Shown here piece by piece: positions 1 to 64,000 of a stretch of 64,000 bases of DNA (positions within the stretch are counted from its first letter, which is position 1; the number at the start of each line of letters is the position of its first letter). This stretch comes from Minutocellus sp. GHC0000111 (lineage: Eukaryota). The notes beneath the pieces were generated by a model. It did no database searches and was not told the DNA's origin. It worked only from the letters and a program-made list of their open reading frames with translations. A program made the position numbers and the translations under genes. The stretch is taken from contig OZ361257.1 in assembly GCA_977018835.1 (NCBI GenBank), positions 3,410,001 to 3,474,000 of the forward strand, read 5' to 3'.

Positions 1-3000
1 GCAAAGAGGATTTCTTTGGCGGTGCTCAAGACGGAAGCTGGTGGCCTCCCAAACGTCGCGGAGAACAGTCATCTTCTCATCGACACAGGGGGCATCGGAT
101 CCGACGGCAATCTTGATGGAATCACCGGCAGAGGCAGTACCAATGTCGACGCAGGGCACGCCAGCGCTGCGGTAGGTGCTGGCGATAGTCTCGGCCTCAC
201 TGGCCGCAACCTCGATAACGAAACCAGTCTCTTCTGAGAAGAGAGTGCCAATCTCTCCGGCACCATCCTCGGCCTCGGGAACAGTCACATCAATCGAGCA
301 GTTTCCAGCGAATGCCATCTCAACCAGAGTAACGATGAGACCACCGTCCGATCGATCGTGGCCGGCCAAGATCTTCTTCTGGTCGATGAGGTCCTGGGTG
401 ACAAGGAAGGCACGCTTGAGAACGGAGAAAGTCTCCATATCGGGACTGTCGTTGCCAATCTGGTTGTAGACCTGAGCAAGGGACGAGCCACCGAGACGGG
501 CCTTTCCACCGCCGAGGTCGATGAGGAGGAGCTTGGTCGAGCCACCGGTGACCTTGAGGTCGGGAGTCACAGTCTTGGTAACGTCCGGACAGGTTACGTA
601 GCACGTCATTGTGAGCTCACCGGGAGCCTTGACGGTCTCCTCGCCGCACTTGGCAGCCATGGAAAGGGAATCCTTACCGCCATCAATGCCAGCGCCGAGG
701 GCGAGGAGGGAATCGCGAAGGGCCTGGCAGGCATCGTACATCTTGGCACCCTCCCCAGCCAGCTTGGCGGCATACATCCAGTTACCACTGGCCTTGATGT
801 CCTCGATCTTGGAGATCTTGGCCCACATGAGATTGGTCATGGCCTCGGCGACAGTCATACGGGCCATGGCGGCGGAATCAACCAGACCCTTGATGGGCTG
901 CTCACCACAGGCCACAGCGGTACCGGTGGTGCCAAAGTGAGTGTGTGCGGTAACTCCAACGTTGGCCAAGGGCAGCTGAAGCGGACCGACGCACTGCTGC
1001 TGGGCAATCAAACCGGTAACGGAACGATCGACCTTGTGGACAAGGAACCGCTTGGATCCAACCGACAAGAGACGGAGGACACGGTCAAGAGCACTGGAAA
1101 CGGTGGTTCCCTCAGGGAGCTCAAGAGGCTTGAGCTCCATAGTGCTGTGGTTGTCCACGAAGGTCTTCTGCGGCATCTTTCCAAGAACAAGCTCAAGAGG
1201 AAGGTCGACGGGAGTGGATCCATCCTTGGAATCATTCACAACGACCTTGCCATCGCCAGTGACCTCTCCCAAAATGCGAATAGGGCAATTCTCACGGTCG
1301 GCCAAACTCTGGAAGAGCTCCTCGTCGGACTTCTTGATGAGCAGACCATTGTTCTCCTGATACTCGGCACCCCAAATCTCAAGAACGGACAAAGTATTGT
1401 CACCAACATAGACCTTGCGGATATCGTACGTAGCGCCAGCAGGCTCGACAATCTCCTTCAGAACGTTGCCGTTGCCACCAGCACCCTGGTCATGAACACT
1501 CACAATGGGGTTGCGACCACCAAGGTCGCAGCAGGCCCTCATGAGACGGTTGACACGGTTCCACATCTCGGCATCTCCACGCTGGACGGCATCGAAATCC
1601 AAGGCGGCATTCTCGGCCGACTCACCGGCGGCCTTACTGGAGGCGGCACCACCGCCAAGACCGATGCGGTAGGCAGGTCCACCGATCTTGACAACGAGCA
1701 TGCCCTTCTCGGGCTCGCCCTTGGTGCAGTGACGGCCGTCGAGCTGACCAACACCGGCGGTGAACATGATGGGCTTGACCCACTCGAAACGCTCACCGTT
1801 GGGCAGACGCTGGCCGAAACTACGGGTGAAGCCATGAATGACGGGCTCACCGAACTTGTTACCGTAATCGGAGGCACCATCGGAAGCCTCGACCTCAATC
1901 TGGAGGGGAGTGGCGAGATTGTCGGGGTAGATAAAGGACTTGTCCTCCCAAGGCAGGTCGTAGCCAGGGATCTGAAGGTTACCAACGCAGTACGACGACA
2001 CACCGGCGACGGGGTAGGCACCCTGTCCGGTGGCGGTAACGTCTCGGAGACGTCCACCGGTACCGGTCTCGGCACCAGGAAAGGGAGCGACACCGCAGGG
2101 GAAGTTGTGCGTTTCGGCGGTAAGGAGGGGATGGAGGGTCTGCTTGTCCACCTTCATCGGTCCGGCCTTGCCGAACTGCGTGGGCAGAAGGGCATTGCAC
2201 TCGTATCCTCTGATGACGGAGGAGTTGTCATGGAAGGCAATGACGGAGTTGTTGGGAACATCCTTGGGCAGAGTCTCCTTGACCATCTGGAACAAGGTCT
2301 TGGGCTTCTCCTCTCCGTCGATGACCATCTTACCACCGAAGAACCAGTGACGAGAATGCTCCGAGTTGGACTGGCCCATATCGAAGCATTCGACGTCGGT
2401 GGGATCACGGCCGAGCTTTTCCTGTTGGGTTCAAATAGAAGCGGTTTGAATAGAGAGGTTGCGATATAATGAGTTAGTATATGCAGATGAGCAAAACCAA
2501 TATGCCAAAAATCCTTTGTAAGAAGGTCGAATCTAATATCCAATTCAGCATACCAATCAATCCACAACGTCGAGTCGATCATTCCATCATTCCATTCATA
2601 GCACGACGACACATACCTTGAAGAGGTTGGTGTAGTAATCGAGATCAAAGTCATCGAAGCCAAGTCCCATGGACTCATTGATCTTTTCGAGTGCGGCCCG
2701 ACCCTCCTTCATAATGGGCACGGTAATAACCTCCTTGGTAACGGCACCGCTCTCAAAGCTGTCGATGGGCCTGACGTACTCCTCCTCGGTCATGCGATCG
2801 TGCAGCATGGTCTTGATGACCTTGAGGGCCTGCGCCGACAGGTCCGACGTGGTGTGGAACTGGTAGCGCAGCGACCGCTCGAGGCGGTTGATCTCGGCAA
2901 GGCCGCACGCCGAGCAGATCGACACGGCATTCGACGAGAAGGCCGACGTGAAGGTCACGCGGGGACCGAATTCGACGGCAAAGGTCGTGTTGCCGTTGGT

Positions 3001-3264
3001 GGCGGCAGTCTCATCGAAAACAGACTTTTCCAGACGAAGGCCCGAACGGTCAAAGGTTTCGGCGAGGAGCCATTCCAGACGTTCCCGGCTCGTCGAGGAC
3101 AGTTCCGACTTGTCGTCGAGCTGAACGTTGAAGCAGGATTCCGTCTGGATCGACGTGATCTTGGCGGCATCTTCCGACAAGCCAAGATTCTCCAGCTGCT
3201 CCTTGATGGAGGGGAGGAGGGAGTGGGACGGCTCCGTCTCGCGATAGTAGTGAATGATGGGCAT
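1..3264 (-). CDS. PFAS: Phosphoribosylformylglycinamidine synthase (large PurL/PFAS), 5' part; exon 3264-2617, intron 2616-2422, exon 2421 to beyond the window start
   Basis: Exon 1 has VEFGPRVTFTSAFSSNAVSIC and LHDRMTE. GT donor at 2616 and CAG acceptor at 2422 join in frame to EKLGRDPTDVECFDMGQSNSEHSRHWFF, a PurL signature. Confidence 0.95.
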
Positions 3265-3827
3265 GGTGGTTATGTATGTGTTGGTAGATTTGAATTGATT
3301 TCAATGGTTTGTGCTGGGAGAGTCGAGTCTCGCACGAGATGTGCCGAAAAGATTCAAATGAATGTGCTTCTTTTTGACGCAGATGCGGGCAAAGAAAGCA
3401 AAGCTTCGGAAAATGAGCCGAAAGAGACGATGGGTTGCGTCTCGAGGAGCTGGTATTCTTCCTTGCTGCTTGCCACCGGAACGGGAGGGTCCTGGGTTGT
3501 AGCGGTATCTGCTTGGCTGGCTGGTTGAGAGAGAGCCGGGCGCGCCAAAAAATTTGAGCGGCTCGAAATTGTCGACGGGCGACGGATGGACCATCCAGGT
3601 CGTCAAGTCGTCATCGTCAACCACAGTCACTTGGCGGGGCCACGCCGCCACCGTACTTCCTACTTGTGCAAGCCTTCGATTACCGATAGACCTAGATCTG
3701 TGTATGTTATGATCTATAAGCTCCTTATCTGGCGCATAACAGCGCAGAACAAACTCATGTTATCTGCAAAACAGACACAGTCGTGCCTGTTCAATGTGGT
3801 GTGCCGGTAGATCTAATCTGTTAATAA

Positions 3828-4895
3828 TTATTCCTCCTCCCCGCAATACTCCGTCCACTGCTTTAACCGCAATGCCCTTTCACCTGCCAAATCATCTTTT
3901 GCTATGGGATGGTTAGGATCACTGATGCTATTCAACGGCATGGATACCCAATTGTTCTTTGGGCAAACCCCATCCTTGCCATCGATTGGACCTCGGTATG
4001 CAGTGTGGACGTCCCAGATTTTAAATGTGTGCCCCGTCACATTTGATCTGCCCTCCAAGCTGCTCTTCCAAAATATTTGTTCGCTCGGCTTTTCTGTTGT
4101 AAATGTATAGTTCAGCGAATTGAAGAAGAACTTCCCGTTCACCACTTGCTGGTCATCGCATTGCAGCATTCCATTCATGTCGCCATTCCACCCACCAGCG
4201 CATTGGTCGAGAACTGATTCCACGTAACGAATTCCGGCCGGCGATGCACGGATCCAAGCCATGCCGCCGCATATGGTAAACCCCATGCTGAGGAAGCGTA
4301 TCGGAAAATCACCCGCGTAGGCATGGAAGACGTCAAATTCCGACATTTCCATCTCCTCCACGCCCTGATATCGCATGAATATGTTATCCGCATCCGTCAA
4401 GAGGACGTTGTGCCCTCTTCGCAAATGGGCCAGCACGTGCACCCATCGTGTGCCAAATATCCTTCGTCTGTTCACTTGAGGCTTTGACAGTGGAAGGGGC
4501 CATTTCCCCGATGTCCGAGGAAGTATCGTCTCAACTGCCACACCCCGTTCCTCCAAATACTGATGCGATTCCTCATCAACCGTGGCAACAATATGAGTGG
4601 TATATCCCAGCTTGGACAGCCGCTTGTACCAGCTGTAAGCAATCTCCTTGTACGCTGCATTGGCTACTGCAACAATCTTGGTATTGTCGAGCTTTGTACG
4701 TGCTGCATGCCTATTCCTGTCGTTTGTTTCTTCTGCTGGTTGGGTTGGCCCAAACAGCAACCTGTCCAGGTCCGAGGGCAAATACTGCTGCGAACTATTA
4801 TTCAGTGTCGTCAACAATTCAACGTTGTTCTTGACAGCAAAGAGAGAGGTGATGAAGAGTATTGCAATGAGTCTCCACAATGACTTTCCGTGCAT
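3828..4895 (-). CDS. Nucleotide-diphospho-sugar transferase family (type II membrane glycosyltransferase)
   Basis: Hydrophobic anchor after MHGKS, then IVAVAN..Y...W, HIVATVDEE, LRRGHNVLLTDADNIF (DxD), ICGG and CDDQQVVN, all typical of this family. Confidence 0.75.
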   Translation of the reverse strand: MHGKSLWRLIAILFITSLFAVKNNVELLTTLNNSSQQYLPSDLDRLLFGPTQPAEETNDRNRHAARTKLDNTKIVAVANAAYKEIAYSWYKRLSKLGYTTHIVATVDEESHQYLEERGVAVETILPRTSGKWPLPLSKPQVNRRRIFGTRWVHVLAHLRRGHNVLLTDADNIFMRYQGVEEMEMSEFDVFHAYAGDFPIRFLSMGFTICGGMAWIRASPAGIRYVESVLDQCAGGWNGDMNGMLQCDDQQVVNGKFFFNSLNYTFTTEKPSEQIFWKSSLEGRSNVTGHTFKIWDVHTAYRGPIDGKDGVCPKNNWVSMPLNSISDPNHPIAKDDLAGERALRLKQWTEYCGEEE

Positions 4896-5250
4896 TTGTG
4901 CTTCGAAGTTGGCATAACAACTGCATTGCTTGCTGCTGGCCGCTGCATTATCGACATAGCATAGGTTGATGATGATGGCGGGCGCGCCCATCGACGGACA
5001 GAACAAAATTTGCATGTCATGTATGTACGAACAAACAACGATACCGCCGATAACGATTGGAGCAGAGGGCAGAGGCAAGAGCAGCGCATACCGAGCAAAC
5101 CTTGGCATCGAGTATCTCCTACAATTTTATTCTTTGCCGTGCTTTTGTGCTCGATATTGTCGCCTCGTCAGAATTCAACATTTTTCTTCGCCTGTTCACC
5201 ACGATTCCTCCACCGACATCGATCGAGAGAGATAATCGGCTCATCTCGTC

Positions 5251-6774
5251 ATGAAGTGCCGAAGACAATTCCAGCCCATTGCGCTTTGCTTGCCTCTTCT
5301 CGCTTCATAAGAAGCTCTGGCATTTTCAACGCATAATGGTCGTCCGTATATGTTGAACCATGCCGCTAGTCCAATCACCGTGACGACCCTATGTGCAACA
5401 TCCTCCTCTGACGACGACGATAACAGCAATAACCTACCAAACAACAACAAACTCAATCTGAGCACATCGGCTCGAGAACGGCGCAACGAGGAGCTCCGAC
5501 GTATGTCTCGTGCGGATGACGTTGTTATCGGCAAAACCTCTGCCAAGGCCAACGCCAAGGACTATGCCCTCGACCCCGACCAGACCGAACGAGAATGGTA
5601 CGGCCAGGCCAGCGATTTGGAGCGGGAGGTCAACGTGCAGACCGAGCGGGGATTGCGGGCGCTCAAATTGCTGGATTTGGACGAGGCCGACGAGGCGTTC
5701 AACAGAGTGTATGCGCTCAAGCCCGATGCCTACCTGTGGCAGGCCGGTGTGGTTAAGTACTACCGGGACGAACTGCTCGAGGCGGCCAAGTGTTTCGCGT
5801 CGAATGCCATGACGTACGAGACGAAATTCGCGGCAATGGGCATACCGGCCAGCGAGGAGCGGATATGGCGCGATGCGTGCCAACTCAGGGCGCTGTCGAG
5901 CAGTCGGATACGGATCAAGGGAGTGCGGAAGGGGGAGGGCGCCGATGGGCTGTATGCTCAGATCTACGACGACATTGTGGCCATGACGGCACCGCAGGTG
6001 GATCCCCTAGACGAGGAGGATGATGACCACAATGGGGAAACATCGTCTCGCGAAACCCGCAAGGTGATTCGGATTGTGCGGGATCTGTTCAAGGGGTCCA
6101 TTGACAACGACCTGTCTGCCGTGGCGCTGAACCGAGCCAAGCTCCGATCCATCACCGGGGAGTACGGCAGTGCACCGACGGCCGATCGGAAGAAGTGGAA
6201 GCTGAGCTCGTGGTACTACCTGGGGTTGCATTACGATGCCGTCGGTGAGATCGACGAGGCCAAGGCGTGCATGAAGATGGCCCTGCGGCAAGGGCAGAGT
6301 TCGGGAAACGGAGACGACATTATCAACATATTGCCTTTCCTGCACATGTCAATACGAGATTGGTTTGACGATGATGAGTTTAGCTTGGACGACGACATTG
6401 ATGACGAAGATGATGGCGGGGATTGGTCCAGTCTAACAAGTACTGGAACGGCTAATATATGGGACAAGGATGAACCTCAAACATACACGTGGTCAGCAAA
6501 CAAGGCAGCTACGGAGGACAGTGGGGTGAAGGCGGAAGACAGCAAGAAGCAAGGAGAGGTTGGTGGAGGGACAGCCGAAAAGAAGACACCGACGAAAGAT
6601 GACGGGGCTCGATCCGTGAAGATTGCCATCGAGGCGAGCTTGGAAAAGGTACGACTCGCTGATCTTCAAGAATCACTAAAGAAACGAGGAATGAAGACGA
6701 CCGGGTCCAAGGCAGAGCTACAAAAGCGATTACTGGATGCATTATTGGAAGATGCTGGATTTGGTGATAATTGA
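5251..6774 (+). CDS. TPR-like protein with C-terminal SAP domain, probably plastid-targeted; in-frame TAA at 5308-5310 inside the signal peptide
   Basis: ATG at 5251 is in frame with ORF 5350 (MKCRRQFQPIALCLPLLAS*EALAFS). TPR-like motifs AYLWQAG, SEERIW, YYLGLHYD. SAP-like end VRLADLQESLKKRGMKTTGSKAELQKRL. Confidence 0.7.
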
Positions 6775-8430
6775 GTAAATGAAATTATTATGAGTAATAA
6801 CTGATAAGGCCCTTCCACTAGCATTCAAGTCTTGATAAGTCGCAATGATGCTGGCTTGGTCGGCACTGAAAACACCCAAATCGTCTGGCCGGCGCACCCA
6901 ACGGCAACGCGCCGGCCAAGCTAAGCCTTTCTGCACGGCGCGCACCTGCCGTCGACAAGACCAAACCTCCGATCTGCTTCCGAAGTAAAGCAAGTTCCTC
7001 ACACATCTCGGAATCAAATCAACACCACGTCACTTCGCTTCCGGAACCAATGTGACATCTTTGTTTTCATGCGCGTAGTGTTGGCAGCAGCTAGCGCTGC
7101 TGCGCAAAAGCAAACGCGCCTTGAAGAGTTGCATGCAAAAAGCCACAATGGCGGACAATGAACGACTGGCAGGGAGAGGCCTCGTCGCAGAAGAGAGAGT
7201 AATGCACGACGCGCACCATGGTGCAATTTGGCTGGGTTCAAAAGCGATGATAGTGGCTCGATGATGAAATGTCGACTGTTCGGTGACCGTCAGAGCTCCG
7301 CCTCCAGGTCGGCAACGCTTCGTGTCGGTCTTTGATTTTCACCATCGGCAGCGGCAGCGGCAGCTTCGCCGACAGCTGTTTTCTCATCATTTGAATGGCC
7401 CTTGGTTTCGGCCTCCAAATCTTGAACGCTTCGCATGGTAGTCGTTCCATCTTTTTCGTCATCATCATCAGCAGCAGCTTCATGTTCATTGTTTGCACCG
7501 GCACCGGCAGCACCGCTCGCTTGTTGCTGTTCCTCCCCATGTCCTTCTTCCTGCTTCCTCTTGCTTTGTGCCATTACATGTGTTGTTGCGGGAGGCAGGT
7601 CAGGCGGCACAAACGTCAAAAGTCAAATAAATGACGATTGATTCAAAAAGACTAGAGTGGTCGAGGTGCTAGCTAGTGAACTGCTTGGGTAGCTACAATC
7701 ATGGCAAGAAGGCACAGAGCAAGCAGGATGCCATGCATGGACTGAGATGCCGCCATGCCTGCCTCGATCCTCGATCGCCATGGCCATGCCTGCCTTTGCT
7801 GGGGGGAAATCAAAATCTCTCCCTGCATTTCTTCCCCTCCTTCTCCTCACTTCAGGGGGTATCCTATCTTTTAGTCCATTTTCACCATCATTGTCGAGGC
7901 AAAATTCAAATCTGTCCACATAGCCCCCCTATTCTCCTAAGAGGCCCGGCCAGCTCGCACTGCGATTTTTGCCGCCAGTCCACGCGCCTGGTCTGGCGGT
8001 GGCGGTATCTCATTTCCTCACTCAACTGCCGAGGCGAGGAGAGTACGAGTGGACCGTCCACGGTTTGGTCCAGCAAAAAAGAGGACCCGCCAGACGGCCC
8101 TGAGAGCTTGGCTCGGTATCTGCCTGGCTTTCCTTTCCTACGCAAATCCGTCAGCTCGACCGAACCTCTCGGCAAGTATCAAATTATCAAATTCTTGAGC
8201 GAAACCCAGATTCATTCATTCATTCATTCATTTGTGCTCTGAAGCTCTGGATTAGCTACGGTAGCTGGCTGCGGGATATCTGGGACCTCTGGCCTTGCCT
8301 GACCTGCGCTGCCTTCTCCTTCAGACGAGCCGTTTGTTCCGTTGCGCCCGTGCAAGTTGCTGGCGGATTGAAGATTAGATACCTCCCGCTGACTTGGCTA
8401 CCGACTACTAGCTAGTCCAGCATAGCAACC

Positions 8431-11400
8431 ATGAGCGGTGGCAAAAAGTCGGGCAGCTCCAAGCCGGCCGACGGCACCAACAGCAGCCTCCGTTGCTCCT
8501 CCATAGTCGTCACCACGTCGTCCGGCCTTGGCGGCTTGGGCTTCAATGGCCACAATAACGGCCAATCGGAATCCCTCCCAGCACCGCAATGCGAGCTGAC
8601 CGTGTCGAAATCGGCGGGGATACGGGCCGGGCACAGGTGGACCATTCGGCACGAGGAGTGGGACTACGGCGCGTTCCGGAGGGACTATGGTGGGCGGTAC
8701 TTGGAGGATGGGGGTGATAATGGTGACGGTAGCCATGGCTGCAGCGGCAATGATGGTGGCAATGACAGTAACCGCCTCCTTGTCTTCCAGACCCGGCCCG
8801 ACGGCGCCTCTCCGTCCAAGCGGTTCGAGTGCCGTCTGCTCTCGTCTGCGTCTGCGTCCTCGCGGCAGCAGCAGCAGCAGCGAGTGGCGCGGTTCGTCCG
8901 AACGTTGGTCAAGATGCACGAGAAGTGGCGGGCCAAGCATCCCGGCAAGGCGCAGAGGCTGGTGGTGGATGCTAATAGTGCCAGCGGTAGTGGCAGTGCT
9001 CGTAGTGGCAGTGCTCGTAGTGCCGCCAGGGTGGGACGTGGCGGCATCGGCGGCAATGCTGGCGGTGTCACCCCCAGCAGTACCAGTAGCAGCGGGATGC
9101 ACCGGGAGCGGAGGGAGCGGCTGCGCCAAATTCAAATGTCGGCCCAAGCGGGCGGTGGTGCTGGTAGCGGTGGGGGGAGAATCACCCAGCTGGTGGTGGC
9201 GGCCCGTCGCAAGGGTGCGACTGGCAGTACTGGTAGTAGTACTGGTATCAGCAGTGGCAGCCGCAAGAGGAAGAAGGCCAACGATGACGATGCTGCCAAT
9301 GACGATGATGATGCCAATGATGATAGGAAAGGCCGGGATACCGAGGAACAAGATACCGATGGTACCGATGGTTTAGAGCAACCGATGCCGATGGACCTGG
9401 TCGACCTGGTCGTCAATACCGACGACGATGAAAAAGAAGATGCGGAAGAAATGGCCAGCAGTACGTCCAAGACCCTAACCAAGTCCAAATCCAAGTCCAA
9501 GCCCGACCACCTGAATCTTCGCGTCGATACCAACACGTCCGAGGCCGAGGCCGAGGCACTCCTGTTCCAGACGGCGGCCGAGAAGAGCGGCAGCGGTGCT
9601 ACAAGTTGTGCCACTACCACAACCACTACCACCAACACCACCGCCGCAGCCGGTGACTCCAAGGGCGGCAACGGCAAGTCCAGCAACAAGTCCAAGGCCA
9701 AGACGGTAACTCCCACCCCGACGGCGTCGACGGCCTCCCGGAAGGAGCAGCAGACCCAGCAGCAGGCCTCGCAGCAGCAGCAGCAGCAGCCGGGCATACT
9801 CCAATTCTTTGGGAAGTCGAACGCAGGTACCGCCACTGCCGAAAAGAAGACGGAGCGGGAGAAGGAGGAGGAGGCCGCAGATTCAACCACAGCCGTCGCC
9901 AATGCCGACGCCGCCATGGATACCGATGCCGATGCCGATGGCAACAGGAACGACGATACACGCAAGGTGGACGGCACCAATGATGGTAGTAGCAACGAGA
10001 ACAATTACAGTGGAGATGAAGACGGCGGCAATAACGAAGATGAAGAACGAAACCCCAAAATGGACACCACTGCCGACGGTGAGTCCAACTCCGACGGCTC
10101 CAGCGACGATGTCATGGATGTGACGGGCCATCAGCCCAAATTCAAGTCCAAGTCCAACCTCAACTTCTTCGGTAGTCCCTCTCGGACCAACTCCTCAACC
10201 AACGCTGCCAAGTTGAATCGCAGACGCAACACCACCTACGGCAGGAATCGGCCCTCGGCGTCCAGCCGAGCCCGGGGTGGTATCGACCATGGTCTCGTCC
10301 GTGCCCGTTCCCCGCCCGATTCTAATGGTGGCCGTGGTGGTGGCATCGGCCCTCCATCCAAGAAGAAGAGGCAGACAGAAATGGCTAGCACTACGTCGTC
10401 ATTGTCGGTGTCGGTCAATGAGGATCCCTACACCTTTGACGATGGCAAGCCCACGCCGACGTCGTATCTGTCGACGACGGATCTGACCTCCCGGCTGATG
10501 GGCGGGAGTTCCACGCCGAACCGTACATATGGCCGTAACCGATCCTCCTCGGCGTTGCCAAGCAAGAGGAGTCCGGGTAACCAGCGCTTGTTCCCGTCGA
10601 AAAGTCCTAGGAATGCCACGCCATTGTCTCGTATTGGACCAACCTCGATCTTCGACCGTCCGGTCGGTGGCAGACATTTCGGTGGGAAGGAACTGCTCGC
10701 TCAGCAGAAGAGGGCAGAGGAGGAAGAACCGATTAGCGATGAAGACGAGTACCAACGGGCAGGTGATCAGAGCGACGACGACGACGCCACCGTCGCGATT
10801 GACGACGACCGTTCGTGGGATGCCAACGGTGAGGCATCGATCCCCTCAACCCCGCCAACAGTCAGACGCACGGGCTACAATAGTGAGTCCATCATGCCGG
10901 GCAGGCTCCCACATTCTCGCCGGGGAGGTCGGTCCCAGGATGATTATGGGAGCCCCGTCCGTCGCCGTGATACATCCGTCGCCCATTCTCGTCGGTCACC
11001 CCAGAGCTGGGGATCTGCCCTCCGTGCTACCGCCAAGAAGAGCACTGGCATTGTTCGCGAGGCCCCCTTCGACAACTTTGGGAACTCTCCCGATACGCTG
11101 GGGGCTGTGAGGAAACTCGACGACCGATTTGGACGTTGTGAGTCGCCAATGAAGGAGGACAACGATGATGGTCTGTACGATACCGATGACGAAAGAGCTC
11201 GTAAGAAGATGAAGCGCTTGGCCAATAACCCGTATCGCTCCCCTGGGTCCAGAATCCACAATCGCGATAGTTTGGAGAACGAACAGCAGTCCCGATACTT
11301 CAATGACCACCAAATGAGCACGGCGGACTCTGCCCTCCTGCCCAGAGGCCCGATGAGGGGTGGTCTTGGGCGAGGCCGGCGTTTGCAAAGACATCAGGGG

Positions 11401-13082
11401 CACTCAATGAGGGCAAGGGGACCGGGCCGGCACGGAGACACCCCGTATCAGCAGCGCGCACGTCGTGGCCAAGATTACTACTCTGGTCGGAACTCTTCGG
11501 ACCGCACCAACTCATACTCGGATCGCAAAAAACCTTCCTGGGACTTCTTCAACAGGAGAGGGCGCAATGGTTTCGACAGGGCTGCAGAGCGGGCCAAGAA
11601 CAACGTTGCCACTGGACTGCGCAATCTTGGCAACACTTGGTAAGTGATTTGATATTACTTTTGAATCTCTCAAAGTTTACACGTCATTGGCATCGTTTTC
11701 TTACACTATTGCTACAATATCTCTTCCCTTCAATTCACTCAGTTACCTGAACTCGTCCCTTCAGACGCTCTTTTCGGTCGCTGGCTTTGCCACAGACCTT
11801 CGCTCTACCCGCGATCTCATCGTTGCCAAGTATGGTTCCCGCCAGGGCGATGAAGCCAAGGCCAAATTACCTCTCACCAATGCACTCATTGATACTGCTG
11901 TTGACCTTCGGGTGCTTCTCCTGGAAGAATCTGCAGGTCAACAAGCTGGCGAGGATGCTACCGAGGGCGATCGTAGAATCACCAGCCATAATCGGAACGT
12001 GTTTGCTAATCCCAAGGAGCTCAAGAAGGTCATCGACGCACTTACCGATTGGTTCCATGGCTACCAGCAACAAGATGCGCACGAAGCCATCGGCTTCATC
12101 ATCGATGCTCTGCACGATGAGCTTGCGGGAGCTGCAAAGGCGATCAAGGGCGAAACCATTGGTGCCGACGGGGCCAGCGGCGCCAAAGATGAGGACATCT
12201 TACTCCCCACGGACAAATTTTTCCGACTGGAATTCAGGGAGCAGAACGTATGTACAGAGTGTGGCTTTACTGGCGGGTAAGTAATATATCTGAGAATCTC
12301 CGGTACCGTTCGGTTTGTCGATCTTTCCGTTCTAACTTTGGTCTATCCTCTTTTGCGCTCTACGTAGAGAAATCACCTCGGTCCTTCGCAACCTCCCTAT
12401 CGCAATCAGCGAGGATGAAAATAAGCCCTGGACTGTCCAAGAGACTCTCGAACGCCACTTCGCACCCGAGACTCGTGATCTCAAATGCGAAAAGTGTCCG
12501 TGCAAAAAGGCGCGCCACACCACCCGTGTTGTGAAGAAGCCTGGGGCTCTTTTGCTCAGTTTCAAGCGATTTGTGCAGGAGATGCCAAGCCCCATGGTGA
12601 ATCATCAGGACAAGCCCGTAGATAAGGAAAATGAAAACGTCAACGGCGGTAGCACCGATGACACGCCATCTCTTGAGGGAGAAAGGGCTTCTGCCGCGAG
12701 TTCGGCCACTCCCGCCGCTGCTGCTTTCGTTGCGCCTCCCATTATTCGAAGCAAGGTTCGAGTCTGTCTGCAGGAGAAGGTTAGCCTCGCGCCATTCATG
12801 GTGAAAGACGACAAGGCCGACGATTCTACTCCAAAGTCCCATTCCTTTGACGCAGTAGGCGTCGTTCATCACATCGGAAGTACGCCACATTCTGGACACT
12901 ACACGGCCGACGCCGTACGCAATAGAGATCTTGGTCTTTTTGATGATAGCCAGCTAGGAGAAGGAGAGAAGAAGTGGGTGATCTTCGATGATACCGCGAC
13001 GACTTTTACCGATAAGATTACTGTCTTGGAGGGAGAGACGAGCCAAAGGAACACCTACATGGCAATGTATGTGGCAGAATAG
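8431..13082 (+). CDS. Ubiquitin-specific protease (peptidase C19) with a long disordered N-terminus; exons 8431-11639, 11743-12276, 12368-13082
   Basis: Splicing gives the Cys box GLRNLGNTCYLNSSLQ (catalytic Cys codon split by intron 1). Also QQDAHE, the zinc-ribbon cysteines, LLLSFKRF, the His box HHIGSTPHSGHYTA and WVIFDD. Both intron phases are consistent. Confidence 0.9.
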
Positions 13083-13253
13083 AAGACAAAGGAGCGAGCA
13101 TGTCGACGAATGTGTATGTATTCGGGAAAGGGCCTGCGGCATTGGATGATAGTCCTCTTTACTTCTATGGATAGCTCTGCCATAAGTCTAAAATGATTGC
13201 CGTAGCAAAGTAGAATTACACAGTGGCGAATGTAGTTAGCTAGTAGCTTCTCA

Positions 13254-15551
13254 TTATGCTCCTATCTCAGGACTAATTGCTCGTTCGCTAAATGACGAGC
13301 TCTTGATTGCCGCGTCCATACCAAGGCGAACAGCCTCGCTCTCGTCCCTGCCATCGAGGAGAGCATGAACGAAGGCTCCGCAGAGAGAATCTCCCGCTCC
13401 AGTAGAATTCTTCATCTCTATTCCCTCCACAGCGGGAAAATGTTGATAGGTGATATCGTCTCCTACAGATTTCGATGCAAGTAAGACACCGTCCTTTCCC
13501 ATTGTGATAATCAGATGACCTCCGCTCGTATGCATCTGCAATAAAAGCTCTTCCGCAGCAAGCTTGATTGTTTTCATGTCGTCTGTTAGTGCTTCTCTTG
13601 CATCTTCCTTGCTGACAGACCAGCCATCTGACATTGCCATTAGCTCATCAACGTTGGGAAATGCGTATGACAAGTAAGAAAGAAATGCTTTGTTCTGTCC
13701 GAGCAGAGCAGCTTTCGGCACAGACGTTGGCTCGAAGAAAACCTTTGCTCCCGCATGGGATGATAGATGTGCCGTCTCAACCAGAGTATTTATGGGCGCG
13801 TTCGCATCCATGACAACAATATCGGCTTGAGCCAGGACCTCGGCCGGTGGAATAGGTATGTCAGATGATATATTCATATCGGCAATGGCAGTGTGCAGAT
13901 CCCCACTTGAATTCATCACAGCAAGATATGTCGCGGTGGATGCCTTGGACACAAAATTCACAGTTGCTTCTGTATGCACGACGCCACATTCCTCATCGAG
14001 CCTCTGCGCGATGGCATGGCCCAAGGAATCGTTTCCGACCGCGGTATAGAGGATAGGCTTGGCACCAAGCCGCCCAAGAACCTCGGCTACATTCCGACCA
14101 ACGCCACCATCGGACTCCACAACGACACCAGGATTGCTTGTTCCAATGATCAGGTCAGATCCATCGGACGGTCGGGCCACAAGATCAACAACGGCACCAC
14201 CAACGACAACGACTCTTGATGAAGGCAATTCACGAGTTCCAGACGAAGTGAAGCTGTGGAATGTATCAGTTTCATTCCCATGCTGCTCAGAAATGGCAAC
14301 GGCAATATCAGCTCCGATACGAGCATTGTTCCTGACCAGTGCAATGTTGCTCCGAAGCGAATCACCCCCGGTCATTTCTGCAACTCGTTTCAGTATGAAT
14401 GGCGTGACATCCCTTCCTTCGACACCAGCGGCATCGGCCTCTTTCAAAGCACTTTGAATGGCATTCTCTACTGCCTCACCGGCAGGGTCATCGTTTGGTA
14501 CTGCCACAAGCATCCCATTCGGCATGTCGAGATTCAATCCAGACAGATACGCCATGGCAACCTCCTCGGCGCTGTCCAGCCGTAGTGGTGCAGCAACGCC
14601 TGACTTTGGCGAGAAGAATGCCGGGAATTCATCCGTACCAAACGCCACAGCTGGAACACCGAATGTCTCTAACTGCTCCAACGTGAGTTTGATGTCCAAT
14701 ATCGACTTGACTCCGGCCGAAACAACCACGACAGGAGTTCGACCCAACTCGTACAGATCGGCGGATATATCGAGAGACGTTTCCGCACCCCGATGGACGC
14801 CGCCACTTCCCCCGGTAACAAAAGTTGAAATCCCTGCCAAATGCGCCATTTTCATGGTCGATGCCACGGTGGTGGCTCCCCACTGATGGTCGCTGCTAAT
14901 GCTGCTGATACTTGATTTTGCCAAATGAACCGGCAAATCACGCGTCGAAATCTTGGCCGCCCGACCCTCCTGACCAGCCACAGCGAGATCATTCATCTCC
15001 ACCTCTGTTAGGCCGACTCTGCAAACACCATCCTTGACGGCAATGGTTGCCGGCGTGACGCCCTGAACGAAAAATAAGACGGTTTCAGTGTCAGATTTCA
15101 CATGACTTGAGTATCAGTTGCATAATGCGAACCGAACATCAATGCAACCTCAACAGACTGTAACTTGATCTCGTAGCTTGTTTTCCCCATGCATGCATGT
15201 CCACATACATTTCCCACCCTTACTCACCTTCTCGCGAAGAATGGCCGACAATTCTTGACTCAGTTCCAAGTTTTGAGGATAAGGCATCCCGTGCGCAATA
15301 ATTGTGCTCTCCAGAGCAACAACTGGTCTGTTGGACGACAACGCGTTGGAAACTTCTGGAAGCACTTGCAGGAGACTTTTAGTAGAAGACGGGGGTGACG
15401 ACGACGACGATGATGAGTTGTGGTGATGGCATCGTAATGGCATACATATATTTGATGACGAGAGTGGCAATGCCCCGTCGAACGTCCGTATCCGTTTCCA
15501 GACCTGCGACGGAAAACCCGAAGAGAACCTTCGAGAAGCAGCAGACGTCAT
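13254..15551 (-). CDS. Pseudouridine-5'-phosphate glycosidase / PfkB-family pseudouridine kinase fusion; exons 15551-15228, 15062-13254
   Basis: PsuG motifs VALESTIIAHGMPYPQN, GATTVASTM, DISADL, GVKSILD, TPFIL, followed by PfkB motifs GGVGRNVAE, PNVDEL, NSTGAGDSL. Phase-0 intron EK|GV. Confidence 0.92.
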
Positions 15552-16392
15552 CTCTTGTGTTGGGCTGACGTCGTGCAATTTATTTGATTTGGTTTGATCG
15601 GCTACCTAGACCTGAACAGCACCAACTCAGGGAGGGAGGCGATGCACTTGACACTTGCGGCTGCTAATGTGCAAATATTGCGTGTAAAAATCTTCTAACG
15701 TCCATTCGTCGAGGCGATAGCTTGCAGCGTATTCTCAACTTGAATGTCGCTCCCTCCTCAATGCAATGCCTTGGCCCGTTTTGCCTCAACGTGCTTGACG
15801 GACGAGAAAAGACGTCTACAAAGTGAGTCGATCGAGTCAATTTTGAGGCCTCTCAGCGTCAGGTCAGAAAGTCGGACGATCTCGTCTCCTTTTTGGGTCC
15901 CTCCTTTTCAGCCTGAAAATATCTGCACACAAGCCTGAGGCCGCACAACATCACGCCGCACAACACCACAACTTCGACAACATTCATCCCGTTTGCCTGA
16001 TTGAGATGCCGGTGTCACTTTCTGAGATGCCATCGACTTTCGAGCCGCATGCCAAACGCAGGCCTTTGGATTTTAGATGCATCTTTGACGTTCCGAGCAG
16101 CTGCTCGGCAGACACATGCCGTCATTTCAAGATCGATGACGAGGGGATTTTGTGCCGATTGATATTTTGTGTCAAGAGCATCGCACCATCGTGTTCAAAA
16201 TTCACACGAAATCCGAATAGAACGACGGCCCTTTCAAAGCCTTAGCACATTACTCGACATACTGACTGTACCCAAATCCGGCACGCCTTTCAACAATCCA
16301 ATTGTGAGGGAGCCACTTTCTCATAAATAGCCCAAGCCAATCAATCAGAACAATATCACATCGACTCCATTGTTGTAACCAAACGACCGACC

Positions 16393-17091
16393 ATGAGCCA
16401 TAATCTCAACCAACTGTACCACCAAGCGTCGACTGTCGTGACTGGATGCACGGATATTCCAAACATCACCAAGCAGACTGGCATCAACGGCCCCAAGCCC
16501 ATCAACACACTGATCCACCAGAACCAAAACAATCCAACAAGCTTTAACAGTATCATGAAAAACAAGGACACCGCCAAGAGCCCCGGAAAGCGAGTACGCT
16601 TTGCTACGACCATCAAGGGAATCTTCGTCGAGTATCCAAAGCACGAGCATACCGCTCGATGGAGGACCCAGGACGACGAGGCCTCCACTCACGCCGAGCT
16701 TCGAGAGACGGTATGCATCATGCGGATGCACCGCGGATCCGTCCCTGCCCATCTGCAGGACGCCAACGTTGCCACCTGCCGTGGCCTCGAGCACATGGCC
16801 AGCAAACGCACCCTCCAGCACAATTCGAGGGCCAAGAGTCTGGCGATTAGCGCCGTACTGGACGAGGCCGATCGTCAGGCCGAGATCGTCCAGCGTCACC
16901 AGAACAACGAGTATGCCCGCCAAGAATCTTTGGAAGCTGTCGCCACAATCTCGTCGTTCCATACCGCCCAAGCTCGGTCCATTGCTCAGCTCCGAGGAGA
17001 GGCCGATGCTGCCTACGTCCAGAGAGAGTTGTCGGGCGTCGAGCCATCCTGGAAAAGACTTTCCTCGGTCTTGAGTTATATCACGAAATGA
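16393..17091 (+). CDS. Diatom-type orphan 'RGLE' family protein
   Basis: Motif order KRVRF ... W ... CRGLEH ... AVLDE ... ARSIAQLRGEADA, a pattern I recognise from diatom hypothetical proteins. Confidence 0.65.
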   Translation: MSHNLNQLYHQASTVVTGCTDIPNITKQTGINGPKPINTLIHQNQNNPTSFNSIMKNKDTAKSPGKRVRFATTIKGIFVEYPKHEHTARWRTQDDEASTHAELRETVCIMRMHRGSVPAHLQDANVATCRGLEHMASKRTLQHNSRAKSLAISAVLDEADRQAEIVQRHQNNEYARQESLEAVATISSFHTAQARSIAQLRGEADAAYVQRELSGVEPSWKRLSSVLSYITK

Positions 17092-17554
17092 ATACAGGGC
17101 AAGAATGACATTCTCTTCTTTCCTGCTCGCTGTCTCCCCACACTAGCTAGCATACATGTAGTCACTTTTGTAGAAACACGAAGAAATAAATTAGGAACAA
17201 TAAAAAACCTTTTAAAGCTCAAGAGAGTTTACATAGACTGGAGTGTATCGCAACAGAGTAGATTGTACCTCCAGCTCGCAGAAAAATATTGGCGATGCCG
17301 ACAAAATCAGCGCTGCACATGCATACCCTGTTCGTCCAAACAGCACATGTACTTTACATGCAAATCTGCTGACTTTAGACACTCTTATGCGATGATACCC
17401 TTTTATTAGATTGCATGCAATCACGATTCCGCCCCGAAGATCTTCATATTCAAGCTCATGAAGCTGCATGTAGTAGTAGATCGGCGAGATCTAAGTAGAT
17501 CTCAGCCATGTAGCTCGTAACACCACCTCATGACGTGAGCGAGGAAGAAGATTA

Positions 17555-17787
17555 TTTTCTTCTTCTTCTTCTTCTTCTAGCTAGTCTACTGCCTATCCAA
17601 TTGGATGTGGTTCTAACTTTTCATTATGATATTATGATAGATTTTAAAAGTTAGACTTAGCGGGACAACACTTCTACTACTACTACCATGCACTACTACT
17701 ACTACGGTACTACTACTACGGTACTAGACTCTACTGCGAAGATTGTCTTCTTCTGCTAGATCTACTACTACTACTACTACTACTGCT
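17555..17787. repeat. Microsatellite cluster (TTC)n / (CTA)n between two convergent genes
   Basis: ttcttcttc... around 17560 and several ctactacta... runs from 17672 to 17787. Confidence 0.85.
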
Positions 17788-17901
17788 AATATAGAGGTCT
17801 ATATAATAGAGGGTATGTAAATGAACAAAATTCTTTGTGCATCGATCGTATTGCCGTATTTTGAAAAATCAACAAATGTATGTACCAGCTGTGTTTTCCG
17901 C

Positions 17902-18906
17902 CTATGCCATCTTGGCAGCACGGCACTTGACGGCACCATTCGGCGAACTTCCCCTGGAACTGTTGTCGCTATCACTTCCATTGTCGCTAATACTGTTCAT
18001 CTGCCTGGCTTGGCCGACGAACTGCTGCCGTTCCCGGTATCGACGGGAGTTGTCGCGCTTGAGGGCCGAGAGGGCATTGCGACGATTCCAGCTCAGGCTG
18101 CGTGCGGCGGCAGCCATTCCGCCGAATCTTGCCGAGGTTGATGATGGCGACGAACTTGGTGAGCTCGACGATGGCGGCTGCTGCTGCTGCTGTTGCTCCA
18201 TGCCTACGCCTCGGGCGGCGAACAAATCTCGCTTGGCCCGGATCCTGGCGCTCTTGACCGAATCGCGAGAGATGGTGGTGGCAAGGTTGGCCAGCTCATT
18301 CTCGTGGCGGAACTTGGCATCCTTCCTGGTGGGATCGAAATGGCGGTTCCTCAGTTCCTCCTGCTTGGACAGGACGGATACCACGATGAGCTTGCGCTTG
18401 TGCATCAGCTTTTGCTTGTACTTTTCGTCGATGTACACTTCGATGCCACGTTCGCAGTACATGCTTTTGTCGAAGATGCCGCCGATGCCCTGGTCGCGGT
18501 ATCGCTTCATGGTCCGGACGACACGGACGGTGTCGGCAATGTGCGATGTGCATTGCGACCGATCGATGGGGGTGCGCCAGAGGGCGGCGATTTCTTCCTT
18601 AGCCATGTCAGCAAGGCCTGGGATGCGTCGCTGCTTGATGGTTGGGGCGAAGGTCACGCCTTTGCTGGTGGTGATCGGAAAATTTGTTCTACATGTTGTA
18701 CCATTGGACTGCTCATCACTTGTGTTATGAAATGCTAGTGTCGACACGTTGTTGTCGTCATTATTGAGGGGCTTACCGGTACCAGCATCGTCATCGTCTG
18801 ATACGGATTCGGCAAGTGACGAACGTCTTCGCCAGTCGACTCGCCGCTCCGATCGTACAAGGATGCTGGCAAGAGAGGGTCGGGGCAGTGGAGATGGAGA
18901 ACACAT
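17902..18906 (-). CDS. Diatom-type orphan 'RGLE' family protein
   Basis: KGVTFAP ... LWRT ... CERGIEVY ... VLSKQE ... SVKSARIRAKRD, same motif order as 16393-17091. Confidence 0.65.
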   Translation of the reverse strand: MCSPSPLPRPSLASILVRSERRVDWRRRSSLAESVSDDDDAGTGKPLNNDDNNVSTLAFHNTSDEQSNGTTCRTNFPITTSKGVTFAPTIKQRRIPGLADMAKEEIAALWRTPIDRSQCTSHIADTVRVVRTMKRYRDQGIGGIFDKSMYCERGIEVYIDEKYKQKLMHKRKLIVVSVLSKQEELRNRHFDPTRKDAKFRHENELANLATTISRDSVKSARIRAKRDLFAARGVGMEQQQQQQPPSSSSPSSSPSSTSARFGGMAAAARSLSWNRRNALSALKRDNSRRYRERQQFVGQARQMNSISDNGSDSDNSSRGSSPNGAVKCRAAKMA

Positions 18907-19492
18907 ACTGACTGTGCGTGTGGGCTTGCTGTAGTATTGGTAGTATTGGTTGATATGTGATTATTTAGAGAACAATGATGGGCGAAGGGCGAAGAACTTG
19001 AAATTTGATCCTCAATCACAATTGACAGGCAGATTTTATTCACAATTGACAAAAGTCCGACCAAAGTCCGACCACAACTCACAGCGAAATTTGAGGCTCA
19101 TCCTGAAAAGTGTGATTACGCCATACACACAGTGAGGCCTTTCCCCAACTTGTAAGCCAGCACACAAGGCAACAAACCCTTCTTCATCGGCGAGGTAGAA
19201 ATTTATCCGACTCGGATGCATGCATCTCTCCCGCCCGTTCTTCTTCTTACACATGGGTGAAGGCTGCGCCGTGTGTCATCATGCAAGGGAGCGTCATGGA
19301 AACTGTTCTGGAAAGTCATTCTGTGTGGTTTGAGGGCCACGAACAACAAAGCGAACTTTGTCTTCTTTCCGTGTTTCTGCTCTCAGGCCACACCAGTCCC
19401 CACAGTCCCACAGTGCCATGCGCTCCAGGCCAAAGCACGAATAAAACACAAGGTCCCCATCCTGAAAGCACATTCTCTGTAATATCATAAAC

Positions 19493-20086
19493 ATGACCAC
19501 TCAACAACAACAAAAGCAAAAGCGCCAAGGAAACTCCCTCTCTCTGACGCCAAGTCTCCATCGTAATTCCAAGTCGCTTCGATCTGCTGCCTCTACTACA
19601 TGCTTGAACAGCAACATGTCGTCGTCATTGCCTCCTCCAACCTCTGTTGTGCATGATGAGCTGCATGCACTTGCCGACAATATCAACTGTAGCTTCGACG
19701 ACGATGTCGTCGTCGGTCCAATTTACGAACTTCTCAAGGACGGCGCCGGAGAACAGCAAGAATGCGAAAACTCCGATAACAACAACAAGAACAGCAGCAA
19801 CAACGTCGTACTTTCCAGGCGCAAGAGCAAGTATGGCGATCGAATCAAGTCCGTCGATGCGCTCTTTGTCGACATGTACGTCCTCAACGCCTCCAACGGC
19901 CTCCTCGAGTACAATTCCAATTGGCGCCAGGAGTGGGATGCCTCCGTTACTACTCGACGGGCCGAGAGAGCCGCAAGGACCAGACGAGGTGGGCGTCGTC
20001 GAGTCTCCCCTCTCCCAGCAGCCTTCTCTGATGTGGCCTCTACTACTAGGGGTAGTAGTCGTGACAGGTATAGTACCGCTGCATAA
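19493..20086 (+). CDS. Hypothetical protein
   Basis: 197-aa ATG ORF with host-like codon usage, followed by an AT-rich 3' region; no recognisable domain. Confidence 0.5.
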   Translation: MTTQQQQKQKRQGNSLSLTPSLHRNSKSLRSAASTTCLNSNMSSSLPPPTSVVHDELHALADNINCSFDDDVVVGPIYELLKDGAGEQQECENSDNNNKNSSNNVVLSRRKSKYGDRIKSVDALFVDMYVLNASNGLLEYNSNWRQEWDASVTTRRAERAARTRRGGRRRVSPLPAAFSDVASTTRGSSRDRYSTAA

Positions 20087-20501
20087 TACATGCGCACAGG
20101 CACACGATCACAATGCAACATTGGCATACGTATTTTTGAAACATAGTTAGACGAAGCAACGATATGTGCACATAACAACAATACCAAAGAATAACAAGCA
20201 ATAAATTACTTGTATATAATAAATTTAGAGAAAGTAAGAAGTTTTCCCATGCACACAGAATACTATTCTAACGATCTACGCAATGTGCCCAGTCCTCCAA
20301 GGATGCAAGATGAAAACGATATGATCATCTCAATCTTCCGTACCGGTACACGTGTTGAACCTGCGTTATGGTCAGACCTCTCAAACCTATCTACTAGATT
20401 TCACCATTACACACCACATAGCAAATATTCTTGATAAAAATCTCGCTTAGAATAGTTTACACTTTTTTCATGTTGGGTGCTACATGAAGATCTCTGCGTA
20501 G

Positions 20502-21581
20502 CTAGGCTGTGGTAGCTGAAATCTTTCGATGAAGAGAGGGGTTGTGAGGGTGCCAAAGGCGGCGATGTTCCGAGGAAACGTCGATTGGCACCTCGCTCTT
20601 GGGCATGATGAGCCCATCGAATTCGGTAAGGCTGATGGATTCGATGGCACAGGACGTCATCGAGGAGAAATGCGCGGCGTAGGCATGAAGCGCGGCGCGG
20701 AAGACGGCCGCCTCGTGCTCGTCGTGGTCGCGGATGGCAGCCGTACTTCCTCGGTGGTGCTCCCGACGCTCCTGGTCCAGATGGGCACGGATCTCTCGCT
20801 CGGTGTCTCTTTGGATGGCGTCCATTTTGGCCATGACGCGCAGATCGTCGAGGCACAGGCTGTCCATGCTGCTTGAGCTGGCGTGGAGCTTGTCGAATAC
20901 GTCAGCACTTTCGAATGGGTTGGAATTGCGGAAAGAAGAAGCAGCAGAAGCAGAAGTAGGAGGATGCTGCGTGTTGGCTTGAGAGGTGTTGTCGTTGGAC
21001 TTGACCGACTTTGCAACGAGCGAAAGGAGTATGGCCTCGTGAAGATGGTGGTCCTTTGCTTCTTCTTGCTTATCATGATGGTGCTTGTGATGACGATCAC
21101 CGTGCTTATTCGGCGGAGGAACATGAACGGGCTCAAACTTTTGACTGTCCTCCTTGCTCTTGCCAGCTTCGTCCTTTAGCTCTTGGCTATCATCATTGTC
21201 AAGCTCATCCTGCAACCGAAAGGCCTTGATAAGCTTGTGGAATGAATTCGAACGGCGTCGAAGAGGCCGTGAGGAGGATGTCTTTTTGGACTGTTGTTTA
21301 TTGGCTACTTCTGCGTCTACTTCATCTGCATCTGCTTCTTGGCCCTTGGGGACGACAATTTCCTTGGAAAGATGATTGAAGTGCATCATGTCTTTGCAAA
21401 TGTGGGTCACCTCGTCGACAGAGGGGATGTGAGTGGCTACAGCTGCAGCGGCGGCAACCGGAATTATTTTTTCGAGATGAAGGTGTGGCGGTTGATTTTC
21501 TGCTGCTGTCTGCTGGTGAAGGAGGCTCTGGCGACGGAGCTGGTAGACGGGCTTGGGCTTGGTCGATGACATGGTTGGCAT
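20502..21581 (-). CDS. Hypothetical protein (His/Ser-rich)
   Basis: 359-aa ATG ORF flanked by AT-rich intergenic DNA; no recognisable domain. Confidence 0.55.
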   Translation of the reverse strand: MPTMSSTKPKPVYQLRRQSLLHQQTAAENQPPHLHLEKIIPVAAAAAVATHIPSVDEVTHICKDMMHFNHLSKEIVVPKGQEADADEVDAEVANKQQSKKTSSSRPLRRRSNSFHKLIKAFRLQDELDNDDSQELKDEAGKSKEDSQKFEPVHVPPPNKHGDRHHKHHHDKQEEAKDHHLHEAILLSLVAKSVKSNDNTSQANTQHPPTSASAASSFRNSNPFESADVFDKLHASSSSMDSLCLDDLRVMAKMDAIQRDTEREIRAHLDQERREHHRGSTAAIRDHDEHEAAVFRAALHAYAAHFSSMTSCAIESISLTEFDGLIMPKSEVPIDVSSEHRRLWHPHNPSLHRKISATTA

Positions 21582-21947
21582 ATTCTTGACGTAGTTGCGT
21601 AGGCAGTTGGTATCGTTTGTAATGATTCTACAATTTATGTGGTGGCTGGATGCTTGTCTGGAATATCAATGAAGCGTCAACGCGAATGCTTGCTCGTGCC
21701 CTAAACGTGCAGTAAACGTGAGGATGCGGATGCGCCAAAAAATTTTCGCTTTTCGGCCCTTTCCGGCACAGTCACTTCTTGAATTTGGCCTCAACCTTTT
21801 GATTGTGGCCTATCATGTGTTGTTCGTGGACAGCAAAGCAGTGCCGGTTAGCCGGTTAATTAACTTCAGTCAAAAGAGATGGCATCGGATTTTTGACTGA
21901 TTTCTATCCAGAAACTCCGGCTTTCGAACGGGACTCGATCTCTTTGC

Positions 21948-24900
21948 CCTGGCCTGTTTCCGAAATTTTCCAATTTTTGCCGCGTTCGCTCACTAACAAA
22001 CACTCGGCGCGGCTGACTCGCACACGACGAGAAAATCCACGCACGAGGTCCCGCCCGACCGATAAAAAAGGGAAAACACTGCCACAAACGCGTCATGCTG
22101 AAACGCTGAAACTCACAAGCGCGAAGCACCACCAGGCCGCCGCTGCTGTTGTCATCATTCTTGACAGCCGACCATGCATGTCATCTCCTCTTATTGCCCC
22201 GCTTCGTGCGGACGGGACAGGGCCCCCATCGCCGCAACGCCGATATGTTTGAGTGGGCGATACATTACCAGATCGTGTTTCTCGGGATTGATCTTCATAT
22301 GTGGCCGAGCGTCTTCGCATTCGACGAGCGCGAATCTGAAGGGTCGACCGTCGAAGATACGGCAATCACGACCAGATTAACAAGACGACTCGTCTTATAT
22401 TGATGCGTCTGGCTCCATGCCCACGCACTGAGGGTGGATAGCGATACTGGGAGAGGTTGGAGAGAGCAGCAGTGCCCTTTTTGTTGCTGCTGGCGAGGAA
22501 TCAGTTTGGAGAGAGGTCGAATTTATTGGTACATTCAGACCGACAGACCGAGACATCGACGGGATTGTACTTTTCCAGGACAATGGTGGCAGAGGACCAT
22601 GTTGACAGACGAAAGCTCAAATGGCGAAACAAATAAAGAGATGCCACTCCAGTTAACAGTTGAATGGAATGAGCGATTCTTACTTGTATGGAATGTGCAT
22701 GATGGAATAGTATACTTACATGTACATGCATAATTATAATTCTAGGAAATGAAAAATAATCGGCTAGTACAGGACTGTATGCACATGCATGGACTATACA
22801 TAATTTATATATTATGATCTAATTTCCTCCTGGAACGGGCGCAGCTTGAGCTGCTGCTGGAACTACTGGAGCTGCATTTGCTGGAGGTACAGGCACGCCC
22901 CTGTCTGATATATACTTGAGCAGCTTTGATATGCTATGATCCTTGTTCCTACCTTGAGTTTGGGACCGGCAGCGAAGCTGCATGTTGATCAATGGATTCA
23001 AAAGGGCGCTGTCCCACTTTCCATTATTTTGGAACGGATTGATGTAGGCTACTAGATTTTCGTTGGCAACGTCGACATACTGGTAGACGGTACAGACACC
23101 CTCTTGACCGCGGTACACGTGGTTGCGGCTTCGCGGAAGGTCCGGCGGCCTGACTGGAAGAGTTGTCGAGGCGCAATCATCGTAGTTGGGGCAACGAGGA
23201 GGCCGAGGGCCTATAAATGGCTGGCCGTGCTTCTTCTCCCAAATTCGAATCTCGGTGAGGCGCCTGCAAATTGAGCACGCACAAGGCATAAATTTCATGT
23301 CCAGCTTGATTTGATTTGATTTGGAAGCAGACCTTCGCGAGCTCGAAATTTTGGCTGTCCATGGAAAGTCCAAAAGCTCTTGGAGTTTTGAGCGCCGCTC
23401 GTCTCATTGCACTTGAGGCGATTGGTCAGTATCATTTCACTCCTATTCCCGCCATCAGCTACTCGTTGGTCGATCTCCTCCTGACTGTCAGATACGTAGC
23501 GATCAAAAGTCTTGTGGGCTGTCAGAAACCCCTTGCCGAGAAATCTTGGATCTCGATTCGCCTCGTACTCAATGAAGGCCGCATCGCCGACCTCACTCTT
23601 CTCCTCTTCAATTTTCTTCGATCGAAGATAGGCAGAGTAGGCCTCCAAGGCGCTGAACGATGCATCATCAGCAACCTCTCCCGTCTTAAGATTCCCCTTG
23701 GCGACCTGCATAGATCAGAAAGTAGAAAGTCAATTAGATGCATCGTTCGATGGATCAGGCGCAGGTAGCGTCAAAAACAAAGTAGATGGGACTTGCCTTG
23801 CCTATGTTATCAACAATATTTTTGAAGCATTGCTTCTCAGGGAAGAACTGGCTGATCAGCACACCCCAATCCTCATCAGCTGCAGCTACGGTAGCGTAGT
23901 TTTGAGCGCAACCAAATTGGCCTGGGCAATTGTCAGCCCAAATAAATATCATGGCAAGCTCTATGCCGAGCTCCATGCGATAAAATATCTTGTAGAAATC
24001 AACCATGTGCTTGAGGCACGCAATGTAGAAGATGTGGTCGTTCTTCTTGCTCTTGCCACCTGACTTCCCCCAGAATCTCCAATGGTGTGTGTCGCAAGTG
24101 TGGACTGTCTCGGTTCTAGTAATGTTGCCGTCGTTGTCCTGGAAATCAACTTCAACGTCACGGAAGTTGTACGAGAATGAGGCACACTGCGCACAAATTA
24201 TTCAACATGATGTTACATAAGTGTGAGGCACATCATAGTGAGATCGAGACTGCAAATAGATCTGCACAGAGGAGTTCCTGCATTTGCAGGAAGCAGCCAA
24301 AGTAGTGATCGACTTACCAGTAGCACACAGTGACGCTCCTGCTGACAATTTGACGTGTCCCCGGGGGCCAAGTCCGTCGTGGCAGAAAAGTCTACGTAAA
24401 TGCCGCCATATTCTGGGCCCATAGTTTGCCTCTGGAGGTCTCGCATGGTGCTGGTCCACCGGTCGTTCGCATGGTGCTCTACGGCATCAAATATTTCCGA
24501 CCGAAGATCTCGAATGATATCCTTTACTTTCATCCTGCAAGGAGTGAGCTCAGGCTGCGTCGATTTCGACTCTCCACTTCCACATGAAACGACTTTCCAT
24601 ACCTTGATCGGAATCTTTTCTTCCAGTTCTCCGAGCGTCTCGCAAAATAAGGGCAGTAAGTTCTTGTCGACGCCGCAAGAATCACACTCGTGACGCGCGC
24701 ACTCCCAACGCAGAAGCTTCGGAGGCTCGGCGTCATTTGGCCCCTTGAGCTCGGCATGTTCTACCTTTTTACAGCAGCTCAGCGCAACGAAATCTTGAGG
24801 CGGCGTCTGAAGACACGTATCGAGAAAATGATGGGCTGAATATCTGTACGAGACAGGGCCGCATAAACTTTGTCGCTCTTCTCGCAATCGGCTACAAATG

Positions 24901-26625
24901 CGGCAATCAAAATCCTCCAGATACTTCTTTCGATTCGATTCCGAGCGGTAGCACAAAGCCAAGAGCGCCCGACAATGATAGTCGATGTTGCTGAAGACAA
25001 ACTCGGTTTTACAAAAAAAATTTCATTTGGTACGATCGTCGAAAAAAAGAATACATGGGACTCTTCCGAAACCGCTTGAAGAGCTTCACCATGCCACACT
25101 CATGGAAGCAGCGGCGAGGATGCACCTCCTCAATGCCCCATGGCACCATCACCGTCGTATTTTTCATCACAAGAGTATCAACTCGCGATCCAAACCAAGA
25201 ATGAATAAAATTGTGGACGCACATCTCCTTTGCCAGTTTCATTTCCAAAAAGGTGTGAGAATGCACATAATGCAAGGGTCTGTTGTAAACCTTCCCATCC
25301 ACATTGATCTCCTTTGCATGCTCTGCCGCTTTTGTGAACGATTCTTTTCCAATGCCAAGCAGTTTCGTCAAATACTTGGTCAGCTCGGTCGTTACCTCCT
25401 GCCCGAAAAGAGCTGCCGTGGCCAGAAAGTTGAAGCCACTTTGAATCAAGGCCGACCGCTTTCCAGTATGCCCCTTCTTGTGGCAAAAGAGTCGCAACGC
25501 CTCGACAAGCTGGAAAGCCATACGAACCTCCACCGTATCGATCGCATCCTTCGCTACTGCGACTCGGCCGTTCTCGGGGAGGCGTTTCATTGCATACCGA
25601 ACGATGTCTTTTGCGTTACCCAAAGATTGGTTGGAAAGAAAGTAAAGATTCTCCTCCAGCTGGGCGGAGAGAGCTTGAAGAGTCGAGTATCCAAGCTTTT
25701 TGTAGTCGCTAATGTCGTCTTTCCACTCAAGCTTTTGCACTTTCTGCCGTTTCTGCCGTTTCGACGATTCAGAGGGAGAGGACAATGTCGATGTCGATTG
25801 ATCATCGCATGATCGCTTGTCGTGCCCAAAGTAGCCAGCATATGATGCATAAGACGGCGAAGGTACGGCGGCAGTGTCGTATGATGACCTCTGCTGCTCA
25901 AAGTAGTTGATGCTCGGCAGCTGCTCCTGGTACCAAGGGACTTGTTGGGCGAAATGATACGACGACGGCAACGGCGAGGGCGGAAATTGTGGCACATGAT
26001 GTGTGCCAAAGTTGGAAGCGGGGGTGCCTAAGTTTTGTCCCCCGTACTGGAAAGAAGAGAACGGCATTTACTTATGCACCTCTGTCAGAATATAGGGGAA
26101 TAAGAGTCAGCCTTCGAGGGATGGCTGAGAGGCGCGACGAAGAATGTGCCGTTTGAACGCAAAGTTCTCGTTGGGATGAAAATAACCCGGATTCGGATCG
26201 AAAAGATGCTCCCGAGGGGTTCTCGAACGCGAAAAGAAGCGGAGAACTTTTGGTACCGAATCGGCGGCGAACAAGCAATGTGAAGCAACGAGCCGAAGAC
26301 GAAGATGAAGAAGCAGGGAGAGATCCGGGGGTGAAAGGGCCGCTGTGAGTTGTGAGTTGATGTCGAGCAACGAAGAAAGACACTCGACTCACGTTGTTTT
26401 TTTCCGTTTTATGAACTGCGTGCTGAAAGACCTCGAACGCTCAACACGGCACATCACGTGCGCACTTTCACATGCTGCGCGCCGGCCGGCCAGGAACGTG
26501 CCAGATATCTGACACATCTGCTCTATGTTTTATGATTTCTTACTTGTTTCTACTTTGATCCGGGTGTCTTACAAGAGTGTCCGGCTTCAGAAGACATTTT
26601 TGGAAAATTTCGGAAAAAGGCCAAG
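21948..26625 (-). mobile_element. Decayed cut-and-paste DNA transposon, Sola2-like, bounded by 26-bp imperfect inverted repeats
   Basis: CCTGGCCTGTTTCCGAAATTTTCCAA (21948-21973) versus TTGGAAAATTTCGGAAAAAGGCCAAG (26600-26625) match 24/26 as an inverted pair and enclose fragmented transposase-like ORFs. No target-site duplication seen. Confidence 0.55.
22819..26067 (-). pseudogene. Frameshifted DDD-type transposase-like gene
   Basis: Consecutive minus-strand fragments carry a Cys cluster (CC...WECARHECDSCG), YVDFSAT, IWADNCPGQF, FKNIVDNIGK and C-terminal PCACSIC, in the order I recall for Sola2-like transposases. Frameshifts near 25000 and in an (ATTTG)n repeat near 23310. Confidence 0.55.
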
Positions 26626-27116
26626 ATGTGCGAATATCTCAACTAATATTCGGAATTGGAATTTCAGACTTTCGAACCCAGGTGTAACTTTGTAAGATCT
26701 ATTCAAAACGATTTCGCATGGCTTAAGAGCTCCATTATTGAAAAGTCGAATTTCCCAGGAGGATTTACTCCTGTTTTTTTATGCTTCCGGGTCCTAGTAG
26801 ATGAGCGTATCTTTCCGGGTGTCCAATCCAATCTGCCAAAGGTTCCAATCCCACTGCTGCTGCTGCTGCTATTTGCTCCTCGTAACCAACAAGAATAAGA
26901 ACTTCCCTCCCACAGAGCTCCCAACAAGCTGCCAATCAATATCTGGATCATCAGGCGCACACTCATTGGTCTCTACCTTTCTCGATTCGGATCTATTCGA
27001 ATTCCTACACTACGATCACGACGCGAACAAGCACGATCGAGCGAAGAATTCCATCATTTATTTGCTCGCACGCAATACACAATGATTGGAAAGACTTCGG
27101 TACTGAGAAAAAGCAA

Positions 27117-29321
27117 ATGGCGGCTGTGCGGTTGGCAACGCGTGGGTCGCGCGTCATTGCTGCCACCGGCGGCGCGGGGGTGCTCCTGATCGGCATTGCT
27201 GCTGCGACTTTCAAGGATGAAAACAACCCCGCAGAACATTTATCCGATGAAGGCAAACGCACGAAACGAGGTATACGAGTTCGTAAGTAGGTTATCCGAT
27301 CCCGCAGGCAAACGCACAAACCGAGGCATAGGGAGGACAAAGGTCGATTACCCCCAGCAGATTCAGGGATTGGAGATCCCAAACCTCGCATTCAAGCTGG
27401 ATAGTAGCCAAAGGATGTGTCAGTGCGAAGCAAGCAGCAGTACTACTTATAGTAGTACCAGAAAGGCATCACCAACGGCGACCCGAGATCTGACTCGTCG
27501 GTTGACACTTCGTCGCATGAATTCTGCTGCAACCGGGAAGAACGTCGAGTCACTCTACGACATCGATGTAGAACCGCTGGGCGTCGGGGCCTACGGAGAA
27601 GTGTACTACGCCAGAGATAAACGAACAGGTCGAGGAGTCGCTGTCAAGCGCATATCCAAGGAATACACTGACGAATTGGAGTTCCAGCGCGAGATGAATG
27701 CCCTGCTGCACATTCGTGCCTGCGGTGGACATCCCAACATATGCCAACTCCGCGAAAACTTTGAGGAAGCCAATGACTTCATTTTGATCTTGGATTTGAT
27801 TGAAGGCGGAGAAATGTTTGAGTTCTTGATTGACAATGGAGCATATTCGGAATATGAAGCGGCCAGATTGATCCGAGAGGTTGCTTCTGCTCTCTCCTTT
27901 TTGCATGGAATTGGATTGGTACACGCTGACCTCAAGCCTGAGAATTTAATGCTGACGTCCAAAAACAAAGACGAAGCGACAATAAAGTTGGTTGACTTTG
28001 GATGTGCTGGTGAGTTTTGTTCCCATGTTTCGTTGCTTTCTTGATGTAATTCATCCGTGCTCATTCATTTTCATTCGGGTTCAATTTGATTCGATGCAAC
28101 TTCGCACAACCAGAACTCGTCCCAGAGTATTGGGGAGATGGCCCTCCCCTCGATGGCGGTGACGGATCTGACGAAGAAGCAATTCAGCTTGCTCTCCTTC
28201 AACCAGCCCGAATGATCCGTCCCGGGAGAGCCGGTGGAACCACTTCTGCATATTGCCCACCTGAATCATTTGATTCTGATGACGGCGCCCCTATTTCACC
28301 CTCTATGGACTGTTGGAGTCTTGGCGTTATCCTCTATATAATGCTGGTTGGTCTCCATCCTTTTGATCTGGATTCCAATTTAACGGATGAGGAAATCGAG
28401 GTGCACATCAAGGCACAACGTACTCCTCCTCTATATGGGTCGCCTTATACGGCCCATCTGTCTCCGTCTGCCATTGACTTGCTTTCAAAACTCATGGCAG
28501 ACGATCCAAAGAAAAGATTATCAGCACACGAGATGCTTGAGCATCCCTGGGTTAAGGGAGAAACAGCAAGGCGCGATGTAATCGAGGGTCTCGACGAAAA
28601 ACTGTCAAAATTGCGACGCTTTCAGAGCAAAGTCGAGGCAAAAGTTTTCCATAATCTCATCAACTGGTCCGATGACGATGAGCGGAATGATCCCAGTCAT
28701 AAGGGCAAGTCCTTGTTGGAGAAGGCGTTTTCATCTCTGGATGAGAGTGGTAAGGGATTTGTTACTATGGATGATGTCGCTCGATATGTTGGAGCTACGA
28801 TCACAGATGATGAAGGTGGTGTCGAATCCACAGCAGCCGATGCATCTGCAGCAGATTCCATCAATTTGTCAGGTTTTACTGATTTGGTCGGAGAGCACAT
28901 GCAGAGCAAATATTTCCCCAGAGGCCACGTGATTTTTCATGAAGGCGACGAAGGGGACTACATGTACTTTATCAATAGCGGCACAGTGGAGGTGTCTACA
29001 AAGGATGGCTTCCGTGCGAAGTTGGGCCAGGGCGACAGCTTTGGTGAGGGTAGTTTATTGCGCCCCGGCGTTAGAAGATCAGCGACGTTGCGCTGCACAA
29101 CTCCTGTGCATGTTATCCAGGTGGACAAGGAGTACTTTAAGAAATATCTGAGCACCAAAATGGCTCTGAGGCTGCGAGAGAAGATCAACACGCGTAGCTT
29201 TGGTCGCGTAGAATTCATCCTATCCGAACAACCAGGACTGGAAAGAGTCGACTTTGAGCAGGGAGACATACTTTTCAACATTGGCGATGAAGCCGATGAA
29301 TTTTTCATTCTCAATGAAGGG
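27117..29321 (+). pseudogene. 3'-truncated copy of the Ca2+/cNMP-regulated Ser/Thr kinase; intron 28010-28113
   Basis: LGVGAYGEV, VAVK, HADLKPEN, DFG, EF-hand and cNMP domain. Nearly identical to the minus copy over 27325-29321, then switches to TTAGGG repeats. Has a 9-bp deletion (SGD) relative to the other copy. Confidence 0.85.
27325..29321. repeat. ~2 kb inverted duplication, partner 61477-63482
   Basis: Shadow ORFs in the track are nearly identical. Differences I found: a 9-bp indel, GTT/GCC (V/A) and CCA/CCG. Confidence 0.95.
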
Positions 29322-29335
29322 TTAGGGTTAGGGTT
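29318..29335 (+). repeat. Interstitial telomeric repeat AGGG-TTAGGG-TTAGGG-TT
   Basis: Directly visible; starts where identity to the minus kinase copy ends. Confidence 0.8.
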
Positions 29336-29591
29336 CGTAAGCACGTAATAAAATTTCTTTGTTATTATATCGTCCATTAAAATATCATTAGATTGCTTGG
29401 CTGCAGCTTCTAGACTACTATACATTGGTGCCTGTCATAGCACCAAAAAGCCGCGCTCACAGCATACAAGTGCTGTCTGTCTATAGGCCTAGCTGAGTTA
29501 TTTGTTCCTTGTTTGGTTTCAATGTGTAAGTTCGAGTATGTAATTCGTGTGAAAGAGAAGGTTTGGATAGTTGTTTACCCCGACCTGACTT

Positions 29592-30254
29592 TTATACATC
29601 ATCTCTGGACTCCACTTGGGGGTCGTACCTGGAGTCATCATTATGATTCCCATGCATCATTGCTCTGCAGATGGCATAGTCCGTGGCATCGTCGTTCGAG
29701 AAGAAGCTTCCAGTGCTGAGATCGTCGATTGATCTGGTCGGCGGTGCCACCCGGCCAAAGGCTTCGTCGAGGCGCCTTCCACCGGACAGGATGGAAGCCC
29801 CAGCCTCGGATATCGAGGAGAAGGAACCCGTTCCTTGCACTCCACCCTGTTGTTGGTCATCGGGCAACCCTTCCAGCATGATGCTGGTGGGCTTCCTTCG
29901 GTACCGACGTTCTGAACTCGACACCTCCCGGGCCTCTCGGGCTTCAATGTATGTCATCTTCCCCTCTCTACCGCGACCTCTTCCCGTGGATGCGATGGAA
30001 TTATCACCATCGGACACTGCCAGGGCCAGGCTCTTCTTCGAATTGTGTACTCCACCGTTGACATCTTGTTCGGCAAACTCCATGACGCCGCAGCACCCTC
30101 CGGTTGGTACGTTGCCCATATTTAATGATTTGTTTTGTGCTGAGCTAAGGCGCTTGCGATCGAAGATGGAAATGCTTTTGCGGTAGCTGTCTGAAGGGAG
30201 GGACAATGTGTGGCGTTTCCTATCAGCTTGTTCTCTGAAGCTTTCCAAGATCAA
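29592..30254 (-). CDS. Hypothetical ORF inside the element
   Basis: 220-aa open frame (first ATG at MGNVPTGG), low complexity, no domain seen. Confidence 0.3.
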   Translation of the reverse strand: MILESFREQADRKRHTLSLPSDSYRKSISIFDRKRLSSAQNKSLNMGNVPTGGCCGVMEFAEQDVNGGVHNSKKSLALAVSDGDNSIASTGRGRGREGKMTYIEAREAREVSSSERRYRRKPTSIMLEGLPDDQQQGGVQGTGSFSSISEAGASILSGGRRLDEAFGRVAPPTRSIDDLSTGSFFSNDDATDYAICRAMMHGNHNDDSRYDPQVESRDDV

Positions 30255-30831
30255 CGCAGGAAGATAATTCTATTTGGTAGAGAAGCAACTCAACTGATGA
30301 TCAACAATCGGATGAGCTATCTATTGTGGTGGACGGTCTTGAGTCGGATCCAGTGGGTCTTAGGGGTTGAACCTCTCTCTTAGCAAAGTTTGACCAAGAC
30401 CAACGTATTCTGCTCCAATTGTTCGCCTAATGCAAGTCGCGTTGGAATTGAGCATAAGGGCGAGACTCCTTTATTCCGCGCCTCTTCGCATCGGTTGGGC
30501 GATTTGATGTCGTCCTTTTTGGAATGGAATGAACTCCGGGTTCTTTGGAGATATGACGAGTGGTGCTCCCGCGTCGGGGTGGTTTTGGTGAGGAAATGTG
30601 CGCGGCACCAGGGGGGACCATCTGGTGCTTGTCGTGCGTACCTAGGTACATGTACATGTATTCTGCGAGTTGTTATCGCTCTTGGGTTGGGTTCTTGCGT
30701 TTATCATGTTGTTGGTGCAGATGTCCCGGGCGGCCTCTAATGTGATGATCGCAGTGATTTATCTTTGTTGTTAGTTAGTTTATACGGAGCGTTGCCCCGG
30801 CACTTCGTGCTATTAGCTTTGGTGTGTTTGT

Positions 30832-31749
30832 GTGCCATCCTTTATGCGTAGGTCGAGCATCTCCAGTCAGGGCTCATCCTCTTCAACGGGGGCGAGCATT
30901 GAGCTTTCTCGGTTCGTTAACGGGCCATCATTTATTGGGCGTGAGCTGGCTCGGCGCATCGTGTTGATGTCCACTATACTTGGTCCTGGTAGTGACGGCG
31001 CTGCTGAGAATGACGCTTGGTCTGGCGTGGTTATGTCCCTTCTCGGTCATTCTTGTACAGTCCGATTTTTTCGTTGGGTGGAGAGCACTTATGTTCCTCA
31101 GTATTTATCATCAGCGTATTCCGGTCTCAGGAGCAGACAATTGGAAGCCGATGGCACGATGAGGAGTATGATGTCCATGTCTTCTTTGTCGGCTGCTTGT
31201 AGGGATTTATTCTACATTCGCCAGCTTCTTTGTGAAATATTTGTTCTTTTCTTTCGCGTCTCCGAGCGTGGCAGGGTCGTCGAGCGGTATGCTGATGACA
31301 TCCAGTGGGGCATGGTGTCAGCTCTTGTGTCCTCGTCGAGATATCATCGGTACTTGTTTGATCACCGCCTCATGGAGTACGTTGGTTGTCTTCACTTTCG
31401 TAGTGATCCATTCGGATCTCGAGTTTTACTGCGAGGAAGCACATTCTTGCATTTTATCTGTCGCCAGAATCATGAGTATCTTCCTCGTGTAATATCAGAA
31501 TATCACCGTTTTAATGTTCAATTTGGTGGTGATATTCACGCTCGGCAGAGGCATCACAAGTATGGTTCTCCTGCTCATCATTTTCGTAGATTCCATGATA
31601 TTCACACTCATGGGAATCACAGCGACATGTTTGCATCTGGATCATCGACCTTCGAACTGTTGCGGGAATTATTCAGGGGCGGTGAGGCTTTAATAGGTCT
31701 ATATATGACGGGGATGATTATGGTCAGGTTTAGCATGCTGCATAAGTGA
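30832..31749 (+). CDS. Hypothetical protein inside the element
   Basis: 305-aa open frame in T-rich DNA with a His-rich C-terminal part; converges with the large minus gene on an AT-rich spacer (31750-31861). Confidence 0.5.
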   Translation: MPSFMRRSSISSQGSSSSTGASIELSRFVNGPSFIGRELARRIVLMSTILGPGSDGAAENDAWSGVVMSLLGHSCTVRFFRWVESTYVPQYLSSAYSGLRSRQLEADGTMRSMMSMSSLSAACRDLFYIRQLLCEIFVLFFRVSERGRVVERYADDIQWGMVSALVSSSRYHRYLFDHRLMEYVGCLHFRSDPFGSRVLLRGSTFLHFICRQNHEYLPRVISEYHRFNVQFGGDIHARQRHHKYGSPAHHFRRFHDIHTHGNHSDMFASGSSTFELLRELFRGGEALIGLYMTGMIMVRFSMLHK

Positions 31750-31861
31750 GTGTGGTCTTCATCTCTCCGTTTTATGTGCACGTGCTATGTTCATCTTAGG
31801 GTGGTATTTTATTGGGCACGTGCTCATATATAATATATATAATTATTTCTCTAATATGTAA

Positions 31862-34800
31862 TCATATACCTGAAGGACTATCTTCATCACCATTGGATTT
31901 TGCCTCTTCATTGTTCAGATCATTTCCAAGATTTCGATTTTGTACAGGGGAAGCATGATCTCCATTTTGATCTTGGACAGCAATATCACTAGTCCCAGCT
32001 GAAGTTGGTGTTTGGGACGAGTCCTGCGTTTCATACATTCCTAGCTCCGAGAAGGAGTGGGGAGTCACCATTTTGACTCTGGGCGACTTGATCCTTTTTG
32101 CTGTGGCGTTGAGGTCCTTTGCCAACGCTCTTCTCCATTTGTTTAGGTGGGTGAGGATTGTCACCACGTCGTTGGGATTTTCTTGGACTAACTTTTTCAG
32201 GTCGCTCTTACTAAGTTTCCTGAACGGATCATGTCTCAGATCCTCGGCAGCAGCGGTCATCACCCCGACGGTCACGTCTTTGATCGTATCCTTTTCTTCC
32301 ATTTTCCTACGGTTGCTGTGGGGATTTGCATCACCATCACGGAGTGCTTTGGCGTACCTTATAACTTGTTGCATTTTGGGACTATGGCTAGTATCACGGG
32401 CCGGTGGCGACTCTTGAGCGGCATCACCTGCGACTACTTCCTCATTTTGTCGCGGTGATGACTTCATTCTTTTTGCTCGTCTTGACTGGTCTTGGCCCCC
32501 GACTTGTTCCTCGGAATTATCTTGATTCTCATTCGCGTCGTCAGCATTTTGCCTTGCACTGTTATCTGCATTGGTTGGTTTTGTTGTTAATTTTGACGTT
32601 GGTGTAGGCGATCGTCGTCGTTTGGCTGCTGTCGATTGGAAAATAGAAATATTAAATTTGAGTAAGGGATACCAGGAAAGAGCAATTATCGAAGAATACC
32701 ACGGGGTATTCAAAAGGAAGAGGCGAGCTTCAATTATTCATATCGTACCTTTTGACCCTGGATCTTTGGCTTTCCATAATCGTTGAGCAAGATTGGGATC
32801 ATTCTTGTCCTCCTCAGCGGGCTCGTCAATTAGCAGTCTCACCATGGCTGCGAATCGGAATTCTTTCCTGAGGTACAATATCTCGTCACTTGTTGACTTG
32901 AATCCAACAATGCAAGTTTTATCGTCGAGGTCGGTGTCCGTTGGAATCTGATCTCGTCTCATCGTTGACGACGAGAAGAGGAACCAATCGTCTTCGTTCT
33001 TGAGATCCTTGATTCTCTTCTTCATTGCGTCGCTCTGCAGATATCCTGCGTCTAGTGCTTCCCTCAGCACGGAGACGTATGTAGCCATTGCTAATGATAG
33101 CACGTCCGTTGGGGGAGAATTCGATCTGGACGTCCACTCTGTCCTGTTCTTGTAGGCTGTGGCAAGGATCGTATCTGTCATGTGATCTCTTTTCTCGGCC
33201 GATGCTTCGTTGTGACGATCATTCTGATAAGCTCGATATCCCAGCACTAATACCGATTTCTCTGCCGACCAGTTTGAGACCTCAACCGTCGTGAATCCTT
33301 TGGTCGCCAGGGCAACTTCGGTGAATTCCTTGGTTATTTCTGACAGAGCATTGTAGAAGATGTGATTCCTGATGGCCTCCAATTTATATGTCGGCAGATT
33401 ATCGAGGGTGCTGTCGATCACTCCCTTGAGCTTCTTTGTTCCTCTTGCGCCTTTGCTCTGTTTCCCGGCGATAGTTGATGCCACGTTCCGCAGAAACGCC
33501 CATATAAGTTCAAGCTTGTTGTACGAAGCCATCTTTGGATCCTGAGAAAGTGCCATTTGGAAGGTGATGAGGGCGGAGGGGTTGAGGGCCATCATCGATG
33601 CAAGATCAAGTGTTCCTCTGATTTCTTTGGTCAGCGTGAAGGTGCTCTTTTGCTTCGGGGCCTCGAATTTGTGAACTCCATACGATATTCTGTGACCAAT
33701 TGCGTTATGGAATTTGGCGTCGTCATCACAGTCGGGATCCTTTTGATATCCTCGAGCCAGAAGCTTGATCTGCGCTACCACCATTTCGAGTTTCTTTTCT
33801 GGCGTTACTTCATCGCCATTTGTCTTTACCTTCGAGATTTCTTCTCTTCCCCAGAGCGAGGTCGCAGTTAGATTCTTTGCGAGGGCGAAAGCCGCTGCCC
33901 CCCTAACGGACATGAGTGTTCCTTCGAGAGTACCACCACTCTCCATGAGACATGATTCTACGGTGTGATGCTTAATTTCCTTGGCCTGGCTGGCAGCATT
34001 GAGATCTTTGAGCATGTTGCTGAGTTGCGAGAAATTGGTTTGTCCCGATGATTGCTGAGCAGCACGAGCATTAAGGTCACTGACTGCTCTGAGGTGGTCT
34101 ACATCTCGTGTGAAATGAAGAACCGTGACATTGACCTTGTCGAGGATCTGTGAATCAGCGTGCAACACGTTGGATCCTTGATTATGGTAGCATTCCATTT
34201 GCTTCCGCAGCGTCGGGTTGGTCACGTCAAAGGAGCGATTGCTATCATCACCATATGGCAAACCGAATGTTTTCATCCACGATGCGAGACCACGGTGCTG
34301 GCCATCAATGTTGCAACCAATAAAATTGTAACTCATTGACGTTGGAAAGGTTGATCCGAGACGACGGCGAGACAAGTAAATCACCATGTCATACCGCGCC
34401 CGCAAGACATAGTGAGTTCTTTTCATCCCTGTATATCGGTCCAAGTCTCGAAGAAGAGGTTCCCTATGCGCAAAGAGAGGAAATATTCGTGAGTGTTCAA
34501 ATTCTGTTTGAATACCTCTTGGTATTTAACCAAAAAATAAAAATCAGCACTTACCCTTCGATCTCACTATTCTTGTCCTTCTCTATGAATGATTCGATGC
34601 TCGCAATGTCTTTTGCCAAGCCTTCGGCAATTTTTGAGCACTCGTCATGATAATCCTGGTTCCAATTCTCCTCTATTCTTCCCTTTTCAATAGTTTCCTG
34701 GATGTATTTATCGGCTTCTTCATAGCTTCCTGCTGACAGCATGACATAATACAGTACCTTGGGTCCTGAACACTCGACCACGTGCCGCTTTACTGTTGAC

Positions 34801-37690
34801 TCGCCACTCGCGACGCCGTATTCTGCATCGAACACAAGATCCTCCTCATCATTATCTGCTTCATTGCCAACGGCTCCGATCATCAGCGTTGCAGGTTGGA
34901 ATGTAAGCTGCTCCTTCGCCTCATTTCTGCTCCGGAACATGTCCACTGCGATGTCTTCGGCCTTGGCCCGCTGCACTAGTTGCTGATTACAGCCTCTGAG
35001 TTTCAATCGCTGCGAGGAAGTCTTCGGGAAAGGTAACGACACATAGGCCAACAGGACAATTGGCCAATCCCCTCTCGAAGCAATGCTTGTTTTTAAATCA
35101 ACTTTCGTCGTGCTTGCGGTTATGTTTGCGAGATGATCGACATCTTTAAATTCATCTTCATCGTCACTATCATTGTCACTCTTGCCGCTGCCCTCACTAC
35201 TCTGCTCGTCTCTATCGCTGCCACTCGAGTCGTCGTTATTGGATGCCTCGCTGTTGGCTTCTTCGGCTTCATCGTCAGCGTTATCGATATTATCAATAGA
35301 TTCGTCGTTAACTGGAGGTGCATTGAAGTCCTCTTCTTCCATCGGTAGGGCTTCCTGATCATTGGTGTTTCCTTCGGTACTAACCTCGGCGTTATCGACG
35401 GCACCATGAGGCCTGTCAGTTTCCAGAAGTAGCGTTTCTCGGCTGGCCATTTTTCGACTCTCCCGCCTTGGTGTAGCAGCGTCGACGAATAGCCTCGAGC
35501 GTTCAGTCTCGCTCATTTCTTTATCTGAGGCGTCATCGCTGAGTTCGTCAAGATTTAGAAAGGTATCCTTTTCGAGCGTATCAAGATGGGCTTTTGTTTC
35601 CTCACCCACCCTCGCGAAATGGGCTTGTAGATAGTCATTAAGGATGGCCGCCCCATTAGGAGCCACACGGTCAATTTCATCCAATACTTTGGCCACTTTC
35701 ATCAACTCTGTCTTTGCGACAAATCCTTTACTTTCCCAGAGGGGCGTAATATTCTGCCATCTGCCCAATCCAACTTCATACCATATGTCATACTTCAAGA
35801 GACATTTGACAGCAGGTCTCGAGCGCTTGGCAAAGAGTAGTTTCATTACTCCGATAATATAGCTCTGGGTGTTCATGTTCACCTCTTTATTCCTAATCAG
35901 TTGGACATTGTCTTTCAAGAACTGGCCCAGGCAATAGGGAGTCATGGCATTATATCCGACCCAACTACCAGTTGATTTTGTGTTCGGACCGATCGTTGGA
36001 AGAAATTCATGAGATCGAAAGAGGTCGTGGATGGATTGCCGCTCTTCTCCGCTTGTCGCAAATCGTAAGTCAAGATCATTTGAAATAGGGCCCTCTGTCA
36101 ATTCTCCAAGAGCAAGAGTCGCCAATAGCCCTTGTACAAGGAAAAGATAGACGAGATATCTCTTTTCCTTATTGTCCGCGAAAACATCAGGACCAACATG
36201 ATCGTCCTCACTGAGAAGTGTTGGTACCGTAGCCCTGAGATGGTCAATTGCGTTAGTCAGAAATAAATCTATCAACTGAGGAAGCGAATCTCGATGAATG
36301 CAAACAAAGAATTCCGCTCCGCGTCTTTTGAGTTCTCCGCCAATGAAAGGATGGTAACTGGCAAAAAGTTTATCGATAACGTCATCGTCACCGTCCCTAT
36401 TGATGTAGTCTGGCACGATGCCAGAGTCAATTATGTCCATGCATTTCAGGATACGTTCGATGTTATTATTGGAAACGAATGGATAAAATGCAAGCGCGGC
36501 AGAGGGGTCTTCTATCCACAGGTTGTCGAGGTTCTCCACTTTCCCCCCTGGTCGCCGATCACGGACGAGTTCACATTCTAACAGGGTCTTTGTTGGTTCG
36601 CTGACGTCTCGCTTTCTAAGCAACGTCTTCATTATCCCGAAGAGAAAGCTCTGCACGTAATTTGCGTCACGACGATAAGTCTGATATTGAGAGTTTGTGT
36701 CACCATGATGAGAAGGGAGCACTCCATAGTAAAATCCCCACCATTCATGATTGAGATCCTCGGTGAATTTTCCGAGCGTCAGTTCACCGGCGAAACCCTC
36801 GTTATCCATTATCTTCATCATTATTCTAACGTCTTAGCTGCGCATGATGAGATTACGTCGATACGGATTTAGGTCATCCAAGTTGTCATCTACCTCGCCG
36901 TAAGTGCGATAGGCATGAATGCCCTGCGAGACGAGTGAATACACCAGCATTTTGAAAGCTCCAGTGCTCCCAAATCCTTCAGTGTTCAATCTGATACAAG
37001 CGCCCCTATCGTTTCCATCACCAGCGGCACCAATATCTTCACCATTAATTGCAGGGTCAGTGGCCCCGAAGTACTTCAAAAGAGCACGAAGAAAAAGGAC
37101 CGAGAGCTTGACCGTTGAAGCCTCGCCAATGCATACACATATCTTTCCATTATGATTGAGAAACGTTGCTTCGATACCGGCAGCAGTCAACAGTTGCTTA
37201 ATTCCTTCATCTGGGAGTTGGATTTGGATTTGCTATGTCACGTAAATAAAACAATGTATAAGTCAAAGGAGAGTTAGATCTCGTTTTGGGTTTTCCGAAT
37301 GAATACTGGGTATTCAAAAGGAAGAACGTCATATAATCATCATGATTACGTCATGGAAATAAATCAGCACGAAAAAAAAAGAAAAATTGTTCTCCTTGAA
37401 GGGAAATATTGCTACCGCTGGATGATTTTGATTGCAACTCAAAATCACACACCAATGGACAATGATTGTCGACGTTCCCTTTCATGTGTCATCAGTGCGG
37501 GGAATTCCCTTTCGCTCTTGGTCAGTCGAAAATATGTGTTGATCTGATATCAATCGCATGCTCATTCACCGAAATGAACACAGAAATAGTTGATACTTAC
37601 ATCGTTGCTCCCAGCCTTCGCCGCACGCCGAGAGTTGCCGCTGTCACCAGCATCCTCGCTTCCATCTGGGGGATCGCCAACCGTGGCCAT
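31862..37690 (-). CDS. Large orphan gene (~1,750 codons); exons 37690-37601, 37232-34555, 34463-32749, 32628-31862; one in-frame TAA at 36834-36836
   Basis: All three GT-AG introns are phase-compatible and join the separate ORFs into a single 5,250-nt frame. Confidence 0.65.
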
Positions 37691-37728
37691 GGTCACTTCT
37701 TTGTTACGAGGCGGATGATGAGTGGACG

Positions 37729-39330
37729 TCAATATGAGCGATGTATCGTTCGTTGTACGAAGAAGCACCTTACTTTGCGATCGGTATCAGATTTTTTTTT
37801 CCAAGTTTTGTGAGCGAATGGTCCGGTATTTTCTCGGAATTCGCAGAAATCTTGATTCGTTCGACCGGATGTCAGAATAGAAAAGCCCTTTGGTGTCGCC
37901 GTATCTTCATGTTCATTCTCGCACGTGTATTCATCTTTCATTATTTGAGAAAAGTGATAAGTGCCAGTCCATCTCAACGATTCGACCAACGCTCTTGGCA
38001 AGAGCGTCCCATCGAAAGAAAACATTGCTCAGAGGTCGCCATATTCCACGGAAGATAAGCGTAAGTGCCCTTCGCGTTTGCGTCACTCAGTCGTGGCGCC
38101 GCTTTTATTCAGTGCGACTTGTACATTTATTGCTCGGGATCGTCGCCGCGTCTCGGTTTCGTTCCAATGAATCGTATGATCATGTCAAGTTGATTACTCT
38201 GTTCATTTGTAATGCTGGAAACGAGTCGCCCATTGCGCTTGAATGGTCGCGCAGTGCAGGTGATCGATCTTTACCATCGGGTCCCAAGCTTTCATCACCA
38301 TCGTTGTCGGCGATGGGCAGGAGCGGCATGCATGGGCGGCATACCGATTGCGCATCGCATGGCGCGTGGCATGGTGGCGGTTCCTTATTTTTGACGCACG
38401 AGGGAAAGACATTATTTTGGGAGTATTTTTCCCTTTAAACACCGGGAGGTGTTCATTCGGAATGCCCGAAAAGTCCACACATCTGCACGTGCAACTGTGA
38501 TTTTACACCTTTCTAGTTCTTATGATGTTAGTTGTTACTATGTTTCTTCCAGCTGCTATGTCAAGCACTGGCTCTCCTAGCAGGAACCTGCGCAGGCTTA
38601 AGAATCCAGCAAGGGGCATTGCGCCTGTCTCTACGAGGTTGACGACACCCACAACTTTGGCTCTGCCTGAGGTTGTGACCACACCAGAGAGGTTCACTGT
38701 GAGCTTGTAGCCACTGGCTCCACCACCACGGGCCTCCTTGGCACTCTTGTACTTCTCTGGACAACGTCCTTGGTCGCAAACGTACCAGCTAGCTGGAATG
38801 CTCCCATCCTTGTAAGGAAGGCAGCAATCTTCCGCAACGAAGCATCGGCAGCCCAGCGTCCAGGGGGAACGCCGTCAGTCAAGAAGGACATGGCTTCCTT
38901 GATGTCTTTGTCCATCAAAACTGTGTTCAGGGGTGAAGGATCAACAACCTCCAGGTTGCACCCCTTGAAAATGACCCAACAGGAGTGGTTGTCCTGCTCA
39001 ATCTGAGAGCCAAGCTTGGCCCACCGCCCACCGCCGTTCACCATCATGTCAGTGTAGGCCTCCTTAAACACTTTGGATGTCACAACTTCGTGCAACATTT
39101 GCTCCAGGCAAACACAGCCTCCTCGGCAGGAGGGCGAATCTTCTCTGACACGTCCAGGGAAAACATGGTGGTTGGTTGGTTGTGATTGGAAAAGCTGACC
39201 GACCCAGTCTTGGAGTGGGACAGCTTCCCAACATCAGCACCGCAAGGAATGTCGCACAAAGGAACCTCTTTGGCACTCTTTGCAAGGTCAGAGAGGCACG
39301 CAAGATGGGGGTTCTCGGTCAAAGCTTGAA
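37729..39330 (-). pseudogene. Degraded second orphan gene of the element; probable intron ~38384-38508
   Basis: Chain of broken minus-strand ORFs (39080-39322, 38694-39098, 38203-38478, 37729-38025), partly in CpG/TpA-eroded DNA. Confidence 0.35.
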
Positions 39331-40019
39331 GAGAGTGTCAATGAGAACATCAGGAAAAAAACGTTAAGCGCAAAAGTCATGAAGGAGGTCAAACACTCAG
39401 TCACAAATTCAGTCAGACCCCATTTTGCAATCAAAAAATCAAAAACTGTAATCAAACTACATAGTGATCAAAAAAGCCCCTCTTGTTTGCACCTGTTTGC
39501 TCCTCACTGTGTGCTTCAACTTCTTCTGCTAGTGCACCTCTCACTCATTTTTGTGTTCTTCACCTCCAGTTTTGGCACACATGGCATCTCTATCAGTGAT
39601 GCCAGACAGGAGAAGTCTGTTCTTCCCCCCCTTTCAGGCCTCAAAAAGCAATTGCCGTGTCAACTCCCTGTGCTCGTGCACTCGCCTAGTGTTGACGAGG
39701 TGTCAATGGCTTGCAGCTCAACCAGCGTGTTCCAGCAACACAGGAGGCTCTTCAAGATGATGAGAAGCTGCATTGTTTCCTTAAATGTTGCCGAGATTGG
39801 GAGCACAGTGGAGCTGAGCAACACAGGGAACACTGTTGCAAAGCCCTCAGTTTTTGTGACAGCCCCATCTTGGTGCTTGGTGCTTGAAGTCAGCCCTCTT
39901 GGTGTGCCATCAAAGGGGTTTAGCTACTTTTTCATGGACAAGAAGGTAAAGGAGAAGATGAGCTTTGCTCTTTTGCACCAGACGCTAAAAAGCGTGGGCT
40001 GGCAAGGGCTTCCCTCAGG

Positions 40020-43000
40020 ATGAAGCTGATGCCAGCAGCGCACAGCCCATGCCTGGTGAGGCTGTCTGCCAGCTTGGTTGCCGGCCCCAAAGAAGTTTGG
40101 TCAATCAAGGTCCGGTCACCCTTTGGATTGCCATTTGAAGTCAAGGTGAAAAGGACCTGCAGTGGGCGGAACTTGTGGCTTCAAGTTGTGCTTGCCACTG
40201 AGAAGCTAGCAGGACGGGGCACAGTGGACATTGACTCTCTTTATGATGGGAACCGATACGACTGTCCCCTGCCACTCTGCTGCTTGGGGTTGAGCAATGG
40301 ATGCACAGTGGACGCAATTGACAAAAAAGACCAAGAGTGGGTGATCTTCATTAAGTGCCCTGATGGCTCAGTCATCGCCACGCCGGCTAGCAAGGAAGAA
40401 AGTTGCATTGATTTACATCGCAGAGTGGCAGCAATGCTGGCAACTCAACTGCCGGTGTCGCCATCTGACGTGTACACGACGTTTGGGTCAAAGCTACTAG
40501 AGCACACAAAGGCAAAGTTGTGGGAGACAGGAATGCACAATGGATCAACTGTGATGGCAAACATTCGTCTTCGCGGTGGCGTCTGCGTTCCACACACCGG
40601 CAATCTCAAGCGGAGGCAAAATCAGGTAAATACCAATCACCCGATTCATGGCTTGGTTCCGAAAGAATACCCCCTGGTATTCAAAAAGAACCTACACTAG
40701 CTGATGATCACAGCCCCTTACCTAGGTACTGCTAGCACGCTAACTTTCAATTTTAAAATTATGTTTTACACAATGAACAGGTATCAAAACAAGAAAAGCA
40801 GCGACTGAAAAATGCTAGACGACACTTAGAACAAATTAAAAGGAAGGAGAGCATACCCAGGATGAACATAAAGCCACCGCATCATGACCGTCTTCGCGAC
40901 TATGATGCTCTTCATGTGCAGCAGCTATGGGAAGACGCAATAGAGTTGGACGTTGATTTGAGTGCTTGCGATCCATATCGTGCACTGAACAATGACAAGT
41001 ACAAAATCGCCATTGGGCAAGCCACCAAGGTAATATCGGCAGCGAGGAGGAAAAGAGACGCCCACTTCAGGAAGGAAGATATGTACGCAATTAATCGCCA
41101 AGCATTCCGAGCATCAACCTATGCCGAACAGAAGGTACTCGAATCGCTCATGCGATTTGAATCGAGAATGATGCAACTTCACCATGATGTTTGCTCTTTG
41201 TGCAATGAGTGCAGCATTGATATGACTGTAAACAAGAATAATGTCTGTCGAAGGTGTGCAAATAAACGGACGAAAAATGATTATACGAAAGAAAATGCCA
41301 TGATCCCACTGTGGATTGATGATGAGGGTAAGGAGCATCTAGAGGTTCCTCCGGAACTAGAATGCCTCACTATTGCCGAGAAATTATTGATCCAGCGCGT
41401 CTCACCGCTCGTGCCAATACATCACATTAAAAATGGCAATCTTGGAATAAAGGGGCACGTTTGCTCCTTTATGCAAAATATCGAAGATCTAGCTTCGTCG
41501 CTCCCAAAATTACCTCACCAAGTCAAAGCAATACGGATGATTCGAACTCACGAAAATAGCGACGGTCTTCCGGTCACGACAATGTACACTGTGAATCGTC
41601 GTCGCGTCATGAATGCTCTCCTCTGGCTCGTAAAGCACCACTCTGATTATAGGCAAGCCTACGAGAACGGTGAATTGACTATTGATGAAACAAATCTTGA
41701 CTGGATGCCCGCCGGGATAGATGAGGCTGATCTCTTATCCGTTACTGACATAGTGCACACCGAAAAAAATGATAGTCTCGCTGATACCGAGGAGACTGGG
41801 GTGTCCAATTCCCAATGTATCGATCCCCTGATGATTGATAATGATGAAGAGGAATGCTCAGGTTTCTCGTGTAAAGAGGCAACATCGCTCACCAACGAAA
41901 ATCAAGAAGCAATGATAAATGCTTTGAAGGAGGCAGCAGGCGAGCAGAGCGACGTATCAAAGCTTGATTGGCCACAGACCAGCTATCCCGATGCCATTTC
42001 GGAATATTCCAATGTACGCATCTTCACGAATGCATTCCCTTGGCTTTTCCCGGGAGGAACAGGTGATTTCCGCGATCTTGACCGTGAATCAGACATAGAC
42101 GTAGCAAATTGGGCACAACATCTTCTACGGCAGGCCGATGGAAGATTTCAGCGAGACAAGCTCTGGGGATTTTTTGTGTGTAACTACTGCCAAAGACATC
42201 GTAACAATTCTAGCGGAGGATACTTCATCAACAATCACATCAGCGATCCGCCCAAATCTCTCGATGAATTGAAGGAACAGCTAAGGAAAGGCGACTCTTC
42301 CTTTGTTAGCAAACTCATTTTCTACAGCAAGCGAGTTCGTGGATCAGATTCATACTGGCGGTCAGAACGCTCAAAATTATACACATGGATTTCTCACCAC
42401 ATAGAAGCCAATCACGGAGCGCCAGACATATTCATGACCCTCTCCTGTGCGGAATATTTTTGGCCGGATGCAATACGGCTCCTAGAAGAACGCATGTGGA
42501 TCGCGGAAGGGAGGAAAATCGTAAACGGAAATCGATGCTTTCGCGACGGACGGAGGATTGACCTAAGCAATAATAGGGTCGATCGAAACAGAGCCGTCAA
42601 TGACTATGCCCTCGTAATTCAACAATATTTCATCAAACGTGCAGAGAATTTCTTGAACACCGTCGGAAAGGAATTACTCGGCATAAAATATTATTGGGGC
42701 CGAATGGAATTTGCCAAAGGACGGGGGCAGATACACATCCATCTTCTTGGTATATTGGACAAGACCATGACAAGAGACCTCCAGGACCAGCTAAATGACG
42801 GAGGCAGAAGTCACGCCGATCAGGCCAAACTCGTTGGGGACTGGGCAGAACGGGTCTTCGGCATGACTTCATCCATCGACAGGAATAGCGAGTGAGTATA
42901 TGTGCAAATTGAATCAAAAACCAACATGATCAGACGCGACAAGGTCTCATGATCCCTCTTCCTCCTTTCTCGACAGGCCTGCTGACGAAAGCGGTAACAT

Positions 43001-46000
43001 GGGAGCAAGCAAACAACGTCTCGGCGAGGTTTCCGACTATCGTAAGGACGAGGCTCGCCTCTGTTTTGAATGCCAACATCATAAATGCGGGAGCTACTGC
43101 ATGCGAAACCATCGTGCGAAGAAAAATAAAGAATCAGCAAATTCCCCTCCCAGCACACACGAGACGAATTCAAGCACCGCAAAACCAGATAAACGACGAT
43201 ATTGCCGTGCCGGAACAGGATACGAGAAGACCCCAAATGCTTGCGATACACCAGGATTCCAATTACGTTAAGACCATGCCATCACCCGTGATGATCGTGA
43301 TTTCCTGAAGCTCGAAATGAAGCGGAACAATCTTCGCATGATTCAGACCCCACTCAACGTTCTAAGAGGATGGCGTGGCAATTGTGATATCAAAGTGTTA
43401 TTATACGACTGTCACGACAGCGAACCAACGCCAGAGGACATAGCCGAAGTTACCGATTATGTTGTCGCTTGCGCATGCAAAGGAAACGAGACACTGGCCA
43501 CCGAACGCGACACTATTACAGCCATCGTCAATCGGTGAGTGCTGCGTTGGATGCAAATGTACCAAAACGGGACCAATTCCATTTGAATACCCGCGAGTGT
43601 TCAAAAAGAATCTGATCCCGCGTCTATTTCCGTTCATTGTGTCATTTTCACGCTGTAACGCGCATGTATGCTCAATCCCCTGATTCGACTTCCAGTGCTG
43701 AGGAGTTATCAGGAAATATTGATGATGTAATCACATTGGCCAGGAAGCTGCTCAACAGAGCCGTGGTCAGTAGACTTGTGCCAAAACAAGAGTGCATGGT
43801 GGAGCTAGACAAGCTTCCCTTGATCCTGTGCACGGAGACCATCGAGTCAAAATTATTAGTTTGTCCGCCGCCGGGGTAGCTACAAGCTCACATCAGACAC
43901 CCACAATGGACTGGTTGCCAAATACAGAAAAATAGCTGCCAAGAACCCTAACCTTTCGCTCAGTGACCTGTTCCAACAACAAATTGGCAGCAAGAACACT
44001 GAGAAAGCTGTCATTCCACATTGGATAGGAGGGAGGGGGCAACCAACATTCCCAGTCACTAAGTAAGGACTACATGCCAGAATGACGCTGCTAGTGCACA
44101 GGCCATGGAGAGCATCAACACCTCCCCGGCTAAGCAAAGAGCAATGGATCAAAGAGTTCAACAACTTTCTTTCTGACTCGTGCTGCCCCCAGTCAGTCAA
44201 GATTGCGCACGCCAGGGTGAGAGAGCGCAAAGTGAAGAAACGCCACAGTGAGCCAACAGCAGAAGATGAAGAATGCTATGACTACGAGGCTCACGGAGAC
44301 ATGGATGATGAAACCAGAGACATTCTCAACTTGGTCAAAACCAATGCAGTCAGCAACGACCCAGGAGTGACCATTGGGGACTTCAAGTTTGACAGAGGGC
44401 TAAACTATGACTGGTCTCAGAGAATGTTCCCCCCCTGCAAGAGACGCCATGCTTGAAGGGGGGTCCTGGCTAGAAGAAGCAGTCAGCTCAAAAGATGCAA
44501 CAGAATGGACACCTTTTACCACTGAAGTAGATGGAAAGCCCATGGCAATTGATGCGTCAATGGTGAAAAATGACCAGCAGGAGTTGCTTCTGACAGTGAT
44601 GAGCAAGGTCAAGGAGTGGGTGGAGTGCGCCACTTCAAGTGATGTCAACAAAGCCAGGTCTTTCAAGCCACTCTACTTGACGGTGCAAGGCTGCACAGGA
44701 TCAGGCAAGAGCTTCTTCATTAAATGCTTGGTGAACACAGTGAGGGAGGTTTTAGGAGAGAAAAACGTCATCCATGTGGTTGGCCCCACCGGTGCAGCAG
44801 CATGGTCAGTCAGTGGGAGGACAGACAATGCACAGAAAGTTTGGAATAAACCCTCACTCTCCATCGTCTTTCCCTTCAGAAAAGCAAAGAGAAGAGACAA
44901 TGATGAAAGACAACAGAGTGGCAGTTGTTTACGTGCTTGATGAAAGCATGTACACAGCAGACAACCTTGGGGCTGCTGAGAGGAATCTTGCAGCAACTGC
45001 TCATGGAGGAGGCCACGAAGGAGAGCTGTTCGGGGGGGTGCCCATCTTTCTGCTTGTGGGGGGGATGACTACCAGCTGCCCCCACCAACAAACACACAAA
45101 AGGGAGCATTTGACACAGTTGGAGGGCAGCCTTCACACTCACAAAGGCAAACTGGAGTTGCTGCATCAGGAGCACAGCTTTTTCTCGACACATCTGAAAA
45201 GTGCATGGAACTCAAGAAGACAATCAAGCGTCAAAAGTCAGATCAGGTTGAACTCGTCAGCATGCTGGGAAGGCTTCGGTCAGGACACCCAACACCACCA
45301 GCAGATGATGCAGACAAGCTAATGCAGTACCACCTCACCAACTTTGGAAATGCAGAAGTGGAAGCCATCACAAGCACAGGAACAACCAACCATGCATCTT
45401 TATTTTGCAAAAAAGGCGCCGCCAAGGGATGAGTTCAACTACCAGAAGCTACAAAAGGTGTCCAGTTCAAGCAACCCAGTGGCCCTGGTGAAAACCAAGT
45501 GGGAGTCCACATCAGGGAAGGCAGCTGTCCGCAAGGCACACTTTTCCAAACCCACCAGCAAATGCAACAGTTCTTAGCAGAGAGGCGCCCATGGTCTGCC
45601 TGGCAGACCGAAACTTTGAACCAGAGTGTGGGGACTCTTCAACAACAGCGTGGGAGAGGTAGAAGAAATTATTTTCGAAGAAGGAAGAAATCCAAACACA
45701 GGAGACCACCAACCATGCTACGTGGCAGTGAAGTTCCCTCAGCAGTACAGCGGTCCGGTCTGGGACCCCCCCTGAAGCCAAAGGTAAAAGAACTAGATTC
45801 TTGATGAACACCGAGGGGTGTTCTTTTGGAAGCCAAGCCGTGAGTCAGGTCATTGGTTGTTTAACTGCACCAGTTTAACTCACACCCAACAACCTCCTGC
45901 TGCCTTTCCCCCCTCATGTGAAAAGGTCGTTCCAATTCCAATGACAGCCATGATGTGCAAAAAAACAAGTAAGTGCTGCGCAAAGCCACTTACTGCCCCC

Positions 46001-46500
46001 CCACTCACACCGTCATTTGCAAAAACGTGCCACACATTCCAAGGACAGTCAGCAGGACCAGTGAGCCATGGCCAGCAACCAAATGCGGTGGACCGGGTGA
46101 TTGTGGACCCAGGAGAGACAAAGGAATGGAGGGAAAGAACCCAGGGCTGCTCTGCATGGCAGTGTGTCAAGAGCAACCACCATTGGCGATGCTAGCAACA
46201 ACAGCAGTGAGCAGAGAGGGAGACGGCAAGACTCAGCAATCAACTTCACTGGGCACAACATGACTCGAAACAGAGTGCTGAATCTGACACTTAAAAAAGA
46301 TGGGTCAGAGCACCAAAGAGTGCAGTTGAGACGAAAGTGTGTGGGCATCCCGAGTGGAAGAAAACACAGTGGGGGGATGCAGCTGGCTGAAGGAGAAACA
46401 CCAGAGACACAGTGCTGAGCTGCTGGTGCAGGAACTTCCGTGCGAGCAAAGACACCCTTGATGAAGCTGCGAGCAACTGGAGCTGGCGCAGGAACCTGAA
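40020..46500 (+). pseudogene. Helitron-like RepHel: ubiquitin-like domain + HUH endonuclease (Rep) + PIF1-type SF1 helicase; introns 40626-40780, 42892-42976, 43535-~43658, ~45784 onward; helicase half disrupted
   Basis: Rep motifs LTIAEKLLIQR, AFPWLFPGG, GSDSYW, PDIFMTLSCAE, YWGRMEFAKGRGQIHIHLL (HUH), WRGNCDI, DYVVACACKG. Helicase motifs QGCTGSGKS, VGPTGAAA, GQTMH, VLDES, FGGVPIFLLVG, DYQLPP, HTFQGQS. In-frame TAA at 43269-43271 and many later frameshifts. Confidence 0.9.
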
Positions 46501-47080
46501 CAGAGACCTCAATTACTAGCAAACCAAGACAAAATTCAATTGAACACCAAATGAACTCAATGAGAAACGAGTGCTATGAAGTGGTATGGCAGGCTCTTAA
46601 AAGACACAAACTACATGCTTACAAGACTTAGTTACTTGTTTAACCCTAATGCTGTGCACCATCCCTCTCAAACAAAGTGGTGTATCATATGAATATTCAT
46701 GTCTGTATGTTTTTACTTTCAATTTTCCTACATCGCCCTGAACTAGCGGCTAAATCGGCCCTTAGCGGAACCCGGAGTTGCTGGGAATTAGAGGCCCGGG
46801 CCCATGCAATTTTATTCAGCTCTGAATATTTGGATAAATACAAATAAAAGTACAAAATCCCATATCATAGTTGAAGCGAACGCCGCGAACCAGTCACATG
46901 GTTCGCACTGAAGTTCGGCGTCAATGCAATCAATGCCAACACTGACATCACACCTTGGGGCGCGAATAAAGAGATGCTGTTCCGGCGCTCTTAGTCAATC
47001 ACACTGCCCACAAAAAGAACATAGAATTGCATTGACTAGAAATCAATTTACAAAAGACAAAACTACTGCCTGACGACAAC

Positions 47081-48548
47081 ATGTTTGCTGCTCGCCCAAA
47101 CAGCCCAAACTGTGTCGCGATGCCCCCGGCGACGAGCTACATGCCGGAAACGCTCCTTCCACCGGAGCAGAATCGAGAGGCAAACTCGACTCATCGATTG
47201 TCACGTCTCGATATTCAACGTGCGTCAACAGATGTCAAACGATTCGTTGAAGCAAGATTGGAGAAGGACTTTAATCTGGTCAAGGCGAGTCCAAGTCGCG
47301 AGATTCCTTTACAAGTATTCAACGTTTTCTTGGCTCCCCGTGCTCTTTACTGACCAACTCACAACTGATCCAATCATCAACCACACATTATTCCACTTTA
47401 TAATCCATACAGCACACAACACCGCTTGCTTTTATAACCAACACAGGCGTCAATGATGATTTAGATGGTACAGAGAGCAAAAAAGCCGTGTCGTTTACCG
47501 TTCCCAACCGCGACATTCCACGGGGCATCACGATCGGCGCAGAAGAAATGAAAGTGCATTCACCCTACGAGCTCGAATGCGAGGTAGTTCAAAGTCTGGC
47601 CAAATGGAAGCGTTTTATGCTAGATCGGCTCGGTTGCGAGGTTGTTGAGGGGATCTACTGCGACAGTACCAGTATACGAAAAGGGTACAAGGGAGACGTC
47701 ACCCATTCTGTCATTGCTGACCAATGGGACTTTGAAGTGCGTATAAACGAAGAAGACCGCACTGTCGAGACCCTGAAGGATTACGTGACCAAAATTTGGA
47801 AGATTATCACTGACTGCGAGGATTACATCTTGGCAAAGTATCCTGATATCCTCCTCGAGGGTCATCCATCGGCCACCCGACGCCTGCCAAAGAAACTTAC
47901 TTTCGTTACATCGCAAGAATTGCATGAGACGTTCCCCACTCTCGGTGTGCATGAACGTGAAACAGCTGCGGTCAAATGGTTTGGCGCTATATTCATTATT
48001 GGCATGGGCTGGCCCATGGCTGATGATGGGACGCCCGCGGAGGAGGTTCGTTCGCCAGGCTACGATGACTGGACTCTCAATGGAGATATCATTGTCAAGG
48101 TAAGCTGAGTGGGAAATCATTATGGGTGAAGTGATTGTTTTCTCATTGTGGCATATACATAATAAAGATATATATTTTGTGGTCTTACCAAAGTTTTTCC
48201 GCCCTCTTGTCAAATGCATAACATACACCCAAATATCAGCATCCACTGACTGAATATCGACACGAGCTTATGAGCACAGGCATTCGAGTCAACAGTGAGA
48301 GCCTTCGTGCACAGCTTGCTCATCGAGGAATGGATGATCAGGCAGAGTTGCCATTCATGAAGGCTGTTCTTGAGAATCGACTTCCCTTTTGCTTCGGCGG
48401 TGGCATCGGCATCTCTCGTTTGTTGATGCTTCTTCTGAGAACTTGCCACATTGGAGAAGTGCAATGCGGTGTTTGGCACGACGAGCATTTCAAACAGGCT
48501 GCCGCCGCTGGCATTGACCTAATTCCCGATCGCCTCGTAGATATATGA
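47081..48548 (+). CDS. asnA: Aspartate-ammonia ligase (asparagine synthetase A); exons 47081-47284, 47413-48099, 48240-48548
   Basis: GVNDDLDG, EVVQSLAKWKR, HSVIADQWDFE, RSPGYDDW, NGDI, GGGIGISRL, HIGEVQ. The first intron needs a GC donor. Confidence 0.92.
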
Positions 48549-48929
48549 TGCAAAAATATCCCCTGTGCGACTTGATCCAAGTATTTTTGTTTCCTGCAAT
48601 AGATCAATAGAAAGAGAAGGTGCGATTAGAACTCAAATTCATAGAAAGATTCACCGAGTTCGCTTGCTCCTGCATTCTAATGTCAAATAAATTGAGAGAA
48701 GTGAAAATTCTCACGCCACGTACTATGAGGCTAGCCACAGATAAGATGCATTGGAGATAATAATTTGTTTGAATTATATGTATACACTAGCTCCCCCGAA
48801 ATATTATGGTGAGATTGATTTTGCGAACGAGTATCACCATTCATTTCATGACAGTGAATAAAGCTTCGTAGAGAAGACTTTACTTGTTCGCACAAACAGG
48901 TGATTTGATTGCACTATCTAACTAGCTAG

Positions 48930-51900
48930 CTAGTACCAGGGCTTTCCGCCATACTTGGCAACCCACGCCTTCTTGGCTTTTGCTAGAGCATCACCGATTT
49001 CGACCTGAGCTTGTTTGATGTTGACTATTTTCAGAGCATCACCGAATTCAGCCTGAGCCTGTTTGATGTCGAATTCCTTTTCGGAAGGTGGGACCATCGA
49101 ACTGCGGTCCCAGTCCTTGCCATTGCCGAGGACAGAGACACATGCCTCCTTGGCTTTTCTCAAAGCATCACTAATTTCAATCTGAGCTTGTTTGATGTCG
49201 AATTCCTCAGCACTTGGTGGTACGAGGGAATTGCTGTTCCAGCTCTTGTTATTGAGGATGGTGGCCCACGCCTTCTTGGCAGCGGTCGCTCCAAGCTGGA
49301 GAGCACCAATAGTGGCGGCTCCGCCCAAGAAGATGGATCCCTTGGCAGCAACCTTGGCGACCTTGGAGGTAGTCTCGGTCGCCGTCTGAACCACACGCTT
49401 TACCTGTTCCTTGGGACTCAACTTATCGGAAAGTATATTTTCGTCGTTGGCATGGGCAATGGCATCATCCGCCTGCTTGAGCGCGTCGGCAACCTCTCTG
49501 CCCAGAGCAAGACCTTCATCCAGAGCATTTTCGGACGGAGTCTGGAAAAGAGAGTTGGTCTGCGGAGTTCCGAAGAAACCAGGATCGGGAACTGGGCGCA
49601 TTTTACTGCGATCATTCATCTTTCTAGTCTTGATATTTTCACCGACCTGCCTGACCATGCGAATTGCCTGGAGACGTGTAGCAACAAGACGGCGTTCAGC
49701 CTCGATACGTTCCTGTTCGGCCTTCTCGGCAGCTAGACGCTCGGCTTCGACACGGTCCTTTTCTGCCTGGATTCGGGGTTCTTTCTCGGCGGCTGCCTGT
49801 TCCTCCGCAAGACGTTGCATCTCCGCCTGATTGATCTCAAAGCGTTCCCGAAGAGAAATGAAAGCCTCTCCGTTTTCCATCTCGACCTGCTCTTCCTGCA
49901 AATTGTCTTGAAATTGGAGAGTATTTTCTGCCTCAAATATACTAGTAGCATACTCGTCGCTTTCCTCAGATGAGACTCCTTCATTGAAAAATTGAATCGG
50001 CTCCTCTGTCGGAAAGTCACCCTCTTGCACGAAGGACTCTTCCATTGGAAAGGTGGGACCGGTACTTGACAGTTCATCGACAAAGACGCTGGATTCATCG
50101 ACTGGGGAAACGAGTTCTTCGGTCACGTCAGGGATGGTATATTCATCCTCCGAGATGTAGGCAATGGCATCAGCATCGGCAGGTATCTCCATGGTCTGCT
50201 GTTGCTGCTCAACATTATCATTCGTCTCGAAATGCTGAGAGGGGTTGGTCAAAGGTCTCATTGCTTCAACGATAGAGTATGTCATGATATTGATATCCTC
50301 CATGGTCGTTGGAACAAAGTAGGATTCCTCACCAGCGTAGGAAAACACAGGAGCAGCACCAAAGTCTACATTTTCAACGTCGCCAGCGACATTATCAAAG
50401 CCAAGTGCCAGTTGCTCCTCTTCTTGGCTGGCGTACCATTCCGCTTCAGCACGTTCTTGTTCCTCACGCTGAGCATCGGCGATGGCTTGAAGCTCCTCAT
50501 CACGGATTCTTGCCTGTTCCATGCGCTCGATGTAGGCCTTCTTTTCAGCCTCAATCCGATCCTTTTCGGCCTGCTCATCAGCAAGACGTTGTTCTTCGAC
50601 CAGTCGGGCCTCCTCAGCTTCCTTGGCGGCGGCCTGGAGGAATGGAGGTATTAAAAAGATACGCCGCAATAGTGGTAAGTGTCATGTTTGTTTGCATTGC
50701 AACAAGGGAAAAACTTTGAATTGTCATCGAAAATATCTAGCAACGAATACAACTCACCTCTTCGGCGGCCAACCTCTCTTGCTCAAGACGATCCGCCGCA
50801 AGTCGAGCTTCTTCTGCTTCGGCAGCGGCCTTCTCTTCCGCTGCAATTCTCACTTGTTCCAGTTGTTGCTCTTCCGCAATCCGAGCTTCTTCGGCAGCAA
50901 TCCTTTGCCGCTCAATCCGAGCTTCCTCTTCTTCCTGTGCCTTCTTTTCGGCATCAATTCTCTCTTGCTCCAAACGCTCCTCCTCCAGCCGCTCCTGCTC
51001 CCGGAAGTGCTCCTCGGCGGCCCGGGCCAGTTCGATGCGCTCATTCTTCTCAGCCTCCATGAGGAGTTCTCTCTCGGCACGAAGAATGCGATCTTGCTCT
51101 TCTTGATTGAGCTTTTCTTGCTGCCTCTTGAGCTCGGCCTCCTCGGCGGCGGCGGCCAACCGCTCGGCGAGACTGGCGGTCTCCTCCCCGAGCTTGTTGG
51201 AGGCCTCCCTGGCGGCGGCTGTGAGACGCTCGGCAAGGCTAGCCTTCTCGATGGCCTCCCGTTCCTTTTCGGCCAGAGTGGCCCTCTCGAGCTCGAGACG
51301 GGCGGTGGCTTCCCGTTCCTTCTCGACCCGCTGTTGCTCCTGAAGCTTGTGCCTGGCGGCCTCAATATCGGCCTTGGTTACAGGTGGGTTGTGTGTATAT
51401 TATTGGTGATGAAGGGTGTGGTTAGAATAAATGCAATGCATATCGATCAGTCCTCAATCAATAATGTATATGCTGCTACATGCACACCACATAATAACTC
51501 ACCTTCTCCTTGGCCTCGGCGGCGATGCGCTTCTTCTCCTCCTCGATGCGGGCAATCTTGGCCTGGACGGCGGCCAGCTCGGCCTCGTCGGCCGACATAC
51601 CGTCGGTGTTGACCGCAGCATCAGCGTCGGTGGCACGGCCAACGTTACCAAAGCTCTGGAAGCGGTTGGGGTCCATGACGCTCTCGAGGTAACGGCGCTT
51701 GGAGTCGGCAACCTGCGCATCCTTGCCCAGGGGCACCGTGATGTAGCTTGGGGGAGTGTACGACGGGTGCGACCATGCCTTGGCAGTGGAGCTGGTGGTG
51801 CCGGTGATGGATGGCGATGCAGCATTCTTGGCATTCGTGGTGGTGGTATCAGCTTGGGCGGTAATCTGGTCATTATATTCCCTATTGCCGGTGCCTCCCA

Positions 51901-52279
51901 ATGCCGATTTCAGGTAGGCACGCTTCTCAGACTCTGACATGTGTCCCGACCGGACGCGCTGGATGCGCTCCTGGACGGTCTCGTAGGATGCCTCGGCGGT
52001 GCCCTCGTAGACGTCGGCGGTGTTGCGGTAGTACACCGCCGACGATGACGAGGAGGGTGCTGCATCGTTGTTGTTGTAATAATTGCCATTATTTGAATTC
52101 TGCTTGGGATTAGGGATGGCAGCACTACCGTATCCTGGACGGCGATGATGGTTGTGATTGTTGGGGACGTAGGCGGATGCGACTGGGAGGAATGGACTGG
52201 AGGCAGTGTCATCTCCCTTGTGCACCGTGTTGCCGGCGATGGCCAGGAAGGCGAGGACTGCCGTGGCGGTAATCCTCAT
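48930..52279 (-). CDS. Large E/A/R-rich coiled-coil protein with signal peptide; exons 52279-51503, 51372-50758, 50633-48930
   Basis: Signal peptide MRITATAVLAFLAIAG; both introns phase 0; long coiled-coil blocks; C-terminal repeat VPPS..EFDIKQAQ.E..DAL about 2.5 times. Confidence 0.75.
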
Positions 52280-52550
52280 TGTTCGTTCGTTGGCGTTTTG
52301 ATCTTCGAGAAATGGCAAATGCAGCACATCTCGTGTCATCACGGTTTGCATCTCGGCATTTTCAAATTTTTGGCGGTTTGAGATGATGACATCATAAAGA
52401 AAGTAAAGATCAGGGGTTCTCCCCAAATCCAAACCCCGATTCAAAGCAAAAACGGTATTGGACGCTTTTGATGAACGAGCCAGATTCCTGCCCTTTTTGC
52501 TCACTTCTTGCACAAAGAAAACAACACAATCAACAACACAACCCCGCCAC

Positions 52551-54694
52551 CATGATGATCAGCAAAGCCGCCGCCGCCGTCGCTGCCGCCGACGGCAGCG
52601 TCGCATCCGTCCAAGATACCAACATGCCCACCGCTTCTAGTAGTGCTGCCGCTGGCGAGCAGCCCAAGCCCAAACCCAAGCTGACCCTCGAACAAAAGAG
52701 GGAACTCACCATGACTTGGTTCACGTCTCAGCAGGAAGATGGTGCTGATATAGTCATGCGCATCAAGGATCTTCCTCACGGCAAGGCCTTCGTTCGCAGG
52801 GCCGCCAAGGACCTCAAGCTCGTTCCACTGCGCAAGCTCCGTCGCTCGCTTTCGGATGAGGTCCAGAAGGCCAACGTCGACGACATGGCCCGCCGTCGGG
52901 TCCTGTCGTACCATCCCCGCAAGTTTGCGATTGCCGCCCAACAGGAGCAAAAGAACGTCTCCCCTACCATCACCTCCTCCCTCGACCGAGATCAGATCCG
53001 TTCCATCCTCCTCGCCTTCTACGGTTCCACCGGCCGAGATGCCGTCCCCCTGGGCCGTCACCTGCGCAACTGCGGCGTCCTGGCGCAAGGAGGCCACAGC
53101 CAAGCTCGATGAGGTTCTTGCCACCGTTTCCTTTGTGGAGCAGAACAAGAAGGACAAGGCAGACAACACTACTATCGTGGACTGTGCTGATCGTCTCGAT
53201 GCCATGCGCATTGATGATGCTGCTGATGCTGCTGCCGTCCCTATGGTCGATACTCGTACCACCAAGGCCAAGCGTCAGACCACGCACATCGCCGAGCGCC
53301 GTGCCCAGCGCAAGGCTCAGCGTCAGGCCATGGTCGAGGCCAAGCGTGCTGCTAGAATCCTCAAGGCCGCCCAGAAGCAGCAGCAGAATGCTCGCAAGGC
53401 TGCCCAGAAGCAGCAGAAGCTTCCAGACAAGGCCCTCACCATCATTCAATCCAACCCTTCTCTTCGGAAGCTTGTCCAGTCCGACGATGCCCAGACCCTT
53501 CTGATGGAATGGTACGTCGATCCATCCAAGCCATCCATCGTCGATTTCCTCACGTCCAAGGATTAAATGAAAGGCAGTAGTGGCGAAGACGATTGTTCCC
53601 TCCTCGACACGTACAAGCGTCCTCTCCGCCTCCTAGTCAAGGCCGGCCAGCTCCAGCGCCTTCGCAAGGCCGGTGCTGGGAGGGGCAAGGCCGCCAGGGC
53701 CGTGGAGGATGTTCTGGCACGTGCTTCCACCGCCGCTCCCATGCCCACTCCCCATTTGAGCAACGATGATATGGATTTTGGCGTCGCCACCGCCAGCAAC
53801 GCGTCCGAGAAGGTCGTCGTCGTTGTTAACGATGATGATGACAATGCCGACATCGTTGGCGGTGGCAAAATGTCAGAGCAGATGAAGATCCTCCTCACCG
53901 ACTGGTATACCGATGCCAAGATGCGCCCTCCCCGCAAGTTCCTGCAACAGGAGATGAAGGAACTTGGTCTCGTCATCGGTAATCCAGCTCTGGTCATCTC
54001 GAAGATCAAGGCCTCGGGTCTCATTCGCCTTCGCAAGAAGCGCGAGGAGGCCGATGCAGCTGCCCTGGCTATGGCCCGCATCGACATGCTTTGCCAGGAC
54101 TTTGTTATCATCGCCAAGACAAAGCTCATCAAGGGTGATAAACCTGTCACCGGACCTGGTACAACCAAGAAGGGAACTGTCGCCAAGGTCTCTCTCAAGA
54201 AGAATCCAAATGCTGCCGCCGCTCTCACCGGGGTCAAGCAGGACGACCTCCAGAAGCATCTAATGCAGTGGTTCCAGGATGACAGCATGCCCTCGGTCGT
54301 GGATTATCTTGCCGCCAACGATCTTCCTCCCAGCCTCCGCCCCGCCATGGCTCATATGATCAAGCAGCTTGGACTGCGCCAGCTTCGCAAGGACCGTCGC
54401 ATGGCATCTGTTCAGGCTCGTCGCCGCATCAATGGTGCCCTCAAGGACAAGGGGGGCAGGGTTGGACCGCAGGACAAGGGTAAGAAGGATACGGCTGATG
54501 GGGATGCTCCCACCATTTCTGTCATTCTTCCCTCTGCCCCTCCTGCCAAGCTACTCGAAGAAGAGGATGAGTACGTCTCCGTGTTCAAGGAGGGCGGCGA
54601 GGAGATGAAGGACGATGCACCGCCCTCTTATGACGACGCCATCGCCGCCGAGGACAAGACCGACCTGGATCTGGATTTTGTCGTCCTTCATTGA
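52551..54694 (+). pseudogene. Disrupted gene with a repeated ~50-aa helical domain
   Basis: Three ORFs join through a frameshift near 53085 and an in-frame TAA at 53564-53566; repeated L..W(F/Y)....P...L...K...L..LRK units. Confidence 0.6.
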
Positions 54695-54963
54695 GTCGAA
54701 TATCGTCGAAACGATTTATTTGTTTTAGAGAATTTACTTTATTGAAATTGAAATGACCAAACGGATCCTCAAGCTGGCTTTCTTACTTTTCGGAAGGTCG
54801 ACGCAGCCTTTTTGGCGACTGAAGCACTGTTACATCTTACGAAGATGAGCGTGCACAACAACAACAAAAAGCTATGGATCAAGTATTCTTAATTAAAAAT
54901 ACTATTAACATAATGAATTATCACCATGAAAGACGTTAAGAATGGCAGCAAACACCATTATCC

Positions 54964-56494
54964 CTACCACTCTCGTAATCGCAGCTCCTGCTCTAAGCTG
55001 GTAACTGTGCTTAATATACTGGTTCCGTATACGCTCTCCTCTACCCACAGAGGCAAATCGAAAGAGCTAAATTGTAACTTTGGCTGATAATACGTTGTTC
55101 GATCGCCTCGTCTCACCATTTCGACAAATCGCTCCTCTACATCATTCAACGTCGGCGTGATCCCGCTGCTGCTATCGTTGCTCTCACCTCCTCCGTTATT
55201 GGAAGATTTCCCACAAAGCAAAAACCCAATCTGCCCTGTCGGGTATGAGCTAATCATAAGTGATCCGTACTTGGCGCTGGTAAAGCCGACGTCTAACGCC
55301 TGGTTGCGCCACCCAGAAATGCCTTCGAGATCGGAGGGAATGTTAAACGTTTCAGCCTGAAAGTTGAAGACTCCGCCCGGACGTAATATTCGTAGAATAT
55401 GTCGAAAGTGTTGCTCGGAATACAAAATATTGGAAGGAAGCTCCAGCTTGTTGCCATCATCGCCCCATGTATACGGATCCGAGCTGTCCTGAATGATGGC
55501 ATCGTAGTACCCGTCTTTGACATCGGCAACAAATTTGGCTCCGTCGGCAATATGCAACGTAACACGAGGATCCTCCCACGCCTTACCCCACGGGAAAAAA
55601 CTTGCGGCAGGTTTCAATTACCTCCCCATCAAGGTCAACGTGATCCACGCTGACCACCGATTCATGCTTCAACACCTTTTCGTTAACGAATGCGAGTGAT
55701 AGGTAAGTGGGAAAGAAAGAAATATCGTGTTAGCACAAAAGTCGATCGAGATAAATCAGAATAGAAGATCGATCCGAAGAGAAAAAGAGAAAAAGAAAGA
55801 TGTTTCGGCAGAACAATAGCCCGAAAAGGATACTGTAAAATGATCCAGAGGCTAAATTAATACCGAATGCAAATTCATCTTCCCACAGCTTTAACAGATG
55901 CATGGTCACTTGGCGCAAGAATTGGTGCTATCGGGCGATCTCACGAAGAGATACAAGCCCAATAGTGCCAGAACGCCGACCAGAATCTAACACGAAACCG
56001 GGGTTTTGTTTTGAGGAAACGAGGAAGGACATGACTCGACTCCAGTTGGTATGAGAAGCATGATCGAAACTCACCTCTGACAGAACATATCCATCTCCCC
56101 CACCAACAACAAGGACGCGCTTTGGCTCAGTCACGGCCATCATGGCAATATGCGCCATCATCTCGTTGTAGCTGTCGGCATCTCTCTCTGTAAGCTGTAC
56201 GACTCCGTCCAAAATAAGGACCTTAACATAGTACTCGGTCTTGACGATGGAAATGTCCTGATACTTTGATCGGGTATGGTATAGAGGCTGCTCCACGTCG
56301 GAGGATAACGTCATGCTCTGGTAGAAGCCAGTTTCAGCCATCAGTTCGCCAATTACTGGGCCTTTGGCCGATGGGTCGGCACTGTCGGTTGATCCGGCCG
56401 CATGAACGAGAATACTGGATTGTGGGAGACTGCCGCCGCCAAGCGCCAGAAGTACAGCAAGAGCGAGCCACAACCTCGAAACCGACCGAATCAT
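54964..56494 (-). CDS. SPDS: Spermidine/aminopropyl synthase with signal peptide; exons 56494-56075, 55675-54964; frameshift in the A6 run 55595-55600
   Basis: SKYQDI, LILDGVVQLTERDADSYNEMMAH, VLVVGGGDG, VDLDGEVI, DPRV, ADG, IIQDSSDP, YPTGQIGF. Confidence 0.88.
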
Positions 56495-56579
56495 AATTGG
56501 ACTGAACACTTTCTGCTGGGATACAACTACGTAGCACTACAGGAACAAGCTATTGGCCTACCAAGGGCAGGATACAGCC

Positions 56580-58442
56580 ATGCTGGTATGTATAGAAAAT
56601 TGTGATGCAACGGCTGCCAATTTAAAGAGCTCGGGACCGTCTGGCTCTTCAGTCAAACTCGACGCCGAACATGTTGAAGCCATAAACCTTCGGGCTTTCG
56701 ACAATTCTGTCAGCCTGCTTCAAGTGGGAGGATCCACCGCAAAAGGTACCAAGGCTCCAAAAGCCACGAAGACTCCAAAGGGTAAGTCATACCGCCTCGT
56801 GCTTCCACAACGAAAAATATGGTGAAGTCAAGGCTCAATCCATCTCCTTGCTAATGTTTATTGTTCATTTATTTGTCTCTCATACGATCGTACGTATTAT
56901 ACAGCGTCGAAAGGAACGACTAATAGTGAATGCCTTGTCTCGGTTCCAACGAGCACGACAATAGCAACTTCGAAAGGAAGTAAAAGTGTTGGAAAGGGCA
57001 AGGGTGGTAAGGGTACTAGCATAGGTCTAACGAGCAAGGGGAGCAAGGGAACATGGTATGCCAACGCACCGTTTGGTACTCCTTGTACTGGCGGTGCGTG
57101 TGCCGATGGAGCATGCTTGCAAAATCTTTGTTCTGGAGTTACCTGCGCTACACCGGCCGGTGGTGATGCCTGCGAAACTATACCTGGGGTATGCGATCGG
57201 GCTACCGGACAAGGTATTTACACGGTAGTAGCCAATAATACCCCTTGTGATGATGGAGATGACGCTACCATTTCTGATACATGCCAAGGCGGCGTGTGTG
57301 TAGGGGTCAATCCATGTGATGCTGTCAACTGCGGTGCAAATGAGGTTTGTGCAAACGGAGTGTGTATTGCTTCGGACCCTCTTGTCGATGCCTGTGCCGG
57401 AGTAATTTGTTCGCCCGATGCCAACCTTTGTCAAAGCGGTGGGGTTTGCAGCTTAGTGAATGGGGAGCCTTTGTGCTTCTATGATGTAGCCGCCGACAGC
57501 ACTACATGTAACGACGGAGATCCCGATACCATAGGCGACGTGTGCACTGACGGCGTTTTCTCTGGGACAAATCCATGCGATACCTTTACCTGTCCAACCC
57601 CAGACCCTAATCTCTGTCAAGTCACACCTTCAGTCTGTGATCCAAACGGCGGGACACCGACTTGCGTATACACTATTGCCGCCGATGGTACGGAGTGTGA
57701 TGACTCTAACATTGCCACTTGCATCGACCAATGCGTCAGCGGGGTTTGCACCGGAACGACGGATTTGAATGCCTGCTGTGCAGAGGCTAATGGCGATGAT
57801 TTTACATCTAGGGCCGTCGCGGGTTCTGGCGACTGTGGAGTTCCATGCGGTACAGATGGAGGCTGCTGCGCTGCTACCTACAATGTCATCGACGGAGCAA
57901 CCGGGCCAAACGGAGGTGCCGAATTCGGGGATAACTGCTGCCCTTCGGATGTGTTAATGTGTCCTTCGGGAGGCAGGGGAATTTTTGTTACTTGTTGTTA
58001 TGGCACCTTGCTTAGTGATGGTATCCCATGCAATGCCGATGGTTCTTGCCCTCCTCCCGAGAATGCAGTCGCTGATCCTGACCCTGCCGATTTGAATGTT
58101 TTCTGCGCCAGCCAGCCTGGTGCTGACTTCTCACCGAGGACAGACACTAGTAATGGTGGCTGCGGAGTGACCTGTGGTAGCAGCGGAGGATGTTGTGGAA
58201 CAAAGCACGATGCGACAGACCCCACTGTGCCTGGCAATGGCCAAAATAGATTTAGTGACAACTGCTGTCCGGCCGACCGGCTCATGTGTGGGGACAATGG
58301 CGACACCGAATGCTGTTACGCGAGACGGCTTTTGTCGGTGGTGCCTGCGCAGGAAGTGGTGGGCAATTCTGCCCATAGCATATTACTAATTATTTTGTGC
58401 CTAGCTAGAGAGACGATTATGCCAGAAGGAAACAATGGATAA
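56580..58442 (+). CDS. Cys-rich repeat extracellular-type protein with K/G-rich linker; exons 56580-56781, 56905-58442; probable frameshift near 58320
   Basis: Phase-1 intron joins KGTKAPKATKTPK to KGSKSVGKGKGGKG; three C(D/N)D....T..D.C..GV units and two CG..GGCC...F.DNCCP...MC...CCY units. Confidence 0.65.
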
Positions 58443-59144
58443 CCTACCCTCCCTTCTACGATGCATGTCTGTCTCAAAGTTTAGTTTATAGGAAACACTG
58501 CTGGCGCAATTTTTGCCTGCTTGTCCTTTACATGTATTACTTAATATTTCATCTATTTGGGCGACACATTCCTACATGGCTTGATACATATATACCTCTA
58601 GAGACAATACATGTTGCATGATATATAGACTCGCGATGTATCCCCGGCTGCAGACTCCTCCATGCAGCAGATCAATCGGTCGAGAAGAGTACGGAAAAAG
58701 TTTCTATGACATCATATCGGCGCCCAAAAAGTGCTACTAGTAGTTGCGCTGGCGCGGCGATGGCCGCTCTCGGCCGCGCCTTGCCTTCGCTCAAGCAACG
58801 CAAAGCACCCATGGGCGTGAGGGCGTGAGCAACCCACAGCGCTACGTAGCTAGCGGCAGCCACAATCGAACAAGCACATCCCAGACGCCGCCCCCTTGAA
58901 ATCACGCTCTCTCACAGTGCATTCATCATTGCCTTGACTTGCGTGAATCTCATTGTTGTCAGAACAGTGGAGAAAGGTTACCCAAAGGCAAGTAAATCAA
59001 CCTCTGGACACAAAAGCGCTACACGTGCCACGTGCCAGGTGACCGAAGCGAAGCCAAATTCCATACTGGGTCCCTCCGACAAAATCATTTATTTGATTGC
59101 CGTTGCATTGGGAACAGGCAGAGTTTATATAATCTAACATCGTC

Positions 59145-60713
59145 ATGGCTACTGAGGACCGAACGGCGGAATTCCTCGCGATCGCGCAAAGCCTGGAGGC
59201 CGAGGGGGTCGGAGGGAAGAATGGTCCTGCGTCCGGAGGCGGTCCTCCGCCGTACCCCATTTCCCGCGCCCCGACGGGAATCCACGACAACACCTCGTCC
59301 GGCAGCGGAGCCATGCGCGGCCGGTACGGCGGGGCCGGCGCCGCCACGGCCGACCCATCCGACCCGTCCAACGAGCTGCGCAACTTCCACGGCACCGCGT
59401 CGGAGATATCCCGCGACATTGCCGCCACGTCGGCCATGCTTTCGGAGCTGGCCAGTCTTGTCCGAAGGCGCAATCTGTTCGTGGACGACACGGAGCGGGT
59501 CAACTGGCTCGTTCTGCGGATCAAGACGTCGATCCAAAGCCTCGACGGCAGACTCGACGAGGCCAGCGCCGTCATCGCGCGGAACAAGCGACGGCTCGGG
59601 CGGAACTCCCAGCGGGGGGAAGAGGTGGCCAACCTCGGCGAGACTCTCAAGGAGGAGTACGAGCAGATCGGAATGGGCTTCAAGTCCCTCCCGGAGGAGC
59701 GCAGCGCTCGGATGAAGGACAATGAGGACCGGAAGAAGGGTGTCATCGGCGGTGGTGACGGTGATGGACAGGGCGAGCTCGTCCTTGGCAATCGGCCAAT
59801 GGTGTACGATTCCCACGACGGCAGCGGCGGAGCAGGGTCTGGCGGGGATCGGGATGCCCTCCCCGGCAGGGGCGGTGCTCTAGGCGGTGGGCCCAACTCC
59901 TTCCTTGCCGCCAACAGCGCCCCGGGCGGACTAGGTGCCGGTCCGAGATTGGACCTGACCAGCGCCGTGATGATGGGCAAGCCAGGAGGTGGCGATCAAA
60001 TGTCTGCCGGCGAACCCAGCGGTAGCGGATATCTACCCAGGCCTGGTAAGTGTTTGTTGTTGACATGCTATGCCAAAAGCATGATTGGCGCTGCTATTTA
60101 GCCATTGGTGGTGTTGTATTGCTGTTGAATGTATGACGGATCTAATCAATTTCCTCATGTTTCCTTTCCTCAAAACGTCTCCAACTGAACAGGAGGGATT
60201 ATGCACGATGGTGGTGGATCCTCATCCCACTACTCCACACCCTCTTCTGGTATGCGATTGCGACATTCCAGCTCGGAACCAATGGGAGAATACTCTGGGT
60301 CATCCTCCTCGATGTACGGTGGAGGACAATCAGAGCACGGCACATCATCGCAGCAGCCGCTCACGCCGCTGGATATCATGCGAATGGAATCGGAATCCGG
60401 CCAGGGACAAATGATGCAGCTGATCCCCGATCAGAACTACCTCCGAGAACGCGCCGATGTGATGGAGACGGTAGAGTCGCACATGCTGGAATTGGGCAAC
60501 ATTTTCAACAAGCTCGCCGTCATGGTCAACGAGCACAGGGACATGGTCCAGAGAGTTGAGGACAATGTCGATGATGCCAACGACACCATCAACCTGAGTT
60601 TGGCGCAGCTCACCGATACTTTTGAGAATCTGAGAACGAACAGGGCCCTGGCGCTCAAAGTCTTCGCTGTCATTGTTGTATTCATTATTCTATTCATTAC
60701 CTTTTTCGCGTAG
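59145..60713 (+). CDS. STX5: Syntaxin-5/Sed5-like Qa-SNARE; exons 59145-60045, 60193-60713
   Basis: N-terminal DRTAEF motif, L..L....NLF.D Habc segment, SNARE motif VESHMLELGNIFNKLAVMVNEH...RVEDNVDD, C-terminal transmembrane helix; in-frame intron. Confidence 0.88.
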
Positions 60714-60999
60714 AATTCATATTATTTTTTGTTGGTTTATTTTAGAGGTGGGTGCCTCCCAAGAAAGGGAGGCGGAGAGCAGAGCTTCCTCTCTCGATCA
60801 AGTTCAATTCGTTGTTGCTAATAATTGTAAAACAATTGCACTTGATACTATACTTCCTAGAGCTACATGCAGAAAGATCCGACGCGGCAGGAGCACCTGT
60901 TCTATCTATGTATTATCATTAGTTGCCAACTAGCTACGTAGAAATTCCGAGTCAAAAAAGGATAAGATTGCAGGAAGCACATAATACGAACAAATAAAT

Positions 61000-63392
61000 T
61001 CAAAGCTTGCCAAAAACACTCCGAAACTCATCAAAGGTGATATTTCCCGAACCTGTATGGTCCATGGATTCAATGAGGACCTTTTGCTGTTCGTCTGTAA
61101 GATTTTTGTCAAGGTGGGTGAGTAGATCGCGAACCTCGTCGACACTCAACTCTCCGGAGTTATCCTTGTCGAGATCAACGAATGCTTGACGCAACTGATC
61201 ATGAACAGGAAAGGACTTGCGCGATCGTAGAACGACAGCGCGCTTGAATTCACGACGGTAGCACATATCATGCAGGGCTTTCTTAAGCTCAGGAGATCTG
61301 TGAAGCAGTTGGTTGAAACGATGATAGTCGAGGCGTCTACATTTGCACCCCTCTTTGCTCGAACAGGTCGCAGAGGCCTTTCTTGGTCGGTCCATCACAA
61401 GACTTTGGAGCCCAAACACATCTCCGGCTTGCATTTCATAGATAATATTTCCCTTCGGTCCACGGACATCAACCTTCCCTTCATTGAGAATGAAAAATTC
61501 ATCGGCTTCATCGCCAATGTTGAAAAGTATGTCTCCCTGCTCAAAGTCGACTCTTTCCAGTCCTGGTTGTTCGGATAGGATGAATTCTACGCGACCAAAG
61601 CTACGCGTGTTGATCTTCTCTCGCAGCCTCAGAGCCATTTTGGTGTCTCCCGAGCTCAGATATTTCTTAAAGTACTCCTTGTCCACCTGGATAACATGCA
61701 CAGGAGTTGTGCAGCGCAACGTCGCTGATCTTCTGGCGCCGGGGCGCAATAAACTACCCTCACCAAAGCTGTCGCCCTGGCCCAACTTCGCACGGAAGCC
61801 ATCCTTTGTAGACACCTCCACTGTGCCGCTATTGATAAAGTACATGTAGTCCCCTTCGTCGCCTTCATGAAAAATCACGTGGCCTCTGGGGAAATATTTG
61901 CTCTGCATGTGCTCTCCGACCAAATCAGTAAAACCTGACAAATTGATGGAATCTGCTGCAGATGCATCGGCTGCTGTGGATTCGACACCACCTTCATCAT
62001 CTGTGATCGTAGCTCCAACATATCGAGCGACATCATCCATAGTAACAAATCCCTTACCACTCTCATCCAGAGATGAAAACGCCTTCTCCAACAAGGACTT
62101 GCCCTTATGACTGGGATCATTCCGCTCATCGTCATCGGACCAGTTGATGAGATTATGGAAAACTTTTGCCTCGACTTTGCTCTGAAAGCGTCGCAATTTT
62201 GACAGTTTTTCGTCGAGACCCTCGATTACATCGCGCCTTGCTGTTTCTCCCTTAACCCAGGGATGCTCAAGCATCTCGTGTGCTGATAATCTTTTCTTTG
62301 GATCGTCTGCCATGAGTTTTGAAAGCAAGTCAATGGCAGACGGAGACAGATGGGCCGTATAAGGCGACCCATATAGAGGAGGAGTACGTTGTGCCTTGAT
62401 GTGCACCTCGATTTCCTCATCCGTTAAATTGGAATCCAGATCAAAAGGATGGAGACCAACCAGCATTATATAGAGGATAACGCCAAGACTCCAACAGTCC
62501 ATAGAGGGTGAAATAGGGGCGCCGTCATCAGAATCAAATGATTCAGGTGGGCAATATGCAGAAGTGGTTCCACCGGCTCTCCCGGGACGGATCATTCGGG
62601 CTGGTTGAAGGAGAGCAAGCTGAATTGCTTCTTCGTCAGATCCGTCACCGCCATCGAGGGGAGGGCCATCTCCCCAATACTCCGGGACGAGTTCTGGTTG
62701 TGCGAAGTTGCATCGAATCAAATTGAACCCGAATGAAAATGAATGAGCACGGATGAATTACATCAAGAAAGCAACGAAACATGGGAACAAAACTCACCAG
62801 CACATCCAAAGTCAACCAACTTTATTGTCGCTTCGTCTTTGTTTTTGGACGTCAGCATTAAATTCTCAGGCTTGAGGTCAGCGTGTACCAATCCAATTCC
62901 ATGCAAAAAGGAGAGAGCAGAAGCAACCTCTCGGATCAATCTGGCCGCTTCATATTCCGAATATGCTCCATTGTCAATCAAGAACTCAAACATTTCTCCG
63001 CCTTCAATCAAATCCAAGATCAAAATGAAGTCATTGGCTTCCTCAAAGTTTTCGCGGAGTTGGCATATGTTGGGATGTCCACCGCAGGCACGAATGTGCA
63101 GCAGGGCATTCATCTCGCGCTGGAACTCCAATTCGTCAGTGTATTCCTTGGATATGCGCTTGACAGCGACTCCTCGACCTGTTCGTTTATCTCTGGCGTA
63201 GTACACTTCTCCGTAGGCCCCGACGCCCAGCGGTTCTACATCGATGTCGTAGAGTGACTCGACGTTCTTCCCGGTTGCAGCAGAATTCATGCGACGAAGT
63301 GTCAACCGACGAGTCAGATCTCGGGTCGCCGTTGGTGATGCCTTTCTGGTACTACTATAAGTAGTACTGCTGCTTGCTTCGCACTGACACAT
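61000..63392 (-). CDS. CAMK-type Ser/Thr kinase with EF-hands and two cNMP-binding domains; exons 63392-62798, 62693-61000; native 5' end missing
   Basis: Complete kinase motifs, DESGKGFV EF-like loop, GDSFGEGSLL and GDVFGLQSL cNMP domains, DKDNSGELSVDE and DHTGSGNITFDE EF-hands. Confidence 0.88.
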
Positions 63393-63559
63393 CCTTTGGC
63401 TACTATCCAGCTTGAATGCGAGGTTTGGGATCTCCAATCCCTGAATCTGCTGGGGGTAATCGACCTTTGTCCTCCCTATGCCAGAACCCCACCTCCGTCA
63501 TGGAACATCAGCATCGTCACAAGAATCGAATCAAAAACAAAAGTACCAATTATCAAACC

Positions 63560-64000
63560 ATGACTACAAGCCCAGCCCTTATCTTTGGCATCAGCGGCGA
63601 CCAAGGCCGTGAAGTAGCGAGAGGTCTCCTCGCTGCTGGTTGCTACGGTCCGATCTTTGGCGTCACATCGTCTCTCGATCACGTCGCTGATCCCCAATCC
63701 ATCCCAAATGGCGTCCAACTTATGCAGGTAGATCTCGGCAACAAGGCCGAGGTGAAGAAGGTCCTGCTCGAGACCAAGGCCACGTCAATCTTTCTTGTCA
63801 CGACGACCGACCTACCACCAGAATCCAGTGCGATGGGGTCGCTAAAGGAGGCAGAAGAGTTTGAGTACGACGCGATTGTATCCTTCTTTGATACTCTCGT
63901 AGAAGTTCACAAGCATGACGACGGTGGCTTGACCCGCCACGTCGTTTTCAGCTGTCTCGACGACGTAGAGGCTATCGTAGCCGAAGCCGACGATAGCCTT
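63560..64000 (+). CDS. NmrA-like NAD(P)-binding Rossmann protein, 5' part (runs off the window, absent from the ORF track)
   Basis: MTTSPALIFGISGDQGREVARGLL (GxxGxxG) ... QVDLGN ... IFLVTT ... RHVVFS. Confidence 0.75.
   Translation, partial: MTTSPALIFGISGDQGREVARGLLAAGCYGPIFGVTSSLDHVADPQSIPNGVQLMQVDLGNKAEVKKVLLETKATSIFLVTTTDLPPESSAMGSLKEAEEFEYDAIVSFFDTLVEVHKHDDGGLTRHVVFSCLDDVEAIVAEADDSL

What the first reader, a model, noticed from the sequence alone, without database searches (positions are those of the whole stretch)
32686..45831. A 34-bp dyad placed in nearly every intron of the Helitron-like element
Seen: consensus TTCY-N4-GAAYAC-N6-GTRTTY-N4-RGAA at 32686-32719, 34502-34535, 37293-37323 (3-nt spacer), 38429-38462, 40657-40690, 43577-43610 and 45798-45831, roughly every 1.1-2.9 kb. 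Each copy lies in a predicted intron: all 3 of the large orphan gene, 1 of the degraded gene, and 3 of 4 in RepHel. The half-sites and spacing are conserved while spacers and surrounding intron sequence are not, and I saw no copy in host introns. Inference: this looks like an operator array for a dimeric element-encoded protein. Possible roles are anti-silencing (analogous to VANC binding non-coding motifs in Arabidopsis VANDAL elements), or partition/replication of circular intermediates. Alternatives are a splicing-regulatory hairpin or an intron-generating mini-element. I know of no such system described for Helitrons.
Basis: partly seen in the sequence, partly recalled or inferred. Interest (0 to 1): 0.88.

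Follow-up and report, generated by a model that had tools for sequence, protein, structure and literature searches.

The report
ParB-like operator array in Helitron introns
A multi-copy rolling-circle transposon carries seven copies of a 34-base palindrome, mostly inside its own introns, which are likely docking sites for a large protein it encodes; that protein is predicted to hold a bacterial-type ParB nucleotide-binding domain and would help the element resist host silencing.

Summary
All seven dyads lie at the stated places, far above chance (6 matches vs 0.04 expected; none elsewhere in the window). RNA contigs support the introns around sites 1, 2, 3 and 5, weakly site 7. Site 6's intron rests on reading frame; site 4's is unsupported. 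Site 3's short spacer is private to this copy. Core bases are invariant and the outer arms mostly cannot pair, so this reads as a double-stranded DNA site, not a hairpin. The introns are not introners. The 1,749-codon orphan gene has a conserved [DE]GQHR motif, and language-model neighbours are ParB-clan families; structure prediction failed, so the fold is likely, not shown. One distant homologue (L002, 32-39% identity) keeps the same intron with a different 14-6-14 dyad changed symmetrically on both arms (7 of 5000 shuffles), suggesting site-protein co-evolution (n=1). Blocks depleted of CG, TA and AT begin near sites 4 and 6, but equally near splice acceptors, and site 7 is unprotected. Best reading: a ParB-like load-and-spread anti-silencer, VirB/VANC-like (about 0.35; about 0.6 that an element protein binds the sites). 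Binding is untested. My searches found no such system described for Helitrons.

The parts
32686..32719 (.). Dyad 1, in intron 3 of the large gene (32629-32748)
   Evidence: RNA joint 32628/32749 in 3 of 4 runs
34502..34535 (.). Dyad 2, in intron 2 of the large gene (34464-34554); intron position shared with homologue L002
37293..37323 (.). Dyad 3 (3-nt spacer here, 6 nt in the RNA runs), in intron 1 of the large gene (37233-37600)
   Evidence: tables 4, 5
38429..38462 (.). Dyad 4, between the large gene and the plus-strand unit; possibly in an intron ending at 38553, not RNA-supported
40657..40690 (.). Dyad 5, in RepHel intron 40626-40780; read-through peptide present in all 7 other listed copies that reach it
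43577..43610 (.). Dyad 6, in predicted RepHel intron 43535-43695
   Evidence: frame kept; retained in long RNA contigs
45798..45831 (.). Dyad 7, in RepHel intron 45784-45925; inverted relative of dyad 5 including about 25 nt of flank
   Evidence: (weak joint)
31862..37690 (-). Large accessory gene, 4 exons, 1,749 codons, one premature stop (36834-36836) in this copy that is a sense codon in RNA runs and in P0001/P0013
34292..34306 (-). DGQHR motif, predicted ParB/Srx-type nucleotide-binding box
   Evidence: motif meaning from PMC4619093 passages
30844..31749 (+). Orphan ORF (301 aa) that travels with the element (cluster of 28)
40344..40592 (+). Ubiquitin-like domain ending in LRGG, spliced in frame to the Rep exon
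   Evidence: E 0.001 to a designed ubiquitin, weaker to ISG15
40781..46195 (+). RepHel: DUF6570 and Helitron_like_N Rep region, then a Pif1-type helicase broken by frameshifts in this copy (3' end not fixed)
42892..42976 (+). Predicted RepHel intron without a dyad
38467..40373 (.). Block depleted of CG, TA and AT
43661..46731 (.). Block depleted of CG, TA and AT; contains dyad 7

Best explanation
The seven palindromes lie in non-coding parts of a multi-copy Helitron and are likely double-stranded DNA docking sites for the element's own large protein, whose DGQHR region is predicted to be a ParB-type nucleotide switch; a dimer would load at each site and would spread along the element to counter host silencing. 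Shown: the sites, their spacing, four RNA-supported introns, the spliced transcript of the large gene, the conserved motif. Inferred: DNA rather than RNA recognition, the identity of the binder, the fold, clamp-like spreading, and the anti-silencing outcome. Introns and the intergenic gap are the only places where a 34-bp site can sit every 1-3 kb without disturbing coding. Sites appear to spread between introns by copying (sites 5 and 7). About 0.6 that an element-encoded protein binds the sites; about 0.35 for the whole mechanism.
For: Core positions 1, 2, 10, 11, 13, 14 pair in 7 of 7 sites as the same bases, while positions 5-8 pair in only 1, 1, 3 and 4 of 7 (site 3 counted with the spacer seen in RNA), as expected of a bipartite protein site. 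Only 1 of 7 intron-sized folds reached z below -2.5 and two did not form the dyad stem. [DE]GQHR is kept in 6 of 6 aligned rows that span it. Atlas feature neighbours: DUF3723 0.91 and ParB_N 0.90 for the window protein; ParB_N 0.94, DUF6551 0.92, DUF3723 0.91 for homologue P0005, with 10 of 10 best family hits in one family or clan ('named' filter). Homologue L002 has the same intron and phase with the best 14-6-14 dyad of its 1,652-nt contig inside it: 11 of 14 pairs, 7 of 5000 shuffles, three changes mirrored on both arms, inner TAC kept. CG change points lie 5, 51 and 284 bp from sites 4, 6 and 5 (P 0.001-0.007). Precedents: VANC binds motifs in VANDAL introns and demethylation spreads (PMC5735166, passages); VirB is a ParB-related loading-and-sliding anti-silencer (PMC10770331, abstract).
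Against: No Pfam, NCBIfam or PHROG family matches the domain. The profile match to DGQHR proteins is 35% probability over 17 columns chosen by the motif, none to ParB, and the positive control also failed. Atlas shared-feature counts (114-152 of 256) are under the 170 typical of same-family hits, and shuffled proteins reach 0.9 in 4-10 of 100. Many ParB-fold proteins are not DNA clamps (PMC12704722, passages). With CG, TA and AT together the change points move to 38540, 40343 and 43735, as close to splice acceptors (38553, 43695) as to dyads. Site 7 shows no local protection (87.6 vs 72.5-79.4 per kb), CG content has no gradient with distance to a site, and the 1.9-kb stretch between sites 4 and 5 is depleted. 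The L002 result is one locus, noticed by eye before testing, not shown to lie in a Helitron. Copies are 98-99% alike, so their keeping dyad 5 shows descent, not selection; 2 of 7 carry a change that breaks the consensus.
Confidence: 0.35

Rival explanations
1. Same protein and sites, but they act like ParB-parS on the circular intermediates of rolling-circle transposition: condensing or tethering circles so that they persist, segregate or re-insert.
For: ParB-like motif and neighbours; several dispersed palindromes as in parS clusters (recalled); does not need the weak mutation-footprint evidence.
Against: No ParA-like gene among the element ORFs scanned; no circles tested; a search on Helitron circles and partition listed 9 papers, none on this by title or abstract start.
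Confidence: 0.15
2. Same protein and sites, but the protein is the element's own repressor or copy-number brake (KorB- or DndB-like), damping RepHel expression.
For: DndB, a DGQHR protein, is an ATP-dependent repressor (PMC12704722 passage). In RNA contigs the large gene is cleanly spliced while RepHel is covered by long contigs that retain its sense introns and carry two antisense-type joints.
Against: Three sites lie in the large gene's own introns and none needs to be there for promoter control; contigs cannot give strand or level of RNA (caveat).
Confidence: 0.15
3. The dyad works as a hairpin in pre-mRNA (splicing control) or in the displaced single DNA strand (RepHel pause or packaging signal).
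For: The inner 6-7 pairs can form a stem with a 4-6 nt loop; position 12/23 is T-A 4, C-G 2, T-G 1, never C-A; L002 changes are formally compensatory; sites lie 38-94 nt upstream of 3' splice sites.
Against: Core bases are invariant instead of covarying; positions 5-8 rarely pair; the 12/23 pattern has about a 0.3 chance under independence (my arithmetic); 2 of 7 predicted folds omit the stem; no Rfam family; sites 5 and 7 sit with shared flank in opposite orientation within one transcript.
Confidence: 0.12
4. The dyad is a small selfish or neutral module spread through the element's introns by copying or gene conversion, possibly marking recombination breakpoints that made this copy a mosaic of mutated and unmutated blocks.
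For: Sites 5 and 7 share 48 of 59 aligned bases including flank and spacer; block edges lie near sites 4 and 6; 14-6-14 geometry resembles recombinase sites (recalled).
Against: No flanking duplication (0-2 nt), no terminal repeats at intron ends (3-7 of 15), 19 of 21 intron pairs unrelated outside the dyad; conserved arms with free spacers and the mirrored L002 changes need selection; the intron is older than the present motif.
Confidence: 0.1
5. The dyad is a site for a host transcription factor that the element exploits, as Caenorhabditis Helitrons carry heat shock elements.
For: Built from TTC and GAA triplets; precedent in PMC6927752 (abstract).
Against: Triplet spacing is 5 and 12 nt, not the 2 nt of an HSE (HSE form recalled); no copy near any host gene of the window; the L002 dyad changes the GAA itself.
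Confidence: 0.08

Closest known systems
VANC / VANDAL anti-silencing system of Arabidopsis (PMC5735166, passages read)
   Same: Element-specific motif in introns and intergenic parts of a DNA transposon that also encodes a large accessory protein; motif spreads by copying.
   Different: VANC motifs are 9-nt, non-palindromic, in dense tandem arrays, in a Mutator element. Here single 34-bp dyads, one per intron, in a Helitron, with a ParB-like candidate binder; no effect on silencing shown.
VirB / virS of Shigella and ParB / parS (PMC10770331 abstract; PMC12704722 passages)
   Same: Predicted ParB-type nucleotide box plus dispersed palindromic sites on a mobile element; load-and-spread anti-silencing is the proposed model.
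   Different: Eukaryotic host, 1,749-aa protein, DGQHR instead of the ParB GxxRxxA box in its usual GERR form, no HTH or ParA identified, 34-bp bipartite site; fold and nucleotide not shown.
DGQHR / DndB family (TIGR03187, PF14072; PMC4619093 passages)
   Same: Identical pentapeptide, followed by a similar helix (17 columns).
   Different: No family HMM match; no dnd genes; similarity does not extend beyond the motif in my test.
DUF3723 proteins of fungal Starships (PMC9156397 passages)
   Same: Conserved accessory protein of a eukaryotic mobile element; Atlas neighbour at 0.91 in both searches.
   Different: No Pfam match; that paper links DUF3723 to TIGR02168, not ParB, and the passages read name no binding site.
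Helitron-borne heat shock elements of Caenorhabditis (PMC6927752 abstract)
   Same: Repeated protein-binding motif inside Helitrons, made of GAA/TTC triplets.
   Different: Host factor and different triplet spacing; here one dyad per intron.

Membership tests
Helitron | Rep (HUH) domain | tested here: met
   PF14214 75.7 bits (cut-off 28.9) and PF20209 75.6 bits; HIH motif visible in the ORF
Helitron | Pif1-type helicase fused behind Rep | tested here: inconclusive
   PF05970 E 0.0012, 18.9 bits, below the 25.9 cut-off, on one fragment; region frameshifted in this copy
Helitron | Terminal signatures (5' end, 3' hairpin or asymmetric inverted repeats) | tested here: inconclusive
   No clear termini in the repeat scan; RNA cover runs from about 30772 to 46533
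Helitron | Multi-copy dispersal | tested here: met
   Clusters of 28, 30, 34 and 74 members on many Mb-size contigs; members are not a copy count
ParB/Srx fold (ParB, DndB, DUF262) | Nucleotide-binding G-x-x-R signature | tested here: met
   [DE]GQHR in 6 of 6 rows spanning it; G, Q, H, R invariant in A2
ParB/Srx fold (ParB, DndB, DUF262) | Match to a curated family profile | tested here: not met
   No such Pfam or NCBIfam hit for 9 of 9 members at E up to 10
ParB/Srx fold (ParB, DndB, DUF262) | Alpha/beta core fold | tested here: inconclusive
   Models unreliable in this region (pLDDT 45); Atlas neighbours in the ParB clan at 0.90-0.94; profile test underpowered
ParB/Srx fold (ParB, DndB, DUF262) | NTP binding or hydrolysis | not testable with these tools
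   needs biochemistry
ParB-parS / VirB-virS clamp | HTH domain that binds a palindromic site | tested here: inconclusive
   Helical region follows the motif; no HTH assigned
ParB-parS / VirB-virS clamp | Site-dependent loading and sliding | not testable with these tools
   needs in vitro loading assay or ChIP
VANC/VANDAL | Element-specific motif in non-coding regions including introns | tested here: met
   7 of 7 sites outside coding exons; none in the host part of the window; rest of the genome not available
VANC/VANDAL | Short motif in dense tandem arrays | tested here: not met
   single dyads 1.1-2.9 kb apart
VANC/VANDAL | Homology to VANC proteins | not tested
   no VANC sequence compared
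VANC/VANDAL | Protein-dependent loss of methylation over the element | not testable with these tools
   only an indirect, mixed mutation footprint
Introner elements | Introns alike over their length, with terminal repeats and target duplications (features recalled) | tested here: not met
   19 of 21 pairs unrelated, 3-7 of 15 terminal matches, 0-2 nt duplications; intron shared with a distant homologue

The most novel reading that the evidence does not exclude
A eukaryotic transposon uses a bacterial-style ParB/parS module: a nucleotide-switched sliding clamp that loads at palindromes hidden in its own introns, spreads over the element and keeps host methylation and a repeat-directed CG/TA/AT mutator away, with site and protein co-evolving family by family.
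Probability: 0.25. Interest if true: 0.92.

Novelty: new variant of a known kind. Interest (0 to 1): 0.72.

Why it matters
ParB-fold proteins in eukaryotes are known mainly as sulfiredoxin (PMC12704722, passages), and how Helitrons evade silencing or what their accessory genes do is open. A defined 34-bp site plus a candidate binder in the same element makes that directly testable by EMSA, DAP-seq and a reporter. It also hands a testable idea to the uncharacterised DUF3723 proteins of Starships. If the clamp model holds, it would be a second, independently built sequence-specific anti-silencing system in eukaryotes, using bacterial-type parts.

Tried and rejected
No whole genome is held, so confinement to element copies was tested only in the window. 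AlphaFold2 of the 594-aa exon (mean pLDDT 60, motif region under 50) and of the 157-aa domain (45) gave no usable model of the motif region; the wide fold searches gave only generic helical matches (best Z 7.0, rmsd 3.1, 76 aligned; best Z 4.7, rmsd 2.8, 43 aligned), which neither supports nor excludes a fold. The homodimer job with ATP gave no answer (score 0.00, no controls folded). PDB sequence searches of A1 and P0013 found nothing meaningful. Searches for relatives: none in viral contigs for the domain or Rep, none in prokaryotic genomes, 1 of 94 candidates in metagenome contigs, only noise in plasmids and phages; two further protein searches added no new homologue. Profile comparison used 5 of 6 DGQHR and 19 of 23 ParB sequences (rows without the anchor motif dropped; L052, L054, L063, L072 left out beforehand) and was underpowered. 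Rfam: one chance hit. Plain 5mC decay was rejected as the sole cause of the depleted blocks because TA and AT fall with CG. A distance-dependent protection effect was not found. Not-in-print searches: Helitron+diatom+ParB 0 papers, DUF3723+ParB 0, Helitron+diatom+accessory 9 listed, Helitron+extrachromosomal+circular+partition 9 listed, DGQHR 8 listed, diatom+transposable elements+hypermutation+dinucleotide 2 listed; none concerns this system by title or abstract start. Most subscription papers are outside the library; no supplements were read.
Full report
OBSERVATION. The seven dyads are at the stated coordinates. Six match the 6-nt-spacer consensus with 0-2 mismatches against 0.04 expected. 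Leave-one-out PWM scores are 30-38 bits; the best background is 8.5-10. Nothing comparable lies in the host part of the window. The exact pattern occurs 43 times, always singly, in 596 Gb of prokaryotic DNA and once in IMG/VR, which is chance level. The refined form is TTCY-N4-GAAYAC-(C)N4(G)-GTRTTC-N4-RGAA, with a GC-rich spacer (28 of 36) and AT-rich arm interiors (33 of 36). In all four RNA runs laid, site 3 has three more spacer letters, so 6 nt is the family spacing.

THE ELEMENT. From about 30.8 to 46.5 kb lies a Helitron: Rep domains PF14214 and PF20209 above cut-off, and a weak Pif1 match in a frameshifted region. Its proteins fall into clusters of 28-74 members on many large contigs, mostly 98-99% alike. 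The termini were not fixed. It also carries a 301-aa orphan ORF and a four-exon, 1,749-codon gene on the minus strand, whose single stop is a sense codon in other copies. It looks diatom-like to me from gene style (recalled, not tested); the RNA runs laid are from sponge and marine metagenomes and one coded organism.

INTRONS. RNA joints support the introns around sites 1 and 2 (3 of 4 runs), 3 (2 runs, 30-nt side) and 5 (2 runs). Site 7 has one weak joint. Site 6's intron keeps the frame but is retained in long contigs. Site 4 lies between the two transcription units and no joint spans it. One predicted RepHel intron (42892-42976) has no dyad. Contigs cannot give strand or level, and the runs may hold DNA.

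DNA SITE OR HAIRPIN. Six core pairs are the same bases in 7 of 7 sites. Positions 5-8 pair in only 1, 1, 3 and 4 of 7, and in five sites the two arm interiors are purine-rich on the same strand. Folding is unremarkable for most introns, and two of seven omit the stem. Rfam has no match. This favours base recognition in double-stranded DNA by a symmetric protein. A short inner hairpin stays possible.

NOT INTRONERS, BUT COPIED. There are no terminal repeats or flanking duplications, and 19 of 21 intron pairs are unrelated outside the dyad. One of the two exceptions is an 11-nt match away from the dyads. The other is real: site 5 and the inverted site 7 share about 25 nt of flank and 48 of 59 aligned bases. 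So at least one site arose by copying another, in the opposite orientation.

THE CANDIDATE BINDER. Exon 3 of the large gene has nine hits besides itself among 1.84 billion representatives, ten in all, two of them its own family. All six aligned rows that span it keep [DE]GQHR. That pentapeptide is the signature of DGQHR/DndB domains, and the related DGQQR motif aligns with the nucleotide-binding motif of the ParB/sulfiredoxin fold (PMC4619093, passages). Two Atlas searches, one on the window protein and one on homologue P0005 with the 'named' filter, returned ParB_N, DUF6551 and DUF3723 clusters at 0.90-0.94, with shared-feature counts below those typical of same-family hits. No curated HMM matches. 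The profile comparison matched only the motif and its control failed. I put the ParB/Srx fold at about 0.7. The fold alone does not mean a DNA clamp (PMC12704722, passages). The N-terminal 880 residues are unassigned.

A DISTANT RELATIVE. L002, the one homologous locus found (1 of 94 candidates), is 32-39% identical and has the same intron in the same phase. It lacks the window consensus (PWM -1.4). It holds a different 34-bp dyad at 1068-1101: 11 of 14 arm pairs, the best in the contig, reached by 7 of 5000 shuffles of the intron (10 of 1500 with any spacer of 2-10). Against the window consensus, positions 3/32, 9/26 and 11/24 change on both arms together, and 20 and 21 change alone. In the window 8 of about 64,000 positions reach 11 of 14, so such a dyad in a 100-nt intron has a chance near 1%. 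I saw it by eye first, with the geometry fixed by the window motif. It is one locus, not shown to be in a Helitron. It suggests that geometry is kept while sequence tracks the protein.

MUTATION FOOTPRINT. Two blocks have CG observed/expected of 0.37 and 0.32 against about 1.0 elsewhere. Their inner edges lie 5, 284 and 51 bp from sites 4, 5 and 6 (P 0.001-0.007). Against reading this as protection: TA and AT fall too; with all three markers the edges move to 38540, 40343 and 43735, as near splice acceptors as dyads; site 7 is not protected; and there is no gradient with distance. Other copies carry near-identical sequence in the part of the first block that their proteins cover, so that depletion predates their spread. 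This is a weak hint only.

COPIES. Of 14 other listed members of the cluster that reads into intron 5, 7 reach the dyad: 4 identical in peptide, 1 with a change the consensus allows, 2 with a change that breaks it. At 98-99% identity this shows descent, not selection.

MECHANISM. Most likely the dyads are loading sites for the element's ParB-like protein, placed where coding allows. Loading and spreading would counter host silencing, as VirB does at virS in bacteria (PMC10770331, abstract) and as VANC does by other means in Arabidopsis (PMC5735166, passages). Binding, fold, spreading and outcome are all inferred. I give about 0.6 to an element protein binding the sites and 0.35 to anti-silencing, against partition of circles 0.15, self-repression 0.15, hairpin 0.12, neutral copied module 0.10 and host factor 0.08.

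NOVELTY. It works like VANC/VANDAL in logic and possibly like VirB/ParB in parts, and is a member of neither. My searches showed no such system for Helitrons; two returned nothing and the others I saw as listings, apart from passages of PMC4619093. DUF3723 passages (PMC9156397) name no binding site. An unchecked note of this scan describes palindrome arrays in introns of a fungal Mutator-like element (e1-7825859); it is a parallel and no support. I file this as a new variant of a known kind, interest 0.72, with a 0.25 chance of a eukaryotic ParB-type clamp system that would be a new kind.

Noticed in passing
window 38467-40373 and 43661-46731: CG, TA and AT are each roughly halved and TG/CA raised. 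Other copies share the blocks and differ among themselves at TA-containing codons (Tyr to Cys or His). Looks like a repeat-directed mutator acting on all three palindromic dinucleotides, not plain 5mC decay.
   Followed up: partly
window 41245-41551 and 42281-42397: Antisense-type spliced joints inside the Rep exon in 3 of 4 RNA runs (29-30 nt sides), while long contigs retain two sense introns: a likely spliced antisense RNA over RepHel.
   Followed up: partly
window 40344-40592: Ubiquitin-like domain ending in LRGG spliced in frame in front of Rep.
   Followed up: partly
window 27325-29321 and 61477-63482: Inverted 2-kb duplicate (99.4%) of a kinase-cNMP gene; the left copy breaks at 29321 into two telomere-like TTAGGG units, where host RNA contigs leave the window.
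   Followed up: partly
window 38593-39357: RNA contigs join this block in other orientations and order than the window, so the 'degraded gene' is rearranged in this copy (table 5).
   Followed up: no
window 43470-43472: The second Tyr of the Rep YxxxY-type motif reads Cys here; all 4 RNA runs show A at 43471.
   Followed up: no
proteins P0007, P0012, P0036, P0037: Homologues at 24-28% identity on Mb-size contigs; P0007 is on a contig of the same length as family members P0018 and P0039, suggesting a second, divergent family in the same assembly.
   Followed up: no
window 30639-30655 and 40719-40728: Short perfect palindromes (a 10-mer present at both places); 8 letters of the second are missing in 2 RNA runs.
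   Followed up: no
L002 1418-1651 (-): The homologue's reading frame ends early and an unrelated ORF runs on the other strand, so the contig may be chimeric at this end, downstream of the intron used here.
   Followed up: no
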